Shown here in pieces: positions 1-20,000 of a stretch of DNA of 20,000 nucleotides (positions are counted from its first letter, which is position 1; every line of letters starts with the position of its first letter). Below the pieces are notes generated by a model. That model saw only the letters and a list, made by a program, of their open reading frames with translations. It was not told the DNA's origin and did not search any database. Both the position numbers and the translations under genes were made by a program. Source of the stretch: an uncultured virus (IMG/VR IMGVR_UViG_3300034279_000149) (lineage: Duplodnaviria; Heunggongvirae; Uroviricota; Caudoviricetes); the IMG/VR virus record IMGVR_UViG_3300034279_000149; one strand, given 5' to 3'.

Positions 1-1
1 A

Positions 2-259
2 GGTCTGGCAAACTTCGTTGTTATTAATGCAGAGGTATTTACCTTGGTTGACGCTCCTGCCAGCCAGGTTGATTTTGTACCGTTAGTAGCTGAATTAATG
101 ACCATTGTGGACTCCCAAATAGCCCGTGGTTGGTTTAGAATTGATGACGATCAGACAGTAGTTTGGCAGGCTGCGGATAACTCACAAACAGTTACATGGC
201 AACAAGTTGGGAACGAGCAAAACCCGAACTGGACAATAATCAACAATACGCAAGAATAA
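2..259 (+). CDS. C-terminal part of a phage structural (tail-associated) protein, 5'-truncated by the window
   Basis: The frame of ORF 44..259 is open back to position 2 (GLANFVVINAEVFTLVDAP...), so the TTG start at 44 is probably an artefact. It ends in W-x-x-x-D/N-x-x-Q repeats and lies just upstream of the tail fibre gene. Confidence 0.65.
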   Translation, partial: GLANFVVINAEVFTLVDAPASQVDFVPLVAELMTIVDSQIARGWFRIDDDQTVVWQAADNSQTVTWQQVGNEQNPNWTIINNTQE

Positions 260-268
260 GGATTAATC

Positions 269-1243
269 ATGGCATCTACCTTTTCACCCTCGTTACGCAT
301 CGAATTAATCGGTGACGGCGACCAGTCTGGTATCTGGGGTCAGACCACGAACAACAACCTTGGTGCGCTTATTGAACAGGCAATCGCTGGGGTAGTTACT
401 ATTACCATGGTTGACACCAACTACACCATGACCAATTTTAACGGTGTGTCGGACGAAGCACGTAACCAAGTCCTTGTTTTAGAAGGCACAAATACAGCCC
501 AGCGTAACCTGATTGCTCCATTAGTTGAAAAGACCTATACGGTTAAAAATACCACAACTGGGGGCTTTGCAGTGCAAATCATTGGCGCAAGCGGTGTTGG
601 TGTAGTAATTCCAAACGGCGTAACAACTACCGTATATTGTGACGGATTGAACTTTTACCCCAGTATTAATGGCATTGTTGGAAATCTTGTAGTATCAGGC
701 AATGCAACAATAACGGGTAATTTATCGGTTACAGGCACAAACAATATCATCCCAACAGGTACACGGATGCCGTTTGCTCAGGCTGCTGCGCCGACAGGAT
801 TTACACAAGTTACGGACGATACAGCAACTAACCGCATGCTACGGGTGGTAAATACAGCTGGTGGTGGTACAGGTGGTAGCGCAAGCCCAATTTTGATGGA
901 CGTAGTTCCAAACCATACACATACATTTAGCGGCACTACTGTTGGAATGGACCGAGCTACAGTCCACAGTCACACTTCTTCTGTATCAGACCCAGGCCAC
1001 GCACACGCAAATATTATCTCTATTGCGGGTTCAAACCCACAGTTTCGGAGTGCAGGAACGGGTGGAGATGTAATTGGACCTACATCTGATACAGGAACAA
1101 CTGCTGTCGGAACAGGTATTTCTGTAGGTATTGGAAACACTAACCTTGACCACCTTCACGGATTTTCTGGAACAACAAACAGCAATGCTGGCTCTAACTG
1201 GGCGCCACGTTACATTGACATGATTATCTGTACAAAAAACTAA
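269..1243 (+). CDS. Tail fibre protein with a tail-collar-like domain and His-x-His tip
   Basis: SD TAAGGA upstream. Rich in Thr/Gly/Asn/Val with a beta-strand character. Collar-like motif IPTGTRMPFAQAAAPTGF, HxH motifs (HTH, HSH, HAH, HLH) and a C-terminal PRYIDMIICTKN resemble T4 gp12/gp37-type fibre ends. Confidence 0.8.
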   Translation: MASTFSPSLRIELIGDGDQSGIWGQTTNNNLGALIEQAIAGVVTITMVDTNYTMTNFNGVSDEARNQVLVLEGTNTAQRNLIAPLVEKTYTVKNTTTGGFAVQIIGASGVGVVIPNGVTTTVYCDGLNFYPSINGIVGNLVVSGNATITGNLSVTGTNNIIPTGTRMPFAQAAAPTGFTQVTDDTATNRMLRVVNTAGGGTGGSASPILMDVVPNHTHTFSGTTVGMDRATVHSHTSSVSDPGHAHANIISIAGSNPQFRSAGTGGDVIGPTSDTGTTAVGTGISVGIGNTNLDHLHGFSGTTNSNAGSNWAPRYIDMIICTKN

Positions 1244-1560
1244 TGGAACTTAAAACTGTACTTACCTGCCCATTAGGGGCTAAATGCGAAGAAATCAAAG
1301 ATAACGCCATTCATCGGTGTGTTTGGTTTCAGACCTTTGCTGGGGTAAACCCTAGTACTGGTGAGCAGGTAGATGAGAAAGGCTGTTCGATGGCATGGTT
1401 GCCAATTCTCATGATTGAGAACTCAAAACAACAGCGCAGCACCTCGGCAGCGGTGGAGTCATTCCGCAATGAGATGGTTAAATCACAAGAAGCAAGCCAA
1501 CAAGTATTACTTGCAGCAGCGCTGAATAAACCCAGTGCGCTTAAATATGTAGATGAATAA
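1243..1560 (+). CDS. Hypothetical 4-Cys phage protein (possible fibre-associated or assembly factor)
   Basis: TAATG overlap with the fibre stop codon. Cys at residues 9, 15, 26 and 48, followed by a helical C-terminal half. Confidence 0.75.
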   Translation: MELKTVLTCPLGAKCEEIKDNAIHRCVWFQTFAGVNPSTGEQVDEKGCSMAWLPILMIENSKQQRSTSAAVESFRNEMVKSQEASQQVLLAAALNKPSALKYVDE

Positions 1561-1577
1561 GGTGCAAAAATTGATAT

Positions 1578-2033
1578 ATGTCCGATCTGTTGGGTTTGTC
1601 CGAAGGAGCAAAGGGGCTTAGTTCTGGGCTTGATTCTGCTCGTGAAGCGGGCAAGTCTGTCAGTAAGCAGATTGAAAACATACAAAAAGACGCCGTAGAT
1701 GTAGCCCAGCAGAAAGCGCAAGAGCGCATACGGGCAAGGCGAGAGGCAGAATTTAAGAAGGAACGAGCGCTGATTAAAGCGCTTGATGAGTGGAAGCGAA
1801 AGAAACAAATCTCCGATGAGGAGGCTGATTTAAAGATTAAATTTGTAAGGCAGTACGGTGCTAAAGAATGGGATGCACTGCTTAGAATTAAGTTGGATAT
1901 TGAGAATATGGAACGCAAGAACAACGAAGAGTTCCAGCATGATTTAAAGGCAGTAAGGCGGGTGCAGTTCTATTGTTTTATGGCGGCATTGTTTGTGACG
2001 TTGTGGCTTAAGTTTATTTTAGGAGCGTTTTAA
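1578..2033 (+). CDS. Coiled-coil protein with a C-terminal transmembrane anchor (lysis-cassette associated, function unknown)
   Basis: TAAGGT upstream. Highly charged helical body followed by the hydrophobic tail FYCFMAALFVTLWLKFILGAF. Confidence 0.75.
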   Translation: MSDLLGLSEGAKGLSSGLDSAREAGKSVSKQIENIQKDAVDVAQQKAQERIRARREAEFKKERALIKALDEWKRKKQISDEEADLKIKFVRQYGAKEWDALLRIKLDIENMERKNNEEFQHDLKAVRRVQFYCFMAALFVTLWLKFILGAF

Positions 2034-2398
2034 TGAGTGAAAAAGAAACATATATTGATACCGCCAAAGAAGTTGCTGGTAAAGCAATTGGTCGGCACGG
2101 CTTAATCTATATAACCATCATTGTGGCTATGGGGGTTGGCGCTTCTGTAGTACTGGAAGAGGGTAAAATGGCTGCCGTAATGGGTCTTTTGGGTGCGTCA
2201 TTAACCGCCCTAATCTCCATGCTAAACGGTGTTGCTGGCGCTACGCCAAAGCAAGATAAACCTGAGTTTGAGATTATGAAAGAACTCATCAATCGCTTAG
2301 ATGGTATGGCAGACCGTGATCCGATGAGCGTGGAAGTCAAAGGCGATACTGTAGTTGTTAAAAAGGGTGACCACGAAACTACTGTAGGGCGAAAATAA
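2033..2398 (+). CDS. Two-TM membrane protein (holin/antiholin-like candidate)
   Basis: AGGAG SD and TAATG coupling. Two hydrophobic segments (LIYITIIVAMGVGASVVL; MAAVMGLLGASLTALISML) and a charged C-terminus. Confidence 0.7.
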   Translation: MSEKETYIDTAKEVAGKAIGRHGLIYITIIVAMGVGASVVLEEGKMAAVMGLLGASLTALISMLNGVAGATPKQDKPEFEIMKELINRLDGMADRDPMSVEVKGDTVVVKKGDHETTVGRK

Positions 2399-2904
2399 TG
2401 ATGGACACCCTAATTGGACTTCTTAAAGGCGTTGCTCCTGTTCTGGCTACTGCTGTTGCTGGTCCTGCTGGTGGAGCTGCTGTGGGCTGGATTGCTTCTA
2501 AACTTGGCATCCCTGACGATACTATCGAAGGTGTAACTGCTGCACTGCAAGGTAATCCTGAAATGGCAATGAAGCTCAAAGAACTTGACCTTGAGTATGC
2601 TAAGTTAGACGCGGCAGACAGGGACTCAGCCCGCAAAGCCTATGCCCAAGTAGCTACTAGCGAGAACGCTACTAAGCTGGATAAGTCGGTAGTGCCTATT
2701 CTTGCGCTCGGCACGGTTTCCCTTGCGTTTATGTTTATTGCCATTCTGATGTTCCGTGACGTGCCAGTAGACCAGCAGCAGATGGTGATCTTTGCGCTAG
2801 GGTTTATTACTAGTTCGGCTGGTCAGGTGCTGTCGTTTTACTTCGGATCAAGCCAAGGCAGTAAAGACAAAAACAAAGAAATTCAGGAGCTAATGAAAAA
2901 ATGA
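2398..2904 (+). CDS. Putative holin
   Basis: N-terminal Gly/Ala hydrophobic segment, two C-terminal TM helices ending in SFYFGSS, and a basic tail. ATGA overlap with the endolysin gene. Confidence 0.7.
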   Translation: MMDTLIGLLKGVAPVLATAVAGPAGGAAVGWIASKLGIPDDTIEGVTAALQGNPEMAMKLKELDLEYAKLDAADRDSARKAYAQVATSENATKLDKSVVPILALGTVSLAFMFIAILMFRDVPVDQQQMVIFALGFITSSAGQVLSFYFGSSQGSKDKNKEIQELMKK

Positions 2905-3359
2905 CCAAACTAACTGAACACTTTTCCCTTGCCGAACTAACCGTATCTGATATTGGTGCACGTAACGGCTGGGATAATACCCCGAATGAAACAGAAACTG
3001 CTAACCTTGAGCGCTTGGCTTTAATGCTAGAGGACGTACGTGATTTACTTGGTAAGCCGATTTTAATAAATAGTGCGTTTCGTTCCAAGCAGGTAAACGA
3101 CGGGGTAGGTTCTAAAGATTCGTCACAACATCGTATTGGGTGTGCTGCTGATATTAGGGTCCCAGGTATGAACCCAGACCAAGTTTGCCGTGCGATTATT
3201 GATGCTAAGTTACCGTACGATCAGATTATTCGTGAGTTCTATAACCCTGAAACCAATGCTGGTGGCTGGACACATATCTCGGTACCCAATACAAAAGACA
3301 TGACACCACGCCGACAAGCGCTTATCATTGATAAGCAGGGTACACGTTCATTTTCCTAG
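2901..3359 (+). CDS. Endolysin, peptidase M15A family (Zn-dependent)
   Basis: AGGAG SD. Motifs LTEHFSLAEL, INSAFRS (SGYR-like), SQHRIGCAAD (H-x6-D) and WTHIS (third Zn ligand). Confidence 0.9.
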   Translation: MTKLTEHFSLAELTVSDIGARNGWDNTPNETETANLERLALMLEDVRDLLGKPILINSAFRSKQVNDGVGSKDSSQHRIGCAADIRVPGMNPDQVCRAIIDAKLPYDQIIREFYNPETNAGGWTHISVPNTKDMTPRRQALIIDKQGTRSFS

Positions 3360-3367
3360 GGTAAACC

Positions 3368-5590
3368 ATGCCATTACAGAAACTCCAGTTCAGACCAGGG
3401 CTTAACCGCGAAGGAACGGATTACAGCAACGAGGGCGGTTATTTTGACTGCGACAAGGTGCGTTTTCGTTCTGGCTTTCCTGAAAAGATTGGCGGATGGA
3501 TTCGCCTGTCTAACGACACGTTTCTGGGCGTAGCCCGTGCACTGTGGAACTGGGTTACTTTAAACGGTGCTAACTTATTGGGTGTTGGCACTAACCTTAA
3601 ATACTATATTGAGCAGGGTGGTGACTATAACGACGTTACACCCATTCGTGCCACATTTACTACCGCATCTACGCCGACTACAAACAACATTATTAAAACG
3701 ACTAATGGCTCTAATGTCATTACGATTGACTACGCAAACTACGGTGGTATATCAGGTGACTTTGTAACCATTAGCGGCGCTACTGCAGTGGGCGGAATAC
3801 CCGCCGATCAGTTAAACGCAGAACATCAGATTACGTATGTAGACTTAGACACCTTTACGTTTACCGTAGCAAGCAATGCAACTTCAACTGCCACTGGCGG
3901 GGGCACAGCTATTGTTATGGCGTTTCAAATCCAGACTGGTTTGGACACCTTTATTGTTGGCACTGGCTGGGGTGCAGGAACTTGGCCTTCTTATATAAAC
4001 ACAACCTTAACAAACCCATTTACTGCCGCTAGTATCGGGGTTTCTGTTCTTACGGTTACTCAGGCAGGTCATGGTTTAACCAGCGGCGACTACGTATATT
4101 TTTCTAGTATTTCTGCTGATGCTTGCGGAATCAACCGTTTAGTACTGCAAAAGGCGTTTCCAATTACCGTTACTAGTTCAAGCACCTACACTATATCAAC
4201 TGTTATAGGCGGCTTTACTTACTTAACTACTTCGACTGCAGCATCTGGCGGTACGGTTGTAGTATCAACTCCTGTGGCTCCTGTACGGGGCTGGGGCGCT
4301 GCAGCGGCTGTGGGTATTGGTCAGCAGTTACGCCTTTGGACAAACGATAACTTTGGGCAAGATTTAATTATTGCCCCTCGTGGTGGCGCTATTTATTACT
4401 GGAACGCAACTACTGGCGTTTCTGTACGAGCGGTAGAATTAAGTACTTTAGCTTCTGGCGCAACGGTTCCAGGCACTTCTTATACTTACCAAGACTTTGT
4501 TCCAAACCAAACAAATCAAATTATTGGCTCCTCAATTCAGCGTTTTGTAATTACGTTTGGTTCAAATCCATATGACCCAACTAATCCAACTACACCTTTT
4601 GACCCCCTTTTAGTACGCTGGTCTGACCAAGAAAATCCGTTTTTATGGGTTCCAGAAGCCACAAACCAATCAGGTGAGTACCGCCTAAATATTGGTTCGT
4701 TTATTATGTGCGCAAAATCTACCCGCCAAGAGATTTTGGTTTGGTCAGACGCTGCTATTTACTCCATGCAGTATTTAGGACCTCCTTATGTTTGGGGTTT
4801 CCAGTTGTTGCAAGACAACATAACCATCATGTCACCTAATGCGGCGATTACGGTAAACAACGTGACTTACTGGATGGGTACAGATAAGTTCTTCTCATAT
4901 ACAGGTCGTGTGGAAACTTTGCCATGTACGCTGTGGCAGTTCGTCTTTGACGACATTAATAAAGACCAAGCGTTCCAAGTGTTTGCTGGATCAAATGAGT
5001 CCTACAACGAGGTATGGTGGTTCTACTGCTCGCAAAACAGTAATGCAGTCGACAAGTACATTATTTACAACTACCTTGAGCGGGTATGGTCGTACGGCAC
5101 AATGGCTAGAACGGCTTGGTTAGACTCAGGTTTGCGTCAGTTCCCAATGGCTGCCTATCCAACAGGCAATAAGATCTTGTTCCATGAAGCCAACGTAGAT
5201 GACGTATCAGGGTTAACCCCAGTACCGATTGAGGCGTATATTCAGTCTTCTGACTTTGACATTGGTGACGGACATAACTTTGGTTTTGTGTGGCGTATCC
5301 TACCAGACATTACGTTTAACGGCTCAAATGCAAACCAGCCATCGGTTACGATGACCCTGCGCCCACGGCAGAACTCAGGAACACCTTATGGTAGGGCAGA
5401 TAGACCTCAAGTAGCCAGTACGCAGAACTACACCAGCCGCAATACCTACGAGGTTCAAGAGTTTGATGGGCAGGTTTATACCCGCTTACGTGCTCGCCAA
5501 ATGAGCTTTCGGATTGAGTCAAGCGGTTTAGGAGTAGCTTGGCAGTTAGGTAGCCCACGTATTGATATTAGACCTGACGGTAGACGTTAA
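3368..5590 (+). CDS. Tail hub/nozzle-like virion protein (positional analogue of P22 gp10 / tail tubular protein B)
   Basis: 740 aa, beta-rich and Trp-rich. VRWSDQENP motif of stabilisation/nozzle proteins, C-terminal RIDIRPDGRR, two inserted small beta domains, and a position ahead of the ejection genes. Confidence 0.7.
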   Translation: MPLQKLQFRPGLNREGTDYSNEGGYFDCDKVRFRSGFPEKIGGWIRLSNDTFLGVARALWNWVTLNGANLLGVGTNLKYYIEQGGDYNDVTPIRATFTTASTPTTNNIIKTTNGSNVITIDYANYGGISGDFVTISGATAVGGIPADQLNAEHQITYVDLDTFTFTVASNATSTATGGGTAIVMAFQIQTGLDTFIVGTGWGAGTWPSYINTTLTNPFTAASIGVSVLTVTQAGHGLTSGDYVYFSSISADACGINRLVLQKAFPITVTSSSTYTISTVIGGFTYLTTSTAASGGTVVVSTPVAPVRGWGAAAAVGIGQQLRLWTNDNFGQDLIIAPRGGAIYYWNATTGVSVRAVELSTLASGATVPGTSYTYQDFVPNQTNQIIGSSIQRFVITFGSNPYDPTNPTTPFDPLLVRWSDQENPFLWVPEATNQSGEYRLNIGSFIMCAKSTRQEILVWSDAAIYSMQYLGPPYVWGFQLLQDNITIMSPNAAITVNNVTYWMGTDKFFSYTGRVETLPCTLWQFVFDDINKDQAFQVFAGSNESYNEVWWFYCSQNSNAVDKYIIYNYLERVWSYGTMARTAWLDSGLRQFPMAAYPTGNKILFHEANVDDVSGLTPVPIEAYIQSSDFDIGDGHNFGFVWRILPDITFNGSNANQPSVTMTLRPRQNSGTPYGRADRPQVASTQNYTSRNTYEVQEFDGQVYTRLRARQMSFRIESSGLGVAWQLGSPRIDIRPDGRR

Positions 5591-6261
5591 TGGCATATAC
5601 CCCGTTACGCCCCCCGAAAGCGCCCAATTTACTAGTCGCGCCTATTGTTTATGACCAGCGTTACGTAGACCAGCTTACTAATGCCCTGCGTTTGTACTTT
5701 AACCAGATTGATAACGGCATGGCGTTTTTGCTGTCTGGCACAGGCGGGGCTAGTCTAAGTTTGCCGTTTATTGCTGCATCTGACTCAACCGACCAGATTG
5801 CAACAGACTCTAATACCCCTGCGGTTGTGAAATGGAATACGCTTGATGGAGGTAACGGATTTACTCTAAATGCTCCTGGATCGGCTACGGCGCTTGTGTC
5901 GGGTGTGTATAAAATTACATATAGCCTTCAGTTTACAAATACGGACAATGCCGCCCATGATGCTGCGGTTTGGTTAAAAATCAATAACATTGATGTACCC
6001 CGCTCAACAACCATATTTACTGTGCCAGCCCGTAAAAGCGCTGGGGTATTTAGTTATGTCTGTGCCTACTCAGAAGTCGTGTTTTCTTTAGAGGCTGGTG
6101 ATGAGATGGAGCTGTACTGGGCAACTGGGCAATCGTATCGGGTTTCACCAGCAAGAGACGGTATTTACATAGAAGCATTAGCTGCTCAAACTAGCCCATA
6201 TACCAGACCTGCAACCCCGTCTGCATTAGGCTCAATTACCTTTGTTTCTAGGCTTCCATAG
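5590..6261 (+). CDS. Virion protein with an N-terminal helix and a C1q/BclA-C-like head (tail plug/needle candidate)
   Basis: TAATG coupling. Helix YVDQLTNALRLYFNQID, then the C1q-like pattern SGVYKITYSLQF...WLKIN...LEAGDEMELYW. Occupies the P22 gene 26 position. Confidence 0.6.
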   Translation: MAYTPLRPPKAPNLLVAPIVYDQRYVDQLTNALRLYFNQIDNGMAFLLSGTGGASLSLPFIAASDSTDQIATDSNTPAVVKWNTLDGGNGFTLNAPGSATALVSGVYKITYSLQFTNTDNAAHDAAVWLKINNIDVPRSTTIFTVPARKSAGVFSYVCAYSEVVFSLEAGDEMELYWATGQSYRVSPARDGIYIEALAAQTSPYTRPATPSALGSITFVSRLP

Positions 6262-6273
6262 GGGACATAACAA

Positions 6274-6303
6274 TGATAAAGTACTACTTAATTTAGACGA
6301 GGT
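6274..6303 (+). promoter_or_regulatory. Possible extended -10 promoter (TGaTAAAGT) and SD (GAGGT) for the ejection module
   Basis: Lies in the longest intergenic gap of the late operon, which is AT-rich. TGn-TAAAGT at 6274-6282 and GAGGT at 6299-6303. Confidence 0.3.
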
Positions 6304-6308
6304 GTGAT

Positions 6309-7769
6309 ATGGCTGGTGGCGGCGTAGGCGAGGCAATGTTAATTGGAGCAGCGGTAGGTGCTACTGCTGGCGGTGCTGGTGCGGCTATTCAAGGCGGTGA
6401 CCCACTTAAAGGCGCACTTACTGGCGGTGCTTTAGGCGCTGTTGGGGGTGGTTTAGGGGCTGGTGTTGGCGCCGCTGGTGGCGCTGGAGCTGGTGGAGCT
6501 GGTGGCGCTACGGCTGGTACAACTGCGGGAACTACGGCTGGTACAACTGCGGGAACTACGGCTGGTACTACAGGAAGTGTTTTTGGTGGCGCTAGTGAAG
6601 GTATTGCTGGGGCTACAAATTTAGGTTCTTCTATTAGTGGTGGCACTGGGGCTACAGGCGGCGCTGGTATTGGGGATGTATTTGCTGGATTTTCTCCTAC
6701 GGGTTCAGCCGCTGGTACTGCTGGCGCTACTGTCCCTGCTGGAGGGTATGGCGTTGCTGGTGGTAGTGCTGGAACTACAGGTGGTGTAACTGCTGGAACT
6801 ACAGGTGGTAAAGCACCCCCCGTTACTAATGTATTTGGTCAAACTGCTGGAACTCCTGGATATTTATCAAATACGGCTTTAGGTATGACCGCTGCAACTT
6901 CTGGTATTGCTGGCGCTTCACAAGCTGAAAGAGCGCAGTTTGGTATGCCTCCTGGCGAAGAATACGATGGTCCTTTAAGCAGGCTCAGATACGATCCAGA
7001 TCAATTTAGGGCTTCTGAACCTACTTATGCTCCTGGCAGTGTGTATCGCCCAACTTATGCTGCTGAGGGGGGAATTATGCAAGCCTTCCAATCTGGTGGG
7101 CCTGTTGAACGCATGAGTCAAATGAACACGGCATTAAACCCACAAGGCGGTTTGTACCCACAAGGCATGATTGATAAGACCCAATATGCTGTTCCTACTC
7201 AGCGTCCTACTAGTATGGAAGTACTAGATGCAGGTGCCCAAAGAACGTTTGCTGCTGGTGGTATTGTTCGTTATGCTCCTGGTGGCATGATTGATCCGTC
7301 TATGGGTATTGCTGCAGCACAGCAATCTAATCAACAATCTACAGGATCTTCAGGTATTGATAACCTCATGGGTAACAAAAAACGTATGTTAACCAAAGAA
7401 CAGATGGACGCCGTTGCATTGCAAGGCATGTCTAAAGACGCTATGCAAGATGTTTATGGGCAGATGGCAGCACAGGGTTTAGCTAAAGGCGGTCAGTTAG
7501 GAGGATACTCAGATGGTGGCAGGATGCTTAAAGGGCCTGGTGATGGGATGTCTGACTCTATTCCTGGGGTTATTGCTAACAAACAGCCTGCCCGACTGGC
7601 TGACGGGGAATTCGTGGTTCCTGCTGATGTGGTCTCTCATCTAGGCAATGGCTCTACTGATGCGGGTGCTAAACAACTTTACGCCATGATGAACCGAGTA
7701 CGTAAAGCCCGCACGGGGAACTCCAAGCAGGGCAAGCAAATTAAACCAGCTAAGTACATGGCTGCTTAA
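6309..7769 (+). CDS. Internal virion/DNA ejection protein, Gly/Ala/Thr-rich
   Basis: Glycine-zipper-like N-terminus and repeated [FY]xxGG motifs. The C-terminal GPGDGMSDSIP...ARLADGEFVVPADVVS domain resembles the C-terminal motif of tape-measure proteins. Confidence 0.7.
   Translation: MAGGGVGEAMLIGAAVGATAGGAGAAIQGGDPLKGALTGGALGAVGGGLGAGVGAAGGAGAGGAGGATAGTTAGTTAGTTAGTTAGTTGSVFGGASEGIAGATNLGSSISGGTGATGGAGIGDVFAGFSPTGSAAGTAGATVPAGGYGVAGGSAGTTGGVTAGTTGGKAPPVTNVFGQTAGTPGYLSNTALGMTAATSGIAGASQAERAQFGMPPGEEYDGPLSRLRYDPDQFRASEPTYAPGSVYRPTYAAEGGIMQAFQSGGPVERMSQMNTALNPQGGLYPQGMIDKTQYAVPTQRPTSMEVLDAGAQRTFAAGGIVRYAPGGMIDPSMGIAAAQQSNQQSTGSSGIDNLMGNKKRMLTKEQMDAVALQGMSKDAMQDVYGQMAAQGLAKGGQLGGYSDGGRMLKGPGDGMSDSIPGVIANKQPARLADGEFVVPADVVSHLGNGSTDAGAKQLYAMMNRVRKARTGNSKQGKQIKPAKYMAA
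6508..6568 (+). repeat. 24-bp tandem repeat (about 2.5 copies) encoding (TAGT)n
   Basis: CTACGGCTGGTACAACTGCGGGAA at 6508-6531 and 6532-6555, with a partial copy at 6556-6568. Confidence 0.9.
6767..6809 (+). repeat. 19-bp direct repeat with a 24-bp period (AGTTGG x2)
   Basis: TGCTGGAACTACAGGTGGT at 6767-6785 and 6791-6809. Confidence 0.85.
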
Positions 7770-8182
7770 TGAAGTTAACGGTTCAACCAGTAGGAATACA
7801 GTACGTCCATAAGATATGGCCTTTAGTAGAAGAACTGTTTGAAAAAGCAAACAAACACGATACTGGGGACTACACCTTAGATCAGATTAGAGGTTTACTG
7901 GCTACAGGTTCCTGGGTATTATTAGTAGCAACGGACGAAGAAAATGTTATCCACGGTGCGGCATCGGTGAGTTTTTACAATATGCCTAACTATCGAGTTG
8001 GATTTATTACTGCAATGGCTGGTAAAGCAATTGTGAATGAAGATGTTTATGGGCAGGTTTGTAGCTTTATAAAGGCGAACGGAGCTACACGAGTTCAATG
8101 CGCTGCTAGAGAATCTGCTGCACGGCTGTACAAGCAAGTTGGTATGGAAGAACGCCACATTATTATGGAAACGAAGCTATGA
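7769..8182 (+). CDS. GNAT-fold-like virion assembly protein (positional analogue of P22 gp14 / T7 gp13)
   Basis: 137 aa with FITAMAGK...FIKANGATRVQCAARESAARLYKQVGM, resembling GNAT motifs A and B. Coupled to both neighbouring ejection genes (TAATG and ATGA). Confidence 0.65.
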   Translation: MKLTVQPVGIQYVHKIWPLVEELFEKANKHDTGDYTLDQIRGLLATGSWVLLVATDEENVIHGAASVSFYNMPNYRVGFITAMAGKAIVNEDVYGQVCSFIKANGATRVQCAARESAARLYKQVGMEERHIIMETKL

Positions 8183-10569
8183 GCTTTTTAAAATCTAAAC
8201 ACAGCGGTTGGACTTGGGACTTAAAACGCACACCTTTTGCAGGTGGAGGCTCAGGTGGTGGCGGACCCACTCAAACTACGGTTTCTAATACCAATATTCC
8301 TGAGTATGCTCGCCCCTATGTAGAGACAATGCTTGGCACTGCCCAGCAACAAATATATAACTATGGGCCCCCCGATGCTCAAGGTAACAGAACAGTTACA
8401 GGCTTTAAACCATATATACCTTACGGCGCTACGGTAGATGCCTATGGAAATATTACTAATACAGCACAAGAACAAGCCAGCGCAGCAGTAGCTGGATTTA
8501 GCCCATTACAGCAACAAGCTCAAACTAGTGTAGGTCAGCTACGGGTTCCTGGACAGTTTGATACAGGCACAGGATTTGCCGCTTTAGGTGGTATCGGCGC
8601 AGCTAATATTGCAGAACGTGCCGCTGGTGCAGGGGAACAATATAACCAAATGGCCACAAATCCATATGCGCAACAAGCGTTTATGTCGCCTTATATTCAA
8701 AACGCATTGCAGCCACAGCTTCAAGAGATGCAGCGTCAGTATGACATTACAGGTTTGCAAGAGCGTGGTAAAGCCGTTGGTGCTGGTGCATTTGGTGGAA
8801 CTCGTCAAGCACTCATGCAAGCTGAAAACCAGCGTAATAAGAACATGGCTATGAACCAAGCGATTGGCTCAGGTTATCAAAATGCTTTCCAAGCAGCACA
8901 ACAAGCCCAGCAGTTTGGTGCTAACTTAGGTCTTCAAGGCTACGGTACTGCCCTTCAAGGTACAGGTCAACTGGCTCAAGCTGGTAGAACATTAGCCGAT
9001 ATTGGCGGTGCCCAGCTTCAAGCCCAGCAAGGCATTATTGGATTGCAATCTCAAATGGGTGGACAACAGCAGCAACTTGAGCAACAACGTATTAATCAGG
9101 CTATCCAAAATTACGCTATGCAGCAGCAGTACCCACAACAACAGCTGGCATTTATGTCTGGATTAACTCGTGGTTTACCATTGCAATCGGCTACTACACA
9201 GTCTTATCAAGCTGCTCCTTCGGCGATTTCACAAATTGGTGGACTTGGCTTAACTGGCGCTGCAGCATATGGCATGATGAAAAAAGAAGGCGGCATCATT
9301 AAGTCTTATGCCGAGGGTGGTGCAATTGAGGGTACAGAAGACTTTGCAAGTGGTGGTATTACTCGCAAGGTAATGTTAAATCCTGATAAGTATTCCACAC
9401 AGATGATTGACCGTGGTGTTAAAAGCGGGGTTATTGACGACATCGTTGGTCTAGCTGCACTGCAGCAGAAAAATCAAGAAACTAAGGATCGTCAAGCTGC
9501 CGCTGCTATGGCACAGGGTACACCCCCTACGGTTAAGGACCAGATCCTAGCCGAAGCCCAGCAGCTTCAAGGTATTGACAACGCACCTAGCAATCTACCT
9601 ACTGAATACGCTGGTGGCGGTATTGTTGCTTTCCAAGAAGGCGGCAGCACTATGGGTGGGTTTGAAACCGAACTTAGCCCACAAGCGCTTGCTGCGGACG
9701 AAGAACGTCGTAAAGAAGCAGAGAAACGGTCGTATGCTTCCATGCTTGGCTATACAAAACCAGAGGCAGCAGCAGCCCCAGCTGAAGTCCCTGCTAAACC
9801 CGACACAGGTATTCGGATTCTCCCCGATGAACCTAAAGCTAAGCCCTCAATAATGAATGCGCCAGCGGCAGCACCTGCTAAAGATACTGGTATGGGTGCG
9901 GGGGGTATTGATGACTTAATTCGTCAATCTATTGGTGATATAAGAACAAGCGCACAAGCATCTAAAGACGCACGTAAAGAAGCTAAGTTAATGACTATGC
10001 TTCAGGCTGGTCTCGGTATTGCAAGCGGAACATCACCTTATGCTCTAGCTAACTTAAAAGGCGCTATGCCTGCTCTGCAAGGCTATCAAGAAGAAATGCG
10101 TGGTATTCGTGGTGACGAGGCTAAACAAATTGCTCAGATCGCTGCACTCAACCTCAAAGGTGCAGAGCTTAAGCAAGAGCTTGATAAGCTGGGTATTACT
10201 AAAGAACGCTATGAATCACAAAATAAAGTAGATGCAGCAAGAGCTCAATACTTACTTGGCGGTAAAGGTGCAGGACAAGGTATTGCTAATTACGGACCTG
10301 TTACCAACGAAGCCTATTTAAAACTTAAAGATCAGTACGCAAACTTTGCGCTTAATCCTAAAGCAAACCCAGCATTTTATGCGTCGTTACCTCAACCTGT
10401 TAAAGATGCTTTAAAAGCAAAAGTCGGCACACCTTCTTATGAGCGGGGTTTAGAAAAGGCTCGAGAGATTGCCAACCAACAATTTGCTGCCGATATAAAT
10501 GCAATGCGTACACTATCAGCTAGAAAAGGTCCGAGCGCTTCAGCCCCTTATAATCCAGCACTAGAGTAA
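8179..10569 (+). CDS. DNA ejection/pilot protein (P22 gp7-like N-terminal part with a long C-terminal extension)
   Basis: 20-aa leader followed by AGGGSGGGG, an IPEYARPY motif, a Gln/Ala-rich helical region with GAFGGTR, and Gly-rich amphipathic segments. Confidence 0.7.
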   Translation: MSFLKSKHSGWTWDLKRTPFAGGGSGGGGPTQTTVSNTNIPEYARPYVETMLGTAQQQIYNYGPPDAQGNRTVTGFKPYIPYGATVDAYGNITNTAQEQASAAVAGFSPLQQQAQTSVGQLRVPGQFDTGTGFAALGGIGAANIAERAAGAGEQYNQMATNPYAQQAFMSPYIQNALQPQLQEMQRQYDITGLQERGKAVGAGAFGGTRQALMQAENQRNKNMAMNQAIGSGYQNAFQAAQQAQQFGANLGLQGYGTALQGTGQLAQAGRTLADIGGAQLQAQQGIIGLQSQMGGQQQQLEQQRINQAIQNYAMQQQYPQQQLAFMSGLTRGLPLQSATTQSYQAAPSAISQIGGLGLTGAAAYGMMKKEGGIIKSYAEGGAIEGTEDFASGGITRKVMLNPDKYSTQMIDRGVKSGVIDDIVGLAALQQKNQETKDRQAAAAMAQGTPPTVKDQILAEAQQLQGIDNAPSNLPTEYAGGGIVAFQEGGSTMGGFETELSPQALAADEERRKEAEKRSYASMLGYTKPEAAAAPAEVPAKPDTGIRILPDEPKAKPSIMNAPAAAPAKDTGMGAGGIDDLIRQSIGDIRTSAQASKDARKEAKLMTMLQAGLGIASGTSPYALANLKGAMPALQGYQEEMRGIRGDEAKQIAQIAALNLKGAELKQELDKLGITKERYESQNKVDAARAQYLLGGKGAGQGIANYGPVTNEAYLKLKDQYANFALNPKANPAFYASLPQPVKDALKAKVGTPSYERGLEKAREIANQQFAADINAMRTLSARKGPSASAPYNPALE

Positions 10570-10578
10570 GGAATAACC

Positions 10579-13500
10579 ATGGCGCGAGTAGAAATCCCAG
10601 GAGTAGGTATTGTCCAGTTTCCTGATAGTATGCCCCGTGACGAAATTATGGCTCGGGCAGAAGCCATGCAGTCTCAAGCTAACAAACCGCTACTTGATCC
10701 TAGGGACTTGGGTGCTGGACAGCTACTCAAAGGTGGTTTTAGCCGTGGCATAGAGGGTTTAAAAGGCACAGCCCTTGACCTTATTCCAGCACTGGGTGGA
10801 TCTCTTTTTGGTAAAGACGAATACGCTAAAGAGCAGATGCAGGAATACCGAGACCGTATGGCGGCTGAAGAAGCTATTAATCCTACGGCGTATAAAGGCT
10901 TTAAAGACATTCAGGGTATTGGTGATTTTGGTGGGTTCGTTGCTGAAACTACTGGTGAAGTTGCAACCGACATTGCCTCATTCTTGCTAGGCGCTGGTGC
11001 TGGTACTCTTGCAGGTAAGGCGATTGCTAAGAAAAGCGCAGCCGCAGCATTAAAAGAGAAGTTGCCTGAGCAGGTGGCTAAAAGACAATTAGCAGAAGAT
11101 GTAGCTAGTAAACTAGAACAGCGTGTTTTAAGCAGTGCTGCAGCGCAAGGCGCCAATATTGGCAGCACCGTTGGTCTGTTTGGCACGTCCATGGGTCAGA
11201 GTATCCCTGAGACCCTTAACAGCATTTATGAAGAAACACAGGATTTAGCCCCTGGATTAGCGATTACGTTTGGTTCGCTTAAAGGCGCATTAGATACATA
11301 CTTACCTAGCAAGATCTTAAAACAACTTGGACCCGCAGGTAAGGACCGTGTTGCAGCAGCAATGCTAGAGAAATCTGACCTTGTTCCAGTTAACTTTAAG
11401 CGTGCCTTCCTTACTGAACTTGCTAAAACTAGTGGCGGCGAAGCAATAACTGAATCTACACAGCAAGCGATTGACATAGTTGCAGCACAAGTAGCTGGTG
11501 GTAAAGATCCGTTCTTCTCGCCAAAAAACATTGATAACATCTTGTTTGCAGGTCTTAAAGGTGCAGTAGGTGGTGGTACATTTGGTGCTCCTGGCGCAGC
11601 CATGGAAGCTAGCCGTGCTAAGTCCGCCGCCGCAGCTGAAATTAATCGCCGTGCACAAGCTGGCGAAATTACAAAAGAAGACCAACAACAGCAGCTTCTT
11701 GCCTTAGAATACAAACCGTTTACTCCTGTAGCTTTACCTGATGGCACCGTTATCACGACCCAGGAAGAACTCGATGCGTATGAACAGCGTCAGTTTGACA
11801 GTAGGTTTGCCCCACAAGATGCGGATAAAGCGGCTCCTTTACAGTTGGGTATGTCTACACCAACTATGCCTGTAGGACCAGAAGGCCAGGTATACCCAGA
11901 CATCCAGACAATGCGGGCTGAGCAAGAGCGTCAAGCAGCTCAAGCAGAACAACAAGCGTTTGAAGCACGTACTGCACCGCAAAATGTTGAAGGTTATCAA
12001 CCTGATCTGTTTCCGCAAGAACTAGAGTTAGCTCAGGCACAAGAAAACGTAGGTGGTTTACCCCCTACAATCGACCAAGCACTAGCTGGACCACCTACTG
12101 GACCCCTTGCTTCACGGGAGTTTACAACCTCTGGGCTTACACCAGATGTAGCTTCCGCCGAATTTAAAACGGTGCTTGATGCAGATTCTTTGAAGGGAAC
12201 TGGTCTCACACCACAGTCTGGTTTTTACAAAAAACTTCTTAACAAAGACTTAACTGATCCCGCTGACCAGGCGGCTGTACGTGACATACTTGTACAAGTA
12301 AGAACAAACCCCAATTTATCCAATTCGACTAAACAAGCCGTTGAGAGTCTTGCATTACAGGCATTTGGTGCGCTTGGGCAGCAGACTAATGTTGTCGGAC
12401 CCCGAGGCGGTATAAGGAGAGACGTAAATTATGGAAGAAATCAACCTGGATCACCTGTCAGTGAAGCAGATCGAGAGAGCGTTCAAGTACCTAGCGAATC
12501 CGTACGAGAGGAATCCACCGCAGGAACTGGAGAACTTGGACAAGAAGGAGTGGTACCAACTGGAGGCACTACTAGTGAGCTTGGAGACGGAAAAACAATT
12601 CAGTCAGGTACATTAGAGGATCAGATAAATGAGTCCAAAACTGAGGCTAAAACTGCTAAGCCTGCTGCTGAAGCTACCCCTGCCAAAAAAGCTACTGCAA
12701 AAGCTACTCCGCCTGCTGCTCCTAAAAAATTAACCAGACAAGAACGTGGGTTCTTAGAGGATCAAGTACTTAGCTTAAGAGCTGACTATAGTCTAGCTAA
12801 AGACCCAGAAACTAAGGCAGCCATTAAAGCAGAGATTGATGCTACTGAGCGTGATCTTAAACAAGGTAAGGCACAAGTAGGTGAAGGTGCCGCTGCGTTT
12901 ACAGGTGATGTAGCTAAGCTGGCAAAAGATTTACGTGCTGCCCTAGATAAGATGGGACTTGGCGGTATTGGCTTAAGATTAGAAAAGGCGCTTACTACTA
13001 CAGAGGGTACAAGTGCCCAAGGTATGTATGCTAATAAGGTGATTCAAGTTGCTTTAAACGCAAACGATCCAACTTATACTCTTAACCACGAAGCTCTGCA
13101 TGCTATGAAAGAGATGGGATTCTTCTCCAATGCGGATTGGAACATCTTAAGCAATATGGCACGTAATACTTGGATGAAGCAGTACGGTATTGAAGCCAAG
13201 TACCCTGACCTTTCTAAAGAATCACAGATTGAAGAAGCTATTGCTGAAGCCTTTGCAACTTTCCAACAGCAGTCATCACAAACCCAAAGCATATTAACTA
13301 AGGCTATAAACGCTTTACGTAGGCTTGGTAACTTCTTGCGTGGGTATGGCTATCAAGTATCTGAAGATATTCTCGGCAAAGCTGCTAGTGGGCAGTTGGC
13401 TAAAGATCGTGCCAACATAATCAAAGAATTCAACAACTACCTAGATACAATCCCCAACAGCGAGGTTAAGTATCAGGTTGCCGCACAGAAAGAAATCTTT

Positions 13501-16251
13501 ACAGGTGTAGATAAGGTTATTCGTGCCGTACCTAACTTAAGCAATAATCAGAAAGCTGCAATAAGCGAGGGTATAAAAGTTGCAGGTGATGCGGGCAAGT
13601 CGGCTATTCTGTCTTTACTGCCTATGCACGCTTTGGGTGAGGTAGCTGATGGGGTATTTCCCCGCCTTGGCACAACGTTCAATCGTTTAATTAACCAGCG
13701 TAGTGGCTATCAAGATACCCTAAATCGTGGGATCGACTCCGTTATTACTGAGGCTAAACGGGCAATTAAAGCCAACCCAGAACAGCATAAAGCGTTTGAT
13801 ACGCTGGTTAACACAAGCACTGTTGAGGAAGTAGACCCAACCAACCTACGTTCTAAATACGAGAACGACCCAGAGAAACTAGCTACCTACGACAAACTTG
13901 TTAAAGAGTACACCAAGCTAGATAAAGTTTGGAAAGACCTTTATGTCACCATGCGTGGTGGCTACAAGCAGATGTACGAAGAAGTTAAGAAGGCGATTAC
14001 TACTCGAATCGACGATACTGATTTAGATGCAACTACCAAAAAAAGCGTTAAAGATAGCATTTTATTAAAGCTCGCTGAGCAGGGCATGATTGAGCCCTAC
14101 TTTGGTTTAGGTCGTGAAGGTTCTTATTGGCTTGCTGCTGACTATAAAGATAAGTCTGGACAGCAACAAACTACCGTAGAAGCGTTTAAGTCTGACTACG
14201 AGCGTAAGAATCGCATGGAACAGTTGCAAGCCATGGGTGCTACTCGTATTGAGCCCTATGCCAACGTAGCTGCGGTTAACTATCGCCGTGCACCTTCTGG
14301 CTCGTTTGTAAGTAGTGTTCTGAATATTTTAGAAACAAACAAACCTAAAGACGATGTTGCTGCTAAGCGCTTTGATACAGCCATCGACGAGATGATGCGT
14401 CTGTTCCTAACCACTTTACCTGAGACTGCATTTGCGCAGTCGTTCCAAAAGCGTAAAGGTACTGCTGGTTACATGGAAGATACTATCGGCGTCTTTGAAC
14501 GTAAGATGCGTAACAGTGCACATCAGGTAGCTAATATGGTTTACAGCCCTAAATTAACTGGGGTGGTAGATACAATGCGGGAGCAGACAGCTACAGCGGG
14601 TGCTAGTGGACAAGGTAATGCGCTTCAAAAAGAATACCTATCCGAGTTTGAAAAGCACCTGGATTATGTACTTAGCCCAACCAAGAATGACATCGGCAGT
14701 ATTCTGACCTCGGCAGCGTTTACCTACACTCTCGGCTTTAACGTATCTTCTGCGTTAGTCAACATGGCTAACATACCAATGATCGTAGCTCCATATCTTA
14801 AGGGTAAATACGGCGATGCTTCCGTAGCCCGTGCAATAGGTGATGCGACTAAGGCGTTTACTGGTAGCGGAACAAAAACGAACATGCCTGTAATCGGTGC
14901 TGACGGTAGAACTACCGCTATGCGTGTAATGCCTTCTATTACTAACTATGCACCTGATTCAGAAATGGGTAAGCGTTACGCTACGTTGATTCGTATTGGT
15001 AATGAGCAGGGACAGTTCAACCGTTCACAGCTTTATGAGATCCTGAATGCCGACACCCGCACGGGAGTAATGGCTAAGTTCAACGCTATATCTGGCTGGA
15101 TGTTCCACCACGGCGAACGTATGAACCGTGAAGTTACCCTAGTATCTGCGTACAACCTTGAGCTGGATCGCCTTAAAAAGCAGGGTATTACTGGACCAGA
15201 GGCAGAAGCCCAGGCAGCGCAAACCGCTATCTATACAACTGAGTTAACAAACGGTGGTATCTCCGCCGCTGCGGCCCCACGCATTGCTCAGAATTCCCTT
15301 GGTAAGATCTTTTTCATGTACAAGCGGTACGGTATTTCGATGTACTACATGATGTTTAAGACCGCCAAAGAAGCCTTGAAAGGCGAAACTCCAGAGGTGC
15401 GTCAAGCCGCATTTAAGCAATTAGGTGGAATCGTCGGTATGTCTGCATTGATGGCTGGTGCACAGGGTATCCCCATGTTCGGTGCATTGTCCTTGGTATA
15501 TAGCTTGTTTACCGATGAAGATGAAGACAATTTAGATGCAGTTACTCAGAAGACTTTAGGCGATTTCTTATACAAAGGTCCTTTGGAGTACCTAACCAAC
15601 CTGTCGATTGCTGGTCGTATTACGCTAAACGACTTAATCATTCGTGATGCCCCACAAAGCAACGCATCGACCTTTACCCAGCAGGTGATACAAGCCATAG
15701 GCGGACCTGTATTCGGTGTTGTTGACCGTGTATCTAGGGGTTACAGCAAGATAAACGAGGGTAATTTTGGGCGAGGCATAGAAGACTTATTACCATCCGC
15801 TGTTTCCAACGGATTTAAAGCGCTTCGTTATGGCTCTGAAGGTACTAAGACGTTACGTGGTGATCCTATTACTGGAGAAGTTAGCCTCTTTAACGTGGTT
15901 GGTCAGGCACTTGGTTTTGCCCCTGCCGATTACACCCGTCAGGTTGAGATCAACGCCCGTGAAAAAGGTATTGATAAAGCAATTAGCACGCAAGCCAGTA
16001 AGCAGAAGCAGAAGTATTACATGGCTAAACGTGAAGGCGATATAGAGGGTATGGAAGAAGCTCGGGAAAAGCTACTTGAAATTGGTGCTAAACACCCTGG
16101 TTTAGAGATTACCCCTGGCAATGTGAATGATGTACTGAACCGATCTATGAAGGCGCAGGAACGTGCGACTAACGATATGATTAACGGGGCTAGGTACAAC
16201 AAGAAGCGCCTTGAAGAAATCAAAGCCAGCCTAGCTGAATACGAAGATTAA
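10579..16251 (+). CDS. Large internal virion/ejection protein (polyvalent-protein-like) with a zincin HExxH motif
   Basis: TAAGGA SD. 1890 aa with Gly/Ala hydrophobic hairpins in the N-terminal part, HEALH at residues 837-841 and a downstream EEAIAE, and hydrophobic C-terminal segments. Last gene of the late operon. Confidence 0.75.
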   Translation: MARVEIPGVGIVQFPDSMPRDEIMARAEAMQSQANKPLLDPRDLGAGQLLKGGFSRGIEGLKGTALDLIPALGGSLFGKDEYAKEQMQEYRDRMAAEEAINPTAYKGFKDIQGIGDFGGFVAETTGEVATDIASFLLGAGAGTLAGKAIAKKSAAAALKEKLPEQVAKRQLAEDVASKLEQRVLSSAAAQGANIGSTVGLFGTSMGQSIPETLNSIYEETQDLAPGLAITFGSLKGALDTYLPSKILKQLGPAGKDRVAAAMLEKSDLVPVNFKRAFLTELAKTSGGEAITESTQQAIDIVAAQVAGGKDPFFSPKNIDNILFAGLKGAVGGGTFGAPGAAMEASRAKSAAAAEINRRAQAGEITKEDQQQQLLALEYKPFTPVALPDGTVITTQEELDAYEQRQFDSRFAPQDADKAAPLQLGMSTPTMPVGPEGQVYPDIQTMRAEQERQAAQAEQQAFEARTAPQNVEGYQPDLFPQELELAQAQENVGGLPPTIDQALAGPPTGPLASREFTTSGLTPDVASAEFKTVLDADSLKGTGLTPQSGFYKKLLNKDLTDPADQAAVRDILVQVRTNPNLSNSTKQAVESLALQAFGALGQQTNVVGPRGGIRRDVNYGRNQPGSPVSEADRESVQVPSESVREESTAGTGELGQEGVVPTGGTTSELGDGKTIQSGTLEDQINESKTEAKTAKPAAEATPAKKATAKATPPAAPKKLTRQERGFLEDQVLSLRADYSLAKDPETKAAIKAEIDATERDLKQGKAQVGEGAAAFTGDVAKLAKDLRAALDKMGLGGIGLRLEKALTTTEGTSAQGMYANKVIQVALNANDPTYTLNHEALHAMKEMGFFSNADWNILSNMARNTWMKQYGIEAKYPDLSKESQIEEAIAEAFATFQQQSSQTQSILTKAINALRRLGNFLRGYGYQVSEDILGKAASGQLAKDRANIIKEFNNYLDTIPNSEVKYQVAAQKEIFTGVDKVIRAVPNLSNNQKAAISEGIKVAGDAGKSAILSLLPMHALGEVADGVFPRLGTTFNRLINQRSGYQDTLNRGIDSVITEAKRAIKANPEQHKAFDTLVNTSTVEEVDPTNLRSKYENDPEKLATYDKLVKEYTKLDKVWKDLYVTMRGGYKQMYEEVKKAITTRIDDTDLDATTKKSVKDSILLKLAEQGMIEPYFGLGREGSYWLAADYKDKSGQQQTTVEAFKSDYERKNRMEQLQAMGATRIEPYANVAAVNYRRAPSGSFVSSVLNILETNKPKDDVAAKRFDTAIDEMMRLFLTTLPETAFAQSFQKRKGTAGYMEDTIGVFERKMRNSAHQVANMVYSPKLTGVVDTMREQTATAGASGQGNALQKEYLSEFEKHLDYVLSPTKNDIGSILTSAAFTYTLGFNVSSALVNMANIPMIVAPYLKGKYGDASVARAIGDATKAFTGSGTKTNMPVIGADGRTTAMRVMPSITNYAPDSEMGKRYATLIRIGNEQGQFNRSQLYEILNADTRTGVMAKFNAISGWMFHHGERMNREVTLVSAYNLELDRLKKQGITGPEAEAQAAQTAIYTTELTNGGISAAAAPRIAQNSLGKIFFMYKRYGISMYYMMFKTAKEALKGETPEVRQAAFKQLGGIVGMSALMAGAQGIPMFGALSLVYSLFTDEDEDNLDAVTQKTLGDFLYKGPLEYLTNLSIAGRITLNDLIIRDAPQSNASTFTQQVIQAIGGPVFGVVDRVSRGYSKINEGNFGRGIEDLLPSAVSNGFKALRYGSEGTKTLRGDPITGEVSLFNVVGQALGFAPADYTRQVEINAREKGIDKAISTQASKQKQKYYMAKREGDIEGMEEAREKLLEIGAKHPGLEITPGNVNDVLNRSMKAQERATNDMINGARYNKKRLEEIKASLAEYED
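12431..12616 (+). CDS. Small 61-aa protein overprinted in the +1 frame of the 1890-aa gene
   Basis: ATG start with TAAGGAG at 12413-12419. The product looks like two amphipathic helices, while the host frame over this stretch is a low-complexity linker. Confidence 0.65.
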   Translation: MEEINLDHLSVKQIERAFKYLANPYERNPPQELENLDKKEWYQLEALLVSLETEKQFSQVH

Positions 16252-16278
16252 AAAAATCCCCACGGTTAGGTGGGGATT
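16250..16278 (-). terminator. Intrinsic terminator of the replication arm at the convergence point
   Basis: 9-bp stem AATCCCCAC (16255-16263) / GTGGGGATT (16270-16278) with a 6-nt loop. The A-run at 16250-16256 gives a U-tract on the - strand. Confidence 0.8.
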
Positions 16279-16334
16279 CAAGGGGTTCCTCACGTCTGGA
16301 GAACTAGCAACAGGAGAGTTGCCTAGAAAGTATA

Positions 16335-16607
16335 TTACAAAATTCGCCAAAAACGCATACCTAATTTTCCAGATTCAATTCGATCAAATCCTTTGATTCG
16401 CATTTGCTTATTGTTTGCAACCTTTTGCATCTGTTTGTTTAACCTTGTTAAGTTAACCGCAGGAATAAAAACTGAAGTGCCTATCTCAAAAGCACCCCAG
16501 TTAATATCAATAACCACTCCGTCAGGACAGACTTGCCCCTCCCTCATCACCCTCAAGGGTGGCCTTGTGTTGCGCTGCTGCGGCGATTTCTTCTTCTCGG
16601 TCATCAT
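16335..16607 (-). CDS. Small hypothetical phage protein (start uncertain)
   Basis: Protein-like core INWGAFEIGTSVFIPA...IESGKLGMRFWRIL. Ends just before the terminator and overlaps the 3' end of the primase-helicase gene. Confidence 0.65.
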   Translation of the reverse strand: MMTEKKKSPQQRNTRPPLRVMREGQVCPDGVVIDINWGAFEIGTSVFIPAVNLTRLNKQMQKVANNKQMRIKGFDRIESGKLGMRFWRIL

Positions 16608-19398
16608 CTAAGAACCCTTCACAATTAACCCACAGTACATCTGCGCTAGGCAAACTCATGCGAGTACCCTTACCCATACGCTTCTTATCAATCTTGGCTT
16701 TAGTTCTGCCACGTCTCAAAGAGTCAATAAACCCCTCGTAGTTGATTTGTTGTTTGATGCACCATTCTTTTAGGGGCTTCATGTACAGGAACAGCATCTT
16801 CAAGTCATACTCGTACCGTGCTATCAACGATACACGTGGGGTCGCATCGGGAATAACCAAGTGATCTAGGTCATTTTTACCTACTGTACGGGCATCCTCG
16901 GTGCTCTTAATACGGAGCACGTTGTTGTAATTCTCAGCAAGGTAGTTAGTCAGGGTAGTTTCGGCATCAACATCCATGGACTTGACCTGCTCTTGCAGTA
17001 AACCTACTACGTGCTTGAGCCATCTAACCGTGTTGCCAATGTCGTAATCAATCAAGCCAACCTTCTTAGCCACCATCAAACCCATAATCCCGTCTGCTAC
17101 CAATACGGAGTGGAATCGGTCCGCAGGTGTAAAGCCACATGCCTTATCAAGTTTCTGCTGTGTTGTCTTATACAGAGCCTTCATACCTGGGATGTCATTC
17201 ATCACATACTGCAGGAACGGCAGAGCCGCATGCCCGTAGTTGTTCAGAATCTTCTCGCTGAGTTCGTCGGTTTCGACCTTATCAAGGCCTGGAACAGGCT
17301 TAGCCCTTACTTCGAGGATACGCATCGCCTCTCCTTTTGGAAGCGCTTTATACGTACCAATCTTCTCCATAACACTTGTGTTGCCTGTACTTACTCCAGT
17401 CTGTTTCCAAGGCTCTTCGCCACGGGTGCGTTCTTGATTCGACGACCCACTCATACGGTTTCTTTGCGAGCCTGACGTGTATTGGTACACGAAGTCGCTT
17501 AGTTCTTTAGCCGTAGAGTTTGTAACCTCGTCCATTGGTAGGAAGATGTTGTTGTATAACTCGGCACGGTTCATCTTGGACGCCGCAGTATCAGCTTCTT
17601 TTAAGACTATCTTGGTTGGATTACCCCAAACACTAGCCCCTGCATACAGCGCAGTGGTCTTACCAATACCCGAATCAGGACTAAAGACGTGCAGTAATGC
17701 ACCGTTAACCGAGCCAAACTTACTAAATATCGAGCCGAAAGCTAAACCCAGCACGAACTGATGCACTTCCATTCCTGGCTTATTGTAGAAAGCCATGGCT
17801 TCTTTCCATTTATCCAACGTGCCTTTGTGTTCAAAAGCCGAGAATAGCTGGGCAGTAGCCGCAGATGGGGGGTTGTGATCTACACGGTCTGCACGAATCT
17901 CTTTGTCGCCAAGAATAAAGGCTTCGCACTTATCGTCAGTCCAGCCGAATTGTCTACGAGCAGTGTCCGCTTTAGAACTATATTGCATGTGGTTTACCCA
18001 AGTTGTTACGTACGACATAATCTCGTCTGTCTTTACTACCGCTACGCCATGCGATGACATGTATTTGCGTATTTCGTCTTTAGATGTAACCGCAGATAGC
18101 GGTATTGTGAATTCTTTAACACCGTCTTTTGGTAGGTGTAATCGAACGACTACGGCTTCTCCGACATCGGAGTCCAATAAACGACGTGTTACATACAGGT
18201 CGTTGTGGTAAATCATTACTTCTACGTTGTCTTCTTCCTTGATGATGCGTTTAAATATGCCACCATTCTTGCCGCGGAAGTACGGCTCAGGGTATTTCGG
18301 TATAACGTATGTCTGTGTGTGCCCTTGGTCTACGTCCGCTGGGCTATCTTCTACTATGTTGTCTTCGTCAGTTGCTTCCTGTACTTCCCGACCCAGCACG
18401 ATAGGTGACTTCAGCACCCCTTTATTAGGGCATCCGTCGCACCCGCCTGGGTTAAATTCTTCAAACTTTGCACAGGTATATGGTCCGCCTTTGATGTTAC
18501 GTACCTTGCGATCAGCAAATTCAGGGCTGTATTCGGGGTGTCCCGAGGATAACTTTTCAATCGCTTTTTCTGCATCAATACAAAATTTGGCGATAGATAA
18601 GCCTGCTCTCCACATCGGTTCCGACATGGTTGCTTGGTTCTCATAAATATACTTTAACTGCTGGCATCCGTCACCGTCTTTGGTGCGCATCATGATAGTT
18701 CTAAACCGATTTGTGTAATTACCTAGGATCGCCTTGGTAACTTCGTCCATCTCTCCTCGTGGGATATAGGATGGTCTGACTAATATAGGTTCCCCTATAA
18801 CATCTTTTAGTGTGTCTATCTCGTATGAGCTACATGAGCTACCGATTAACGTAACGTCTCGGGCTTCATCAAGTTTAAAGTTCAGAGTTCCTGGAACTCG
18901 TAGGATTCGTACCGAGTCTGCTGTAACTACGGGGTCAGCAAACAGGTCATTATCGTCACACATCTTCTTTAGCTTCTCAGCCAAAGGCAACCACTCTGCC
19001 CGTGATACGGGTTCGGCTAAAGGCCAATAGGCATGCACACCCCCACCAGAGTTAACTAGTGCTGGTCTTGGCATCTTGGTCTCTTTACAGAACGCTTTTA
19101 ACCCAGCAATAGCTTCTACTTGTGTTGGGTATGGCTTACCTGGGCCACAATCAAGATCGACGAACAACGACCTAAGTTGTTTAACGTTTGCAGTTTTACG
19201 TGACTTTCCATCCTCGAACGTAGCCAATGCGTAATACGCATCATAGCCCTCGTTCTTCAGGTTCTCAGCAACTTTGACCGCATCTTCGAGCCGCTGGAAA
19301 AACTTTTGGACAGGCTTGTCCGAGTCTTTCTTTAACCCAACTATGCAGTAGTATCCATCGTCTCCGAGGACTTGCTGTAAAAATTCTAAATTGTTCAT
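16522..19398 (-). CDS. Primase-helicase: AEP/RepB-like primase, Cys cluster, and DUF927-type helicase
   Basis: Primase motifs LFVDLD, SGGGVHAYW and RILRVPGTLN. Cys pattern GCQQ...YTC-x10-CDGC. Helicase region QFGW, Walker A SGIGKTT and Walker B LPMDE. ATG at 19398 with AAAGG upstream is preferred over GTG at 19404. Confidence 0.85.
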   Translation of the reverse strand: MNNLEFLQQVLGDDGYYCIVGLKKDSDKPVQKFFQRLEDAVKVAENLKNEGYDAYYALATFEDGKSRKTANVKQLRSLFVDLDCGPGKPYPTQVEAIAGLKAFCKETKMPRPALVNSGGGVHAYWPLAEPVSRAEWLPLAEKLKKMCDDNDLFADPVVTADSVRILRVPGTLNFKLDEARDVTLIGSSCSSYEIDTLKDVIGEPILVRPSYIPRGEMDEVTKAILGNYTNRFRTIMMRTKDGDGCQQLKYIYENQATMSEPMWRAGLSIAKFCIDAEKAIEKLSSGHPEYSPEFADRKVRNIKGGPYTCAKFEEFNPGGCDGCPNKGVLKSPIVLGREVQEATDEDNIVEDSPADVDQGHTQTYVIPKYPEPYFRGKNGGIFKRIIKEEDNVEVMIYHNDLYVTRRLLDSDVGEAVVVRLHLPKDGVKEFTIPLSAVTSKDEIRKYMSSHGVAVVKTDEIMSYVTTWVNHMQYSSKADTARRQFGWTDDKCEAFILGDKEIRADRVDHNPPSAATAQLFSAFEHKGTLDKWKEAMAFYNKPGMEVHQFVLGLAFGSIFSKFGSVNGALLHVFSPDSGIGKTTALYAGASVWGNPTKIVLKEADTAASKMNRAELYNNIFLPMDEVTNSTAKELSDFVYQYTSGSQRNRMSGSSNQERTRGEEPWKQTGVSTGNTSVMEKIGTYKALPKGEAMRILEVRAKPVPGLDKVETDELSEKILNNYGHAALPFLQYVMNDIPGMKALYKTTQQKLDKACGFTPADRFHSVLVADGIMGLMVAKKVGLIDYDIGNTVRWLKHVVGLLQEQVKSMDVDAETTLTNYLAENYNNVLRIKSTEDARTVGKNDLDHLVIPDATPRVSLIARYEYDLKMLFLYMKPLKEWCIKQQINYEGFIDSLRRGRTKAKIDKKRMGKGTRMSLPSADVLWVNCEGFLDDDREEEIAAAAQHKATLEGDEGGASLS

Positions 19399-19505
19399 AG
19401 CCACCTTTGAAGGTGGGGGTACAAGCTGACTGCCTTTGCATTTCAGCTAACTGGTCAATCACGGCATTGCTATCAGGACCTAGCCGCTTGCTTTCCCCCC
19501 AAAAC
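19399..19505 (-). promoter_or_regulatory. Structured intergenic leader upstream of the primase-helicase (possible cis-regulatory RNA)
   Basis: On the - strand: GGGGG...CCCCC long-range stem, AGCTGA-aa-TGC-aaag-GCA-g-TCAGCT hairpin, and CCACCT-tcaa-AGGTGG hairpin over the SD. Confidence 0.45.
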
Positions 19506-19512
19506 CGTTTAT

Positions 19513-20000
19513 TTAAGCATCATCCCATTCGCCAACTAGGTCTTCTAGTTTAGGCTCTGCCGCAACTGCGGCTTTCTTAGGAGGGGCTTTCTTCGGTTCT
19601 TCAATGGCTTCTACTTCTTCAGCTACAACTTTTTCAGCTTTCGGTGCGGCTAATGCGTTCTTAACGGCTGGCTTATCCTTCACACCATCCGTCTGTGCAA
19701 CAGTCATTGTGATCGCATTGATCGCTTCTTGTGAATCCTTGAGGTTCTGAATCTCGTTGAATTCTTCTTCCGTCACAGGGCGCACAGGTTTAAAGATCAA
19801 CTTAGGTGTTGGGCTTGCTGTGTCAAAACGCATCTCAGTAACTACACCAGTAATCGGTGTGCCGTGATTCTTGAGGTGACGAGCATAGGCTTGCAGAGGT
19901 AACTTACCCTTCTCACCATCACCGAATACAGATGTTGGTGGCAATACTAGCTGATACACTTCGCCTTTATCAATCTCACCGTCAATTACAACTGCCAAAC
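19513..20000 (-). CDS. SSB-like replication protein, 5'-truncated by the window
   Basis: The frame is open to the window edge. Beta-rich core (VVTEMRFDTASPTPKLIFKP), a Lys/Ala/Pro/Glu linker and an acidic aromatic tail (LEDLVGEWDDA). Lies upstream of the primase-helicase. Confidence 0.55.
   Translation of the reverse strand, partial: LAVVIDGEIDKGEVYQLVLPPTSVFGDGEKGKLPLQAYARHLKNHGTPITGVVTEMRFDTASPTPKLIFKPVRPVTEEEFNEIQNLKDSQEAINAITMTVAQTDGVKDKPAVKNALAAPKAEKVVAEEVEAIEEPKKAPPKKAAVAAEPKLEDLVGEWDDA

What the first reader, a model, noticed from the sequence alone, without database searches (positions are those of the whole stretch)
12413..12616. Nested +1-frame gene with its own ribosome binding site inside the giant ejection protein gene
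Seen: TAAGGAG (12413-12419) lies 11 nt before an ATG opening a 61-codon ORF (MEEINLDHLSVKQIERAFKYLANPYERNPPQELENLDKKEWYQLEALLVSLETEKQFSQVH). The product has the pattern of amphipathic helix - Pro linker - amphipathic helix. Over the same bases the 1890-aa frame is a G/S/E/T linker and uses ATA-AGG-AGA codons to accommodate the SD, which look uncommon in this gene by eye. Inference: this is a real overprinted gene that standard gene callers would miss. It may be a chaperone, inhibitor or loading factor for the large protein; it sits shortly upstream of the HExxH domain.
Basis: partly seen in the sequence, partly recalled or inferred. Interest (0 to 1): 0.85.

Follow-up and report, generated by a model that had tools for sequence, protein, structure and literature searches.

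The report
Conserved hidden gene inside phage giant
A 61-amino-acid protein gene is written in a shifted reading frame inside the giant injected-protein gene of a large group of uncultured phages; it is real, old and belongs to no catalogued family, and its conserved tail resembles a bacterial protease tag, though its job is untested.

Summary
Confirmed. The +1-frame ORF (12431-12616) in the 1890-aa LPD39/DarB-like ejection gene is a real gene. 57 of 58 loci chosen by the host protein alone and covering the linker carry it; so do 52 of 52 loci chosen by distant homologues, in hosts only 21-33% identical. Over the same bases pN/pS is 0.16-0.25 in the nested frame and 1.9-2.8 in the host frame; SD plus start occurs in 82 of 85 loci versus 11% of controls. 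No Pfam, PHROG or fold match. The tail is x-[VLI]-H/Q in 86 of 86, resembling the Lon C-terminal His degron. A free-standing subfamily exists outside giant genes, and the peptide does not track the HExxH module. Best guess (0.38): a late, CIII-like host-protease decoy protecting the giant; rival: a Ulx-like loading chaperone. Cultured DarB-like giants hold three other unannotated nested families, one also ending in LH.

The parts
12413..12419 (+). Shine-Dalgarno TAAGGAG of the nested gene; its TAA is also an in-frame stop of the nested frame
   Evidence: SD plus start in 82 of 85 family loci vs 364 of 3302 control windows; start region less structured than 200 of 200 shuffles
12425..12427 (+). 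In-frame TAA one codon before the nested ATG, which argues against a frameshift fusion
   Evidence: 33 of 82 loci have an in-frame stop within 5 codons of the start, 12 directly before it
12431..12616 (+). Nested +1-frame gene, 61 aa, helix-Pro linker-helix
12590..12616 (+). Conserved C-terminal tail E54-K-x-x-S-x-V-H-stop, Lon-degron-like
   Evidence: E54 in all rows of the nested-only alignment; penultimate V/L/I 86 of 86, last H 70 and Q 16 of 86
10579..16251 (+). Host gene: 1890-aa large polyvalent, DarB-like putative ejection protein
   Evidence: Pfam LPD39 at 999-1155; PHROG 10089 DarB-like at 1170-1880, PHROG 6958 virion structural at 50-154
10579..11613 (+). Host N-terminal Gly/Ala-rich helical domain (aa 1-345), upstream of the nested gene
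13087..13101 (+). Host HExxH (HEALH, aa 837-841), zincin-like metallopeptidase motif in a swappable module
   Evidence: PMC5512222 passages
13573..16218 (+). Host LPD39 plus conserved DarB-like C-terminal region shared by the family hosts that are not truncated
8179..10569 (+). Upstream neighbour, DNA ejection protein-like, placing the giant in the virion ejection module
   Evidence: PHROG 4287, E 2.7e-6

Best explanation
SHOWN (about 0.97): this is an independently initiated, protein-coding gene under purifying selection, kept in the +1 frame of the first long linker of giant LPD39/DarB-like ejection genes across a very diverged family of uncultured phages. INFERRED: it is translated from the same late mRNA as the giant via its own SD (no internal sigma-70 promoter was seen). 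It folds as a small amphipathic helical hairpin, probably an oligomer, and exposes a C-terminal E-K-x-x-S-x-[VLI]-H tail. MOST LIKELY MECHANISM (0.38): the tail docks on the host's Lon-type AAA+ protease. The peptide then acts as a competitive substrate or modulator, as lambda CIII does for FtsH, and shields the largely unstructured giant ejection protein from proteolysis until it is packaged. Nesting fixes dosage, timing and co-inheritance with the protein it protects.
For: Gene: 57 of 58 host-selected loci covering the linker; 52 of 52, always +1; pN/pS 0.16 vs 2.75 in 80 pairs; 0.25 vs 1.86 in 150 pairs; SD plus start 82 of 85; nested identity above host identity in 902 of 945 pairs. Tail under nested-frame selection: the host-silent third base is A in 86 of 86 (GCA/ACA/CCA/TCA), fixing H/Q; penultimate V/L/I in 86 of 86. 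Background: 5 of 569 phage ORFs end in [LVI]H. A terminal His is the principal Lon determinant in the x-L/I-L/I/V-H degron class, which includes substrates ending TVH, TLH and SLH (PMC11986505); LarA regulates Lon through a terminal VH (PMC10665427); the 54-residue amphipathic CIII is both inhibitor and substrate of FtsH (PMC1838920). An apparently separate nested family in the Parlo, Pavtok and ZX1 giants also ends in LH. A partner other than the giant is favoured by a 98%-identical peptide beside host domains only 22-62% identical and by free-standing homologues (49.9 bits vs a nested-only HMM, best shuffle 7.9).
Against: No binding or expression data. The antepenultimate residue is mostly polar (Q 22, R 21, P 16, S 13, L 10 of 86), so the strict degron is met by only a minority. 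16 of 86 end in Q, and H versus Q follows the host codon (Leu versus Val/Ile), so part of the His conservation may come from the host frame. A degron could equally just time the removal of a chaperone. The hosts are unknown; the only lead is one MAG contig titled Ca. Methylopumilus, so the presence of a Lon with this preference is assumed. L088 lacks the gene, so it is not indispensable.
Confidence: 0.38

Rival explanations
1. Dedicated chaperone or loading factor for the giant (works like P1 Ulx). It binds the nascent giant, for example its hydrophobic Gly/Ala-rich helices, keeps it soluble, helps it into the head, and is then removed through its His tail.
For: Nested in 86 of 86 phage loci. 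Identity tracks the host N-terminal (0.62) and C-terminal (0.63) regions. Ulx 'aids DarB localization' (PMC9024508 Table 1; PMC10695390). Other nested families are module-specific: family 2 precedes a helicase-methylase module in 5 of 5 giants scanned, and the TnpV-like family 3 precedes an Eco57I-SNF2 module in 3 of 3.
Against: Free-standing copies without a giant. Near-identical peptides accompany diverged host domains. No similarity to Ulx (-0.9 bits). The correlations can come from linkage alone.
Confidence: 0.3
2. Inhibitor of the giant's own zincin metallopeptidase, with the terminal His entering the zinc site to prevent premature autoprocessing.
For: HExxH lies downstream in 82 of 82 hosts with at least 1000 residues after the nested stop. 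Autoproteolysis is proposed for these domains (PMC5512222).
Against: Spearman 0.03 with the peptidase module; 98% peptide identity against 22% module identity; distance 118-1023 aa; L088 has HExxH but no nested gene; Q-ending members; free-standing copies.
Confidence: 0.1
3. A late-expressed effector with another bacterial target (anti-defence, superinfection or lysis timing) that simply occupies a permissive linker; the tail only sets its half-life.
For: Free-standing homologues in three different cellular-looking contexts (YHYH, GYD/EndoVII/IS, small-protein neighbours). The host-frame linker tolerates change (pN/pS above 1).
Against: The position is fixed in the same linker of hosts only 21-33% identical. 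Not found in 800 other sampled Proteobacteria genomes.
Confidence: 0.18
4. Alternative C-terminus of the giant made by programmed +1 frameshifting rather than by its own initiation.
For: In the PBC5 record a family-3 nested ORF is fused to the N-terminal half of the giant. 3 of 85 loci lack a clear SD plus start.
Against: In-frame stops within 5 codons of the start in 33 of 82 loci, directly before ATG in 12; ATG/GTG/TTG at SD spacing in 82 of 85. The PBC5 case looks like a single frameshift in that record: the giant continues in another frame.
Confidence: 0.03
5. Chance open frame in a low-complexity linker.
For: About 10% of random 50-codon +1 stretches are open.
Against: Frame-specific selection, invariant Trp 20 codons before the last residue in 86 of 86, conserved SD, start and stop.
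Confidence: 0.01

Closest known systems
Embedded Rz1 within Rz (spanins)
   Same: A small gene wholly embedded in a larger late gene (PMC9144972 passage); same strand and +1 frame in lambda (recalled).
   Different: No lipoprotein signal or Cys, not in a lysis cassette; the host is a 1900-3000-aa ejection protein; binding between the two products is not known.
Lambda CIII (FtsH inhibitor/substrate), T4 PinA (Lon inhibitor), Caulobacter LarA (Lon activator)
   Same: Small amphipathic helical proteins acting on an AAA+ protease; LarA works through a terminal Val-His.
   Different: No sequence or profile match; overprinted in a virion gene rather than free-standing; activity untested.
C-terminal His Lon degron class x-L/I-L/I/V-H (Cragan et al. 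2025, PMC11986505)
   Same: Terminal His in 70 of 86 and penultimate V/L/I in 86 of 86.
   Different: Third-last residue usually polar; 16 of 86 end in Gln; defined with Yersinia Lon, while these phages' hosts are unknown.
Phage P1 Ulx / IddB (Dar system)
   Same: Ulx is a small helper for DarB incorporation encoded next to darB; iddB is annotated internal to ddrB.
   Different: Ulx is a separate gene with no similarity to this family; iddB is on the opposite strand to ddrB.
Large polyvalent proteins (Iyer et al. 2017; LPD39, MPTase)
   Same: The host gene is a member: LPD39 above cut-off and an HExxH motif.
   Different: The paper's main text has no 'overlap' and no nested-gene use of 'nested'; a second-frame gene is not described in the passages seen.

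Membership tests
Functional nested (overprinted) gene | ORF kept open in homologues while the host frame is also open | tested here: met
   57 of 58 host-selected loci covering the linker; host frame open in 86 of 86
Functional nested (overprinted) gene | Purifying selection on its own frame | tested here: met
   pN/pS 0.16-0.25 vs host 1.9-2.8; pairs are not independent
Functional nested (overprinted) gene | Own conserved initiation signals | tested here: met
   82 of 85 vs 11% control; a narrower first window gave 67 of 85 vs 8%
Functional nested (overprinted) gene | Translation detected | not testable with these tools
   needs Ribo-seq or proteomics
C-terminal His Lon degron | Terminal His | tested here: met
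   window ends in H; 70 of 86 loci
C-terminal His Lon degron | Penultimate L/I/V | tested here: met
   86 of 86
C-terminal His Lon degron | Antepenultimate L/I | tested here: not met
   L in 10 of 86; the window has Q; several tested substrates in PMC11986505 are also polar there
C-terminal His Lon degron | His-dependent degradation by Lon | not testable with these tools
   bench assay
P1 Ulx | Sequence similarity to Ulx | tested here: not met
   -0.9 bits against the family HMM
P1 Ulx | Needed for loading the giant into virions | not testable with these tools
   no cultured phage with this family found
Rz1 o-spanin | Lipoprotein signal with Cys, nested in Rz | tested here: not met
   no Cys and no hydrophobic N-terminus in the window peptide; host is not Rz
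Any catalogued Pfam/PHROG family | Profile match shared by members | tested here: not met
   64 members scanned; no family matched more than 2, none above a curated cut-off for the window peptide
Any known fold family | Structural match | tested here: inconclusive
   best Z 4.9, 58 aligned, rmsd 3.9; no BFVD hit at E<=0.001
Large polyvalent / DarB-like ejection proteins (host gene) | LPD domain plus conserved C-terminal region in the virion module | tested here: met
   LPD39 E 4.8e-14, PHROG 10089 E 5e-70, neighbour PHROG 4287
DarB antirestriction proper (host gene) | Methyltransferase and helicase module | tested here: not met
   no such Pfam domain in the 1890-aa protein; the PHROG label covers the shared C-terminus only

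The most novel reading that the evidence does not exclude
Giant polyvalent ejection genes carry an unannotated second-frame accessory proteome: several unrelated small genes, each fixed in the linker before or after a given module. This 61-aa family, with the independently LH-tailed family of Parlo, Pavtok and ZX1, is a phage-encoded Lon-engaging module that sets when the giant is protected, packaged or released.
Probability: 0.3. Interest if true: 0.88.

Novelty: new variant of a known kind. Interest (0 to 1): 0.7.

Why it matters
Nested same-strand genes in tailed phages are known mainly from lysis cassettes. Here an uncatalogued family (about 68 clusters at 50% identity) is fixed inside giant virion genes whose products share only 21-33% identity, and in the overlap it is the small gene, not the giant, that carries the selection. 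Three further unannotated nested families sit in cultured DarB-like phages, so current annotations of these genomes are missing genes. How multi-thousand-residue ejection proteins survive, fold and get loaded into heads is an open question. These genes are concrete candidates that can be knocked out with host-frame-silent start changes, and the His tail gives a direct protease assay.

Tried and rejected
Complex prediction of the peptide (A3) with host residues 1-612 (A2): no verdict, score 0.00, not evidence either way; the C-terminal domain and Lon were not tried. No RNA holder was listed. ESM Atlas gave no usable hit for two members. Fold searches gave only generic helical matches. tblastn of two members against cultured phages gave nothing significant; the family HMM on 12 cultured-phage loci plus L088 gave at most 8 bits, and nothing in seven more fetched loci. 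Not found in 800 other sampled Proteobacteria genomes. No sigma-70 promoter or terminator at 11800-12900. Viral scans with P0199 and P0179 found no loci, so the context of most of the 68 clusters is unseen. Homology with the LH-ending family 4 is not demonstrable: 4.0 bits, reached by 111 of 2000 shuffles; hhalign probability 10%. P1 iddB was rejected as a precedent because it is antisense. Two long repeat proteins among the 70 hits (P0128 inspected, P0155 not) were set aside, and seven N-extended hits were left out of A3. No whole genome is held for the window. Literature: (DarB, nested gene, overlapping, phage, internal virion protein; at least 4 terms) gave 0 papers; one search gave 1 unrelated review; searches listed nothing on this by title.

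Full report
Observation. The sequence shows TAAGGAG at 12413-12419, an 11-nt spacer, ATG at 12431 and TAG ending at 12616. The 61 codons lie in the +1 frame over residues 618-679 of ORF 10579-16251. Two in-frame stops precede the ATG (12413-15, 12425-27). The start region folds less stably than all 200 shuffles (z +2.8). AGG and AGA are minority Arg codons (6 and 8 of 88); ATA is 19 of 96 Ile.

Context. The host matches LPD39 (999-1155) and PHROG 10089 'DarB-like' (1170-1880) but has no methylase or helicase domain. It follows a virion structural gene and a DNA-ejection-like gene and precedes a convergent DUF927 primase/helicase. This fits the ejection module of a podovirus-like phage (inference); a giant LPD protein of phi24B was found in virions and proposed as an ejection protein (10.64898/2026.04.10.717836, passages). 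Close host homologues lie on contigs of up to about 60-72 kb. The only host lead is one MAG contig titled Ca. Methylopumilus, which may be a binned phage.

Is it a gene? To avoid circularity I fetched loci by host C-terminal motifs only (80 kept of 144) and scanned all six frames with a family HMM. 57 of 80 have exactly one hit, always in the +1 frame inside the giant. 22 of the other 23 have a giant truncated at the contig's 5' end (the five longest inspected), and one full-length host, L088, lacks it. A profile search found 70 representatives at E<=0.001, 68 of them short family-like proteins. Two distant members retrieved 32 and 20 loci. All 52 are +1-nested in a long host ORF, 1900-3000 aa where complete, and 21-33% identical to the window's host where a match exists; sampled hosts carry LPD39 and PHROG 10089 with varied cargo. 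Across 86 distinct loci the host frame is open in all and Trp lies 20 codons before the last residue in all. SD plus ATG/GTG/TTG is present in 82 of 85 versus 364 of 3302 control windows. My first pass, with a narrower window and one SD variant fewer, gave 67 of 85 versus 275 of 3310. On the gap-free last 24 codons, pN/pS is 0.16 (nested) versus 2.75 (host) for 80 close pairs and 0.25 versus 1.86 for 150 more distant pairs; pairs share ancestry, so these are descriptive. Base entropy is lowest at host codon position 3 in the overlap (0.92) and highest there in the host's C-terminus (1.59). Start regions are less structured than controls (-4.7 versus -6.9 kcal/mol, 67 versus 662 windows). An open frame of this length alone is unremarkable (823 of 8306).

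The protein. AlphaFold2 gives helices 11-22 and 38-58 with a Pro linker (pLDDT 78, pTM 0.54). Conserved positions are mostly hydrophobic (L9, A17, L21, L33, L36, W41, L44, L48, L51) plus E54 and the tail. No Pfam or PHROG family is shared by more than 2 of 64 members, and the fold searches are inconclusive. The tail is x-[VLI]-H in 70 and x-[VLI]-Q in 16 of 86. The host-silent third base under this residue is A in 86 of 86, so the nested frame selects it, although H versus Q follows host Leu versus Val/Ile. Only 5 of 569 ordinary ORFs in these loci end in [LVI]H. Terminal His is the main determinant of a widespread Lon degron class (PMC11986505: abstract, passages, sections 8 and 12 read, supplements not seen), and LarA activates Lon through a terminal Val-His (PMC10665427, passages). 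The match is partial: the third-last residue is Leu in only 10 of 86.

What does it partner? Among 35 full-length hosts, peptide identity tracks the host N-terminal (Spearman 0.62) and C-terminal (0.63) regions but not the HExxH module (0.03). L001 has a 98%-identical peptide with host domains 22-62% identical. HExxH is present in 82 of 82 hosts, but 118-1023 residues downstream. A subfamily (P0198/P0199) is free-standing: in 3 of 3 metagenome contigs the would-be host frame is closed, no SD is evident and the neighbours differ and look cellular. It scores 49.9 bits against an HMM of nested members only, with the best of 2000 shuffles at 7.9. So the protein can be maintained without a giant.

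Wider pattern. Cultured phages lack this family in my searches, but their DarB-like giants hold other unannotated +1 ORFs with SD-like signals. Family 2 (120-131 aa) is in 45A6, Skulduggery, Parlo, D274, 1.232.O and ZX1, just before a helicase-methylase module in the five scanned. Family 3 (102-108 aa, weak TnpV match below cut-off) is in Atu_ph08, LASTA, POI1126 and Pavtok, before an Eco57I-SNF2 module in the three scanned. Family 4 (70-76 aa) is in Pavtok, Parlo and ZX1, with 68-74% matches in Stean and PEp14, and ends in LH. Homology of family 4 to the window's family is not demonstrable. I found these before looking up earlier scan notes. Those notes report the same general theme on other DNA (8 shown of 10; unchecked AI notes, not independent support). 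Searches by this sequence and by 'Lon degron histidine' returned nothing.

Mechanism. Shown: an independent, selected, nested gene. Inferred: co-translation with the giant from late mRNA, a helical hairpin, and a protease-facing tail. I favour a CIII-like decoy or modulator of a Lon-type protease that protects the giant before packaging (0.38; CIII per PMC1838920 passages). Next is a Ulx-like loading chaperone with timed removal (0.30; PMC9024508 and PMC10695390 passages), then an unrelated effector (0.18), a metallopeptidase inhibitor (0.10; PMC5512222 passages), a frameshift product (0.03) and chance (0.01).

Novelty. Embedded late genes are a known kind (Rz1; PMC9144972 passage). This family is uncatalogued, and I found no paper on nested genes in such giants; the library lacks most subscription papers. 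Verdict: real; new variant of a known kind; interest 0.70, held back by the untested function, the lack of a cultured carrier and the theme's earlier appearance in this scan.

Noticed in passing
L095:6222-6581, L094:9277-9663, L157:7501-7887, L158:7501-7893, L159:7501-7893, L160:7501-7887: Family 2: unannotated 120-131-aa +1 nested gene in giants of six cultured phages, 32-36% identical to the 45A6 copy, just before the helicase-methylase module; no Pfam/PHROG family.
   Followed up: partly
L092:7150-7455, L161:6387-6710, L162:6276-6590, L163:5519-5833: Family 3: 102-108-aa +1 nested gene with a weak TnpV match (E 2e-4 to 3e-3 in two of four), before the Eco57I-SNF2 module.
   Followed up: partly
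L163:3047-3274, L157:5452-5664, L160:5836-6045: Family 4: 70-76-aa +1 nested gene ending in LH, after the N-terminal region of the Pavtok, Parlo and ZX1 giants; also in Stean and PEp14; homology to the window family unresolved.
   Followed up: partly
L166:556-7098 (PBC5): The annotated N-terminal DarB-like CDS ends in a family-3 nested ORF while the giant continues in another frame; probably a frameshift in the record, and it explains the PHROG 938 match.
   Followed up: partly
L167:283-459, L168:537-713, L169:684-860: Free-standing homologues of the 61-aa family, about 90% identical to P0199, with different neighbours and no SD; two share about 45 upstream bases.
   Followed up: partly
L088:2794-9765: Full-length homologous giant with HExxH but no nested gene; Pro/Ala repeats lie in the region where it would be expected.
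   Followed up: partly
L155 giant 15886-24297 (MinM2), host aa ~738; L095:5682-5831; L163:11474-11695: Further single +1 ORFs with SD-like signals in cultured giants (69, 50 and 74 aa); conservation untested.
   Followed up: no
window 11998-12012 (host aa 474-478): QPDLF in the host linker, with QxxLF/MF in the host consensus; resembles a sliding-clamp-binding motif (label recalled, not from a call).
   Followed up: no
window 10775-10990 and 15830-16045: Two other 71-codon same-strand out-of-frame ORFs inside the giant gene; conservation not tested.
   Followed up: no
L165:18078-18476 (P1 iddB): P1 iddB, 'internal to ddrB', is antisense to ddrB, so it is not the same arrangement.
   Followed up: yes
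L149 / G001:C13: A 55-kb contig with the giant and the nested gene lies in a MAG titled Ca. Methylopumilus; possible host lead or binning artefact.
   Followed up: partly
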